A DNA stretch of 59,966 nucleotides, counting the filler, from Asterionella formosa (lineage: Eukaryota), in assembly GCA_002256025.1 (NCBI GenBank). It is 7 parts of 7 records of this genome, joined end to end, with 100 filler letters (N's around TTAATTAATTAA, not from the genome) between each part and the next. Parts side by side here need not be neighbours in the genome. Positions count along the whole stretch, not along the records: positions 34,381 to 42,855 come from NKIB01012161.1; 6 more parts are not named here. One strand, given 5' to 3'. Positions 1-59,966 of the stretch are shown here, in pieces. Both the position numbers and the translations under genes were made by a program. Below the pieces are notes generated by a model. That model did not search any database. It saw nothing but the letters and a program-made list of their open reading frames with translations, and had not been told where the DNA came from. Each line of letters begins with the position of its first letter. Positions within the stretch are counted from its first letter, which is position 1.

Positions 1-2275
1 AACTACCCTATACATATAGGCAAGAAGATACCGGTAGCTGGAGTGGGAATCATTCGCTTACCTACTGCCCACAAATTTAGCATGAATGTCAATTTTAGCC
101 TACTATTGCCCATCATATAAAATATATCTATTTTGGATATTTCCTATCTTCACCTCGAAAATTGCCAAAGGTCCGATATTGCCCATCATTAAAATATATT
201 TTGTATATTTCACATGTTCGCATTTTGGCAAGACAACAGACGCCAATTGCCCCTCGGTTTTCCAGCCCTGGGATTGCCGAAATCGGCAAGGGGTCTACTT
301 AAGGAAACCATTTTATATACTATACAGATTCTCATAATTTATATCTAGAATTCACCTCGTTTTTGTTCGTCTCCTGAAAAGTGGACTCCGGCAATTCACC
401 TTTCACCATGCCAATCGTCGTCCATCATGACCGGTTTGAAGCGAAATCAGTTCCGCGATGACGCCAGTAGCGATTCTTTGCCTAAGCAACGGATGCGGTT
501 GATTGTTGGATTCCTTGTCTTCTCGAGGTATTCATGTTGTCACATCGTCCATATTTCGTCTGACGAACAATGATATCGATACATCTGATGTTGGTGGCAA
601 GTTTTTGCTCTGGTCATGTATGTAATGATGCATAACGGATATTCTACCGGTACCGGCAGTCATCTAGTCTACATACGTACGTGGTGCTAAAAACAACCAT
701 GCATGGTTTAAGCTATGCTTTAACGCTTACTTTGAACACGTTATAATATTATCTCTGTAGACTCGGTATTATTTTTACGAGACCTGAAATGTTGCATTAT
801 ATCGTTCACATATTCATTGATTTCACGTACCGTATGCCCGATTTCGTCCTCACAAATATAGTTCTCACTCTATCTTGCCTGCCTTTGCTTTATTCGGGCT
901 TGCAATAGGCAACATTCGTCTTTCTTTTATCCCATTGTCTGCTGCTTGTTATGCTAGTTGAAGCGGATCGGTGAGTACAACAGTGAAATACTGAATGTGG
1001 ATTGTAGATCGTATTTATCGACTTTCCGATTTGATTGCTTCCGTGGTTTGATTTGATCGCTTCCATCGTTGTTTTGTCGTTACGCACTGTCGTTTTTTTT
1101 CGATTGTACATATCTACATGAGAACCAATGCATTTATCAATGACTACTCATTGAAGATGTGGTATTGTGCCGTTGTTGATCGTATTTGTTGATTTGTAAA
1201 GTCGTTGACAATGATGTCAATATTGCTGCCAAGCAATGCTTTTCTTGTACTAACGCGCTTTGCTACATTTCTACTACGAGTTCGTATCAGAAGCTACATG
1301 AATACTCAGCTAGAGAGAGTCAATAGTTCTGGAGCAGCGTGGCAATCACGCTTGCTCAGAATGGAATGATCAGGGTTGCTTGTTTGGTGGGCGGCGGAGA
1401 GGAATGACTGTGGCGGAAATACTGCTACTGGTGTCAGACTACTACAGCGATGCGCATGGTTGCAGAAACCAGACCATTTACGCTACATAACGATGTAGGT
1501 CAAGATTGGGTTCAGCTTTTCCCTTCTTATTTCGGTCTTCGATTGTGTGGTGATGGAAAGTCAATGTTGCCTGGTGTGTAAGTACTACAATGATTCACAA
1601 TGCATACATCTCCATTGGAACTCTTATTTTTTATTTCATTTCTAACCCAAAACAATTCTTTCTATTTCTCATTTGGTGCTACTTATTACATCACATTTCA
1701 TACTTTGGTTGCTCAAAACATCATGTTCAATTTTCGTTGATGTTGCATGTTACAATCATTCTCGTGTGTTTTATGCTTGTTGTACCATCCTATGCATATT
1801 ACCGTTTTTCTGGCTGTCATGCTAAAATCGGCAATTTTATTGCCGAAAAATTCTATGTGCCCCATATTGCCCTTAAATAAAAATTACTTAAAAAATTTAC
1901 TTAGAGACTAAAAATTACTTAGAAGTACCCGAATGGCAAGACGATAGCTGGAGCGGGAATTGCTATGTATTAGAAACACCAGCATATTTTGAGCACATGA
2001 TTTTGCTCACCGCGCATCAGTTGTCCAGATGCGTACGATAGGTGATGACAGCGAGCGACACCAAACAATGAGGATGCAATTCTATCGCTAGGCACAACCA
2101 TATCATCAAGCAAGCAGCATCGCAGCGAAACAAAAATAGATCAAGCAAGGAACGAGAGTATTGATAGGCAAGACCCTAGCAGTATTAGTTCGCCGAAGTA
2201 GCATTGTGGAGCATTTCCAAATATACCTGTTGCTGTCTGCATTCGCAAGTGCTCTCACTTCATACTGTGTGCACC

Positions 2276-3664
2276 ATGACACTTTTCTCCCGGCAACCAG
2301 TGACTGCAACAGTAGCTTTCATTTGCTTGACTATCTTCGCTTTGAAGTCTCCAACTCTAGCTTCCACAAGTTCAAGAGCGTCGTCTTTAACTCAAGCTTG
2401 TGTCGGTACGTTTTTAGGTACAGTATGCTACTAAGAATCGGTTGCTGGGAGGAGCTGGGCGATGTTGTGTTGCACTTTCCAGTCTCTCACCATCTTCCTT
2501 GTAACAAAAGGAGCAACAGAGACTTGCTCCACTCCGGAAAAAACTAAGGGATGGAGAGAAGAACTGTTTGAGCTTATATTGGCAGATGATCACAACAGCC
2601 TGGATCCCTCACTTTCTGGAAGTGTTTCCGAACTAAAAGCCAGAGGCGCTCATCGTTGCTGGCATAAGCACTCAACCTTTCTCGAGCATCTTGTTGGAGT
2701 GCACAATATTTTGCGTCTTTGGGGTCAAGGGAGGAAGATTGGTCGAGTAGGACTCTTTCACTCCGCCTATTCGAACTCTTATGTCAACCTCGCCCTTTTC
2801 GACCCCAACAAGGATTCTGAGAGAAAGATCATGAGTGAAACGGTCGGAGCGCCGGCAGAAGATATCATTCACATGTTTTGCATCATTGATCGACAGAAAG
2901 TGGTAGTCGACACGCTTTTGAAAGGAGGCTTTATTCCTCCCCAGGGGCTCTCGGTTCCTCACTTGCGCCACCCTGAAGTAGACGTCTTTTTAAGTGCTGA
3001 TACCTTGCGTATGCTGGTTGTTTTCACCATGGCAGACTTGGCAGACCAGTATTTTGGGTGGCAAGATCGCTTGTTTGGTGGTGAAGAGATGGTCAACTCC
3101 ATGTTGCTACCAAACGAAAATCCTTCAAGCCATGATAGTCGCGCCATTTGGCCAGGTCTATCGCAGCCTGGGATTTGGATGAGTTATGTGTCCCAGCTTG
3201 GTGCTGTCGCACGTACCTTTCAATCAATTGGTGATACGGGATATGATCCGGATGATCAGCGGTTGGCTGATCTTCCACCTGTCTTTGATAACTGCTCTAA
3301 AATATTGACGAGAGATGATGAAATGAAAGCTCGAGATTTGTACTGGACAGTTGTGATGGGGGAAATCAAGTTAAGCAATGACATAATTGAAACCCTTGAA
3401 ACTGCTGTCACATTTAACCCGTGGGCTTTCGAACCGTATGTTCTTCTGGCTCAAAAATACCTTCACAAAAACAATTTCAATGCTGCCTTGGGAGCGGCTG
3501 AACGGGCACTAGAACTGCAACTTCAATGGGGCACCGCCTGGGACAAGCGGCTTTCCTTTGCAGCTTGGGTGGCATGGACACGGGTAATGTACCAACGAGC
3601 TTTAGCAAAGTTAGATTGGCCAGAAAACAGTTGGGAGGTGAACAACTTTGGACTTGTTCATTAG
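2276..3664 (+). CDS. DUF6817-like (HD-like) protein with C-terminal TPR-like helices and N-terminal hydrophobic leader; 2 exons (2276-2405, 2511-3664)
   Basis: The ORF at 2462-3664 contains HKHSTFLEHLVGVHNILRLWG...GLFHSAYSNSYVNLALF and NPWAFEPYVLLAQ...WGTAWDKR. A GTACG...AAAG intron at 2406-2510 joins MTLFSRQPVTATVAFICLTIFAL...ACVG in frame to ATETCS. Confidence 0.75.
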
Positions 3665-3800
3665 ACTTTCACACTAGGCGTTCTAAACTATCTGTTGCAC
3701 ATCTCCCATACATCAGGGTGTTTATGCACCACGAGAGAATGACATCTTTTTTGCTGGAATAAAACTTAAAACGTTTAGACTAAAATTAAACCTATAAAAA

Positions 3801-5201
3801 TTATTGGGTGGCCTGCTTCTTCTCTGGTGGTTCATCGTCATCGTTTTCAGGAGGAACTTTCTTCTCTGTTTCCGACCCTTTCTTTGCCCATTCGTCGTCG
3901 CCCTTTTTACCAAATACCCGTTCAAAGACTGTTCCAGCCATGTGTGCTATCTTTCCAGATATACCATTTCCACATGCCCTGGTCTCCTCATCAAACTCTC
4001 GAATCAGCCCTTCTTGTCGACTATTTAGACTCTTTGGTATTTGAATCTTAAGATGCACTATATGGTTGCCCTTGGCCTTGCCATGCAGTTGTGCAATGCC
4101 CTTGCCGCGTAGCATCAATTTCGTGTCGATTTGGCAGCCCTTGGGAATCTTCATCTCAACCTCGCCAGTCAACGTTTTGACATCAACAGTTCCTCCGAGA
4201 ATGGCCTGCGCGACGCTAATTGGAACCTCAGTGAACACATCCAAGCCCTCACGGTGAAAGTACTTGTCTTCCTGGACAATGATTGTCACCATTAAATTAC
4301 CGCGAGAAGCGCCAGGATCACCCTCAGCACCTTGCCCTTGCAATCGTAAGTTCATTCCACTATCAACTCCAGCAGGAATATCAACGGTTACATCACGGTC
4401 CTTAATCTCCACTTTTCCCGTCGTACTATTCATGACTTGATATCGCAAATTTAAATCCTTCTTCGTACCAAAAACGGCTTCTTCAAAGCTTAAAGTCACG
4501 TGCATTTGCAAATCCGATCCCCGTCGAGGACCTCGAGGTTTCCGGCGGCGCCCACCACCGCCAAAAAAGGCCTCAAACAATTCTTCGGCGTCCACGCTCT
4601 GTGAACCGCTGGAAGAAAAGTGGAATGATCCGTCATTGAAATCGAAGCCATGAAAAGGGTTTCCACCGTCCTCACCGAAACCTGAACTTGGATCCACGCC
4701 AGCATGACCAAACTGATCGTACATTTCACGTTGCTTGTCATCACTGAGGACTTCATAGGCCTCAGTCACTTCCTTGAACTTTTCTGTAGATTTCGCGTCA
4801 CCCTGATAGTGAACCTAAAGTGTCAGAGACGCTCCATTTGACATTGAATTGTCGCTGCCAGCAATAAATGATAGCCTTACCTGATTAGTGTCTGGGTGGT
4901 GCTCCTTGGCCAGCTTGAAATAAGCCTTCTTGATGGTCGCCTTGTCTGACCCCTTCGGAACACCAAGGACTTGGTAGAAATCTCTTTTACCAGATGACAA
5001 GCATCTACGCTGCTCCTTGCTAGTGCTTGTTGCTTGAAATTGGAACGGGCTTGCGTAGGAATGAAAGCCTTGTTGCTGCCTGCTTGACGATGGCGTTGGC
5101 ACGAAATTTGTGCTACTGATAAGCGCCAGCAAGGGTTTCCCTTGCTGCTTCCACAGTAGCCGTGAGGCTGCTACAGAGGATTTTCCAGCAATGATAACCA
5201 T
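3801..5201 (-). CDS. DnaJ/Hsp40 chaperone, probably mitochondrial, lacking the CxxCxGxG zinc finger; 2 exons (5201-4881, 4802-3801)
   Basis: J-domain [11 protein letters not shown]...[28 protein letters not shown] is restored across a GTAAG...CAG intron at 4880-4803. It is followed by a G/F-rich linker and the DnaJ C-domain ([18 protein letters not shown]). The N-terminal extension is S/R-rich. Confidence 0.9.
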
Positions 5202-6149
5202 TGTTTGATCTAATGAAGGACCTTCAGGAATTGATGTGCGGGCGAAAGTGCCGTGTGAGTGAGCGACGTGTACCAGGTAAGTACAGATATTCGAAGAGAG
5301 GCCGTGATGAATCAGATTTGTGTGCACAAACCAAAGATGATAGGAAATGAGTGGTTTTCTGCCAAGAAGCAAAATGAGAGCGCCTTTTTTCTTATGTACG
5401 TATACATAGCTACGTATGATAATATAAAGTATGCTAGGAAGGTACGGCAAAACACGTTTCTTACTTAGAAACAAGATTAAGCTATATATCCGGTATTCGA
5501 GATATTTACATAGTAAAGAAGTGTTTTACCGGATGGCCGCAACCACGCGTACTGGTATATTTCCAACCAGTAATTTGCGAATCACTGTCTCCATTGGAGT
5601 GCAAAGTTTTATGATTGTTTTGGTTCTCATATGTTTATAAAAGAAACCTTGTTGCTTGCTAATGATTCTTTTGCTTCAAATTTGTGCATAGAAAGTGCTT
5701 CTGTACAAAATTTATGATGTCGTCTCAGTGTGAATGCATGTAAAGGTTAGCGCTTATGAATTTTGTGGTCATTTCGTTGCACATATGTGTGGAGATGGTT
5801 TACTCATTGCAACACTTTCGCTCACATTGTTCTTATCCTACAGGAAAATTATACAAGAAGGTTCTTAGAGAATATGAGTTCGCTGGTGTCATTCTTAATG
5901 GTGGAATTTTGAATGTAACATCAACAATTTCCATCAATCTTTCATTTCATCTCGAATAAACAAATGTCAATACCGGAACTGGAGTGCAGGTATTAAAGAC
6001 AATAATGTGCTCATTCTGTTAAAGGATGAAAAGTGGAAAGGATGTGTGACCAGAAGCATAAAATATATATAAAATATTATTAAATAGCGATCCATTTAAC
6101 TCGATTTTTGTTTATCATTGATCAAACATGATAATATCTTTGACCAACA

Positions 6150-6717
6150 TAGTACAGTAGTGAAAAAAGTAAGTACTGTTGGAGGAGGAACCACCCAAGC
6201 AAAGTGATTTCCACTGTGATCACATATCCTGTGGATTCATCACGCACATTAAATGGTCACAATTCAGGTCTAATGCAATTTCCGAAACTAATCCCTCTTC
6301 CTTGTTTAGCTTTTTCGTGAAGGCAAAGCAATCTTCAATGACTACACTGTATGCCTGCTTAATTTCTTGTGCAAATAGAATCTTGATTGGAAAGCAAAGA
6401 TCTCGTGATTGGCATGTATTTTGAGGGAAGAGCGGCTCGTTTGTTTGCGGATCACGTGCTCATGCATCGAAAAGTTTGACCCCTGCTAGCAAGTGACTTG
6501 GGTACTTTGTCATTACAGCACCAAATAATGTGAAAGATATTAAGAATGTTTGACTTGTTGTACCTTGCAGGCACTCTTCCAATGAACCAAACTTCACAAG
6601 GAGGTACCGAAAAGACCTCTCAAAGGAATTGGGAAGTTGGGCCATGGAAGAAATGCCTACAGTGCACACATGTGTCCGAAAACGCACAATGAGTTTGTCA
6701 AGTGAATAAGTGATCAC
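6150..6717 (-). pseudogene. Degenerate DDE transposase fragment resembling the Transib/RAG1-like core
   Basis: One frame with two TGA stops reads ISFTLFGA...SHLLAGVKLFDA*ARDP...QSRDLCFPIKILFAQE...PQDM*SQWKSLCLGGSSSNSTYFFHYC. The motif order resembles the RAG1/Transib catalytic core. Confidence 0.4.
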
Positions 6718-8504
6718 TTTTTTGACTAAATATCTAGCAAATCAATACCTATTTATATCAACCTCCAATGTAGTAGGTTTGTAATGTCTTTTTCTGTTTA
6801 GATTTCACAATAACAGATCAATCGTCAATGAACAATATGAAGGCAAAAATACAGGAAGTATACAGAAACACAAGCAAAAAATATATTTACATACATGTAT
6901 GCATAGCGGTAATAAGAAGCACACCAGCGAGTATGACTTAAATTGTTTCTATATTACTTTTCATGGAATTGAGCTAATAAAACTGTTACGATTAGGGTTG
7001 ACCAAACAGGCTGATGCGGTTTTAATGGTGCCTCAACTTTGTTCATTCTCCAAAATTTGAGCAAACCAATAAATTATAATTTGAGTGCTATCCTTGGAAA
7101 ATTTTCCTTGTTTGCTTTCGTCTGCTTCCCAAACCTACTTCAGTCAATTTTACGAGCTACAAATATATATAATTCTTACTACGACCTGAATATTTATATA
7201 CTATTTAGTTGTACAAGTGCCCAGTAGATACCAGTATGTTCCTAGTACGCGTTCGTATTTCATACATATAGTATGCGAGACATATGAATGTAATTATGTG
7301 TATGCATCTGTTTTTTGCCAGCTGACTATTACACAATCATAGTCAACGCATAAATTTGCTACTTACCGGTACTTATTATCTGAAGATGGCTCATAGCACA
7401 GCCCAATGTTTGGACCTGATTTTAGCTACCGGTATGGCTGTGTATGTAGAGCATCTGAACCCAACTGCATGTAAGTACATCCTATCGACAAAAAGCCAAA
7501 CCAATTTAAGCTTCCGGTCATAATGAATTACTGTGCATTTCTCTTGTTTTAAAATATGGCTCACGCTGGCAGCATAACGCCAACCAGTGCACCGGTGATA
7601 GTAGGTGTACACAAGTGTGCCATCTGTTTGTGTACTTTCAGACTCATGTATAATCGAATACCGGTCCCTGATGATTGCGACAATGATATCATAACGGTAC
7701 TGTACCAGGTACTGGTTCCTAAATATCTACACAAGAATAACAATGGTATGTACTATTTTATATGATTTGCATGATTGGGAGAGTATTTAGCTAAGGGATT
7801 AGCATAGCACAAATATCAAGTCTGAAGATCGAAATAAGATGCATCTGCCACCCCGGCATCTGAATCCTATCTGCACACAACAAGTTCTCCATGTGTATAC
7901 CAGATTTGTATAGATAGACTACTAAGTAAATTTGATTTTGGACTCCTGTAGTAGGGGGGCGATGATTCACTCAACATCTCCACTAAAATTCTCAATGAAC
8001 CATTCCTATTTCACACGTAAATCTAGCCTAAAATAAACGAGTTAATCGTTCAATATACAAATTGCATCAATATTGAAAATAAAAACTGAAATCACCGCTA
8101 GAAGTTTTTTGTCGTCGTTTGAACAATTTAAAGATATTACCAAAGTAGAGACATCTTTGAATCCGCAGTTTCTCGCTTGATAACTGATTATAGATGATTA
8201 TTTACTTTACGAATTAACGAAAAAACTTAAGAAAATGAAATCTCGGAAAGGGCGCAACAACTCAAAATGCAAGAAAATACCTACATGTTTGTTTTGTGCT
8301 GAGTTTCATGTACACACTAATTGTTGTGGTTCATATTCCTATGGAATCTTGATTAGGTCATTTTGCTGTTTAACAAAGACATTAAACAAGACACTGCTTG
8401 TTCTTTAGGTGACTAGAAATACTGCATCGCGAGAACTATCACTAATTCCCCTCACTAACCCATTGTGTATTTTCGGAGGACACATTCTTTGTGAAATGAA
8501 GTTA

Positions 8505-8604
8505 NNNNNNNNNNNNNNNNNNNNNNNNNNNNNNNNNNNNNNNNNNNNTTAATTAATTAANNNNNNNNNNNNNNNNNNNNNNNNNNNNNNNNNNNNNNNN
8601 NNNN
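8505..8604. other. Artificial contig spacer (N-run + TTAATTAATTAA + N-run); also at 17104-17203, 25701-25800, 34281-34380, 42856-42955, 51413-51512
   Basis: Identical 100-bp linkers with stops in all six frames. Segment lengths fall monotonically: 8504, 8499, 8497, 8480, 8475, 8457, 8454. Confidence 0.97.
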
Positions 8605-9154
8605 CGTTAAGTATTCCTTGAAAGTTCTTGTAGCACGCGTATGCGAGAAACTTCGCTTTCCACATGTGCCATTTAGCATCTTGCCCATCGAATGTCGGCA
8701 ACCTCACTGACGTGTCTTCGTCACTTCCCATCGTTCCTGAGTAGCCTGTGGCCTTAAAGTGAACGCTTTAAAGCGTGTTGAAAGGTCTCGTACTCCTTCC
8801 CGTCTGACGGGTTCCTCTTTCGTAGAACTTACCTGCTATACCACTAGTATTGTTATCTTCTTTCTGCTGCTAGCCTTCGTGCTAGTTTTCGCTATTGACC
8901 TTACTCTGTCAATTCTCACTGTTTCTTAATTATAAGATTAAACTAAAACTAAGTTTCAATCCCATTCATCACACTTCGAGAACCTGTTCTTCGTGTTCCC
9001 TTTTCGTTGATGTAAACCTTCTTCTGATTGATCTAAGACATCAATCTCGTTAGCAAGCTTCTTGACATGGGAACGCACCATTTGACTCATTGGACTATAA
9101 TCGAGTCCACAGTCCTTGTGACTCATTATAGCCATTGATGCTATATTCTTGACA
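8605..9154 (-). mobile_element. Ty1/Copia retrotransposon 5' end: LTR (8776-9154, 379 bp) plus start of gag (8731 to the gap)
   Basis: The LTR reads TGTCAAG...TTCAACA on the minus strand and differs at 4 positions from 33704-34082. It is followed by MGSDEDTSVRLPTFDGQDAKWHMWKAKFLAY, a typical Copia gag N-terminus. Confidence 0.92.
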
Positions 9155-9373
9155 CCGTTCTATATATTTATTTTTCATTGACGGATCTACTGGAGTAAAT
9201 TAGATACCGGTAATTAATTAAATGTAGATATCAGTACGTAGGTACTGGTAATAGACGACATGATGAGCAAAAATCGAGAGCTTTCATCTTCGTCAAGTGT
9301 AAAGCGCTTCTTTTCGATCAGTGCCATATCAACACAATGTCGCACTCGTTTCCAACTAATATATATATCCATC

Positions 9374-10543
9374 ATGCTCAGCAAGACAGTCCCATCACTC
9401 CAACTACAGGTTGTTTCTCATTGGCCCATTGTTCCTCGACGAATACTACAACAACCGCACAACAGAAGATGCCTCTCAACAAGCGCACGAAAAAGACCTA
9501 TAGGCCGTCCGTCGCTACCCGTCACGAAGAAGGAGAGATTGCGGTCACTTGAAGCACCAGCCAATACAACCGTCGAAGAGTTTATCGATCGAGCTACAAT
9601 TAATTTGACGTTTTTGCAAACGAGGCTCTTGAGCTTTTGGAGGAAAGACGGCGATCCACGCCCCGCACGGAAGGGAACAAAAATGGACCACCGATGGTGG
9701 TTTTGGTCGTTGAACATGGCACTTCTGCCTGCGTATTGTATTGCTTTGTACTGTGAGTTTATTGGTGAGCCCGCTATGAAGATATACCATGCCAAAAAGA
9801 TGGACGAGCAGCGACGAAAGGCATTGGGGCTAGATTTTGATGAAGCGGAAGAGTTGGAATTGCTGAAGAAAATAAGTCCGACGGGTGGTATGAACACCAC
9901 TACAGACAAGGAAGGCGATCCGGTTAAGTCCTCTCCAAAAGGGGAAGCGCAGTCGAGTACTCCGATCACGACCGAAGCGTTGGTAGAGCGAGTGAATACG
10001 CTTGAAACCCAGCTGTTATTACTACGAGCTGCAGAACGACGACGAATGCAACGAGCCTACCAAAGTGATGTGCAAAATCGACTTCAAGACCAGACGTTGT
10101 TGGATGTACTACATGAGCGCGATGAGACCAGCATTCCGGAAGAGCTTGGTCCCCTTGACAGGGCCATGATCCGTCTAGCAGAGAGTTCACACAACTTCAT
10201 TAACTTTGTAAAGGAAGGGGGTAGCTATATGGTCAAAGTTATTTGGGAAGGACACAGTCCTCGTGAGGCAAGGCAAGCGAACCAAGGAATGTCAGGAGTA
10301 CTTCCTCCACTGCCAGAAGAAAAGACGATTGATGCAGTCGACGATGCTTCTCAGTTTGTATATCAGGCCACTATACCATCCGCTGACTTGCAAGCTGTTG
10401 CTGCTACAGAATCATCAGAACTAGCGACGAAAGTAGTGAAGGCGGCGGAGCAAGCAGCAGGAGTGCAGGAGCACCAACCAGATGTTTGGTCAAAAACGTG
10501 GGCTGTCATCACTGGTGCTAGCCCAGGTCCGAACGATGGATAG
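9374..10543 (+). CDS. Hypothetical protein with one predicted TM segment and a coiled coil, possibly organellar
   Basis: Long intact ORF (427 aa from 9260; start at 9374 chosen by inference). It has a basic transit-like N-terminus, the hydrophobic segment WWFWSLNMALLPAYCIALYC and the coiled coil LVERVNTLETQL. Confidence 0.65.
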   Translation: MLSKTVPSLQLQVVSHWPIVPRRILQQPHNRRCLSTSARKRPIGRPSLPVTKKERLRSLEAPANTTVEEFIDRATINLTFLQTRLLSFWRKDGDPRPARKGTKMDHRWWFWSLNMALLPAYCIALYCEFIGEPAMKIYHAKKMDEQRRKALGLDFDEAEELELLKKISPTGGMNTTTDKEGDPVKSSPKGEAQSSTPITTEALVERVNTLETQLLLLRAAERRRMQRAYQSDVQNRLQDQTLLDVLHERDETSIPEELGPLDRAMIRLAESSHNFINFVKEGGSYMVKVIWEGHSPREARQANQGMSGVLPPLPEEKTIDAVDDASQFVYQATIPSADLQAVAATESSELATKVVKAAEQAAGVQEHQPDVWSKTWAVITGASPGPNDG

Positions 10544-11310
10544 TTGACTGAATAGTGCAAGGTGGTCTGAATTGCTGCTTCATCTGTTTATCCAAATCGA
10601 TTGGCAAGGGGTAGCATGTAGTAGTCATTAGGTACCAGTAGTTGGGAGTATTGAATCATGTGTCATGATGAATGGCATTGTTGCAAAAGTAGCTGGTTGT
10701 AATCTATCAAATAGTTCGCATGTGGAATTAGACTACTGGGTACTGCCAGTTAGAATGCATACTGTTCACACTATGCATTCCAACCACATATCCTTTTCAT
10801 GAATCACTTGAATCCATCATCATTAAGGTGAATCCCATTCGTGCTAATTAGTGTACAGTATGTAATGGTATATTAGTACTTATTGTAGACAAGAAAACGA
10901 AATGGGCCCAGCCAGCTATGCCATAACTTAGCATTGACACAAATACACTGTTTTTGGGTGATGGTGGGTCATGCCATCTTGTGTGTTGAACCATGAAATC
11001 TTGTGTAGTGCCTTGTCGGCACAATGACATCAAATGTCAGTGCAACAAGCAATTGAATAGTACCATTTATTTACCTTTTTCTTGGGAGCAAATGATATTT
11101 CTAGTGAAAGTGGTACCGGTAGTCTCAAATACACATGAATGTTCTAACGGTATTTGATTCCTGTGTGGACACACTGAAGAAAAAGAATTTTTTCGCCATG
11201 TTTTGTACTCCCTATTGTCCTACTTTTCCTTGCAGCAAACCAGACAAGACTGCATGGGACAGTGAGGAGGAGGAGTCTTGGAGTTGAGAACCCAACAATT
11301 GCCTCTCAAA

Positions 11311-11388
11311 AAATTGCGGGAGTTAATCCAGCACACAACTTCAAATCAAAGGCAATCATGTGCTGCCCAACCAACTGAGCCTTTCCCC
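11311..11388 (-). repeat. Degenerate tRNA-derived copy (SINE-head-like)
   Basis: The minus strand reads GGGGAAAGGCTCAGTTGGTT (A-box-like)...GGATTAACTCCCGCAATTT. It shares the CCCGCAATTT end with 23170-23234. Confidence 0.4.
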
Positions 11389-12740
11389 TGCTACTATGGA
11401 TGATGATGATGATGATGATGATGGACAGCATGATGATATGATTAATTTGATGTGTACAGACAAACAAAAAGCACATATGTTCCTGTATTTGTGTCACTCA
11501 GCCAAGTAATAGACTGAATAACAAAATGTGGTGTTTGGTAGCATAGTACTACTGGTACCAGTATATTTACATGGCTACAGCCAGAAACAACATAGCTCCT
11601 GCAGAGGAGTACTCCAGTGGTGGTTGTGATTGGTGGCATCATTGTCCCTATGCATGAATATTTACACCATTTGTAGACCTATAATGGCTGCTGGCTTAGC
11701 TCAAGCTAATCAATATGAACTGTTTCTTACCTTTCAGCCATTGTGGAATGGAATTGATTGCAAACAGCAGCCAACCACATACACAAAACACAATAGTAAA
11801 GGTCCTGTGAAAGGTTCGTAAGCGAGATATTTAGCTTAATCTTTTCTTAAATACCAAACGTGTTTTACCAGTCCTTCCCCTGCTGGGGACGGAACCAGCT
11901 ATGATATTCATACCAGTCTACCGTACTCCTTCCTAATACCTGAGTACATATAACGCTGTTAGTGGTACTGGTACTTCGTCGTACCGGCGGTCTATTAACT
12001 ACGAAAAGATAGTGGTATGACTGAACGAGGATGCAAAGAAGTACATTACCATGGTACTATTGTACGATAAAAATGCCCTTACAACATACGATGGTCTTGT
12101 TTTCCATTATTAAGAAACGGGTTTCACCATAATACGAGGTACTATGATACAACGAACTGCCTTTACCGTTGGGGGGTGCCGGTGTCATGCTGCTTTGTAG
12201 CTGGCGACGTTCAAGACCATCCAGAAACGAAGATATGTATACCTTTCAACGGCAAAAGAGCGACGCGCGCCATGCCAACATCCGGTGTGATTGCAGTATT
12301 CTTAAACTTGACAAGAACAAACGAGATATATGCATCGCCTCTTTCATCAACGCTTTTTTAGCGAATCAGGGAGACTCTAAACATATGAGAGACCAACAGG
12401 TGTGACAATACGGAGCAACTTTCATCGTCGTTCTGGTGCTACCCCTGCATGAACCTTACTTCGCTACCAAAGCTGCCACGAAGTTAGGGCAGCCTCCATT
12501 CAATTCGAGTGCGACTGCTAGCGACGTTGTTCTTAATTAGCAACCAGGGCCCTTCCGCTTCGAAGAACATTATCTGTCGGAAGGAGTTCACGAAATCGCG
12601 AAAGCAAGCGAGCGAGCAACTCATATTTTCTGGAAAAAGCACGATTGAATGAACACCCTGTCGTTTGGTGCATGTATTCATTGATTCATCCTCTGAGACC
12701 GAAGTAGTCTCGACACAAGAGTGGTCGTGACGAGCAAGTC

Positions 12741-14722
<1,982 letters not shown>

Positions 14723-14910
14723 ACAGAATGACTGACAGATCCACGCGACCAGGATCAAGATTGTATCTTGATTCTGATCATGGAGCTGCTTTATGTACCT
14801 AGTGACATGGTTGGGAGATCAGAGTGTTTTGGAAACTACCTGATTTTCCATCATTGTTAAGAATGTAACGGCAATTTACAAGCTGAACTGTAGAAATCAC
14901 TCATTTCTTG

Positions 14911-16803
14911 CTAGTCACCACTGCACCAAACAACTGCTACCTTTTCGTAAATGGAATCGAATTTCCCACTAGCTCGTTTCTCTCGAATAAATCCAAGGTG
15001 AATGAGGTTATAGATGCCAAGACAAAACAAGGGCCACAACTCCTCATTATCTCGCTCGATGCCATAGTTTTCCCGGAATAAGACGAAGAGATCATTCCTT
15101 GAAATGGCAATCGAGTCTTTCATTAGGTCATAAAGTTGCGTTGCACTCTCAAGCAGGGAATCGGCAGAAATTTGATCAGGTGACAACAATTGGGTAGCTA
15201 CTATAGCTCGCAATTCAGGCAAGATTGCATCCGTGGTTCTAACATCCCCGTTAAACGGTAGCCCGCTTTGCAATTCTTTTCTCAATAGTGCCACCTGCTG
15301 ACAAATATCATGAATCAGGATTTCAAGGTCAAGAAGTGCATGTTTTGATACACTTTCTTCCTCTTTGAATTCGTTGTGCAAAAATATAGTCATATTTTCA
15401 AATCGATCAATATAGTTGTCGAGCTTTGTAGATATTGTCAAATCATGGTTTAGACCATCCATGGCTAATCCTATCCTTTTCAAAAGCTCTTTCGTTGTAC
15501 ATTCAGCAAGCTCAGACTTGATGAAATGACCATTGTCATGAAAAATTCCCCAACATGCTTCGTCCATAATTGCCATGGCATTGAACGATTGCTCTGTGTT
15601 CAACATACGATGTAAAACCTGGCCAAGAATCCTTTGTTCCTCACGCTTGTTTCTTATTTCTACCGCTTGCTCCAGCGTTTCCTGAAACTGCACTGCACTG
15701 TCGAATAACGCTTTTGCTTGCGGATCAATTCGAAACCAGGAAATTCGGTCCAATTCTTGTTTGACAAACTGAGGGCAGCTGTGTGTGGCTATCGCAAAGC
15801 TACCAGGCTGCAACAATGCATGGGCGACTGCTGCTTTGAGCATAAGAATAGACTTCACCAGAGACTGATGTTGGTTTGAAAATGAAGCCCGAATCGATCT
15901 CATCGTCGAGGGAGACACCCATAGTTCATTCGATACAATGGACCACACCAGAGCCATCCATTCATCGGATGGAAGCAAGGAGAAGAAAGCCAAGGACAGA
16001 CCAGATGGTCCCTGCGTTGACGACCGGAGCGGTAAACATTGAGAGGGAGAAAATAAAACGATGTAAATTGGGAGTCCATGGATGGCACGAAGCTCAGAGA
16101 GGTGGTGCAGAAATCCCTGCAAGGCTGGCATGCGTTCGACAAGTTCCAAGAACACGACAATCGAATCAAATTCGTTAGTTTTCCGGGCCCATTTGAGCAG
16201 CGCGTCCTGGCGTTTTAGAAGTTTATAGAAAGCGATTGGTTCAGATTCTTGATGAATGCACTGCATTAGAATTTCGTGAAGGAGTGGAGCACAATCGTTC
16301 CGACCGGCGACAGCCTGCCCGAGGTTTGAAATCCGGCAAATTGCAGGGGAAGTATCAACGTCCTTTTGGGTTCGAAAAGTGTCCACTAGAAATCCCATGA
16401 TTTCTTGGCGGTCAAGAATAGAAGAGGGTCCATTGAGAATTGCGACTGGTAGTTGATATGGGTCGCTTGGGTAGGAAGATAAATTGCCATTGGTCCCTAT
16501 GTGATCGTGAAAAGCAACTCTGTTTGGTTGGTTGCATCTGAGCGAGGAAACATCGTGATTGGAAAAGAACGTTTTGAGGCTGGTGACAACTTTCGATAGC
16601 TTCTCTTTCAAAGTCATCTCGACTGCATTATCGATCATTGACGCAATGGATTGATATGCTCGCGTTCGCAAATAAGCTTCCTCTTGCTCCAGCGTCAACC
16701 CTTCTTGATTGACATTTGTGCGCTTGCTGTGTCCCTTCTTTCCGTCACCTTCCTTCCGTATAGAAGCCCATGAAGGGATTGATGAGTGAGTGCGCCGAGA
16801 CAT
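14911..16803 (-). CDS. ORC3: Origin recognition complex subunit 3-like protein (divergent)
   Basis: QLPVAIL...DRQEIM and SIVVFLE...LQGFL...GLPIYIVLF resemble the ORC3 N-domain. The C-terminal winged-helix-like ATQLYDLM...F.LGIYNLIHLGFIRE...KVAVVW resembles the ORC3 C-terminus. Confidence 0.65.
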   Translation of the reverse strand: MSRRTHSSIPSWASIRKEGDGKKGHSKRTNVNQEGLTLEQEEAYLRTRAYQSIASMIDNAVEMTLKEKLSKVVTSLKTFFSNHDVSSLRCNQPNRVAFHDHIGTNGNLSSYPSDPYQLPVAILNGPSSILDRQEIMGFLVDTFRTQKDVDTSPAICRISNLGQAVAGRNDCAPLLHEILMQCIHQESEPIAFYKLLKRQDALLKWARKTNEFDSIVVFLELVERMPALQGFLHHLSELRAIHGLPIYIVLFSPSQCLPLRSSTQGPSGLSLAFFSLLPSDEWMALVWSIVSNELWVSPSTMRSIRASFSNQHQSLVKSILMLKAAVAHALLQPGSFAIATHSCPQFVKQELDRISWFRIDPQAKALFDSAVQFQETLEQAVEIRNKREEQRILGQVLHRMLNTEQSFNAMAIMDEACWGIFHDNGHFIKSELAECTTKELLKRIGLAMDGLNHDLTISTKLDNYIDRFENMTIFLHNEFKEEESVSKHALLDLEILIHDICQQVALLRKELQSGLPFNGDVRTTDAILPELRAIVATQLLSPDQISADSLLESATQLYDLMKDSIAISRNDLFVLFRENYGIERDNEELWPLFCLGIYNLIHLGFIREKRASGKFDSIYEKVAVVWCSGD

Positions 16804-17203
16804 AAATGTTGCTGACCAAAGGTGCTTGACGTTGTTGATTTGGTGCAACGAAGCCCATTGTCATTGGCCTTTGCAGGGTTGAAAACGTTCCAAAAATCAT
16901 GATGAGGTTATTTTATGCTATGTAGAGTATAAGTATACCCCGACATATAACATATTAGATAATAATACATAGTATAAGTTGAAACACATAGAGATTCCTG
17001 ATTCCTGATCAGGTTATGAGTGTCAATATATTTCGCCTCTAGTGACCTGATTAGGAACATGTACCACAATCCACTAGATGATTGATTCAAGATCAAATGG
17101 TTANNNNNNNNNNNNNNNNNNNNNNNNNNNNNNNNNNNNNNNNNNNNTTAATTAATTAANNNNNNNNNNNNNNNNNNNNNNNNNNNNNNNNNNNNNNNNN
17201 NNN

Positions 17204-18314
17204 TGAATGCTGCAACTCGATCGAAAATGGAAGTTCGTTCAAAAGCTACTTGGTCACTGCATTTTCCCGGTGCAATTACACCAAAATAAATAAATCTTGA
17301 GTCAGCATCACAAACAGCCTGGACATTGATTCCATAAGTCATGTAGTGACCGGAAAAAAATGAACCAGGGTTGTTGCCACTTTCAACTATAGTCGGGCGG
17401 TTGATGGTGGCTAGGAAGCCGTCAATAGCACCAACACATCCTCTCATCATGCCCTCTGAGCTTTTGCATTCAAAGCTGGAAGCCAATTTGATAAATTCTT
17501 CTTTTTCTTTTGGAAAAACAATTTCGAGTTCTCCACAGTTTAGTACAGCATCAATGAACAAATCACGACATCGATAAAGTGAAGCAATGCTACAGCCGTC
17601 GGCATGACGAATGTCGATGTAACTGCCACCAGCCAGCCATCGCAAACCAATGGCTACCACAATTTCGGGAATTATGGGCTCAGAAGTGCCACATTTGGAA
17701 TAATTCCCTGCAATCTGAATTTCCAGCATGGAGGTGAGTTTTTTGAATGCTCTGTGTGACATTCTGTATGTCTTCTCGAAAGCAATCTCGTAATTGAGTT
17801 TCTCGACATGTGATTGCCAGGAGATTCTTTCGTGGTGCCACTTGTGCCTTCGTTGTCGTCGTCGTTCAGATGACTGAAGCTGCCGTTTACAGCGTCGCCT
17901 TTGTTGTTTGGATGAGTGTTCTTTTTCCTCTGCTTCCTTAGCTAAATGACAGAGGAAGAAGAAATCAAGATCACTACTGTCATCGTCATTATCATCAAGT
18001 AAATCAAATGGCGACGACATGATTCATGCAAATGTGTGTTTTTAATATTATATTTAGTTTCCCGGTAATTATATTTTGTTGTTGCTTGATATCAAGACCA
18101 TCATTATATTCCGGAGGGATATACACATGATCTTCGCCAGCCAGTTGCCGTTGAAGATTCATGTTACTCCATGATACAATGTGATCACAAATTAGTGATA
18201 CAGTGACACTTTTGGAATGAATGAAATTCAGTTCAAATCGAGTTACCGTTGCTGATACATTTTCAAAAAAATTCAAATTCCGTGATACACGAAAAAAAAT
18301 GATAAGAACGACCC
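17204..18314 (-). mobile_element. PIF/Harbinger DNA transposon 5' part; transposase ORF 18020-17204 is truncated by the contig end
   Basis: Contains FEKTYRMSHRAFKKL, IGLRWLAGGSYIDI, GCVGAIDG and YGINVQAVCDADSRF (DDE_Tnp_4/HARBI1-like). A putative terminus TCA|GGGTCGTTCTTATC lies at 18314, with several subterminal TGATAC motifs. Confidence 0.88.
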
Positions 18315-19944
18315 TGAGTAAAATCAATCTTGCCTCTGTACCGGTACATTGAGGGCTACCGTACTGGACAACGGGGTTTACGGGGTAATGGTCCTTTGAG
18401 GACATTATACATACGTTTTGGATTCCTGTACAAGTTATAAACTCCCAGGATATCCGATGCTTGGTGTATTTGGTACTGGTACTACACCAGATACACAGTA
18501 AAGAAGATAGTACCCGTGGTATGATTCGATCTTCGTTTTATCACCATAAATCATCTATTATACCGGTGGCTAAATACATACCGGTATATAGCAGGCAGAA
18601 ACTATGGAATTACCCCTGAAATTGCAATTTGTAATGGATGGCATGCTGGAACGGCAACATGTTGTACTTCAAACTAGATGCAACTAATGGGGCAATTGAT
18701 TTTGGTGGTAAAAAGAATTCTAAGTTCTTCGCAGTGTTTTATCGCTAAATTAATATCGTTTCATTGCTGCAATCTGGTGGAGAAAGGAAATGGGGGGGGG
18801 GGTTGATCGGAAATCGATTTCCTTCATTTCCCTGCCAATCCTGGTCACATTTCAAATTTAAGCTAATGTAGCTATATATGGTGAGCTTAAGTTTGATATG
18901 TGACCAGGATTGGCTGAAAGATGAAGAAGTTGAAAATTGCGAAGTAACAATAATATATTTTTCGGACTTCTAGATATGTATGCATGTTTTGACATAAAAA
19001 CAGCATGTACAAGTAGTTTCATCGCAATGAAGCTAAACATACATACAAAGGATTGCTGCAATGATGAGCTTGATTCAAGCAACAATTACTCTACTGCTAA
19101 CTGGGATGTTTTGCTCTGCTTTTCCACAGTGCTGTTGACCTCGAATAAAATTAATGTCATGCCATGAGTGCTATAGATCAGTACTCCATCTTTGGTCGAG
19201 GATGCACGCCGCCCCTTCGTGAATCTTTCATAGAATGGACGTGTTTCCTGATATGTCATAATGTAATTGTAAGAATGTCATAGCAGGAGGCATGGGAAAG
19301 TCAGACCTCGCTGCTATTTTTCCAAATATCTTGCGAACACGTGCAACATGTTTGTCAAGAATATTAGCTCGAGTCACAAGGATTGTGGACTCGATTGTAA
19401 TCCAATGAGTTCGAATATTGCATTGCCATGTCAATAGGATATCAAACAAGATCAAAGATTGAAGATTTCTATGGAAAAATGTTAAGTTGAAAGTCGAGGA
19501 GAGTTTTAGAGCGACTTTGTGGGAAGCAAAGATGCATGGAAAGAAAACATGTAGTTTCGCTTAGTATAATTTAATTTAAGTTTAGATTATCAAGGGGGGG
19601 AAATATAATTTTATAGTGCCTTAAATCTCAATATCTAATCGCACTTGGGCCTTAGAGACACGATTGAAACAACTAGGCGAGTGCATGCCTCAAATGCACC
19701 GTTGGCCTACGACCCTCTAATCTCTCTATCTTGTGGGTGAGGCAAAGCCAAGGTCAGTGCCCACGATAAACAACAACCAACAAGCACAATGATACCAAAA
19801 GATCTCATTGCCAAGAACCAAAACAACAAGGCATAATGATAATACATCTACGAATTCATACTGAAATAAATTTTTGGCATGAAACACACCAAAAAGGGAA
19901 GTCAACCCCAAAGTCATTGGAACGATTGCTAGATCATAGTATCA

Positions 19945-20490
19945 TTGAAAGTTTTATTGTTGGTTGGAGCCAGGCTCAATGAAAAAGTTGTCATTGTTGG
20001 AAGCTACAAAAACAACCAATCTGAAAAAGGAGTTGTTACTTGTACCATTATGATTTTCCAGCGAGTTATTCACCCAACTGCAATGGTAAAACCCCAAATA
20101 TCGATTTTTTTGTCCTAAAGTTGTAGAAAGCAGTTACAAACCAGCCCAGCATCAAACTTAATAAAATAAATGCATTCTCTAGTGAAGGCGACAATCTTGT
20201 TGTTGTTGGACTTGGTGCATTAATGGAACGTGGAGAAACCGCCCCTCAATTTTTGCAGCCGATTACAGTGAAATATGTGGACTATGATGCCATCATATAT
20301 GCAACAGCCAATACAATGAAAAAATCGATGATGCCACAATATTGTGTGCTGGTCTGTTAGCGGTGCAGGAAAGGACTCTTGATGTCAAGGCGACTCTGGT
20401 GCTGGACCCAGCCATCATCGACATTAAGAATGGTGAGCATGTACAAGTTGTGATTGTTTCTTGGGGTAATGGGTGTGTGCCATGATAACA
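19945..20490 (+). pseudogene. Trypsin-like (S1) serine protease pseudogene
   Basis: Fragments across frames read FIVGWSQA, RVIHP, IDFFVLKL*K, LVVVGLG...FLQ, ICNSQY...TILCAG, GKDS*CQGDSG and VIVSWGNGC. There are stops and frameshifts, and the catalytic His region is missing. Confidence 0.85.
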
Positions 20491-21265
20491 TCATAAAATG
20501 GAGCAAACTTCCGTGGTTCTGGCGAAATTGCTTAGATATCAACTCTGCAACCTACACCAGTGTCCTCTCCAATGAATACAGAAAACATTTATAGAAAATT
20601 CCGCACCATATTCCAGTCCTCCTAGTACAGCCCTGTAACATCTCAAGCAACAAGAACTGGAGCCTTCAACAGTCCTACTAGTACTGGGGGAGGAAGCAAT
20701 CTTATAACCTCTCCAACTAGTATAGGAGATTTCAGCAGTCCCACTAATGTTGGGAATTCCGGTTGCCAACTCAGTAACATGTCTCTCTCTCTCTGAAACA
20801 CTTTAAATAATATTCGTGCTGCTGGCAGAATGAATTAGCAAAGGTGGCTCTACCTGTGGATGGACAAAGGGAATACAGGAAATAAACATTTAGCCTTCAT
20901 ATGAAATGAAAAGACTGACTACACTATTTTTAAGGAGTTCAGTGTAAACCATCATTTTTTGTACAATGGGTGGACTTGTTCTGTTCAGTAGTATTGTAAC
21001 TGCGACTTGCTAAGTAGATGAAGTTCAAAATAATCAGGAGAAAGAAATATTGAAACTTTCACAAGTCATTACCATGCCATCAGATATGTACCAGCAACAA
21101 GAATGAATGCTCCAAAGTAGACTTTACTCTAAGGAGGATTTGCGCTTTGGAACATAACATCAGTACCAGTAGTAGCCCAAGAGAAGTTGAAATAGTGTAA
21201 TATGACTTAAATTATACACACATTGATAGTTTCTACTGAGCTCATGATTTCTACAAGTAAGAGCC

Positions 21266-21808
21266 CTAGACCTGCTCTGTTTCGGCAAAATCTTCTTTGG
21301 CATTCTGAATCGCCTCCTGCACATTCCAATTGTTCAATTCCAAGTAGGCCTTTGCTTCTGATCGAGCCATTCCTGGAATGCTGGATCTAAGGAGCAAAAT
21401 CTTTTCATCTCGAGTGGGCACAATGTGTTGCTGAGTGACTTCGGCTTGATCACCGGGAATAGTCAAGACATGTGGAGCCAACAACAAGTTGGTACCACTA
21501 AAGCCATTGGCCTGTCGCAATTGCGTAGGTGTTACCTTGTACTTTAAGCAAAGGCCTTGAAAGGTATCCGTCGGTTGCACAATGTGTCTGGTGCACCCTC
21601 CCGCTACGGTGTCGTCACCTTGAGCAACAATGGCACGTTCTTCCTTGGCACACAAGGTCCATTCCTTGGAAGTCGTGTCTTGTACCCAATGGTAGCCTTT
21701 TGGAGGAGGCGGCAACGACATGTTCTTGTAGGAGGTTACTGGTCCGCGATGGGTGTCAGGCTTTTTACAACCCACACCCCCGTGGCGGTACAATTCGGAT
21801 AAGCTCAT
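21266..21808 (-). CDS. LysM-domain protein with C-terminal UBA-like helices
   Basis: LysM motif HIVQPTDTFQGLCLKYKVTPTQLRQAN...LTIP, followed by UBA-like SEAKAYLELNNWNVQEAI. Confidence 0.85.
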   Translation of the reverse strand: MSLSELYRHGGVGCKKPDTHRGPVTSYKNMSLPPPPKGYHWVQDTTSKEWTLCAKEERAIVAQGDDTVAGGCTRHIVQPTDTFQGLCLKYKVTPTQLRQANGFSGTNLLLAPHVLTIPGDQAEVTQQHIVPTRDEKILLLRSSIPGMARSEAKAYLELNNWNVQEAIQNAKEDFAETEQV

Positions 21809-23169
21809 GATGAATGCTATATATACTGTTGTAGGTAGTAGTGCTGGTAGTCTACTTTATGTTGTTTGATGATGAAGGTTGCTTCGTAACAGAGGACTAC
21901 CCGTAAAACGGCTTTTTCTATAATGGCTGGGGGTTCGTGGCTTTTGATACGACCAAAGCAACGGGAAAAAAGATCATCAGAATTCTTGATTTCTCGTGAT
22001 GATTGTCACAAATCTTGTCCGGTAAAGCAAACAACACGGGTTTAGGTAACATACGAGCATGCACATACCAAATGCATGTACCAACTAATACGGCGCCAGG
22101 TACCAGGTACCTGGTACAATCCTGGAAAGTCTTTGTATTATATATTTATATATACATCATGTTGCAGTACGAATATATCATAAGAGAGATTGAGGCTGGC
22201 CAGACATGCAAGATTTTATAAATGAATAGCAACAAAAAAGATGGATATCAAAAATCACTTGAAATCATTTCTGGCAGCTCCTCCCTAATCAAGCCACACA
22301 AAACTCCTACTATGAACAGCAGTTGCTTGCAAAAGAAATTGATAAGAAGGCCATCTTAAGAACAACATCACTTCTTGTCACGCGCTCATTGTTGTCTGAT
22401 TGTTCATCAAGAAGTTTTCTGAGGTTTGTCATTGCAATCACGCCGATCTCTGCAAGACTCTATGATATACTGACTTGAGAAACATAAAAGTTTGACTGTT
22501 TCATTGAAATCCTTCATCACCAATGTAACATTGCTTCCAATCTAACAATTAAACTTGGCTGACCTTTAGAAGCAAACTAAAAAAATTCCCAACAACAAGC
22601 AACCTGTCAACTTTGTTTCCTACATACAGTGCATGCCATTGCCACTACACAAGGACAAAGTAATAGACAGCACCATCATGCTGCTGTGTTTTCATTGTTG
22701 ACAAATGGATTTTCTTCACCTCCTAGCTAGCTAGCTAGCTACTCCATTCACGTCTTCCTCAAATACTGGCCGAGATGATGATGATGATGATGATGATGCA
22801 GCCACCTCAAGAACAAGAACTGGGCGATGGTACATATAAAGTGCTGTATAAATTCTTTCACAAGCCCTCAGAAAATGAATCCAGGTAGAATGATAATCCT
22901 TTGTTCTCTCTTGGTTGAACATCACGAAAATATTCTTAATGTCGTGATTACCAACTACAATACTCCTGTCGATTTGAGAAATAATTACAAGAGAAGCACC
23001 GCCCAACAAAGGGACCATCCAATTTAAATCTAGATGAATGCTCAAATTTACTCTGAAAACCTTCTGCGTGAAACTACATGGGAAGAATTGAATGAATTGC
23101 ATGACTGTGATGAAGTTGAAATGTGCACTGCTTCATTGAAGATGGTGCATAGTAGAAATGTAGTATCTG

Positions 23170-23234
23170 AAATTGCGGGAATCGAACCCGCCACCTCAAG
23201 AGCGAGGTGAGCTAACAACTCTGCTATTCCCCCA
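23170..23234 (-). repeat. tRNA-Ala-derived pseudogene or SINE head
   Basis: Reads GGGGGAATAGCAGAGTTGTTAGCTCACCTCGCTCTTGAGGTGGCGGGTTCGATTCCCGCAATTT. It has an A-box, a good B-box/T-arm and a collapsed anticodon arm. Confidence 0.65.
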
Positions 23235-23438
23235 CAACCAGCAGCTGCTTACAGTAATGACTGTACATTTGTGTCAAAAATGCAATAAGTAAAATGTTAG
23301 TATGTAGGGCAATGTAGCTATACTTTTACATCGATAACAAGATATATCGTCAAGAACATCGTTATTTGCGCATGATGTTCCTGGTGGAACACCCTTACCA
23401 GTCAGTCCCAGTAGCTAGTTGTAACAATATCATGCCAA

Positions 23439-23507
23439 TGGGGGAATGGATTAATTGATTGGTTAGCGCACCTCAGGAGGTGGCGGGTTTGATTCCTGTA
23501 TTCTCCA
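23439..23507 (+). repeat. tRNA-Ala-derived pseudogene or SINE head (second copy, opposite orientation)
   Basis: Reads GGGGAAT...GGTTAGCGCACCTCAGGAGGTGGCGGGTTTGATTCCTGTATTCTCCA. The acceptor stem GGGGAAT/ATTCTCC contains the G3:U70 pair. Confidence 0.6.
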
Positions 23508-25239
23508 CTTGTCTTTCTTTTACAAAGTCCCTAGGTTTCTTGGGGGGGGGGAGGGGTCGACAAAAAGACAGATCCCGTTGTACTGTCAAGGCGAATAAAA
23601 CCGGTAATAAAAATGTTCCATTCAAGTGGAAACGAGTGCGATTATTGGATACCTTTAACATACTATAAAAATGTAATTCACATTTTTTTTAACAATATCA
23701 TTTCAAGGCTGATACAGCTATCATCATTGTAAGCCGATAAATCATTTTGTTGTTTTCAGCCAATGATGTTGTAGATTATGGCTACTTAATGTAGTAGGGT
23801 GTGTGTATGAAAATCCTTTTGATCCAGCAAGAAATCATGGAGATATTGTTGCTACAGTTGAGCACCATTTTGTTACTACTGATTTTCTATTTAAGGTATC
23901 TATTTTGCAATGAAGCAATATCAAGCAATGGCAACAATTTCTTCAATACCTACTTCTAGTTACAATAGTATTCTAACTAATTAACAAGCAATAAAAGTGT
24001 TGAGCAGTTGTTATAAAAATTTCAATATTAATAATCATTTTGCCATAATTGTCAGTTATAATGAGCAAGCAATGGTAATGGAAAATTATGTTCGATTCAT
24101 TGTCTAGAAAATACTGGAGATTTTTGGAATAAGGAATGGATCTTGAAGAAATGCAGACTTGAGATTACAGGAAATCCCCCATCATCATAGCAAGGTTTGA
24201 GAAACTCGTTTTTTCAGATAAACATTGCTTAAATTTGATATTGACGTTTTGAAATTATTTGGGCCAGCAGTCACTAGTCAAGAATGAGGGAAACTCAAGT
24301 TGGTTGTGACAAAACTGTCAGAATTGCCCTGGAACTCATATAGAAAATCTAGCGTGGTACGTCGTCCCATCGGTACCTACCAGGGTATTATTCTAAAACT
24401 GCGAGCATGGCATGATTGTGCTGTACATAGTTGGTAAGTTGGTATCTCCGGAACCTTGTACCAGGTACCAGGTACCAGCAGGACCTGGTAGTTCATTCCT
24501 GATGATGTCAGTCCTGGATCGCAACTACCAGCACCAGGGAGGAGTTGATATCTACATATACCTTCTGATGTGCGTTTCAACGTCATGATATCATGCATAT
24601 CAATTCTTCATCAGCCATGATGCTTTTGATATGAATGGCATCCACTTATATAACATACTCCACCACATGCCGCTTGGTTTATGCCTTGTAACGTTTGTGG
24701 TGAAAATTGTGTAGATTTCGTACAAAAAGTGCCTACTTGTTGTCGAACGCATCATGTGTTCGCTGGTTTACTATATACTGTTCATATACTATATTTGAAG
24801 TATGTTTATTTACTTCCTGCGACGCTCTAACAGCATGCTCAGTAACACCTTGTGCTCCATCATGCATGATTTTTCGAACCACACATACCATGACGTAAAC
24901 TGTGTTTAATGCGAACAAAAAAGCAAGTTATTTTTGTTATTTACTCTGTCATTTTCCAAACAACACATCCTCTGCATTATTAGACAAACCCCCATCATCG
25001 CTCGTATTACATACACATCACCTACATAGAGGTACTCTAAGTAATCCATCCCACAAATCACAGCGAACTCATTCACATTGCTTGTACATGGTAAAACCCA
25101 TAATTGATACATTTTACTCTTACATTCCGCACTGAACAGAGGCTCAATAATATCGACTGCTCGAATCAAGTGTCATTTGCAACATAATCTCACTTAATAC
25201 GACTAACATAATACGGAGCACGACGTATATATAGTCAAG

Positions 25240-25700
25240 ATGGACCCATCCACTCAACACCATGATGACGAGGAGGATGACGGCGACGACGACGACGACG
25301 ACGAAGAAGAAGGATCTGACACACTCCACACTACGCTGAATAGCGGAAACAACCACCATACCAAGTTGTCTGGAAAGCGAACATCTCGAGGAGATGACGA
25401 TGAAGGTGATTTATCCCGTTCAGAACGCAAACGAAATCGCGAAAAGAATCGCAGGAATGCATTGAATCATCGACTAGAATCTTTGGCTACCTTGTTGTTT
25501 AAAATTGATCCATCTCTTAAAGCGGGTGCTAAATGTATCACTCCTTCCAACAGTAGCAGCAACAGCAGCAACAGCAACAGCATGGATCAAACCATTATGA
25601 ATCGAGTTAGTCTCATTCAATCGGCAGTTCAAACACTGGAGCGGATTTATAATGAAAATGAGGAACGAAAATTGATCATTAGAGACTTGACTAATGGTGG
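25240..25700 (+). CDS. bHLH transcription factor (3' end cut by spacer)
   Basis: Acidic N-terminus, basic region and helix 1 LSRSERKRNREKNRRNALNHRLESLATLL, an S/N-rich loop, then helix 2 MNRVSLIQSAVQTLERI. Confidence 0.8.
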
Positions 25701-26164
25701 NNNNNNNNNNNNNNNNNNNNNNNNNNNNNNNNNNNNNNNNNNNNTTAATTAATTAANNNNNNNNNNNNNNNNNNNNNNNNNNNNNNNNNNNNNNNNNNNN
25801 TATTCAGATAATATATAGATATATTCAAGTAAGCATTTTGATGTATTCAACTAATTCATGTGATCCATTCAAAATCAACTAGGCTTATTTACGTGATGGT
25901 CACTTCACGTAATACGCGGCTTAGATGCAAGACTCGACTAGAAAAAATAATCGGCCCCAGTCAAGCTTGGCCTGGTGCATACTTCAAGCATCACACCCTT
26001 ACTCTCCCCTCTTCACAGCCCCTATGTGACACTCCCTCTTCCATCACCGCCCCTCTTCCTAATACCTCAAATCTCCCTGCATACCCTACATTCTCTGAAT
26101 TTCACCAAAAATCCTTTCACTTTCTCATCATGGCTTCCTACATTTCAACCTGGCCATCATTGCC

Positions 26165-26700
26165 TGCCAGGCTTCTAATATCAAACTACCCAAAAGTCTC
26201 TACACAGCTTCCGATACATTTGTTCTGCCCTCCCAGGTACTACTAGCTTGTTCTCTTTTCATACCCCTATCTGGCTACCCCAGAATTCCTTCCACCCATT
26301 GCAAGGATTTTATTTCATAAATTTCCCAAATGGCCATCCAATTTTACAATTTCCTTCTATCCATCGATTAGCCTTACTTGCTGTCACCCCTGTCTCCTTG
26401 ATGTTCTAACAAAGGAGTGCTTTCCCTTCTCACGACTAACATATTATCTTAGCGATCACCTGTCAGGCTTCTTATATCCAATTATCCTAAATCGCGACAC
26501 AGTTTCCGATATTTCGTTTTTGCTTTTTCTGTCCCAAGCCCCTTCTGCCTCTCTTGTTCTTGCTTATTAATGCCTTTATCAGGATTCCCCAATAATTAAT
26601 CCTGGAAATTGCCCAGGATTCTCAATTCAAAATTGTTCCAAGTGACCAAGAAGTTTAACATTGCACTTTACATCTTGATTGACTTTGTTCTTGCTTCTCG
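26165..26700. repeat. Diverged tandem duplication (~295-bp period) in a strongly pyrimidine-skewed tract
   Basis: caggcttctaatatcaaactaccc...acacagcttccgata (~26168) recurs as caggcttcttatatccaattatcc...acacagtttccgata (~26464). Confidence 0.55.
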
Positions 26701-27399
26701 GCTCTCTGTCTCCTTGATTGTTCGAAAACATTCCAAAACCTTTTAAAATTCCCATACTGGGATCCTCACACTCGCCCTCTATCTATATGGTTGTTTCTCC
26801 CAAGAACCTTCTCCCTTGCTCTATTTTCATCATGTATTCCTCAGTATCCACTCCTCATATTCGATTATTCCAATTCTTGGACTCTTACTTCAACAAAATT
26901 CTCCCACTTTGACCTTGCAATTTTCAGATTTCCTTTCCATTTCTTCAGTTCTGGCAATCCCCTCTGCTCTCCATTCCCTACACTGTTCTACACATGATTC
27001 CAAAACCCTAACAGCCTCGTAATGGGCTCCTTGCCCTTGCTCACCATCTCCACGGTTGATTTACCTCAAAACTACAACCCCTAAAAGTCCCTCAATGGAC
27101 TCACCCTCATTCGTCATTCTTTTGGGGCCCATTTGGGCCCCAGTGCGACTTCACGAACTCCATTAGATTCGAATTTCAATAAAATCGTACAACCATAAAA
27201 TTCTTATTCCACTTATACTTTGATGGATTCAAGTTTCAGTAGTGCAATAAAAAACATTAGAAGCCAGAAGTAAAATTTCATCTAATTACGGTTTTCATTT
27301 CTTTACTAGTATTGATTGAGAGGAAGCAATGGTAGAATGCCAAACGGGCGGGGGCAAACAACACAGAGGAGCCTAATTTTTCTCCCAAATGATCCCAGA

Positions 27400-28200
27400 C
27401 CCTCTTGGATGTCACTAGCTACAGAAAATGGAGAACAGCCTCCATGATCTGTTGATTGTTGCTGTATGGTGCCACTGACCAAAACCTTGTCCAGAAATCT
27501 CAATGAGCTGATTGTTTCTTGAATTGAATGCTCAAGGGATCAAAACCAGTGGAAAAAGCAAAAGGGAATTATAATTTCTCTGCAAACATCAGGACAATTT
27601 TGAAAGAGAAGGGAAGGTTGGCTGGGAGGGGAAGTAAAGAGATTATTGCTGGTCTTGCGGGCGGAACAAGAATGTATTGACCCAAACAATGTTGACAAAT
27701 AGATACTTACCGGAAAACGAAGCAATGCTTTCGGCATCATCAATCTATACACAAGCCTGCGCCACCAACTGACATCAATATAGCTACCTCAACTTCATCA
27801 ATGAAGAAAGTATGATGGGCGGAGGATGTTAGAAAAAATTGGGGTTGAGGTTTTCTTGACGCCACTGCGCTTGGCTGAACTTGCAGGTCATTGAGTAGTA
27901 CTAACCTGGGCCTGTACGACCAAAGGATAAAGAAAAATCTATGACAAGTGTGGTAAGCTAGTGTTTAGAATCAAAAGTTATCATAGCTGAACGCATACGA
28001 CAATTCGGATTGAAAATATATGATGGCATACCATGGCTGCTCTTGGCTGAAAGTTGCTTGTCAAGGCAATGTACAAACACAACAAGGGTGCACAAAAGAA
28101 AGTCTCATTGTAATCGACTGGCTGATACATAGTTTTGAGACTCACCATTCTGCAATGGGGTGGACTTTGATCATGGCTTCGTTCGAAGCACAATCAATTC
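27400..28200 (+). pseudogene. Degenerate IS630/Tc1/mariner-type transposase
   Basis: Fragments VGWEGK, LLVLR...CIDP, AFGIINLYTSL, NFINEES, LGVEVFLTP...AELAG...TWAC, YMMAYH and ETHHSA...DFDHGF appear in the expected order, with many stops and frameshifts. Confidence 0.6.
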
Positions 28201-29830
28201 GAATGATGTCCAGTAAAGCAATGCAAACAATTGTGGCGAAAAAGCGCAGAACAGATCAAGAGATTTCATAGGAATTAAAATAACAGGGCATAGATGATGT
28301 ACTGCTCCTTGTGTATATTTGATCATTTCCATATTTCATATGCAGGTGCATGGATGACTCCTCCCTTTCATTAGTAGATATGCAGGAGCCATGTTGCGAT
28401 AATTCTACAAGACCTATAGGATTGGAAGTCTGGTGGTCATCATTTCCGCATTGTATATACCAGTAGGTTCTGTACTGCATACAGGGGGGGGGGATTTGCA
28501 TTCATGAGCAACTACTCCGGTATAAAGTATGATCTTTAATCAATAAATTTTGATTCGTTTATCCTATACCTTTGATCATAACATATTGATCATATGAAAA
28601 ATGGTGTCGTTGATGAGAAAATGAAAGATAAATTTTTTTTTTCAGGAAGCAGTTACTATTGTGGTACTCCCATAATTGAAGTAATACCCAGCAAGTATAC
28701 AGTACTAGGCCATATGAATTTTTCGAATGTATATGGTCAAAATGTCTATATTCATAAATGTATGCTTTAGATCATTTGAAAAATTGGTGATGACTCCCGT
28801 TTATTAAGGGGCTTAACTAAATCAGCCACTGACTTGTAGGTACAAGAATTGACACAAAACAAATTGAAAAAATTCAACAGGTCGTGGAACGTGGAAAACT
28901 ATGAACTCATCATGCATTGTATATATTTGAATTATGCATAATAAAAATTGATGTTAGTATAAACAGGATGTGCTATATAATGACCGTGTTTAAAACTATG
29001 CAAATGTTCAACTATATATACATTTAAACTTACAAATCATTATATATACATATACATGGCTGAAACATTTGAAATCATGTTTTCATGTTCCTTGTCATGC
29101 ATACACTTTGCTCCTGAAATGAAGAATCATCACACATGATGACGCGGAAAACGAAAGTGATAATACAACACAATGATACTTGCGGCTTAGAAGGAGTGAC
29201 TGCGGAGGAATGAGCAAGTCTTTTATCATTGTCAAAGACCCTTTGTTGTCGATTAAAAACCAGTAAGAGTGATGCTTGTAACCCAAAGGTCATCCAGTTT
29301 TCTTGCTGCAGAATATGTTTGATTGACTGAAGAATCAAATGATGCCATGGTAAGAAGTAGCAGCAGCAGCAGCAGCAACAACAACAAGCGCAAGTCGTTC
29401 ACAAGTGATGACAAGCATAATTACATGAGAAGAGATAATAATTGGTGCTGTTGATCCCTCCTCCCCAAATTCGTTTCCGTTGTTGCCATTAGAGATAAAA
29501 ATGGTGTCTTTTGTTGATTAATTTTATTACATGACATATTTTAATTTTATACAATTAGTGTTGCTTAACGCTGTATCTGCAGCGATACACACAGACAAAC
29601 ATTTTGGAGCAACAAAAACCAGCAACACACCACCCGGATGTTGGAGATTCAAAAATTTGGGCTGAGCAACATTCTATAAATTTTTGAAATTTCTGTTGAG
29701 ACCTACCCTTACACTGCTCCCATCCCATGAAATCACGATAAGTATTTATATGCTTTTTGTATCGTGTTTTACATCCAGAAAATACCGGTGACATCATGGG
29801 TTGTTGGTTCTTTATTACGAGGTAGTACTA

Positions 29831-32113
29831 CCGTAAATTACATGCTCACATCTCCTCAAATGTACACACCGGCGACAGAACGATGGCGATTTTGAAATTG
29901 CCCACTTCTGTTGATCAAAAAGTCATCCTGATTGTCTTCTCCATAGTTTAAAACATACAAATGTACATAGTAAGAAGTAGCACAAGCCACATGTTAAATT
30001 TTTGAGTGACGTAAATGTCTAATCCTTTTTCTACACCAATATGATTTTGTGTAGGTTCTACAAGGTTCTGTCTTGCCAGAATTTCCGCAAGCCAACCACA
30101 TCGTGTTATTTAATTGTGCATCATGACGAAAAATTCATCACCCTCAGGCTGAAGAAAACAATTTTGGCAGAAGTGTTTTCCAAGCCAAATAACATTAAAT
30201 CATTCACAACAGCCTATTCTGTGTTAGCTACCTGAGCAGACCAGGCGATGGAGTACCATGTTTGCTTCCTTACTTGTTCCAGGAGGAGGAGACGACAGCG
30301 ATGAGGACGATGACAATCGACCAAATCGCCAGCTCTCGCAGATCTTTATTAAGAAATCAGCTCACTAAGGTAGGGTTGGAAAAAGTGTTGGTGAATTCGA
30401 AATGTTGCGGTCAACTTTTGATGGTTTGAAGCAGCACGATCGATGCTGCATCATTTGAATTCTCGCTATTCAGCTTAAAAGGGTGGCTGGGAACGATGAT
30501 CTGTCTCTTGCGGCGGCTCTGTCAAAGAGGGTCAAGCGATGGATGGTGAAAGAGGGCATTGTTCTTCGGCAAGTGACACATGTTGCTCAGAACACAAGAC
30601 TCAACCAAGCCAGAGTGCTTGATTTTGTAGCATATGCCAATCAACAGATTCAGACCTTTAGTAACAGTGTGGACCCTAGGTGCATTGTTAATTTTGATGA
30701 TACAAACATCAATCGTGACTTGTATGGATCATTAAAATTGGAGAAACATGGAGCCAGCCAGGACCATTGGAATGAAGATTTCAGGTACCTCTGGTCGTTG
30801 CACTGTGCTCTTAGGTGTCAGTCTTAGTAGAGAAAAGCTGCCTCCATTCATTGTGTTCAAGGGAACCAATGATGGACAGATAGGCAAGTAATTAGCCATT
30901 AATCCATCAGGCCAGGGCTTCTTGGGCAGACCAAGCAAACCGTCTTTTTGAATGGATTGAGCAGGTTTGGAAGCTCTGGACTCAGGGATTCTTTGTAGTA
31001 GGAGAGCCAACTTACCTGCTAATGGGCGACTTTTTGGTCCACAAAGTTGGCAAATGTGTAGATGCCATTAATATTGTGGCACTGAGGTCTACTATATAAC
31101 CCCTGGCTACACATCCCAGCTTCAAGTAGGACCATTCAAAGGCTATGTTCAGGCTGCATGGGAGCATTTTATGCTTTAAACTTAGAAAATGAAAAGTTAA
31201 GAGGCATAATGTTGCCCAATGGGTGGAGACAGCATGGGCCCAGGTAAGTGTGTCTTCGATCACAAATACCTGGGCCAGTATTGGATACAAAGCTAGTTTA
31301 CTTTAGTTATAGTCTATTTAGATAACATCTAGTGATAATAAATTTTTTATTTGTTAAATATATAATATATCATTTTCAAACTACATGTCTGAATTACAAA
31401 TGGAAAAAATTATTTGTTTTGTTGACAAGAACTAGAAATTAAATCATATGATCAGTTTCAAGTCTTAAAATGTTCAACTACTACTAGTTAAAATGTGTTG
31501 AATCTATCCTTGTTCAATCAAGATTTTTGAACCTTATTCAAAGAAGCACCATTTAGAATCCATTTACTCCTGAATTGGGATGTCATTAAAAGATTCAAAA
31601 TGAAGCCACTCCAAGGTTTTGGTTGCTTCTAGACCTCTTTGTGTGATTGTCACTTTTATCATGTAGCTCAATGATTTGAGCAAACTTGTCTTGATATCGA
31701 AATCTTTTTTTCTCCAAAGCAGCAATGTTCTTGCCCAAAACCCCGACTGCACACTACTCTGTTCCATCTCGGACAACCACAGCCTTAATCGCCATCTGCA
31801 GCTCTTTCTCCTCACCAATCTCCACCATTTTCAGCTTGAAACTAACTGTATCATTGATGCAAACATGAGCTCCACAGCATTGATGTTGCACACACCTTCG
31901 CCTATTTGTGACACCGTGTAGGCCGAGTATTTCTCCATCTCGAAGGGATGTCATTTTCATGATGGTGCCGAACAAAATGATATGACGCGTACTGGGAGCT
32001 TCTTATAATAGAAAAATAATATGTTCTATTTTCTGCACACGTAAAATACTTGGGTGTGTAGCTACACTGAGGAGACAGGAGCGTGGTGGAAGGCAGGAGC
32101 TCGGGATTTACGC
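29831..32113 (+). mobile_element. pogo-like (DDE_1) DNA transposon, degenerate, with imperfect TIRs and TA flanks; transposase relic ~30110-31290
   Basis: Contains RWMVKEGIVLRQVTHVAQ, IVNFDDTNI, RCTVLLGVSLSREKLPPFIVFKG, YLLMGDFLVH, PGYTSQLQ and VAQWVETAW...ITNTWASIG. The left end TA|CCGTAAATTACATGCTC..TCTCCTCA..TACACACC matches the reverse complement of the right end, TA|GCGTAAATCCCGAGCTC..TCTCCTCA..TACACACC. Confidence 0.82.
31564..31960 (-). pseudogene. Second, convergent ORF inside the pogo element (Cys/His cluster, possibly HIRAN-like)
   Basis: One frame with internal stops reads MTSLRDGEILGLHGVTNRRRCVQHQCCG...AIKAVVVRDGTE*CAVGVLGKNIA...KFAQIIELHDKSDNHTKRSRSNQNLGVASF*. Confidence 0.55.
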
Positions 32114-32254
32114 TACCAGGTAGAGTATTTCGTAACAACGGAACGGGCGGAGTATTCCTTGACATCGCAGGTACAAACGTTGGTGGACCACAACAAGTTC
32201 AGCAACCTCGACTGCTGGAGTAAGTTATTTTCTTCAACGTCACAATTGAAATTC

Positions 32255-33265
32255 ATGGCTCATTATTTCGTTCTATTACTTCTGATACTGATTGCTACAA
32301 TGAGCTCAACTAGCGGTTATGCTGCTCAAAGTGTCAAGGATCGCCTCAAGCCAGACACGACCGTGAAGGTGTCGTTTGGTGGACCCGACGAATCACCGCG
32401 ATTTATAATTGGATACTGGTCGATTCGTGGTTTGTGTGCACCATTACGCATGATGTTGTCGGCCGCAAAAGTGAATCATTGGGTTGTCCTTTATGATGTG
32501 GTTGAAGAAGGCGAGAGCAGCTGGAGTAAAGAGCCTTATGTCAGTGACAAGAATTGGTTGCGATTGGAATACAATCCGTTGATGAACTTACCGTTTTTAG
32601 TAATTGTTGAGAATGACGATGTTGTTTGTCAAACCAATGCCATTTTCACCTTTTTAGGACGAGGATTGAACTTCTTGGGATCGAACAAGCACGAAGAGTC
32701 GAAATGCGAAGAACTACTATGCGAACTGATGGATCTACGAAATGTTATGGTTCAATTCGCATATGGTTCTGACGGTTCGTCAGAACAGGCTTCTAAGTGT
32801 GTCCACCGAGCTAGTGACCACTTCAGAAAGCTGGAGCATCATTTGACAAGGGAATACCCCGACCTGCTTCCAGATCAGTGCAACAAGGAGTCTACTGGTG
32901 CGACACGTGTCTATTTTAAACAAGGAATTTGTCATCTCGTTGGGGGGAAATTTTCCGCCCCAGACTTTCATTTCTATGAGCTTCTAGATCAGTTTTGTGG
33001 TCTTTGCAATTTACATGGGCTCCCTGACTTCCTTGATAATTTGCCTTACGTGACAAGTTTTTACAAGGGCTTTGGGGGTCTTGAGGACAACTGCGCCTAT
33101 CGATCCTCATTCCTTTGCAACGATCTTCCCTACAACAATCCTTATGCCAAGTTTGGATCAGACCCAAAGACATTGGGCTCTTATGTCCGAAATCAGAGTG
33201 CACCCTGGCAAAGGCAAGGAGTAATTGTTCAAAATTATGGAAGTGCGCAAAGCAAAATATCTTGA
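32255..33265 (+). CDS. Glutathione S-transferase, mu-class-like, with N-terminal signal peptide
   Basis: Contains IGYWSIRGLCAPLRMML, NPLMNLPFL, CQTNAIFTFLGR and FSAPDFHFYELLDQ, behind the leader MAHYFVLLLLILIATMSSTSGYA. Confidence 0.88.
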   Translation: MAHYFVLLLLILIATMSSTSGYAAQSVKDRLKPDTTVKVSFGGPDESPRFIIGYWSIRGLCAPLRMMLSAAKVNHWVVLYDVVEEGESSWSKEPYVSDKNWLRLEYNPLMNLPFLVIVENDDVVCQTNAIFTFLGRGLNFLGSNKHEESKCEELLCELMDLRNVMVQFAYGSDGSSEQASKCVHRASDHFRKLEHHLTREYPDLLPDQCNKESTGATRVYFKQGICHLVGGKFSAPDFHFYELLDQFCGLCNLHGLPDFLDNLPYVTSFYKGFGGLEDNCAYRSSFLCNDLPYNNPYAKFGSDPKTLGSYVRNQSAPWQRQGVIVQNYGSAQSKIS

Positions 33266-33703
33266 AACTTGGACACCAATGAAATCTGTTTGGTGTTGGT
33301 TGACAGCTTTTATTGAATTGTGACATACTTGCCTCTCATACAACTTCATTAATTAGATTTGCGACGTTAAGATTTCTATCCTATCCGAGATAAAATAGAA
33401 TCGTCCGACTTGGATGACAATATTATGTCTCTGGCTCGTCGGTATGCGAATGTTTCGAGGAATACACAATAGACTTCCGGTATTTCTATAGCGCTTGATG
33501 TAGTCTAACAACACCAAGGGCGAATCTTGAATTGATCCACTACTGAAAATGTTGATTTTTTCTTACATAAATACGTACGTAATAGATTGCAGACTGAATA
33601 ACGGTTTCCCGGCTTTTAAGACGGGCGGAGAGTGTCTACCCGTTAGTATCAGGTACCAGGGTACCCTGGTACCCTACCAGTAGTTATCCTGGTACCTGGG
33701 GTA

Positions 33704-34280
33704 TGTTGAAAGGTCTCGTACTCCTTCCCGTCTGACGGGTTCCTCTTACGTAAAACTTACCTGCTATACCACTAGTATTGTTATCTTCTTTCTGCTGCTA
33801 GCCTTCGTGCTAGTTTTCGCTATTGACCTTACTCTGTCAATTCTCACTGTTTCTTAACTATAAGATTAAACTAAAACTAAGTTTCAATCCCATTCATCAC
33901 ACTTCGAGAACCTGTTCTTCGTGTTCCCTTTTCGTTGATGTAAACCTTCTTCTGATTGATCTAAGACATCAATCTCGTTAGCAAGCTTCTTGACATGGGA
34001 ACGCACCATTTGACTCATTGGACTATAGTCGAGTCCACAGTCCTTGTGACTCATTATAGCCATTGATGCTATATTCTTGACATCCTCCTCGTTACCATGT
34101 TCAAGAAGTTCTAAAATTGTACCACTCAGCACGGGTCCAGATAACCTTGTAAAAATCTGCTCTTTGACATTCTTCGTCAAAATGTCTGCTGGATTGTTTT
34201 CTGATCTTAGAAAAACAATATGCAACTCACCCTCATCTATCATGTTCTTGACATGATGAAACTTAATATCAATGTGTTTT
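33704..34280 (-). mobile_element. Ty1/Copia retrotransposon 3' end: RNase H, polypurine tract and 3' LTR (33704-34082)
   Basis: KHIDIKFHHVK...LRSENNPADILTK is the Copia RNase H signature. The PPT AACGAGGAGGA lies directly before TGTCAAG. The LTR is near-identical to 8776-9154. Confidence 0.95.
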
Positions 34281-34545
34281 NNNNNNNNNNNNNNNNNNNN
34301 NNNNNNNNNNNNNNNNNNNNNNNNTTAATTAATTAANNNNNNNNNNNNNNNNNNNNNNNNNNNNNNNNNNNNNNNNNNNNCATTTTTCCGAAAGTCAAAA
34401 TTGTTCCGCTGGCTACGGAGGTGACCCGATATAACTATTATAAACTGCTGGCATTTATGTACAGTAGATAAGTTTTATGTATATATGCATACTATACACA
34501 ATAATATCGACTGTCAACTAATGAAGATTATGCTATACCAGTGCT

Positions 34546-34848
34546 CTACAGGCCAACGCCCTGACGGGTAGGGCAGACCGAGTACTGGTCAAGACTGGGG
34601 CTGCACACAGTTTTTTAATGAGTGAAAGTTTCACACTACCTCGCCCAGGTGAAGGGGCGGGGTGCACCACTGGACACCAGGTCATTAATGGATGACGGGA
34701 TGCCTCAAAAACATCCCTGAATACGTGAACTGGTGGGAGGAGTTCGAATCCTCCCATGATGCCCCCCAAGCACCCCACATCGATAGGACAGGCGGGCAAA
34801 GCGGCCGGATAGGTTTTCTCCTGGCGTCTTGGAACAGCAAAAAACTGA
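34546..34848 (+). mobile_element. 303-bp GC-rich, highly structured non-coding insertion with 12-bp TSD (putative non-autonomous retroposon; strand inferred from the A-rich end)
   Basis: TATACCAGTGCT is duplicated at 34534-34545 and 34849-34860. The insert has many hairpins, an A-rich 3' end, no TIRs and no recognisable protein. Confidence 0.75.
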
Positions 34849-35019
34849 TATACCAGTGCTTATGTTCTATATATATATACCGGGGGGTATATCGGCTGTT
34901 GACTACTTGCTTACATAGTATAATGAGGACCAGAGGTCGAAGAAAGTAAACTGGAAAGCAGTACTGCTGTATACTGCAGTATTGGATACTGAGACTGCTC
35001 CAGACGCAGTATCAGTATA

Positions 35020-35113
35020 CCAGCAAGTTGCGGTCATTTTGCTTAAATAAGCAATTTAATATGGGAAAAGATAGCTAAATATTTAGTTTCAGCACAATTA
35101 CCGCAACTTGCAG
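35020..35113. mobile_element. Very small MITE with TIR CCAGCAAGTTGCGG; related single ends near 38852, 39064 and 43867
   Basis: TA|CCAGCAAGTTGCGGTCATT...AATTACCGCAACTTGCAG|TA. The same terminus precedes the pogo-like relic at 39064. Confidence 0.65.
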
Positions 35114-35866
35114 TACCTGTATACTGGTATTCTATATTTGTTTCCAAATGCCATACCAGTAGCTATTATTCTAAAATTTGCCAGTTTACTCGTCTAGCTT
35201 GCCAGTAAACTGCTACTATCATGTAGGAATCTCAAAAAAAAATCCGGCATGTCTTTTAAAAGCATTGTAGAGCGAAATCCCTGTTCATAGTTAGTATAAG
35301 GCTAGCAAAAACAAAATGAAAAAACAAAGCTATGTAGTATGCATTAAGCGCAAAATCACATCATCAATTTTGTATATTGCTTTATTATAACTGCCATGAT
35401 TGCCTGCGTCATCTTTAGTTTTCATAGGCTGAAAGAATGAGTGAGTGAGAATGAGAATACTGCTTTGTCAGCAGAATCAGTATACTGGTATACTGTCCTT
35501 TCAATATCGAAATACTCAACTGTATGCCAAGTTAATATGGTGTATCAATATGCTGTATTTCACTAAAAACATCCCACAGTATTTCTTCAGTACAATGTCA
35601 CTGACCTATTTCACAATAAATTCTTTTTGCGGCATTGTTATAAGCTAATATATACCTTGCTTGAGATCTTTTGCTTTAATTAATCATTTTTCCTTTAGTT
35701 GTCAAAGCATCCAAATATAAACAAAAGAAACTATCCTAGCACTATCACAGCAATCCTACTAGCACTAATAAGCGCCCCCTCTCACCATGGAGGCGATGTA
35801 TATTTACAGCGGCAATCAAATCAGACCACTCTTGCTACCAAATCACTACACTGTATGACATAAGCT

Positions 35867-36110
35867 ACAAACACATGAAAGAATGAACAGAAACATCAAG
35901 AAACTCAAGGAGCTGGACAAAAATGACTGAAGCACAACAACATGTATCATTCAATTGAAAAGCGCATTTGTCGATGTTCTGGCATCAGAATCCGGTCTGC
36001 ACTGGCGCTTTGAGCTACATCAAAACTACAGCGTACACAATGAGCAACAAACACATGAAAGAATGAACAGAAACAACAAGAAACTCAAGGAGCTACAAAA
36101 ATGATTGAAT
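35867..36110. repeat. Direct repeat, ~60-bp conserved block at 180-bp spacing
   Basis: ACAAACACATGAAAGAATGAACAGAAAC(AT/AA)CAAGAAACTCAAGGAGCT occurs at ~35867 and ~36047. Confidence 0.8.
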
Positions 36111-36989
36111 TACAACACCTTTTTAAATACCTAATATGCATCATGTTGCCCATTTCAGCAAAATTACCACATTTTACTGGTTTTGCCACTATGATTTAGT
36201 TGTTGTGAGCAACTAGAGGAATCCTGTATCAGCCAGTTCCTGAATTTCATGTAGATGATGGGAAAAACCTAAAATGACCCTCAGGAATGACAGTTTATGT
36301 AAACTAGCTAAAATTCCCAACCTTGTTCTGTTTTTTCCAAAATTGACTGTTCCTCTCTTTCTCACATCATTACTAGACTACCTGTTAAGTTTCAATTTAG
36401 CTGCTTCACACATAGAGTATTGCTAGATGCTCAGCTGCTACAGCTGGGATGTTTCAGATTTGTAACTACAGTAATTTGACTTTGGTTCCTCAAGAAGTTG
36501 TTTTGTGCTATGAGGTTTGACGTGGTATATTTTTAGATATAGGTTAAACCAGTTTTTAAGTGGCATTATTTAGTCATTCTGAAGAATAAGAGACAGTGAA
36601 CAGTTCTCAGTGCTACTGGAGCTGGGTCGGGCAATTCGAAGAGTTTGGAGCATATTCGTGGAAAAGTGACCTAATAAAAGGAAAGTCAAAAAGAGTAAAT
36701 CATGTTTTTTCCACTCCATATTGCAACTGACGCAATGGCTGCAGGTTTTCAATGTCAATAACCATTTCACATGGTACCAATATGTAGTGATGAAATGAGT
36801 TGTAGCCTTATTTGACTATTGGCTCGCATTTACAAACTTCCATTACCTCGCTGATGTTTAAGGCAACACAGATGCTAACAAATATAGTTCGCTCTCGCTC
36901 TAGATATTCAAGCATAAAAGATTGTTTCACCCACAAGATGAATGAAGTGGTAAATCCCATTTCTAAACATGCCATTGTGTGTTGTGACG

Positions 36990-38603
36990 CTAATGCCCTG
37001 TTCCGACATCTCGAACTTGCACACCAACGTTGAAACTGCCAGATTCACGAATCGAAGCAATGCCTCCTGGGATTACTGTGTCTAGTCCCAGCAAAGGTTC
37101 TTCTGGAACAAACGACGACGGGGCCCGCCTGTAAATCTCTTTAACCTTGTCATTATACTGCTTCTCGAATTGATCTTTGAACTCACCATAGTCAATCTGG
37201 CCGTCGCCGTTGCTATCTGCACTCTTTATGATTCCAGCAATATAATCGTCGGAGCAATCCGGCCCCAGAATTTTTCTCAGGTTCATGGCAGAGATGAATC
37301 CGGAGTGATCTTCGTCAAGTACATCAAATGCTTCAACGATACGACGCTCGGCAATTCGCCCTTGTGTTTCTAAGGCGGCAGCCAAGAACTCCGTGTACAT
37401 GATGATTCCATTATGGTTGACATCAACTTCATTGAAGATTGCTTTTATTTCTTCGGCAGTGTAATATCCTGATTCTCCAAGAGCTTCCATGAACTCTTGC
37501 AGGGATATAGATCCAGTGTTTTCCCGGTCGTAATCACCAAATACCTTGCGAAGCTCAAAGATCTCATCTGCGTTAGATCTCTTCGCTATTATATTCAATG
37601 CGACTTTCTTTAAGTCGTTGCAGGCTGCATAATTGACCAAGTTTTTGGCAACATCACTAACAAGCTCAGGATTAGGCTTGGCGTCAGAGAGATCAATCTT
37701 CTTGCACAACCAGCGGTGCTTCAACGCCGTGAATCCATTCAAACGCAGTTGGGGATCAACTTTTAGGAGACTGCGAACAAAATCCTTACTCTCCGCTGAT
37801 CTTGTCTGCCATATCTTGCCCTTGAATTCGACCTTGGCTCGTATTACCTTGGAAACGGTCTCCTCGGGAGTCCTTCCCTGAAAGGGCGGGTCAGATCCTG
37901 ATAACAGCATAAATGCCACAATCCCAAGGGACCACAAATCTGCTTGGGCCGTGTACACGCCTTGCAAGACTTGGGGGCTCATGGTGTACAGTGTTCCTAC
38001 TCGTTCTGTCATTACGTCGTTTTTGCGTAAGAAGCTTTTGGACAAACCAAAATCGATGAGCTTTACCTGCGCATTAGGGGCATCGCTCTCGAACATGATG
38101 TTTTCATACTTGACATCTCGATGAATGACGTTGTGGGAGTGCAAATAGGAGATCGCCGATAAACATTCCTTCACAATCTTGGCAGCCTGTTTTTCCGAAT
38201 ACGGGTGCCTCTTGTAAAGATCTCCCCCGCTACACAACTCCATGACAATAGCCTTTCGATTCTTTAGCTCAAATGTTTCATATACTTTGATAATATTGGG
38301 ATGATCGAGTGCCTTGAGAAGTTTAAGTTCGTTCTCGAGCTCTTCAATGAGATGTTTCTCAACAATGCTCATATCAATCTCCTTCAGGGCATAGAAGTTC
38401 GCATTCGAAGGGCGCCGGCTGTCGTCCATTTGTTTCTTTGGTGTAATAAGGGAAATTTTTGATATCGACCCCACTCCAATGACCTTGACAACTTCGTAGC
38501 TATCTGCAAAATCACGGCCTTTTTGATCTTGCACTAGACGCGTATACAAAATCTCCTCCTCCAGAACCTTGCGCTGCTCGCCTTTACAACAAACAGCTCC
38601 CAT
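36990..38603 (-). CDS. Calcium-dependent protein kinase (CDPK), intronless
   Basis: MGAVCC N-terminus (myristoylation/palmitoylation-like), kinase motifs HRDVKYEN and DFG, a junction domain, and four EF-hands (DRENTGSISLQEF, DVNHNGIIMYTEF, DEDHSGFIS, DSNGDGQIDYGEF). Confidence 0.93.
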   Translation of the reverse strand: MGAVCCKGEQRKVLEEEILYTRLVQDQKGRDFADSYEVVKVIGVGSISKISLITPKKQMDDSRRPSNANFYALKEIDMSIVEKHLIEELENELKLLKALDHPNIIKVYETFELKNRKAIVMELCSGGDLYKRHPYSEKQAAKIVKECLSAISYLHSHNVIHRDVKYENIMFESDAPNAQVKLIDFGLSKSFLRKNDVMTERVGTLYTMSPQVLQGVYTAQADLWSLGIVAFMLLSGSDPPFQGRTPEETVSKVIRAKVEFKGKIWQTRSAESKDFVRSLLKVDPQLRLNGFTALKHRWLCKKIDLSDAKPNPELVSDVAKNLVNYAACNDLKKVALNIIAKRSNADEIFELRKVFGDYDRENTGSISLQEFMEALGESGYYTAEEIKAIFNEVDVNHNGIIMYTEFLAAALETQGRIAERRIVEAFDVLDEDHSGFISAMNLRKILGPDCSDDYIAGIIKSADSNGDGQIDYGEFKDQFEKQYNDKVKEIYRRAPSSFVPEEPLLGLDTVIPGGIASIRESGSFNVGVQVRDVGTGH

Positions 38604-39063
38604 TTCTTATTACAGTGCTTCAACTGATGGTATAGCTCACAAGATACTGTGCCGGATTCTGATTAAAAGCACTGATTTGTGTCGTCCATCTTCATAATTG
38701 CTGTTGTCATCATGTAGTAAATGTCGCCCTCAACAGATGGAATGTATTGGATCAATCAAAATTTATCTCGGACTAAAAAAGTTTGGATGATGACACTACG
38801 ACAATACGCACGTATGCTGCTGGGACACATTCCTATGTACGGTACCTGGTACCAGCAAGTTGCGGTCATTTCGCGGCGCCGGCAAGCACTCATATTCGAC
38901 TCCCCAGTAATATTACTTGAAAATTAAGAAAATTCTAACGGTTTCGCGCTGGCCAATAAATTTCACATTTATCAAAATCCAATTTTAAAGAATAATGAGT
39001 ACCGGTACCTGGTACTTCATTTTAACAGCGGCACACTGGCTGATGACGGGAGGTGCCAGGGTA

Positions 39064-40250
39064 CCAGCAAGTTGCTGTAAAATTGCGGAAATGACAATTT
39101 GGACATCCCGGATACACACGCCTGTAGATCCAAAAAAAATTGTACCATTGAGCCGGCATCTCCCGGAAATGCACATATTGGTTTTAACCGCCACGGACAA
39201 TGTACTATAGCAATAAATGAATCAATTAGTCACTCAAAGTAAATGAATGCAATACTTCTTGAAGGCCAAAAAAATCGCGCCATATTCACATGTGAGACCG
39301 TAATTCACATCAGAAATTGCTTCCGATGCACCACAAAATGAAGCAAATCGCGATCATCTTATTAACAACGATGAAACCTGCAGCAAGAAAAAACCTCAAC
39401 CATCCAAAAAGTACAAGGTAAAACCTAACTCATTGGATAAGACTGTTGTGTTGCTTATTTTAAATGATATAGTAATGGAATTAGAAACTTTAAAGGCAAA
39501 CTACCATATGGTGCAATCTCGAATATTCTTGCATCTAAGGCGGCTACACTGACATTTGGAGTTTTCGACCAAACTGACGGAGTCCCACCCTTCCTTATCC
39601 TTGATGGCCATGGTAGCAGATTCGAGTGACTGTTCCTGCAATACATCAACACAGCTGCAACAAAATGGAACATCTGCATTGGGCTGCCATATGGCACATC
39701 ATACTGGCAAGTTGGGGACAGTCCAGAACGAAATGGGTCATTTATAATGGCACTCACAAAATGCAAGAGAGACTTACTCACCCAAAAGGAAAGGCGCCAT
39801 GCTGCATTTGCTGTTAAAAAGGAAGATATTGTTGACCTGGTGTCGAAAGCATGGGATGAATCATTTGCCCATATCGCTATAAACCAAAAAGCTGTTGCTG
39901 AACAAGGTTGGGGTCCATTGAACTACAACTTGTTGCTCCATCCAGAAATTCAACTGACAAGTACCTCAAATCTGCAAACAGAAACAAACAATATTCAACC
40001 CGCCTCTTCCATTCCCCCATCCGGATTAAACTCAAGACAAGGCATCACTGGAACCCTTGTTGATCAGGTCGCACAGTATCGCAATCGAGAGGATGCTAGA
40101 AACGGAATAAATCTGGATGAATTTGCCCACCAACGAAAAGAAACAGCACTAAGGGCGATTGCAATCAATTAACAATGCACAGCCGGTACTTTTTGGGTCC
40201 TGAAGTGGTCGATGACCAACTAAAATAGGAGAGGCATTCGGAAGAAGTGC
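39064..40250 (+). mobile_element. pogo/Fot1-like DDE transposon relic with internal deletion
   Basis: TIR-like CCAGCAAGTTGC at 39064. The N-terminal GKLPYGAIS is joined almost directly to PFLILDGHGSRFE*LFLQYIN, WNICIGLPYGTSYWQVGDS and VAEQGWGPLNYNLLLHPEI. Confidence 0.75.
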
Positions 40251-40299
40251 AGAGTTGTGATAGCGGCATTTAATTCTGTCTGGGTTTTTTAAACTGCTG

Positions 40300-41040
40300 T
40301 CAGTTTTATTTCGTCGTGAAGAAGCGTGTTGTAGTTCGTTGGTTGCTTATTTGATGCGTTGCTGTTAGTCTCTTGAAAATGCCATGGTGCTTTGTTTGGG
40401 ACGACCAATTGCGCCTGGTGCCGGAGGAAGTTGCGTGGTCTCAATTGCAGCACTATTTTCGTTTGTACTCATGGGGGCGGGGGGGGGGGGGGGGGGGGGG
40501 GGTGGGTGTGGGGGGGGGGGGGGGGGGGGTGGGGGGNNNNNNNNNNACCCCCCCCCCCTCTCACCGGAAAGTTGTGTTTGTTCAGTCTCATACTGATCAG
40601 GTCTATCTGTTAGATAATTGTTTCTCATCTGAGTTAAATGTTACTGTTGTTAAAGTGGATGCAGTAGTGGAGTTTCTGGTTGCAGAAGTAAGTATGCTGC
40701 TAGTTTCAATTTGATTTGCTGGGGAACAATCCAATAGAATTGTAGAATTTAAACCCCCTACTACTAGATCTGTGTCATTGTTGTTCAATTTCTTCAAATG
40801 GTACATCACCATGTCTTTTGTTAGCCACGTAATTTTGCCAGCTTTGCTTGTTTGCTACTAATCTAGTGATAGCACCATATAGTAACACTCCTCCATTGTT
40901 AGCCTTTGTAGCTTCTAGTTCTCTAACAATGTTGTTTAGAACAAGCTTTACTATTTCCTTATCTAGAGTCTTACAAATAACTCTGTACTTTGCTCGATGT
41001 TTGGTGCATCTTTGGTTTGTAATAGTACTACCGGTAAGTA
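40300..41040 (-). pseudogene. N-terminal relic of a related transposase, convergent with the 39064 copy
   Basis: Contains NNGGVLLYGAITRLV (compare GKLPYGAISNIL) and the AT-hook-like IGRPKQST. It is interrupted by a poly-G/N tract. Confidence 0.45.
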
Positions 41041-42267
41041 CTGGTAGAAAGATCCGAAAATATGAAAATATAGTATTTTGTGATTGTTTCCAGAGCATTT
41101 CAGGATGCATATATTTATGTTGACAGTACAAAATCACTTGATATCCATGGTGCGAACTATCGTGCATGTTTAAATTGGGATGTTGCACACAACTGCACCA
41201 TAATAATTGTCCTCCTGAAGAAAAGCGTTAAAGATACCCATATTAATTTGGAATATAAAACTTTAAATAATAATGTATATGAAGATAAAATGTCGGCCCA
41301 GCTAAACAAGGTAATTTTATTTTCTTTCGATGTGCCTCACTCAACATTTTTGTGGTCGTTTGTCTCAACAACTGGAACACAGCATCGATTGGGCGTCAAG
41401 ACATCCTTTATGTAGATGCATAAAACAAACGACTTGTTCATAGCAAATATCGTCATATTGCTAAAATTGAAAAGTTTCTAGTACAAAATGTAAGATTACC
41501 CCATTATAGTGGTCTAAGCAGTTCATAGTGGTCTTAAGCAGTTTTTGACTGTGTACCAGCAGGTACCGCCCACTCACACACTACTTATCTATTTATTGTC
41601 CAGTTCATGCTTTGTGCGTGCGTCATGCTAGTAAACCACCAGCTGCACTACCTTTCACTACCTACGGCAAAAATGGTAGTATTGGGGGTAGAATTAATTG
41701 TCAATAGTGGCACAGTACCAGCACCGGTATCAACAACGTCATATGACATGCTGGTGTAGTTACAGGAAATGAAAGAGGAATATGGAATATTTGGCAACCA
41801 CTTCGTGTATTTTCGTGAAGTTAAATAATTTCTATTTCGTCATACCGGTATTAATTGCCCTTGTCCCATCAGTCACAGTTTAAGGTTCCTGCATTTGAAC
41901 CCCTAGGCAAAAATTAAAATATTGCTTAGGGTTGCCGAAATTCCCTGGAACTAAGAACTTTTATGTGCTAGTTTGAATATCAATGATTCCGTTTGAAAAA
42001 TTCAAATGAGTGGAAATTTGCGCGTACGTATATAGATTCCATTTCAAATGCATAAAATATGTAAAGATAGATTCTTCATCGCTGAATGTTTTATATTGCT
42101 ACTCTACCGATAGTATACCTACTCGTATCATAAATATGTTTCACATGCACGACCCGGCGGCTGCAAAATATATTTGAATGTGCAAACTATCGGTACTAAG
42201 GGACTGGTTAGCGTGCACTACCATTTACTATGACGAATGATGATCAGTTACCTGGAACCGGTAGGTC

Positions 42268-42371
42268 TACCCGGTTCTCGGTATTCCTACTCCGTACGGA
42301 TTCCGGTATACGGGTAAACCTACCCGGTACTCGATATTCCCACTCCGTACGGATACCGGTATACGGGTAGG
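42268..42371. repeat. Tandem pair of 52-bp units, each bounded by TACCCG...CGGGTA
   Basis: CTACCCGGTTCTCGGTATTCCTACTCCGTACGGATTCCGGTATACGGGTA is followed by a near-identical copy. Confidence 0.8.
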
Positions 42372-42734
42372 ATCAGCCAACACCCAAGAAAATGCTTCAT
42401 GTGTATCCAGTGTGGCCGGCGTGGGATTGCACGACCTCGCAAACCGTGCCAATCGAACGGATGTAAGGATAACCAATCAGAATATGATTATTACAGCGGG
42501 CAATTACATTGGAACTTTTTGTACACGAGATTTTACGACTACAAATTTTAGCACAAGACTACCATTCCGATGATGACGTTTCGGCGATTAGTGATTCTGA
42601 TTCCGACGTTTGGGTGACCGTTGAAAAGGCCGATATTGTCGAATTTTTGGACGACGATAGCTCAACGTTGGCAGGGTTTGAAGAAGAGTTAAATACATAG
42701 GAAATCTTCATATAGCCCCAGAAGTTAACTTTCG

Positions 42735-42855
42735 GCGAGAAACTGCAGAAAGGAACTTCGGTTTTTTTACTAGGCCAAATAAACGAGTTAGCCCGGTAAA
42801 ATCCACTATTTTCAGCATAGTTAAAAAACCGAAGTTCCTTTCTGCAGTTTCTCGC
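42735..42855. repeat. Long inverted repeat (33-bp perfect arms)
   Basis: GCGAGAAACTGCAGAAAGGAACTTCGGTTTTTT ... AAAAAACCGAAGTTCCTTTCTGCAGTTTCTCGC. A homologous hairpin lies at ~45506-45622. Confidence 0.9.
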
Positions 42856-42955
42856 NNNNNNNNNNNNNNNNNNNNNNNNNNNNNNNNNNNNNNNNNNNNT
42901 TAATTAATTAANNNNNNNNNNNNNNNNNNNNNNNNNNNNNNNNNNNNNNNNNNNN

Positions 42956-43663
42956 TCGTGAAGCTTCCACAATTGCTGATATGTATTGTTCTTGACGTTT
43001 ACATAATGCCACAAGTCTGGTCATATCATTAATTTTCGATTCAAGAATTATCTTCTTCATAGTCTTCCTGAATGATCCCTCAACGGAAAATAACATCATT
43101 TGATATTCGGTTAGAAGGTCCAACGCTTTTTGGTACTCCCCATTGGCTCTGTAAACATCCGAAATATTTTCAACAATACCGACAACAAACAAAACATGTG
43201 TAGCTAATTTGTCGACGATACCAGCATGATTGATGATTTGCAATGCACGAATCATTCTGATTTCGTTCTCCAACCATGGCATAACATCCAGTTCGTAAAT
43301 CTGCATAGCTTCATCGTAATCTCTTAGCTGTGAGTGGAAGAAGCCTATTTGCGAGGATATTATTGCGACCGACGACATGTCGCTCTCGTCTGACGACATG
43401 GTTGATTTGTACGCCTGGCAATGATTCAAGAGCAAGTCCCAGCTGCCAGTAAAATGCAAGACTACATTGAAGCACGGTCTATCTCCAGGGAACAAAAGAG
43501 CATAGCACACCACAAAGACTGCCATAAGGAGGCTCACAACGAAAAGGATCCTTCCTATTGACATTTCTCGCGCAAAAAAACGACCAAGAAAGTGAAATGT
43601 GAGAACAGTAGCTATACCGGAGCATGTTATTACATCAGTGGTTTGAATTATACTAGGCATCAC
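42956..43663 (-). CDS. Hypothetical protein with two TM segments and TPR-like helices (3' end cut by spacer)
   Basis: Uninterrupted ORF with hydrophobic segments, plus QIGFFHSQLRDYDEAMQIYE and NISDVYRANGEYQKALDLL. Confidence 0.55.
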
Positions 43664-44097
43664 TGTGCCGGTACCCTGGTACTCCCTGGTACTCCCTGGT
43701 ACTGGTACCTGGTAATATGATCAAATTCAATTTAATCCACGACTAGACTAATCCGAGTTGATTACCTTGTTCGTCCATCAAGGATGTCCCCATGATACAG
43801 GAAACAAAAATACCTTGAATTGTTGGCAATTTTGGTACGTTTTCGTTTGGTTTTCATCCTCAAAATCCAGCAAGTTGCGGTAATTTTGCTTATTGTGCTA
43901 CGTACGTCGTCGTCCGGGCAATATTGAGATTCCACTTGCAAGTTGATACATGTGTAACTCTTTGACGGCCGTTTAATTAATCAACCGGCCGGCTTGTTGT
44001 TCCTAATCATATTTAGATTAATCTTATTTTAAGCCTAAAAAATTGAGACCAATCTGTTTTGCTTATTCTGCCATTTGCTTCCATTGATTTTGCATTA

Positions 44098-45287
44098 GGT
44101 TGCGGCCCCGCAGTTACACATCGCGAGGTCTGTTTTCTTCCAAAATAATTTTATTTTGTACTTTAATCTACACAGTACGTACAACTAAATAAAATAGTTC
44201 AAGGAAAAATTAGCTTTCACCAATACGACCACTTTGCATATGCTTAGATACAGTCATTCCTCGACTTATGGGTATGATCTATATTCAGATATGGGAAGGA
44301 CCTAATTTCTGGAGAGAAGTGGCAGTTATCCCTCTTGGAATCGTGACTATCCAAAAAATAGTCAAAAAAGGGGGCCATCAAGTTTTTAAAAAAATCTACG
44401 AGGGATAACTGTCACTTCTCTGCAGAAGTAAACTCCTGACGTTATAGGGTACACGGCTATCTATTTCATTCTTCATGAAACCCCGTAGATGTAGAGCAAT
44501 CCTCCTCCAAAAAGTCGACCCGATCGGCTTTTTCAACAGTCGCCAAAATATTGGAATCAGAATTTGTACGTGCAAAAACACTCTCGTAAACTTGGAGTCT
44601 TGCGTAGGTATGTTTCGCTGAATAATTCTCAGTCCGAAAAGACTCCAGGGTAAGTTCCCGCGTCACTACACATATTCTGATTGGTTGAATTGAATTTACT
44701 TACCTGCTCCAGATTCGCTGAAGTATCCCGGTCTTGTAAAATCTCACGAGCCACACTTGAACCACAAGTGTTAGATGTACTGAATCCTGGTTGGTAAAAT
44801 CAGTACCGGTACTACCAGTAGTAAATCCTGTCCTCCATCATGACGAACCAATATTGTGTACTACCTAGTGCTCCGGGTACCGAAATACCATTACTCTGGG
44901 AATCATGTACTGGTACCAGGGTACTGATTCACACAGCAGTATATACCTTTATGCGTGGAGTGATATTGAAACTACATTCAGCAACGAAGATTCAATATAA
45001 ACGTATAAACACGAGCCATGAGCATACATGTTGGTACTCCAATTTATATATGTGTTTTGGCGTTGAGTAAAATTATGTCTACAAGCAGCAACGTGGAAAT
45101 AGTATAAATGTTTGAATATCATTTTTTCATGGAATTCTATCAATCTGGCGCCGATTCCTATTTAATTCAAATATTCAAATGGACCCTCGAATCGTGGGAA
45201 TTCATAGTAGAAAACTCCCTGTTCCACGCCGTTTTTACAACCCTAGCGATATTTTCTACGAACTAGGGTTAAGCCGGGGCCGCAAAC
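44098..45287 (-). mobile_element. Kolobok-related non-autonomous element with TIR G(G/T)TTGCGGCCCCG
   Basis: Left end GGTTGCGGCCCCG at 44098; right end CGGGGCCGCAAAC|TTAA at 45287. Internal homology, inverted, to 41900-42720. Confidence 0.55.
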
Positions 45288-45291
45288 TTAA

Positions 45292-45826
45292 GGTTGCTGC
45301 ATTTGAACCCCTAGCTCGAGGTAGGGTTATAAAACAATATTGAGTCAGACTAATCAAACACATACTCTCCACATATAAATCAAATATGTATAACGCTCAA
45401 CGGAGCTATCACCAATACACACCCTTTCCATACACTTACATACAGTCTTCGGACAAAGTAGGGGTGTAGGTCCACTGTATATATCGTCAGTATATAGGAT
45501 CTGGTCAGAAACTGCAGAAAGGAACTTCTTTTCTTAACCATGCTAAAAGGACTCGAAAATTGGGGGGAAATCTGTTTATTTGGCATAGTATAAAAACCGA
45601 AGTTCCTTGCTGCAGTTTCTCGCCAGAAGTTATATATTGATACTTTTTGAAAGTTATCTATGTATCTAAATCGCCGTCAGAACCAGCCAATGTTTAGCTA
45701 CTGTATATTGGTGAAAGCTCCGTTTAGCGATACACATTTATGTTTTACTCATACGAAGTGTGTGTTTGAGTACTCAATATTATTTTTTTAACCCTACCTC
45801 TAAACTAGAATTGAAATGCAGGAACC
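45292..45826. mobile_element. Kolobok-type MITE, 535 bp, TTAA TSD
   Basis: TTAA|GGTTGCTGCATTT...GAGGTAGGGTTA..AATATTGAG at the left end and CTCAATATT..TAACCCTACCTC...AAATGCAGGAACC|TTAA at the right. GG...CC termini with a TTAA TSD fit Kolobok; piggyBac ends in CC...GG. Confidence 0.78.
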
Positions 45827-45898
45827 TTAAAGTAGCAATTTTGCTTAATGTGTGATGTCACCATTTCAACCCTTCACTGCCATCACACGCACCTACTA

Positions 45899-46733
45899 CC
45901 AGTAACAAACTGCATTGACCCACTGTTTCATCCCATTCGTTTGATTAATTAGACTAACACTTACCTCCCCTCTCTCTGAAATCTGTTCGGAAGTATTGAT
46001 GGCATAAGGCGTCAGTACATTAGCATCCTTTTCCTAGTTTTGAACATATGGTTCAGAAGATATTGATATACATCAAGACGTAAAATTCAGTCTCAGTGGG
46101 TCAATGCATTAAATGAAATTTTTGCCATAACTGAAAGTAATTTTATATTCGTTGGTGAACATGGATTATCCTGTTTGGTTCAAAGCGAAAAGACATAAAA
46201 TGCATGATGCTCCATACATGATACCAGTACATTGTACAGGTACCGGTATCTGGTACCATTCCTGGTACCAGGTACAATAGATGTACAGTATTAGTTTTGT
46301 GCACAGCCAGGGGTACATATATATAGGTAACAGTTACAAGGTACTCCATACCACTTATAATGGTCTGCCTACATAGATACTGGTATTACATGGCTGCACC
46401 AGGTTTTTTTTCATCAATTTTTATTTACTGAATAATTATTGACAAGGTTATGGATAAGACACAAAAGGCGAGAAATTTATATCCATCGTTGTACATAATA
46501 TAAGATGAGAACTCCAAACTAGGGATAATCCGTGCTTTTCACTTTTTTCCGATCGCCACTTTTGACTTAAATTAACGAAAGATCGACGTCCAATCGGTTG
46601 AGAACTAACAGTATGACTCCATCCGGTATATGCACAAGATAAATTCTGGAGCTTAAGAAATAGAAAATGAATGATTTTTCATAACAAAACGTGTTTTTTA
46701 TACTGTCAGTGGGTCAATGCAGTTTTTTACTGG
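45899..46733. mobile_element. Tc1/mariner-type MITE with ~27-bp TIRs and TA TSD
   Basis: TA|CCAGTAACAAACTGCATTGACCCACTG ... CAGTGGGTCAATGCAGTTTTTTACTGG|TA. A partial third TIR copy lies near 46095. Confidence 0.75.
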
Positions 46734-49700
46734 TACCGGTACCTTTCATAATATAATCATGATTTATACTGGCAAACACAAGATGCAACAGGTAACAGTG
46801 AAATGATAGTAAAACAAAATATATTTTCAAACAAACCCAAAATGCATCAGTGATTCCATGAACAATTTGAACAAAACAAAATCGCCTGTCCTTTCCTTCT
46901 CAATCACCATGCTCCCTCTCTCTGCTTCCGATTTTCTTGATCTGGGCCTTCTTCATGCAGGATTTGATGAGAATAGGAATGAAAGAACTTGCGATGCAAT
47001 GGAACTTTGACGATTTTGTTCATTCTTTGGTCTCAGTCCACAGAGTTCCATGAAGATATTTTCTGCATTGGAGTCAATGGATCATATTGGAACAGATCGA
47101 GTTAACAACAAGCCCGACCCTCTTTTCTTCTTGATCACAATGGATTGGTTGAGTACATTTAAGACTGAAGAGGAATTGGCTGGATCCTACAACATGGTGG
47201 AGAAGACCATACGTAAGCGTAATTGGGAATATGCACTTGTAATACAAGCGCTTAAGGCGGAAAAGGTGTCTCATAGTCAGATGCCTGCTTCGTCGATCCG
47301 AGGTAGTAGTTAAAGTCATTAACTGACTTCTTGATGGTGTGAGAAGCATGATTGCTTCCTCCCATGGCTTGAAACTTGCCCTTGGCCTGAGCCTTATTGG
47401 AAAACTAACCTTTGCCACTCATAATGCGCCTTGTGCAACTTCTTCAGACTCTGGATGGTCTGGCACCCTCAAATCTTGTCTCCGGACTCTCCATGGTCCG
47501 CATGTTGTTGATTGTACTGTTACGGCGTGTCCTGGCCGGCTTATTCTATTAAAACTGTTGAAATTGCGTCCCGAAGCCCTCTATTGCTTTCTTGTATCCT
47601 GTAAGGACACGTCAGGGACCAAATAGGCTGTAGTTATGAACAACGATGTTGCAGTTATCGATTGTAATCGTTAATTTTGGGTTTTACTGGCGATGTAGAT
47701 TGTTTTCGAATTCTGAGTTTTCTCTGGTACCATATTCTTTTGCTTCATTCGATTCCTAAAATAATTTCTCCAACAAAAGGAAGTGCAGCCATAAGCCGAA
47801 GTTTCGAATTTCAATACTGGTACGGTACCAGGTACCATAGTCGGTAAATTATCTTCCTTCTCTATTAGTGATGCAGGCAGCTATACCGGTATGTACATAT
47901 GAAATAAGGTTCACCGGTATACCGGCTGGTAGGTATGTTTGTCTACCGGTATATAGTTTTAGCAGCCAGAATATAAATTAAGGAATTCTACCGGTAGTTT
48001 AAGCAAATTATTGCTTAAAGTACTGGTAGTTTTTCTTAAAGTAGAGCCCATTTGCTTAAACTAAAATAGTCCTTCAGTACTTTAACCCGAAAAGACGATT
48101 TGTCAAATCTGTTTTTTCTGAATTATCTGAAAATATCGAATTTTGTATAGTCTTTGTTTATTTTGGCCGGCAGTGCCAGCCGTAATAAGTTTCAAACTTT
48201 GATTTCTCAACGGCTGCCGAGTCGTGACGCATCTTTTAGGTTGGGGAATGACACCAAAAAGGAAAATTACCACAACTTGTAGGCATACCTTATATTGGGC
48301 GTCACAACATTTTCAAAACATGGTTTCGGTCATTTGATTTTTTCCAATACAAAATGTCAAGTCCAAAAGAGCCAAGGTTAAAACAAAAACTCTGGATGTT
48401 GCTCAAATTTAAGGCGTTCTTTGTTCCTTTATTTGGTGTTGAAATAATATCATCATTCAATAAAAGTTATTCCCTGTATTTGCTTGACTTTGTTTATGTA
48501 CCAATACAAGTCAGGTCACGAGTTCCAATACAATGTGGAAATATTTTGCAATTCAAGGTTGCCCCTCCTGCTGTTTTGGGTTTTGGCTAAATGTAATGAG
48601 TACTAGTGGTAAAATTTCTTCATTTTGCCGTTGCTAAAAGTTCTTGCCAGCCATAATGCTGCCATGAGGTGGTTCTGGCCAGCATTCATCATCTTCACTT
48701 CTCAGCCTTGGTTAACTGCTCCCTTTTATGAAGCGCCACTCGAGCTGCACTGTTCATGGTTGTGTAGTTTAAAGGCGCTGAATAAATGAAGCAAGTTATT
48801 AATCATGTTCCTTCTTACTATGATGGCTTCACAGTATCATTGTGGACGCGATAAATTCCTTAAAATCACATTTGTCATACCATGTGCCTTTGGAAAAAAA
48901 TGGGTGTCCCAGAATTTTTGGATGAGTTTAGCAGATGTTCAAGCAGCATTCATTTCAACAATTAGATCATTAGCAATCGATGATTGCATTTAACGAGGAA
49001 AATGTTCGTGATTTGAAGCCATTTAGCTTAAGGTATTATGGTCAAATGCTGTGAGGTTGTTGCATTGTGATACTGCAGAGCTATTTACAATGCTGGTTTG
49101 AGCCAAAATAATGTTCAAGGCTCACCTATAATCTAAATGTGACATGTCAAAAGTTTGATTTGATTGTAAATTCTTTATTCACCCGCCCGGCATGTGTATG
49201 CCAACCATCAGGTTGGAAACGAGCATGGCTGGGCCCAATCATTTAGTAGCCTTTAACTAGTTATATGCGAGGGTACAAGTGAAGCAGTCAAAGCAGGGTG
49301 CTCCATTTTCTTACCGAGTTCTCCCTATTCAGCTATGAGAGCGAACCAGCCAGGCCGCATTACAATTAAAAAATGTATTTATACTGAGAAGCAAGTAGCC
49401 AAAATTTGGGGTAAGGGTTAGGCCTAGCAGGAGGGCGGGAGGAGGCATCATTGATTTTTGATGAACAGGAAAGGTGGTACACTGCAGAAACTATGTAAAT
49501 GAAGAAAAAATGTCTCACATTTTACTAGAGTATGCTTGATATTTTGTGGTATGGTAAATCAGATGACCTTCGACATACAGTACTATTAGACTTGTTTATT
49601 CTGTAAATTGCTGTTGTCAGACACATGAGGAACAAGTTGTTGGCACAAATATCAACTTATTACCATAATGCTTCCTTCAATCTGCCTCTCAAGAAAAAAG

Positions 49701-50308
49701 TGTATAAGAGGAGAACCTTACTTACTACAAAAGGTCTCAAAAATAGTAAGTTACAGAAGCTCTGGATGCTGCTATCATGGCTGGTGCCAAGGATATAGTA
49801 ATTCATAGGATTCATGATGACAAAAAATTTGATTGAGCGTTGAAATGGCGTCTGCAAATAGATAAAATCTTATTCGTGTGACGTATCTTTTGATGACGAT
49901 CATTTGATTGTATAATTTCAATATATCATCTAATATGTATGATAATTATCGCCATAAATGAAATAGTTGCCTTTTTGGAATATGCATATGCAACCATTAT
50001 TCCATTTCTTTCTCCCGATTACATCAAGGGATGCATGATGCAATATGTCTGGGCAAGGTGAATCACTTAATTGAGATGCTCTTGAACTGTGGCCGGGTCA
50101 GCTGGATCCTGGATTTGACATATCCCTTCCTTAAGTCCAAATATTTAATGAACAAAATGATTATTACCACATGATGATCTCTTGGTTACAGTACACTATA
50201 ATCACATAAGTACACCAAACAAACAACGGGTGACATTGCCCATTATAAGTGACTCCACCACAATTCATTTTCGGATTGTCATCAGCATCCACAATTTATT
50301 TCAACAAG

Positions 50309-50390
50309 TTACTGTACAAATTAACATGAATTATTTGAGAAAGTGAAATATTAGAAAGGGTGCAACAGCTCAAAAGGCAAGAAAATTTTG
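50309..50390. repeat. Dispersed repeat shared with ~8202-8280
   Basis: TTACT.TAC.AATTAAC...AGAAA.TGAAAT...GAAAGGG.GCAACA.CTCAAAA.GCAAGAAAAT occurs in two different contigs. Confidence 0.65.
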
Positions 50391-51178
50391 TGAGGGTGTA
50401 TCTTATAGAGAGGGTCACTTAGAAGGATATCCCAATTGGTGCTTCTCATGGTGGAGAAGAGTGTATCTGTTAGAGAGGGTGTATCCTGGCTTATAGGGCG
50501 GAGGTTCTACTGTATATTGAGTTGACCTATACCCATAAGCATGATGTGGATAGGGGGTCAAATGGTGAAAGCTCAGTATAGCGTTAGTTATACATTTTTA
50601 ACAAATTCATGAAGGATGCTGTGTGTTCGATTACCAGTATACTCTCAATCAATATTATTTCTGTAACCCTCATTTGTGTTCGCAGATACGGGTACCGGTA
50701 CTGGTTATCCTTTTGGGAATGATGTCATGATGATGTCGCGCTTGTTTTGGATGACATACGAGATCAAAGATTCGCTCCATAAGGTGGTGTTCCGTCATAA
50801 ATATGCATAGATATACAGCCAGGAGGTATATTCATACATACGATAGATACTTTCTGATGCCGGTTGACCGTCCTGATGGGGCTATAACAGGACGACCTAA
50901 GACTGTGCTGATCATCCTTCTCACACTTTGGAATACTACATAGGGTCGGCCCATGAGCAAACACATCACACATGCATCACATCATCAGGATACCGGGAGG
51001 CCAATCTTCTCGTATTTGTTGCTTTTTGATTCCAGAAGTTTGCCACAGCTATCGCTCATTGGCAACACAATACTATTCCTAATCACGCTCAGTACACTGG
51101 TAGTCTGTGTCTGCGAATGACATAGATTATTAGAACACCAGCAACAGTAAGGATTGAACAACGCACTGAACGACAAGG

Positions 51179-51412
51179 ATGATTTCGATTCGCGTCCACC
51201 TGAAGCTGCTCGCTCTTGCCTCTCTGGCATGCGGCGCTTCGCCCTTTGGCATTAGGCTGCCAACTGCCAGGGGCCACATGTCGCTTCTTGGCACTGTCAC
51301 TCAGCTGCAATCAATATCAACAGTCTCGTCCACATCTTCCATCACATTCGATGAAATGAAATCCCTCGAGCGACGCCTGGAGGCCATTGCAGTTTCTGCT
51401 CCCGCCTGTCTC
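51179..51412 (+). CDS. 5' fragment of a probable plastid-targeted protein
   Basis: Signal peptide MISIRVHLKLLALASLACG, then an ASPF (ASAF-type) cleavage motif and an S/T-rich transit peptide. The ORF runs into the spacer. Confidence 0.6.
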
Positions 51413-51512
51413 NNNNNNNNNNNNNNNNNNNNNNNNNNNNNNNNNNNNNNNNNNNNTTAATTAATTAANNNNNNNNNNNNNNNNNNNNNNNNNNNNNNNN
51501 NNNNNNNNNNNN

Positions 51513-52142
51513 ACACTCTTGTTTCCCAGAAAGGAGAGAAAGACATTGTACCCAATCTGGATGGAGTTGATGTACAACAATCTTTGAGCAGGAGGGACAA
51601 ATGCAAAGTTGATGGCTGTGAAAATGGGGTCATGGTTGTGTGAGTTTTTATATAATAATAAAATATTGGGTTGTAGACTATATATACCAGTAGTGCAAAT
51701 AACAGTGAAACTTACTGTGAGCGGGGACCCAAACAGCCCATGATCCCATCACAGCTGTCTTCAAATCAGCATTCAATTTCTTCTTATAATCATCAAATGA
51801 TTTTCCCTCCACAGCATTCAAATATCCAAAGAACATGAGTCCAAAGATAGGATTCCAAATTGTTTGATCAATGAGCACCTTGCTAGCAACAGTAATGGGT
51901 TTTGTGCCAGGAAGTTTGGAATCCAACATTCCATAGAAATAGTGCCCGGTCGTTCCATGAATGAGAAATCCAAAGGATCCCAATCTAACGGTACGCATGA
52001 CATCGTAGGGTTTGTCACCACCTTCCACAAACTTTTGGGCCAATATATCTCCAGCAGTAAATCCAGTCAAGGACGTGAGAGCCTTGGTCAAGAGAGGCTG
52101 AGCCTCAAGCAAGGCGTTGTATTTGGCCCAAATTCCAGACAT
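51513..52142 (-). CDS. Mpv17/PMP22 family membrane protein; 2 exons (52142-51716, 51615 to the gap)
   Basis: Contains PLLTKALTS...GDILAQ, KVLIDQTIWNP and WAVWVPAH|TINFAFVPPAQRLLYINSIQIGYNVFLS across a GTAAG...CAG intron at 51715-51616. Confidence 0.93.
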
Positions 52143-55100
52143 GATTGTTGTCGTTGCAGTTCTTTGAAAGTATCTACTTTTGTTTTGTGATGAGAATATT
52201 AAAAAAGAGAGAAAATGTAAGGGATGACAAAGAAAAATGGGAACCAAGTTTTAAAATGCAATTCAATCCAAATGAAAAACAACAAAAACAAATGAACGAC
52301 ACTGCGGAGCAACAAGTTGTATGCATTCCTAATTATGATTCTGGCCACAAATATTCTAGCCAGTGCATACTCAAATAGAAGCGTTAAATCTAGCGTTCCT
52401 TAGTAAGAGATAACTCATCATGCATTCCCTTGCGTCATGTATGCTGCCAATGAGCAACCGGCAAATCGAACCTCACGAGGGGCTCAAAATCCACACAATT
52501 ACCATTTACACAACTCATGAACTATTGCAAATTAGAATCAGATGGTTCCCTGTCGCAAATAGGAACGCAGGGGCGAGGAAGGATAGGAGAAAAACAAACT
52601 CACTAATACAATGTTCGGAAAGAGTGTTTTTAGGGAACACATTTCTTCCTGACAACGGGCGCTCGTTCCGGTTGGAGTATCAATTGTGCGTAAAGAGCTC
52701 TCTTCCTTTAATTGTCTTCTTTACAAAGAGCAATGCACAACAACAAAGTTAAACCACTTTCTGGAGAACACGACGCACGAGGGATGACGACGCTGACAGA
52801 TAGAGTATTAACAAACCTGAGTGCTGAGTTTTTTAATGAACGAAAATCTGCAAGAGCGAATCTTGTTGAAGTCAAAGATGAGACTACCTGGTAACTATCT
52901 TACCGGTACCGGTATATGATTACCATAAGAACTAAATTGTACGGAGTACCGGTACATACTACCGGTATCGTGTCATACATATTTCATTTATTACGTAGTA
53001 GATCGTGACGGAAGCAAATCAAGATGATGCTGGCGTTTGCTCCTTGTTCCTCTCCTCCGTTCCTTCCGGATCCTCTTCCGCCACCCAAAAAAATCTATAC
53101 TGCCTGTACTACCGCTGGTATCCCTTGTTTCGTCCTGCCTTTCTTCTGCTGGTCCACCGGGTACCACCTGGTAGCAAATTGCGGAAATGAGAAAATTAGC
53201 TTTGTTTTCCTTATACTGTACATAGTAAAAACCTTTACCACAACTCTGACCTCCTTTATCTCATGTAGTACCAGGTACCAGGTACCACAGGGTACTCCGA
53301 TAGCACTCCTACCGGTAGTTCGTAGATCTACTCTAAATACCAGCATAATATGATATACCGGTATTTATATAGCTGCAATAATGCCGGCATCTTATGTGTA
53401 TTCTAACTGGTACTACCTGGTACCGGTACCGTTGCTGAACCTGTACAACCAGCTACCTGGTACGTGGTACCTGGTACCTGATACAGAGAAGGATGGTATC
53501 GTGTGTCGTCCATGACATAAAAATTTGAAACTCACTTGCCGATAGACTACCAATAACGCGCTTTCTAAGAACACGGAGTTACACGTGGAATTTCATATGT
53601 CGTCTATGAAATAGTATGCAGGTACCTGTAAATATATATATATAACTTTATTTATTACCGGTAAGTGCCTTCGTGAGCCTGCATAAATATAAGCCTCCCA
53701 ATTTCACAGCTGTTGCTTGCTTTTCTAGTAACAGTAATGCACAACTAAAAACTAGTGACCTTATCATCGTTTCTACATTCAATTAAGTACAATTTCTTAA
53801 GTTCAATGCTGCTCATTTTGTTGTTCAATTTAAATTATGGCTGGATGCAGCACCCTTGGACTCAATGGCTGATTGTGTAGCCACAATACAAGGTCCAGTA
53901 TGCGCTTTTTTGGACTAGCTAAAGTAGGTATCAGAATTGATGCAAAAGGAAACTTGACATCATCTATCATCCTCATTCAAAGTCAAAGGCACATTGATGA
54001 GCTTCGACAAGGCAACCACAGGGCGGGGCCCATATTTGGAACAATATTGTAAAGTCTGCTGGTCAACTTGACCAGAATCAATAGGATGCTGGGGTAAGTC
54101 ATTAAGAACTGATGAGCATGCCATGCAAACTTTCGTAGTAGTATTTGAACTGTGGTGATATTCAGAAGGACTAATTATAGTTGGCACTGATTCATTACTC
54201 GTCCTCTTTTTCCATTTTTTGGTTGTTGTTCTTCCAATCCATTTGCATAATCCATGATGATAATTTCATGTTTAGAACTATTTGTTGACCATGGATTGGT
54301 CTGACTGCCTGGTAAAACAACAAGCCTTGTCAATAAACAATCTTGCTCCCACAATGAAACTTTCAACTGCGAAAAGAGGATATAAACGACTCCCAACTTG
54401 GTTGTAACAATGAAGAAATAGCAACATTTCCGATTTCTAAGGAATTCCTGTACACCTGCACTTGTTTGCCAATTGGAGTTGGGTACAGAACTCATGAGAG
54501 GAAGCACCTCATTAACCAACCTCATCATCAAAGCCAAATTCAACTGTACTGCATCCTCAATTGATTATTTCTGGTGCTTGTATATTCGCCATTGGTCTGA
54601 TGGTAGCCATCGGCAATGAAGTGCATGTTCATTTATGGCAGCCTTGAAAAAAGTCAATATTAAAAGCGAGTTTTCTTGTTTGCCAAGTGCAACAAAATTG
54701 ATTTGGCTCATGAGCGATGGCCACAATTGTCAGATATAGCTATCGGTGCATATCATAGACCTTCATTCATCTCAACCATGTTTGGGCAGGAAATATATGA
54801 GTCAGAGTCATATAGCTACTTGTTAACTTGTACTTAGGTTCATGCTTGTCTACACTTTTGACCTTGTTTGCTTAAGTCTCATGATCTCTCACCAGCAAGA
54901 ATTGAAATTCCTGCTGGTCCCACCTCAGATTCTGTATATTCCTACATCTGAGAAGTGAAATTGTACTTTATTACATCTCACAATCATGCCTGAAAATTTA
55001 TCATACTGATTTGATTGTTACAGACTTGGCTGATTTGCTCCCATTGAGGCAGGATGAATATGATATAACCTGGAACATCACCAGTAGGATTGTTGACACC

Positions 55101-55511
55101 ACATTGACATTAACCTTTTTATATGCAACCCTCCTTAGCAGCTTTTGCACCATATTCCAAGAGGGAATATTCCGTGCACCCTAAAATTACTATTCCTCTT
55201 GTTGAATTTACTTCTTAATGCCAATTATAGCTACATAGGTCCAGTATATTTGCGTGGTTGCAGTATTTGATTACCTGCACAATAATCCCATTTCCAAATA
55301 AATTAAATCCGGGGTTATATATAGCAACTGGCTCATGCTTAATTGTAATGGCTATTTTGTGCTATTCTTGAGTACAAAATCTTTTGTATTGATGGGTGAA
55401 ATCTGAAACACTGGTAAAGCAAACATGGGACACATGGATGATGGGTACATGAAAAGTACTACAGCTTAGACTTTCAAGGTCCTCCCCATCATTCAGCAAT
55501 TTGAATTCGTA

Positions 55512-56370
55512 TTAAGACATTGTCGTATTGTCCCACAACATCGTATCATGCCCAAGAAGTAATACATCTCTAGCTGCATTGGTAATATGTGCAAAGCGTT
55601 TCGGACCTAAAGGAATACCACCATACCATCGTGATACAACCACTAAAATACCCATTTCTTTTCTCATTTCTAATAATTGAGCCAATCGTGATCCAGCACA
55701 ATCTTCTCCATCATTGTCATTGTCATGTTTCAATACAGTCGTACCATTGGATAATGTTTCTGTCAGTCTCCAAGCAAACTGTATTTAAAAAAAGAATAAA
55801 TTCAGAGAAGAAAAACGACATTGAGGATTGCATGATATATAATGTCGACAGAATTGGATGCACGATGAACAGCAACGTACCATATTGTGATATGCCTTTT
55901 GTATTCTTCCATTTCCCTCCATCAATTGATCCAACGCTTGTCGAATATCTGCTTCTGTATGAACTTGACATGCATGTGCTTGAAATGTTGATTTTCGATC
56001 CGTAATGGAAATTCCAGAGATCCATTGAAATGTAGTATAGCTAGATTCTACTACTTGCGGATGTTGCTGCTCTTCTACTGCTGCTGCTGCAGCTGTCTGC
56101 TCATTCTCCTCAATATCGTTCCATGCCTCCAAGGCAGCAGCACAGCATGATAATCCACCTTCGCACTCATTTTCCCAACATTCTTGAGCGACATTCCGAA
56201 GGACGGTAACTACTCGTTCAATGCGATGTTTATTCTTATCTTGTGACCGATAGGAGACAATTTGCAAAGCTGATTTTGTAGGATATCCCGATGGGAATTC
56301 CACACATACGTGAGCAGTATCGGACAAGTGGAATTGGATAATAATCGATCCTGCCGCTGCTGCTGTAGGG
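55512..56370 (-). CDS. IMPACT: IMPACT/Yih1 family protein (RWD + UPF0029); 5' part lies in the N gap; intron 55880-55779
   Basis: RWD motif EFPSGYP, then ITDRKSTFQAH, AYHNM|FAWR, DNDNDGEDCAGSRL and VVVSRWYGGIPLGPKRFAHI. Confidence 0.88.
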
Positions 56371-57072
56371 NNNNNNNNNNNNNNNNNNNNNNNNNNNNNN
56401 NNNNNNNNNNNNNNNNNNNNNNNNNNNNNNNNNNNNNNNNNNNNNNNNNNNNNNNNNNNNNNNNNNNNNNNNNNNNNNNNNNNNNNNNNNNNNNNNNNNN
56501 NNNNNNNNNNNNNNNNNNNNNNNNNNNNNNNNNNNNNNNNNNNNNNNNNNNNNNNNNNNNNNNNNNNNNNNNNNNNNNNNNNNNNNNNNNNNNNNNNNNN
56601 NNNNNNNNNNNNNNNNNNNNNNNNNNNNNNNNNNNNNNNNNNNNNNNNNNNNNNNNNNNNNNNNNNNNNNNNNNNNNNNNNNNNNNNNNNNNNNNNNNNN
56701 NNNNNNNNNNNNNNNNNNNNNNNNNNNNNNNNNNNNNNNNNNNNNNNNNNNNNNNNNNNNNNNNNNNNNNNNNNNNNNNNNNNNNNNNNNNNNNNNNNNN
56801 NNNNNNNNNNNNNNNNNNNNNNNNNNNNNNNNNNNNNNNNNNNNNNNNNNNNNNNNNNNNNNNNNNNNNNNNNNNNNNNNNNNNNNNNNNNNNNNNNNNN
56901 NNNNNNNNNNNNNNNNNNNNNNNNNNNNNNNNNNNNNNNNNNNNNNNNNNNNNNNNNNNNNNNNNNNNNNNNNNNNNNNNNNNNNNNNNNNNNNNNNNNN
57001 NNNNNNNNNNNNNNNNNNNNNNNNNNNNNNNNNNNNNNNNNNNNNNNNNNNNNNNNNNNNNNNNNNNNNNNN

Positions 57073-59743
57073 GTCCTCTTGCGTCCGTCCCGTGTCGTGC
57101 TGTCTTCCATCCTCCACCAAAGTTTGGGATGATTGCAACCTCCCACTGAGTATTGTTGTGACGCCAATGGCTGATTATGAACGGGTGCACCGCAATCAAG
57201 GAGCCAGTAGCAATAGGTGTCCGCTCCTCAAGGATCTTCCCAAATGCCTTCATTGTGGTGCGCCACATCCCACTTCTACATCACAGCATGTCCTTGTCAG
57301 AGAACTGCTCTGTCATTTATGCGGAACCATGTGCAGTACACAATTCGTAGATCAAAGCGATGCACGGAAGGAGGAGCATTTAGAAGTGGATTGCTACTCG
57401 TCGTCGCCCATTCTGACAATGTCTGACAGAGGAAGCAATAGCAATTCTAATGCGACATTGGACTTTTCCATATCAAATCCGATTTCTGCCATGACATGTC
57501 CACCCATTTATTGGATCATTTTTGATGGGACTTGCACATCACGATTGTATTGGACTGTCGCAGCCAAAGCACTTGCTACCACTATAGAGTCAGCTCCATC
57601 GCATGTCCATGTTGGACTCTTGTTGGCCCAGAAGGACACCTTGTCCGTTTTGGATCTTACGTCACCTGCATGCCATATTCAAAACTACAACAAGGGCATA
57701 GAAACGAATACTATACCCTTGATTCCAGTACCTGTGGGGTTGTACAAATCTCACATGCTGTCAGCATTGAGGGCTATTGGGGACATGGGAACCATACTGG
57801 CCAACAATAATGGTGGATCCAATGCTGATTCCGTAATGTCACTCTCCATGCCAATCTCGTGTATCTTGAATGCATTGGAAGGGAAACTAATGGGAACTAA
57901 TGAGTCTGCTACTACAAAGTCTGCCAAATATGCAGGTGGACGGATTCTCTGTTTGTTAACGGACAAGGGAGTAATGATGGACCATCCGAAAGTCAATGAC
58001 CGTGGCTTTGGTCGTGGAGGTGTGGCTGGTGCATGTGCGGAAGTGGGACTGCGATACAGTACTGGAGATTATGAATCAGTGGACAGTACCACCGGTACAA
58101 CATCATCTACATGGGATGCAGAGGACCCAGAAATTGGTGCACCACCCACAAGTCATTTGGATAAAAACTCAGCACAGGATTCATCGTCCCTCGATGATGC
58201 ATCTGACTTGACACCAGAAAATCTTCACATCGTCTTTCCAAATTGTCTTCCTGGTACTGAAATTACATGGGATGCATTAGGACAACGATGCGCTCATGCA
58301 GCCCTAGGGGTTGACCTGTTAGTTCTGGCAGAATCAAACTATGCCCAAATTGGTTTAGCCATCCTTCAACCACTAGCACAACGAAGTGGAGCTCCAGGGC
58401 CTCTTCTATTCAATATCAACGAACCAACTGGACTGTTGGAATCAGAAATTCTTTCTAGAACTCCATGGCATCGTACAATTGCATTTGGAGGTTTGTTGCG
58501 CGTTAGACTCTCGCCTGGGTTTGAAGTAGACGACACTCCTCCCGAACGAGCAAGAGGGAAATTCCCTCAATTATCACCCGTTTATTTTCACAATGGACTT
58601 TATGGAGCTGCGTCGCCCACAAATTCCAAGGGTCTGTGGCAAATAGGATCATGTGACGACATGTCTACCATGTGCTTTGATATTAAGGTGTTGGATCATA
58701 AAATACAACGAGTTGCTCCGGTGTATGGTATGGGAGATGTGGCATTGAAACCTGTATGCCAAGTGTGTTTTGCGTATACGGCTGTCGTCAAGGACAAGGA
58801 TGATGACTATGTGACCGTCAGAAGGATGAGAGTCACAACTGTGTCGATGCCCTTGGTAGCGACGCCAGAGAGTATTTTTGAAAGGATAGATCCGGAAGCA
58901 CTCGTAGTGGTACTCGCTCATAAAATGGCGACAGAGGCATTTTCTCAAGGTCTTGCGGAGACGCAGGACATTGGGACCCAGTGGTTACAATCTATACTGG
59001 TGTGTGCCTATAAGTCGGCGGTAGCTTACGAAGCTTTCCAGAAAGAACAAACGGAACGAGGTATCTCTAATGGCGGGAATAGTCACTTTTATGTTACTGA
59101 ACGACTATTGAATCGAGAAGGCTCGTCCTTAACGAATGAAGAAATCTTATTAGGTCAAGGACACGAGCGACTGAAATTGATACCTCTCATGGTCTGGGCC
59201 TTGCTACAATCCGACGCATTTCGTCCTTCCTTTGGGTCGTTTAGGCCGTCCGTTGACGCTCGATGTGCAGCCATACTGCAACTATCCTCCATGTCACCCA
59301 CAGTACTTGCTAAAAGTGTGGCCCCCCGCTTGGAATTGTGGGATTCCACAGAAGCAATATCCGAGGTGGATCTTGCCTTGGAAAAGGTGACTATGCATGT
59401 TTTGGAACATCAGCAATCCGACGAACCCCTATTGCTCTTTTTGGATTCGCCGTCGGTTATACTGGTCTGCGATAGTCGACAACTGCATGCCAGCCCCAAC
59501 ATTTCGAAGCATTCAGCTGTAGTTGGCGAAAATCTTCACCACGCCATAAACATTGCCTGCAAGAGCTATAGAACTCCGCCTCCAATCACCTACGCATTGG
59601 ATTTTTCGAATTCCACAAACATGCTTTGGAAGGACTTTTTGGTGGAAGACGCAGTCGCTTTCAGTTCGAAGAGCAACTTTCCTGCTTGGAAGAAAGAAAT
59701 AGCAAGGCTTGTACAAGAAGAATTGTTTCAACAGGATAGTTAG
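57073..59743 (+). CDS. Divergent Sec23/Sec24-family COPII coat protein (start may lie in the N gap 56371-57072)
   Basis: Contains CVRPVSCCLP...LPLSIVVTPMA, zinc finger CLHC...CHLCG, trunk PPIYWIIFD...GGRIL...GVDL, beta-sandwich AFGGLLRVRLSPG and QVCFAYT...RRMRVTT, and helical LKLIPLMVWALLQS. Confidence 0.85.
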
Positions 59744-59966
59744 AGCAGCATATTTCTTATTCTCTAGCAGTATTCTATTACCATTTGTTTTTTCTCTTCA
59801 TAATAACACTGGAAAACTTTCGTGCTTCGCCATCGTCGTCTTAACTACCCCATTTGTTATCGACTTATTGGAGCATGTTCTTTCTACCAGCTACTTAATT
59901 TGTTACTACATTGGAAGGGCTTCAAATATTATACATATTAGTATATCCCATACTGTTGGGTTCAGC

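What the first reader, a model, noticed from the sequence alone, without database searches (positions are those of the whole stretch)
8740..8790. Copia element with a perfect 14-bp palindrome where the tRNA primer-binding site should be
Seen: on the element strand the LTR ends ...TTCAACA and continues CGCTTTAAAGCGTTCAC. ACGCTTTAAAGCGT (8763-8776) is a perfect palindrome overlapping the last LTR base. There is no TGG-initiated PBS, and gag starts about 45 nt later. Known: most LTR elements prime on a tRNA 3' end (TGG...); exceptions use tRNA fragments or self-priming (Tf1). The LTRs are ~99% identical, so decay is an unlikely explanation. Inference: non-canonical priming (hairpin/self-priming, dimer-mediated, or a tRNA fragment). 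This is one of the best candidates for new biology in the window.
Basis: partly seen in the sequence, partly recalled or inferred. Interest (0 to 1): 0.72.

Follow-up and report, generated by a model that had tools for sequence, protein, structure and literature searches.

The report
Palindrome replaces Copia primer site
A young jumping gene of a diatom-type Copia lineage, and its distant relatives, carry a short perfectly self-pairing sequence exactly where such elements normally bind a host tRNA to start copying themselves, which suggests that they prime on their own RNA; a similar site is described in fungi, but its mechanism is untested.

Summary
Confirmed. On the minus strand a 379-bp Copia 5' LTR ends at 8776. 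It is followed directly by CGCTTTAAAGCG, and gag starts 44 nt after the LTR end. The conserved unit is this 12-mer starting at +1; the outer A/T pair is incidental. The two window LTRs (98.9% alike) belong to different insertions.

Of 33 related gag clusters (median identity among representatives 28.5%), 28 have a perfect palindrome at +1. There are 12 different sequences of 10, 12 or 14 bp, changing in mirror image even at the centre. Background is 16 of 8312 sites.

The eight own-genome sites tested pair no better than shuffles with 87 host tRNAs (set incomplete). The window's site has no Tf1-type partner in its LTR. Other Copia families of this genome have ordinary half-tRNAiMet sites.

Best reading (0.55): tRNA-independent priming by the palindrome RNA, most likely between the two co-packaged genomes. 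This is inferred, not shown.

Closest known: the Conserved Hairpin Site of fungal GalEa elements (PMC5445492), mechanism unknown. This lineage lacks GalEa's motifs and often the second arm. The scan noted the same feature before, in this genome and in others.

The parts
8776..9154 (-). 5' LTR, 379 bp, TGTCAAG...TTCAACA; TATA-like TATAA at 8934
   Evidence: end fixed by copies that diverge after ...TTTCAACA
8764..8775 (-). 12-bp perfect palindrome CGCTTTAAAGCG at +1 to +12, in the position of the primer-binding site (14 bp, 8763-8776, if the last LTR base and +13 are counted)
8751..8759 (-). Imperfect second copy of the palindrome (+17 to +25); can pair with +2 to +10 as a 9-bp hairpin, like CHSeq2 of fungal GalEa; not conserved lineage-wide
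   Evidence: fold -9.0 kcal/mol, 0 of 200 shuffles as good in a 34-nt window chosen around it, but 31 of 200 in a 76-nt window
8605..8731 (-). Start of gag (42 codons, then a contig gap)
   Evidence: longer copies match PF14223 and zf-CCHC
33704..34082 (-). 3' LTR of another copy of the same family (4 differences in 379); followed by host DNA, not by the palindrome
34083..34090 (-). Polypurine tract GAGGAGGA, directly abutting the 3' LTR
34091..34280 (-). [quoted passage not shown]
   Evidence: read; motif in L305

Best explanation
The palindrome is the primer-binding site, and the primer is the palindrome itself, taken from the element's own RNA instead of a host tRNA. Most likely the two genomic RNAs in the particle pair through their palindromes. 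One is cut just 3' of the palindrome (by analogy with the RNase H cut of an RNA duplex in Tf1). Its new 3' end sits on +1 of the partner and is extended into the partner's U5. The new DNA is complementary to the primer's own R-U5 RNA, so RNase H could trim the primer back to the palindrome. Plus-strand strong-stop DNA then copies the palindrome and anneals to the minus strand. One half would thus be re-templated from the other in each cycle, which would explain the mirror-image changes. Shown: position, perfect symmetry, compensation, absence of a tRNA or LTR partner. Inferred: dimer, cleavage, priming, mirror copying.
For: The palindrome starts exactly at +1 in 29 of 29 representatives (chosen for having it), from 28 of 33 lineage clusters; background 16 of 8312 CA sites. 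Twelve different perfect palindromes of 10, 12 or 14 bp; length changes only by even numbers; the centre is AT, TA, GC or CG, always self-complementary. A hairpin loop would be free to vary there. Changes occur inside supported clades, e.g. CGCTTGCAAGCG, CGTTTATAAACG and CGTTTTAAAACG in one clade at 98/96 support, and 12 against 10 bp in sisters at 99/96. Predicted self-dimer -10.0 to -21.1 kcal/mol against hairpin 0 to -2.6. No tRNA duplex better than shuffles for 8 own-genome sites, while a control half-tRNA site scored 1 of 40. No Tf1-type partner in the window LTR: longest Watson-Crick run 4 nt, 87 of 100 shuffles as good. Complete element L363 (identical 599-bp LTRs, 5-bp target duplication) carries a quite different palindrome at +1. 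Established knowledge: the 3' end of the minus-strand primer defines the right LTR end, so the bases at +1 are where a primer must sit.
Against: No biochemical or read evidence: only assembled contigs were available for the runs. The nuclear tRNA set lacks several isoacceptors, and other small host RNAs were not tested. In the window family and the 14-bp group the palindrome is predicted to fold with a downstream arm, which would compete with dimer formation. Two of 33 clusters have only a one-mismatch version and in three the junction was not found. Single non-mirrored variants exist among copies: 9 of 31 copies of the sister subfamily differ, only 1 of them as a perfect mirror; most look like CpG decay after insertion. 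Symmetric DNA would also suit a dimeric protein.
Confidence: 0.55

Rival explanations
1. The palindrome is a dimerisation signal, a strand-transfer site or a binding site for a dimeric protein (Gag nucleocapsid, integrase), and the primer is something else not yet identified (another small RNA or a protein).
For: Short palindromes drive genome dimerisation in Ty3, Ty1 and retroviruses (PMC11381356, passages). Perfect symmetry including the centre fits an intermolecular duplex whatever its purpose.
Against: Those dimer signals come in addition to a PBS and lie elsewhere (PMC5445492 discussion passage). Here the palindrome fills +1 to +12 and leaves no other primer site. A protein site would not be expected to tolerate 12 sequences and three lengths.
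Confidence: 0.2
2. Intramolecular fold-back: the RNA is cut at +12 and the palindrome snaps back on itself, or the longer hairpin with the downstream arm (the CHS model) presents the primer.
For: The window family folds a 9-bp hairpin with a downstream imperfect copy; similar arms exist in the 14-bp group and L375. Mirror copying during strand transfer could keep the centre symmetric even if it were a loop.
Against: The palindrome alone gives hairpins of 0 to -2.6 kcal/mol. Pairing with the downstream 45 nt beat 95% of shuffles in only 5 of 28 representatives, and not in the window family (0.12). Pairing with U5 is no better than shuffles.
Confidence: 0.15
3. An internal tRNA fragment primes, as with half-tRNAiMet in copia and Ty5, and the symmetry is a by-product.
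For: tRNA-Pro(AGG) can pair with +1 to +10, ending at the anticodon stem, with three G:U pairs. The D arm of tRNA-Ile(AAT) can pair over 8 nt from +1 with one G:U. Half-tRNAiMet sites exist in other families of this genome.
Against: Best duplex -15.9 kcal/mol, matched or beaten by 31 of 40 shuffles. A genome-wide wobble-tolerant pattern gave 16 matches (control 17), of which one is a tRNA gene. A tRNA primer would hold the site constant, yet the families of this genome in hand carry five different palindromes.
Confidence: 0.07
4. Decay or chance: a broken PBS that happens to be symmetric.
For: Palindromes of 14 bp or more occur 11 times in the window.
Against: 29 of 30 close copies keep it; 28 of 33 clusters against 0.19% background.
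Confidence: 0.02

Closest known systems
[quoted passage not shown] 2017, PMC5445492; passages, section 10, supplementary files 4 and 5 read)
   Same: No tRNA PBS; a palindrome directly after the 5' LTR that extends to the last LTR A; an imperfect inverse copy may follow; TG...CA LTRs, 5-bp target duplication; mechanism unknown. The cores TGATCA and CTAATTAG recur in two of the palindromes found here.
   Different: Other host group and other RT motifs. 10 to 14 bp instead of an 8-bp core with A/T; 12 sequences instead of essentially two; the A/T pair and the second arm are dispensable here (10 of 29; a minority), so the palindrome and not the hairpin is the conserved unit.
Tf1 self-priming (Schizosaccharomyces pombe; as reviewed in PMC7175516, passages)
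   Same: tRNA-independent; the primer would be the element's own RNA, released by a cut beside an 11-12 bp RNA duplex.
   Different: Tf1 is Ty3/gypsy and pairs the first 11 bases of its transcript with a non-palindromic PBS; here the LTR holds no such partner.
Half-tRNAiMet priming (copia, Ty5; recalled) and FunCo1 internal tRNA-Lys site (PMC5445492)
   Same: Copia elements with a non-TGG site directly abutting the LTR.
   Different: Those sites match a tRNA anticodon arm; other families of this genome do so over 12 nt, this lineage does not.
Palindromic dimer-initiation sites of retroviruses, Ty1 and Ty3 (PMC11381356, passages)
   Same: Short self-complementary sequence in the 5' region able to join two genomic RNAs.
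   Different: They are usually 6 nt, lie away from the LTR end and accompany a tRNA PBS.
CoDi6 group of diatom Copia elements (Maumus et al. 2009, PMC2806351, passages; supplements not readable)
   Same: Diatom relatives (Fragilaria, Fistulifera), tandem CCHC knuckles as in CoDi6.2-6.5, PR-IN-RT-RH order.
   Different: No CoDi6 reference sequence was at hand; the paper's main text does not mention primer-binding sites.

Membership tests
Ty1/copia LTR retrotransposon | Gag, protease, integrase, RT, RNase H in this order; TG...CA LTRs; PPT | tested here: met
   Pfam order Pol_BBD, rve, SH3, RVT_2 in L305 and gag_2 plus zf-CCHC in L022; LTR ends and PPT
Canonical tRNA-primed element | TGG-initiated site complementary to a tRNA 3' end | tested here: not met
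   Site begins CGC; plant-type outgroup loci do show TGG sites
Half-tRNA-primed Copia (copia/Ty5 type) | 10 nt or more complementary to a tRNA anticodon or D arm | tested here: not met
   87 tRNAs, best no better than shuffles; wobble pattern search; nuclear set incomplete
Tf1-type self-priming | PBS complementary to about 11 bases at the transcript start inside the LTR | tested here: not met
   Window LTR: 4 nt Watson-Crick, 6 with G:U; at most 7 nt Watson-Crick in 29 representatives, 4 of which had under 150 nt upstream
Tf1-type self-priming | RNase H cleavage generates the primer | not testable with these tools
   needs biochemistry
Fungal GalEa CHS | Palindrome directly after the 5' LTR, no PBS | tested here: met
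Fungal GalEa CHS | 9-bp CHSeq1 of type CTGATCAGT / CTAATTAGT | tested here: not met
   Window site is CGCTTTAAAGCG; none of the 12 palindromes is a CHSeq1, two share its core
Fungal GalEa CHS | Inverse-complementary CHSeq2 downstream, forming a hairpin | tested here: inconclusive
   Present in the window family, above 95% of shuffles in 5 of 28 representatives; also blank for 5 GalEa families in the paper's table
GalEa clade | Protein motifs (fungal KSRLVI, DITQAY, QTDD, CQPEA; metazoan KARLVA, DVKAAY, TRPDI) | tested here: not met
   L305 has KARLVV, DVEAAF, YVDD, DSPDC, two C2C4H4C knuckles against the table; KARLV and YVDD are shared with metazoan GalEa
GalEa clade | RT phylogeny with GalEa references | not testable with these tools
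   No reference obtained (searches found 0)
CoDi6 (diatom Copia) | Tandem CCHC knuckles in Gag (CoDi6.2-6.5) | tested here: met
   criterion
CoDi6 (diatom Copia) | RT groups with named CoDi6 elements | tested here: inconclusive
   Groups with Fragilaria and Fistulifera proteins, apart from L306 and plant elements, but no named CoDi6 sequence was in the tree

The most novel reading that the evidence does not exclude
A third way to start LTR reverse transcription, beside tRNA priming and Tf1 fold-back: the two packaged genomes pair through a palindrome at the LTR edge and one primes the other, so that dimer signal, primer and primer-binding site are one sequence that corrects itself to its own mirror image in each cycle. 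It would be used by a large, active diatom-type Copia lineage and, probably independently, by fungal GalEa.
Probability: 0.4. Interest if true: 0.85.

Novelty: new variant of a known kind. Interest (0 to 1): 0.6.

Why it matters
How LTR elements without a tRNA site start reverse transcription has been open since the fungal CHS was described in 2017. This lineage adds 12 covarying palindromes. They show that symmetry and position, not sequence or a downstream hairpin, are conserved, and they give natural variants for a direct test. The family is abundant, and contigs of RNA libraries hold its sequence, so native intermediates may be obtainable. If dimer priming holds, it is a new priming mode that bears on the idea that self-priming preceded tRNA priming (PMC3601003, passages). 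In practice, annotation pipelines that keep only elements with a tRNA PBS (as in PMC7466962, passage) would tend to discard this lineage (inference).

Tried and rejected
One element with two LTRs: rejected (flanks, order, gaps). 14 bp as the functional unit: rejected. tRNA 3' end, tRNA half, D arm: no better than shuffles; nuclear iMet was found later and pairs over only about 6 nt, read by eye. Tf1-type LTR partner: not found; 3 of 29 representatives (L105, L116, L369) had duplex energies better than at least 39 of 40 shuffles but Watson-Crick runs of only 5 nt. Hairpin centred on the LTR boundary: no better than shuffles in 29 representatives. GalEa reference for a tree: two motif scans found nothing. 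Two pattern searches for window-subfamily copies were mis-specified and returned 2 copies and 14 mostly older copies; no count is drawn from them. Reads: four runs were contigs only, so no starts, ends, strand or level; no fold-back joint was listed. Literature search returned nothing relevant. Supplements of PMC2806351 and the slide files of PMC5445492 could not be read; they may hold junction sequences of CoDi6 or extended CHS data.

Full report
1. Observation. On the minus strand a 379-bp LTR (9154 to 8776, TGTCAAG...TTCAACA) is followed by CGCTTTAAAGCG TTCACTTTAAGGCC and, 44 nt after the LTR end, by a gag ATG at 8731; the contig breaks after 42 codons. ACGCTTTAAAGCGT at 8763-8776 is a perfect palindrome. 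The LTR end is fixed by the second window LTR and five further own-genome loci that diverge into host DNA exactly after TTTCAACA; six more loci simply end there. The second LTR (33704-34082, 4 differences in 379) is the 3' LTR of another insertion: it follows an RNase H end and the tract GAGGAGGA, and the flanks do not form a target duplication. The window holds 11 palindrome centres of 14 bp or more, so size alone is not remarkable.

2. The family. A DNA search of the own genome gave 326 candidates, 40 scored, 30 fetched. Of these 30, 29 carry the intact 12-mer and one has C to T at +1; they were selected by overall likeness to the query. An unbiased pattern with the site left open found 31 copies of a sister subfamily: 22 unchanged, 9 altered, mostly by C to T or G to A, one of them into another perfect palindrome (counted from the rows). 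Polyprotein L305 has the Copia domain order and two CCHC knuckles. Named relatives are from Fragilaria and Fistulifera. Tandem knuckles mark CoDi6.2-6.5 in Maumus et al. (PMC2806351, passages); membership is likely but not shown.

3. Relatives. Of 150 own-genome gag matches I held the top 30 as loci and fetched 100 further stretches; the rest were not fetched. Clustering at 80% gag identity gave 40 clusters. I set aside 2 plant-type clusters with TGG sites and 5 without a 5' end. Of the remaining 33, 28 have a perfect palindrome starting at +1 after the LTR's CA in at least one copy. Two have a one-mismatch version (L187/L128, L131). In three the junction was not seen (L343 and L346 start close to gag; L318 unresolved). 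Background: 16 of 8312 other CA sites are followed by a palindrome of 10 bp or more. The 29 representatives (one cluster counted as two subfamilies) carry 12 different palindromes: CGTTTAAACG; CGCTTTAAAGCG, CGTTTATAAACG, CGTTTTAAAACG, CGCTTGCAAGCG, CGTTTGCAAACG, CGATTATAATCG, CGCTAATTAGCG, TACTTCGAAGTA, TACTTTAAAGTA; CGTTTGATCAAACG, CAAATAATTATTTG. Every pair position varies, the centre is AT, TA, GC or CG, and the outer A/T pair is present in 10 of 29. Median gag identity among 28 representatives is 28.5% (323 of 378 pairs aligned). The LTR end is independently confirmed for four own-genome families and for L363, a complete element with identical 599-bp LTRs and the target duplication TAGAT; elsewhere it is inferred from the ...ACA end. 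On the gag tree the changes fall inside supported clades. On the RT tree (33 rows; 15 candidate names, mostly near-duplicates, were left out) the palindrome elements form two clades at 99 and 100 support, joined at only 85, with the diatom proteins and apart from the half-tRNA element L306 and the plant elements.

4. Primer tests. tRNA: 87 distinct tRNA genes were recovered, with 36 anticodon types on contigs taken as nuclear; nuclear Phe, Tyr, Cys, Glu(TTC), Arg(ACG), Ser(TGA), Leu(CAA), Ile(TAT) and iMet were not in the set. For eight own-genome sites the best duplex was matched or beaten by 14 to 40 of 40 shuffles (31 for the window); the control site of L306 by 1 of 40. A genome-wide pattern allowing G:U over +1 to +10 ahead of a T loop gave 16 matches (reversed control 17); only tRNA-Pro(AGG), with three G:U pairs, is a tRNA. 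Nuclear iMet was then found and matches the site of other LTR families over 12 nt, so the test can detect a real half-tRNA site. Tf1 type: no partner in the LTR. Hairpins: the window leader folds a 9-bp hairpin with an imperfect downstream copy, but such pairing beats 95% of shuffles in only 5 of 28 representatives, and pairing with U5 in none of 29.

5. Mechanism. From established knowledge, the primer's 3' end sits at the LTR edge, and plus-strand strong-stop DNA copies the primer to rebuild the site. A self-complementary site at +1 can act as its own primer: the last base of one RNA's palindrome pairs with +1 of a partner RNA, so extension begins at the last LTR base. Predicted dimers are 10 to 21 kcal/mol stable, hairpins 0 to 2.6, and the centre stays symmetric. 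Copying one half from the other would explain mirror changes, even-numbered length changes and the lack of family-level G:U pairs (my detection required perfect symmetry, but only two clusters fell short of it). The needed cut at +12 has a precedent in Tf1, where RNase H cleaves beside an 11-bp RNA duplex (PMC7175516, passages). All of this step is inference; I give it 0.55, against a dimer or protein site with an unknown primer (0.2), fold-back (0.15) and a tRNA fragment (0.07).

6. Comparison with what is known. Donnart et al. 2017 (PMC5445492; passages, section 10, supplementary files 4 and 5) describe fungal GalEa elements with no PBS and a palindrome that includes the last LTR A. They propose that it replaces the PBS and state that no model fits. 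Bivalve TRIMs have a comparable unexplained site (PMC6934838, passages). The present lineage works like the CHS but is not filed as GalEa: CHSeq1 and the fungal motifs are absent, and no reference could be put in a tree. In nine library searches (listings, plus passages of seven papers) I found no report of such a site in diatom elements; the library lacks most subscription journals, and Repbase and GyDB were not searchable. Earlier AI notes of this scan report the same feature in this genome (e1-7563253), in other genomes (e1-7528241, e1-7504256) and in microsporidia (e1-7177258, e1-7177844); I saw them after my own comparison, and they are not independent support.

7. Verdict. Real, conserved and not tRNA-matched. 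A new variant of a described but unexplained kind of site, with the richest covariation that I could find on record and a sharp, testable model. Interest 0.6; 0.85 if dimer priming is shown.

Noticed in passing
window 8776-8912, run X16: Summed contig depth is 300,000-830,000 over the last ~140 nt of the LTR against 377 over gag and 64-2,600 over most of U3. The edges lie near the LTR end and just downstream of the TATA-like box, the extent expected of R-U5 or strong-stop DNA. The DNA run X9 is flat and RNA run X15 shows no such rise. Contigs cannot show level, ends or strand, so this is only a lead for raw reads.
   Followed up: no
5' flanks of 25 own-genome copies among L001-L030: Read by eye, base -9 before the LTR is G in 18 and C in 6 of 25, and five flanks begin GGTA at -10: a possible target-site preference. 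The window's 3' LTR sits beside the 22-bp palindrome at 33652-33673.
   Followed up: no
L306, L410, L411, L413, L414; tRNA-iMet in L412, L415: Other LTR families of this genome carry GGTTATGAGCCC, a 12-nt match to the anticodon arm of the nuclear initiator tRNA (half-tRNA priming); used as a positive control.
   Followed up: yes
L339, L340-L342, L344, L355: A second, different palindrome (AGGCCT-centred, or a 12-mer in L339) follows the first directly.
   Followed up: no
L234, L241, L245, L248 and many rows: An abundant tRNA-derived repeat with A and B boxes but no cloverleaf, probably a SINE.
   Followed up: no
L319 (viral contigs record of 120,672 bases): An RT of this Copia group, close to the Fragilaria protein, lies at the end of a contig filed as viral; contamination or insertion not resolved.
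   Followed up: no
G000:C12569:5125-5794: Two LTR-palindrome-gag junctions in tandem, 394 bp apart.
   Followed up: no
window 42257-45700: Tandem 53-nt repeat and nested inverted repeats of 41-171 nt, probably ends of a DNA transposon, crossing a scaffold gap.
   Followed up: no
L141, L191, L192: Three contigs share a one-sided C-to-T variant of their family's palindrome that would still pair as G:U in RNA; whether they are independent insertions is unknown.
   Followed up: no

Follow-up and report, generated by a model that had tools for sequence, protein, structure and literature searches.

The window analyzed here, that is, the whole stretch of 59,966 bases from the diatom Asterionella formosa, is composed of seven pieces of about 8.5 kb, whose order does not imply adjacency in the genome and which are divided by identical spacers (Table 1). 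The feature under study is a short insert that starts 153 nt into the piece at 34381-42855. Its flanks are AT-rich and non-coding and, apart from frames lying on the insert itself, contain no reading frame of at least 90 aa; further along the same piece lies a gene of the calcium-dependent protein kinase type, whose lack of introns is compatible with a protist genome. On the right side of the insert, a TA-bounded micro-insertion, CCGGGGGG, is found within a TA run at 34868-34890, followed by a second repeat of about 95 bp, which looks like a MITE of the Stowaway/Tc1-mariner type. This repeat is more abundant than the insert (summed depth, which is not a copy number, of up to 2.65 million in the sequencing run X1 described below), shows sharp clusters of loose contig ends at 35018 and 35111-35113 with differing flanks, gives weak matches to microRNA precursors in Rfam (E = 0.6-5), and is related to fragments at window positions 38850, 39062 and 43867.

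Table 1. Features of the window and of one metagenome locus (L006). Positions are those of the window unless a locus is named.
Feature	Position	Strand	Remarks
Spacers (N44 + 12-base linker + N44)	8505-8604, 17104-17203, 25701-25800, 34281-34380, 42856-42955, 51413-51512		identical
Run of 702 N	56371-57072		
Target site duplication (TSD), left copy	34531-34545	.	perfect 12-mer from 34534; 15-mer with one mismatch from 34531
LINE ORF remnant	34545-34571	+	last 8 codons and stop, STGQRPDG*; same C-terminus as P0001
LINE 3′ UTR	34572-34838	+	92% identical to family consensus
Hairpin, 10-bp stem (one G-U), 8-nt loop	34637-34664	+	stem identical in 7/7 aligned copies
Hairpin, 9-bp stem, 7-nt loop ("T-loop-like")	34733-34757	+	invariant in 7/7 aligned copies
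A-tail remnant	34839-34848	+	A6 then CTGA; A8-A15 in relatives
TSD, right copy	34846-34860	.	perfect 12-mer 34849-34860
Second repeat, about 95 bp	35018-35113		inverted ends, TA at both sides
Intron-less frame of 538 aa	36990-38606	-	protein kinase domain and four EF hands, calcium-dependent protein kinase type; start MGAVCC
Tandem second LINE-tail copy	L006, 1-60	- (of locus)	beside copy at 59-360

The insert is bounded by a direct repeat that has the perfect 12-mer TATACCAGTGCT at its core and can be extended to 15 nt at the cost of one mismatch (14/15), and no inverted repeat joins its ends. Both this perfect 12-bp duplication and the GC-rich island between its copies, already pointed out in a first-pass annotation of the same DNA, were recovered, the G+C content being 55% in the 303 nt between the repeats against 36-39% in the surrounding 1-kb bins. 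The chance that the left 12-mer recurs within 10 nt of the right edge of such an insert is about 6e-7 (analytic). Furthermore, the edges are backed independently by the homology to relatives described below, which spans 34544-34844, and by contig depth, which changes at the same limits.

The scanning of metagenome contigs with a 20-mer taken from the 9-bp hairpin returned nine loci, six of which match window 34544-34844 at 91.4-92.4% identity along 301-302 nt, while the other three have just the 20-mer in common with the insert. All six relatives continue upstream, with a mutual identity of 98.4-99.8% over 1001-1721 nt, and this upstream DNA is a frame of 444 aa that is still open at the locus edge on its 5′ side and whose stop corresponds to window 34569-34571. 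The short coding remnant of the insert (Table 1) translates into the same residues that end the 444-aa frame. A search for longer proteins gave ten matches, the best of which, P0001, measures 1475 aa, is 97% identical and represents a cluster of 222 member sequences. Among the other matches, P0002-P0004 reach 71-76% protein identity, and P0005, P0006 and P0008 40-53%. The domains RVT_1 and Exo_endo_phos are precomputed in nine of the ten matched proteins, and a domain scan confirmed both of them, a reverse transcriptase (RT) and an endonuclease domain, in all three proteins tested. Among solved structures, the best relative of the encoded protein is human LINE-1 ORF2p (E = 1.3e-25), with R2 proteins behind it at 7e-14; structures of RTE, CR1 or Jockey elements are not there for comparison. 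A language-model protein atlas returned endonuclease-RT clusters only. In the parent frame, the N-terminal 220 aa or so match no Pfam family and a Cys/His motif follows the RT. The 5′ two thirds of the parent are known from proteins alone, no full-length DNA copy in one piece having been seen. No second copy or other fragment of the LINE was found in the window by blastn or by tblastn with the ten proteins. Viral contigs gave no match to the 20-mer and, when compared with the protein alignment, 14 pattern matches, none of which was confirmed as a relative; five bacterial genome records carry the 20-mer only, none of them with a tRNA at that place, and were set aside as chance matches.

Measured against this parent, the insert is truncated on its 5′ side at 34544-34546, keeping only the last eight of about 1475 codons ahead of the stop, with the 3′ end intact. 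Bases 34544-34545 are common to the end of the left repeat and to the LINE, leaving a 2-nt ambiguity or a microhomology at the 5′ junction. The insert thus comprises the end of the ORF, the 3′ UTR and the A tail, i.e., the 3′ end of a LINE, and an origin from an RTE-like 5′ UTR, as first suggested, does not hold. In the relatives, tails of A8-A15 are followed by unrelated flanks, whereas the window copy ends in A6 and CTGA without a clean poly(A), which is a counterpoint to its reading as a LINE. The whole insert is also spanned by an antisense frame of 108 aa, which was rejected as a gene: it has no Pfam family, and a 1-nt indel shifts it in five of the six relatives.

The homology to an element encoding RT and endonuclease, the ORF remnant, the A tails of the relatives abutting the target, the TSD without terminal inverted repeats and the repetition documented below lead us to the conclusion that the insert is, very probably, a 5′-truncated, dead-on-arrival copy of a high-copy APE-type LINE of A. 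formosa. Such 5′-truncated insertions are known for poly(A)-tailed LINEs of the APE type, e.g., L1 in animals and plants. Like them, the Asterionella family has a parent combining endonuclease and RT in one ORF, an A tail and a high copy number, and the insert shows 5′-side truncation, a TSD of the variable-length kind without inverted ends and, possibly, 2-nt microhomology at the 5′ junction; unlike them, the family resides in a diatom, its parent consists of one ORF, about 1475 aa long, whose first 220 aa or so lie outside the Pfam families, and the tail of the window copy is A6 plus CTGA.

The insertion would have occurred by target-primed retrotransposition, a mechanism that was already put forward from the long TSD without terminal inverted repeats and that is supported by the TSD together with the high repetition. 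In this process, the LINE endonuclease would nick the target and the RT would prime on the nick and reverse-transcribe the polyadenylated LINE RNA, beginning at the 3′ end; either this copying or the joining step would then halt some 27 nt upstream of the stop codon, and the repair of a staggered second nick would duplicate 12-15 bp of the target. Left over are eight codons and the stop, the 3′ UTR of about 270 nt and a short A run. The window copy lacks coding capacity and is in all likelihood inert. As to the TSD, only one other copy, L002, has both flanks visible; it shows no adjacent duplication (an 8-mer lying 40 nt off was rejected), so that a TSD is present in one of the two testable copies, the one in the window.

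To follow the repetition of the insert, Logan contigs of four DNA runs (X1, X2, X3 and X7, from four studies) were placed on 34381-35400. The summed contig depths, which are not copy numbers, were to the left of the insert, inside it (34551-34856) and to its right, respectively, 1.2k-3.7k, 33k-1,027k and 0.7k-3k in X1; 7.5-118, 527-2,164 and 0 in X2; 195-724, 3.5k-339k and 0 in X3; and 0-161, 17-2,988 and 0 in X7. From these profiles the sequence is seen to be highly repeated, with limits that match those of the direct repeat. The left junction is bridged by one X2 contig (record 9) with a single differing letter, and no empty-site allele was seen, no contig in the four runs skipping the insert. 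In X2 and X7, the loose contig ends preceding 34544 (two contigs each, agreement 0.98) enter the LINE coding sequence, and in X2 those behind 34844 are A-rich.

Out of 297 aligned places, the window copy departs from the consensus of the six relatives at 23, through 15 transitions, 7 transversions and 1 indel. At 11 of these 23 places more than 92% of the X1 depth has the consensus letter, which identifies the metagenome form as the main family in the runs. Eight of the differences are clustered at 34666-34688, and at five of them (34678-34688) nearly all of the placeable X1 depth matches the letters of the window copy, implying that this patch marks a smaller replicated subfamily and not decay in place. 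The 27 coding bases contain three differences, all in third position and synonymous, which hints at divergence within an active lineage, even if three sites are few. The family as a whole looks recently active, judging from the near-identity (98-99.8%) of its copies in metagenome contigs.

Beside the six main alignments, locus L006 contains a second copy of the LINE tail directly behind the A8 tail of its long copy, in head-to-tail arrangement. The start of this second copy corresponds to window 34551, 5-7 nt from that of the window copy, so that two of the seven distinct copies begin nearly at the same place, just upstream of the stop codon; this may be due to chance or to a preference for stopping close to that codon. 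On these grounds a SINE-like subfamily could be envisaged, consisting of the 3′ UTR only, in which a unit of about 300 nt is the preferred product and depends on the LINE for amplification in trans. The depth, which is high as early as the first bin of the insert, and the replicated patch at 34678-34688 would also agree with it. However, four of the six other distinct copies extend far into the ORF, a further one has its truncation about 1.1 kb from the tail, long copies, too, give a flat depth along the final 300 nt, and the starts of copies are not visible from contigs. SINEs that share a LINE 3′ tail resemble the insert in being short, in high copy number and mobilized by target-primed reverse transcription, but the insert starts inside the LINE coding sequence, with neither a Pol III promoter head (tRNA, 7SL or 5S) nor a discrete shared 5′ end distinct from the LINE body, and Rfam and ARAGORN recognize in it neither a tRNA nor another RNA of Pol III type. 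We therefore regard a SINE-like subfamily as quite unlikely, and the discrete non-autonomous element of the first-pass annotation gives way to the truncated LINE tail. As a separate observation, a perfect direct repeat of 75 nt lies downstream of the LINE tail in L001 and L009 (L001 1680-1838, in LINE-oriented coordinates), and an 85%-similar stretch is also found behind the tail in L003 (1024-1078); another repeat family thus seems to sit next to several of the LINE insertions.

The first-pass annotation had assigned to the insert an almost continuous fold and, as a possibility, an RNA motif not described before, and a mobile element with a functional structured RNA or a self-cleaving ribozyme has to be weighed accordingly. 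Ribozymes are known in the 5′ UTRs of R2- and RTE-type elements, and hammerhead ribozymes in retrozymes; the insert shares with them that it is part of a retroelement and has G+C-rich hairpins, but it is a 3′ end and matches no ribozyme model. Rfam returned no ribozyme or other family at E ≤ 10, either within the insert or in the 3′ UTR of a relative. All nine complementary string pairs of the proposed structure were found, once each, but the folding does not go beyond chance, and the helices formed by CTGGTG and by TGGGAGGA overlap by two bases (34734-34735), which makes the full formation of both impossible. The minimum free energy of the window copy has a z of -1.59 on the + strand, where 8 of 100 shuffles fold as well, and of -2.54 on the - strand, while the 3′ UTR of the family itself (-99.6 against a shuffle mean of -99.9 kcal/mol) has a z of 0.06, 100 of 200 shuffles folding equally well. 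Stems of at least 10 bp, the longest length in the insert, are produced by 11-13% of shuffles (11% when 1000 dinucleotide shuffles are used).

The comparison of copies, which comprise two lineages only (92% alike) and hence give it very low power, provides no compensatory change for the proposed helices: among the 57 pairs left after removing the 2-nt overlap, none has changed on both sides, a value equalled by 500 of 500 shuffles. In two of the helices, four one-sided changes turn a G-U into a Watson-Crick pair; they fit an RNA of the + strand only and would speak for a structure, as would the invariance of the two hairpins in all seven copies, but 92% of all alignment columns are likewise invariant. 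With respect to the RNAalifold consensus (83 pairs), the changes of the window copy keep seven pairs, one of them by a double change, and break seven. The window copy has stronger forms of helices 1, 3, 4 and 7 than the relatives and their consensus, as is to be expected of a structure that was drawn from it. The long-range helix thought to close the 3′ end amounts in the relatives to no more than a U run opposite the poly(A) tail: in all six, four of its nine pairs do not form and a fifth coincides with a gap, the CAG/CTG part being private to the window copy. Tail-protecting triple-helix elements are built on U runs that pair with the A tail; such an element was considered here and discarded, there being one U run only, with the flanking CAG/CTG private to the window copy. 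On balance, a functional structured RNA or a ribozyme is regarded as very improbable.

The hairpins singled out in the first-pass annotation are features of the G+C-rich 3′ UTR of the LINE. The stem carrying GTTCGAA, described as 8 bp long with a T-loop-like loop, is a real hairpin, with a stem of 9 bp, and its 7-nt loop resembles a tRNA T-loop loosely; no tRNA or tRNA-like model matches it, and ARAGORN found no tRNA gene in the whole window or in loci L001 and L004. In the hairpin at 34637-34664, the loop measures 9 nt in five relatives that carry one extra G. Certain LINEs require a 3′ stem-loop for recognition by their own RT and, by analogy, this could be the most sensible role of the two hairpins if they matter at all. 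That they act in cis as the signal for RT recognition and, combined with a preferred stop, have given rise in diatoms to a self-contained "tail-only" class of retroposons of about 300 nt appears to us quite unlikely.

Poly(A) tails, a 3′ UTR of 270 nt and a Cys/His motif behind the RT, all found in the Asterionella LINE, are untypical of RTE elements. An RTE-like non-LTR family is mentioned for Thalassiosira pseudonana in the consulted part of Maumus et al. (2009; PMC2806351) and, compared by description only, shares with the Asterionella family the diatom host and the nature of non-LTR retrotransposon. An introner-type insertion that created an intron is extremely improbable for the insert, since, in spite of the non-LTR-derived introners of other protists (dinoflagellates, in the consulted part of PMC12130899) and of a GT within the duplicated 12-mer on both strands, its AT-rich, non-coding flanks have no frames of at least 90 aa and, on reading by eye, no GT...AG pair on either strand excises it exactly together with one repeat copy.

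The insert is therefore a case of ordinary transposon biology and not a new structured mobile RNA: a G+C-rich 3′ UTR within AT-rich DNA appears structured by eye, yet folds like its shuffles. That it might turn out to be a truncated fragment of a known element, named in the first-pass annotation as what would speak against its proposal, is essentially what was found, with the qualification that the LINE family is without a name in the sources consulted, the element type itself being known. Marine plankton metagenomes are rich in non-LTR RTs, according to the consulted part of PMC5029228, and diatom non-LTR elements receive brief mention only in the literature consulted (PMC2806351, in part); a limited search of the literature brought up no description of the Asterionella family. 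The truncated copy in the window belongs to a poly(A)-tailed LINE family of the APE type that is abundant in a freshwater diatom; its import lies mainly in annotation, as a curated consensus of this LINE would lead to better repeat masking of diatom genomes.
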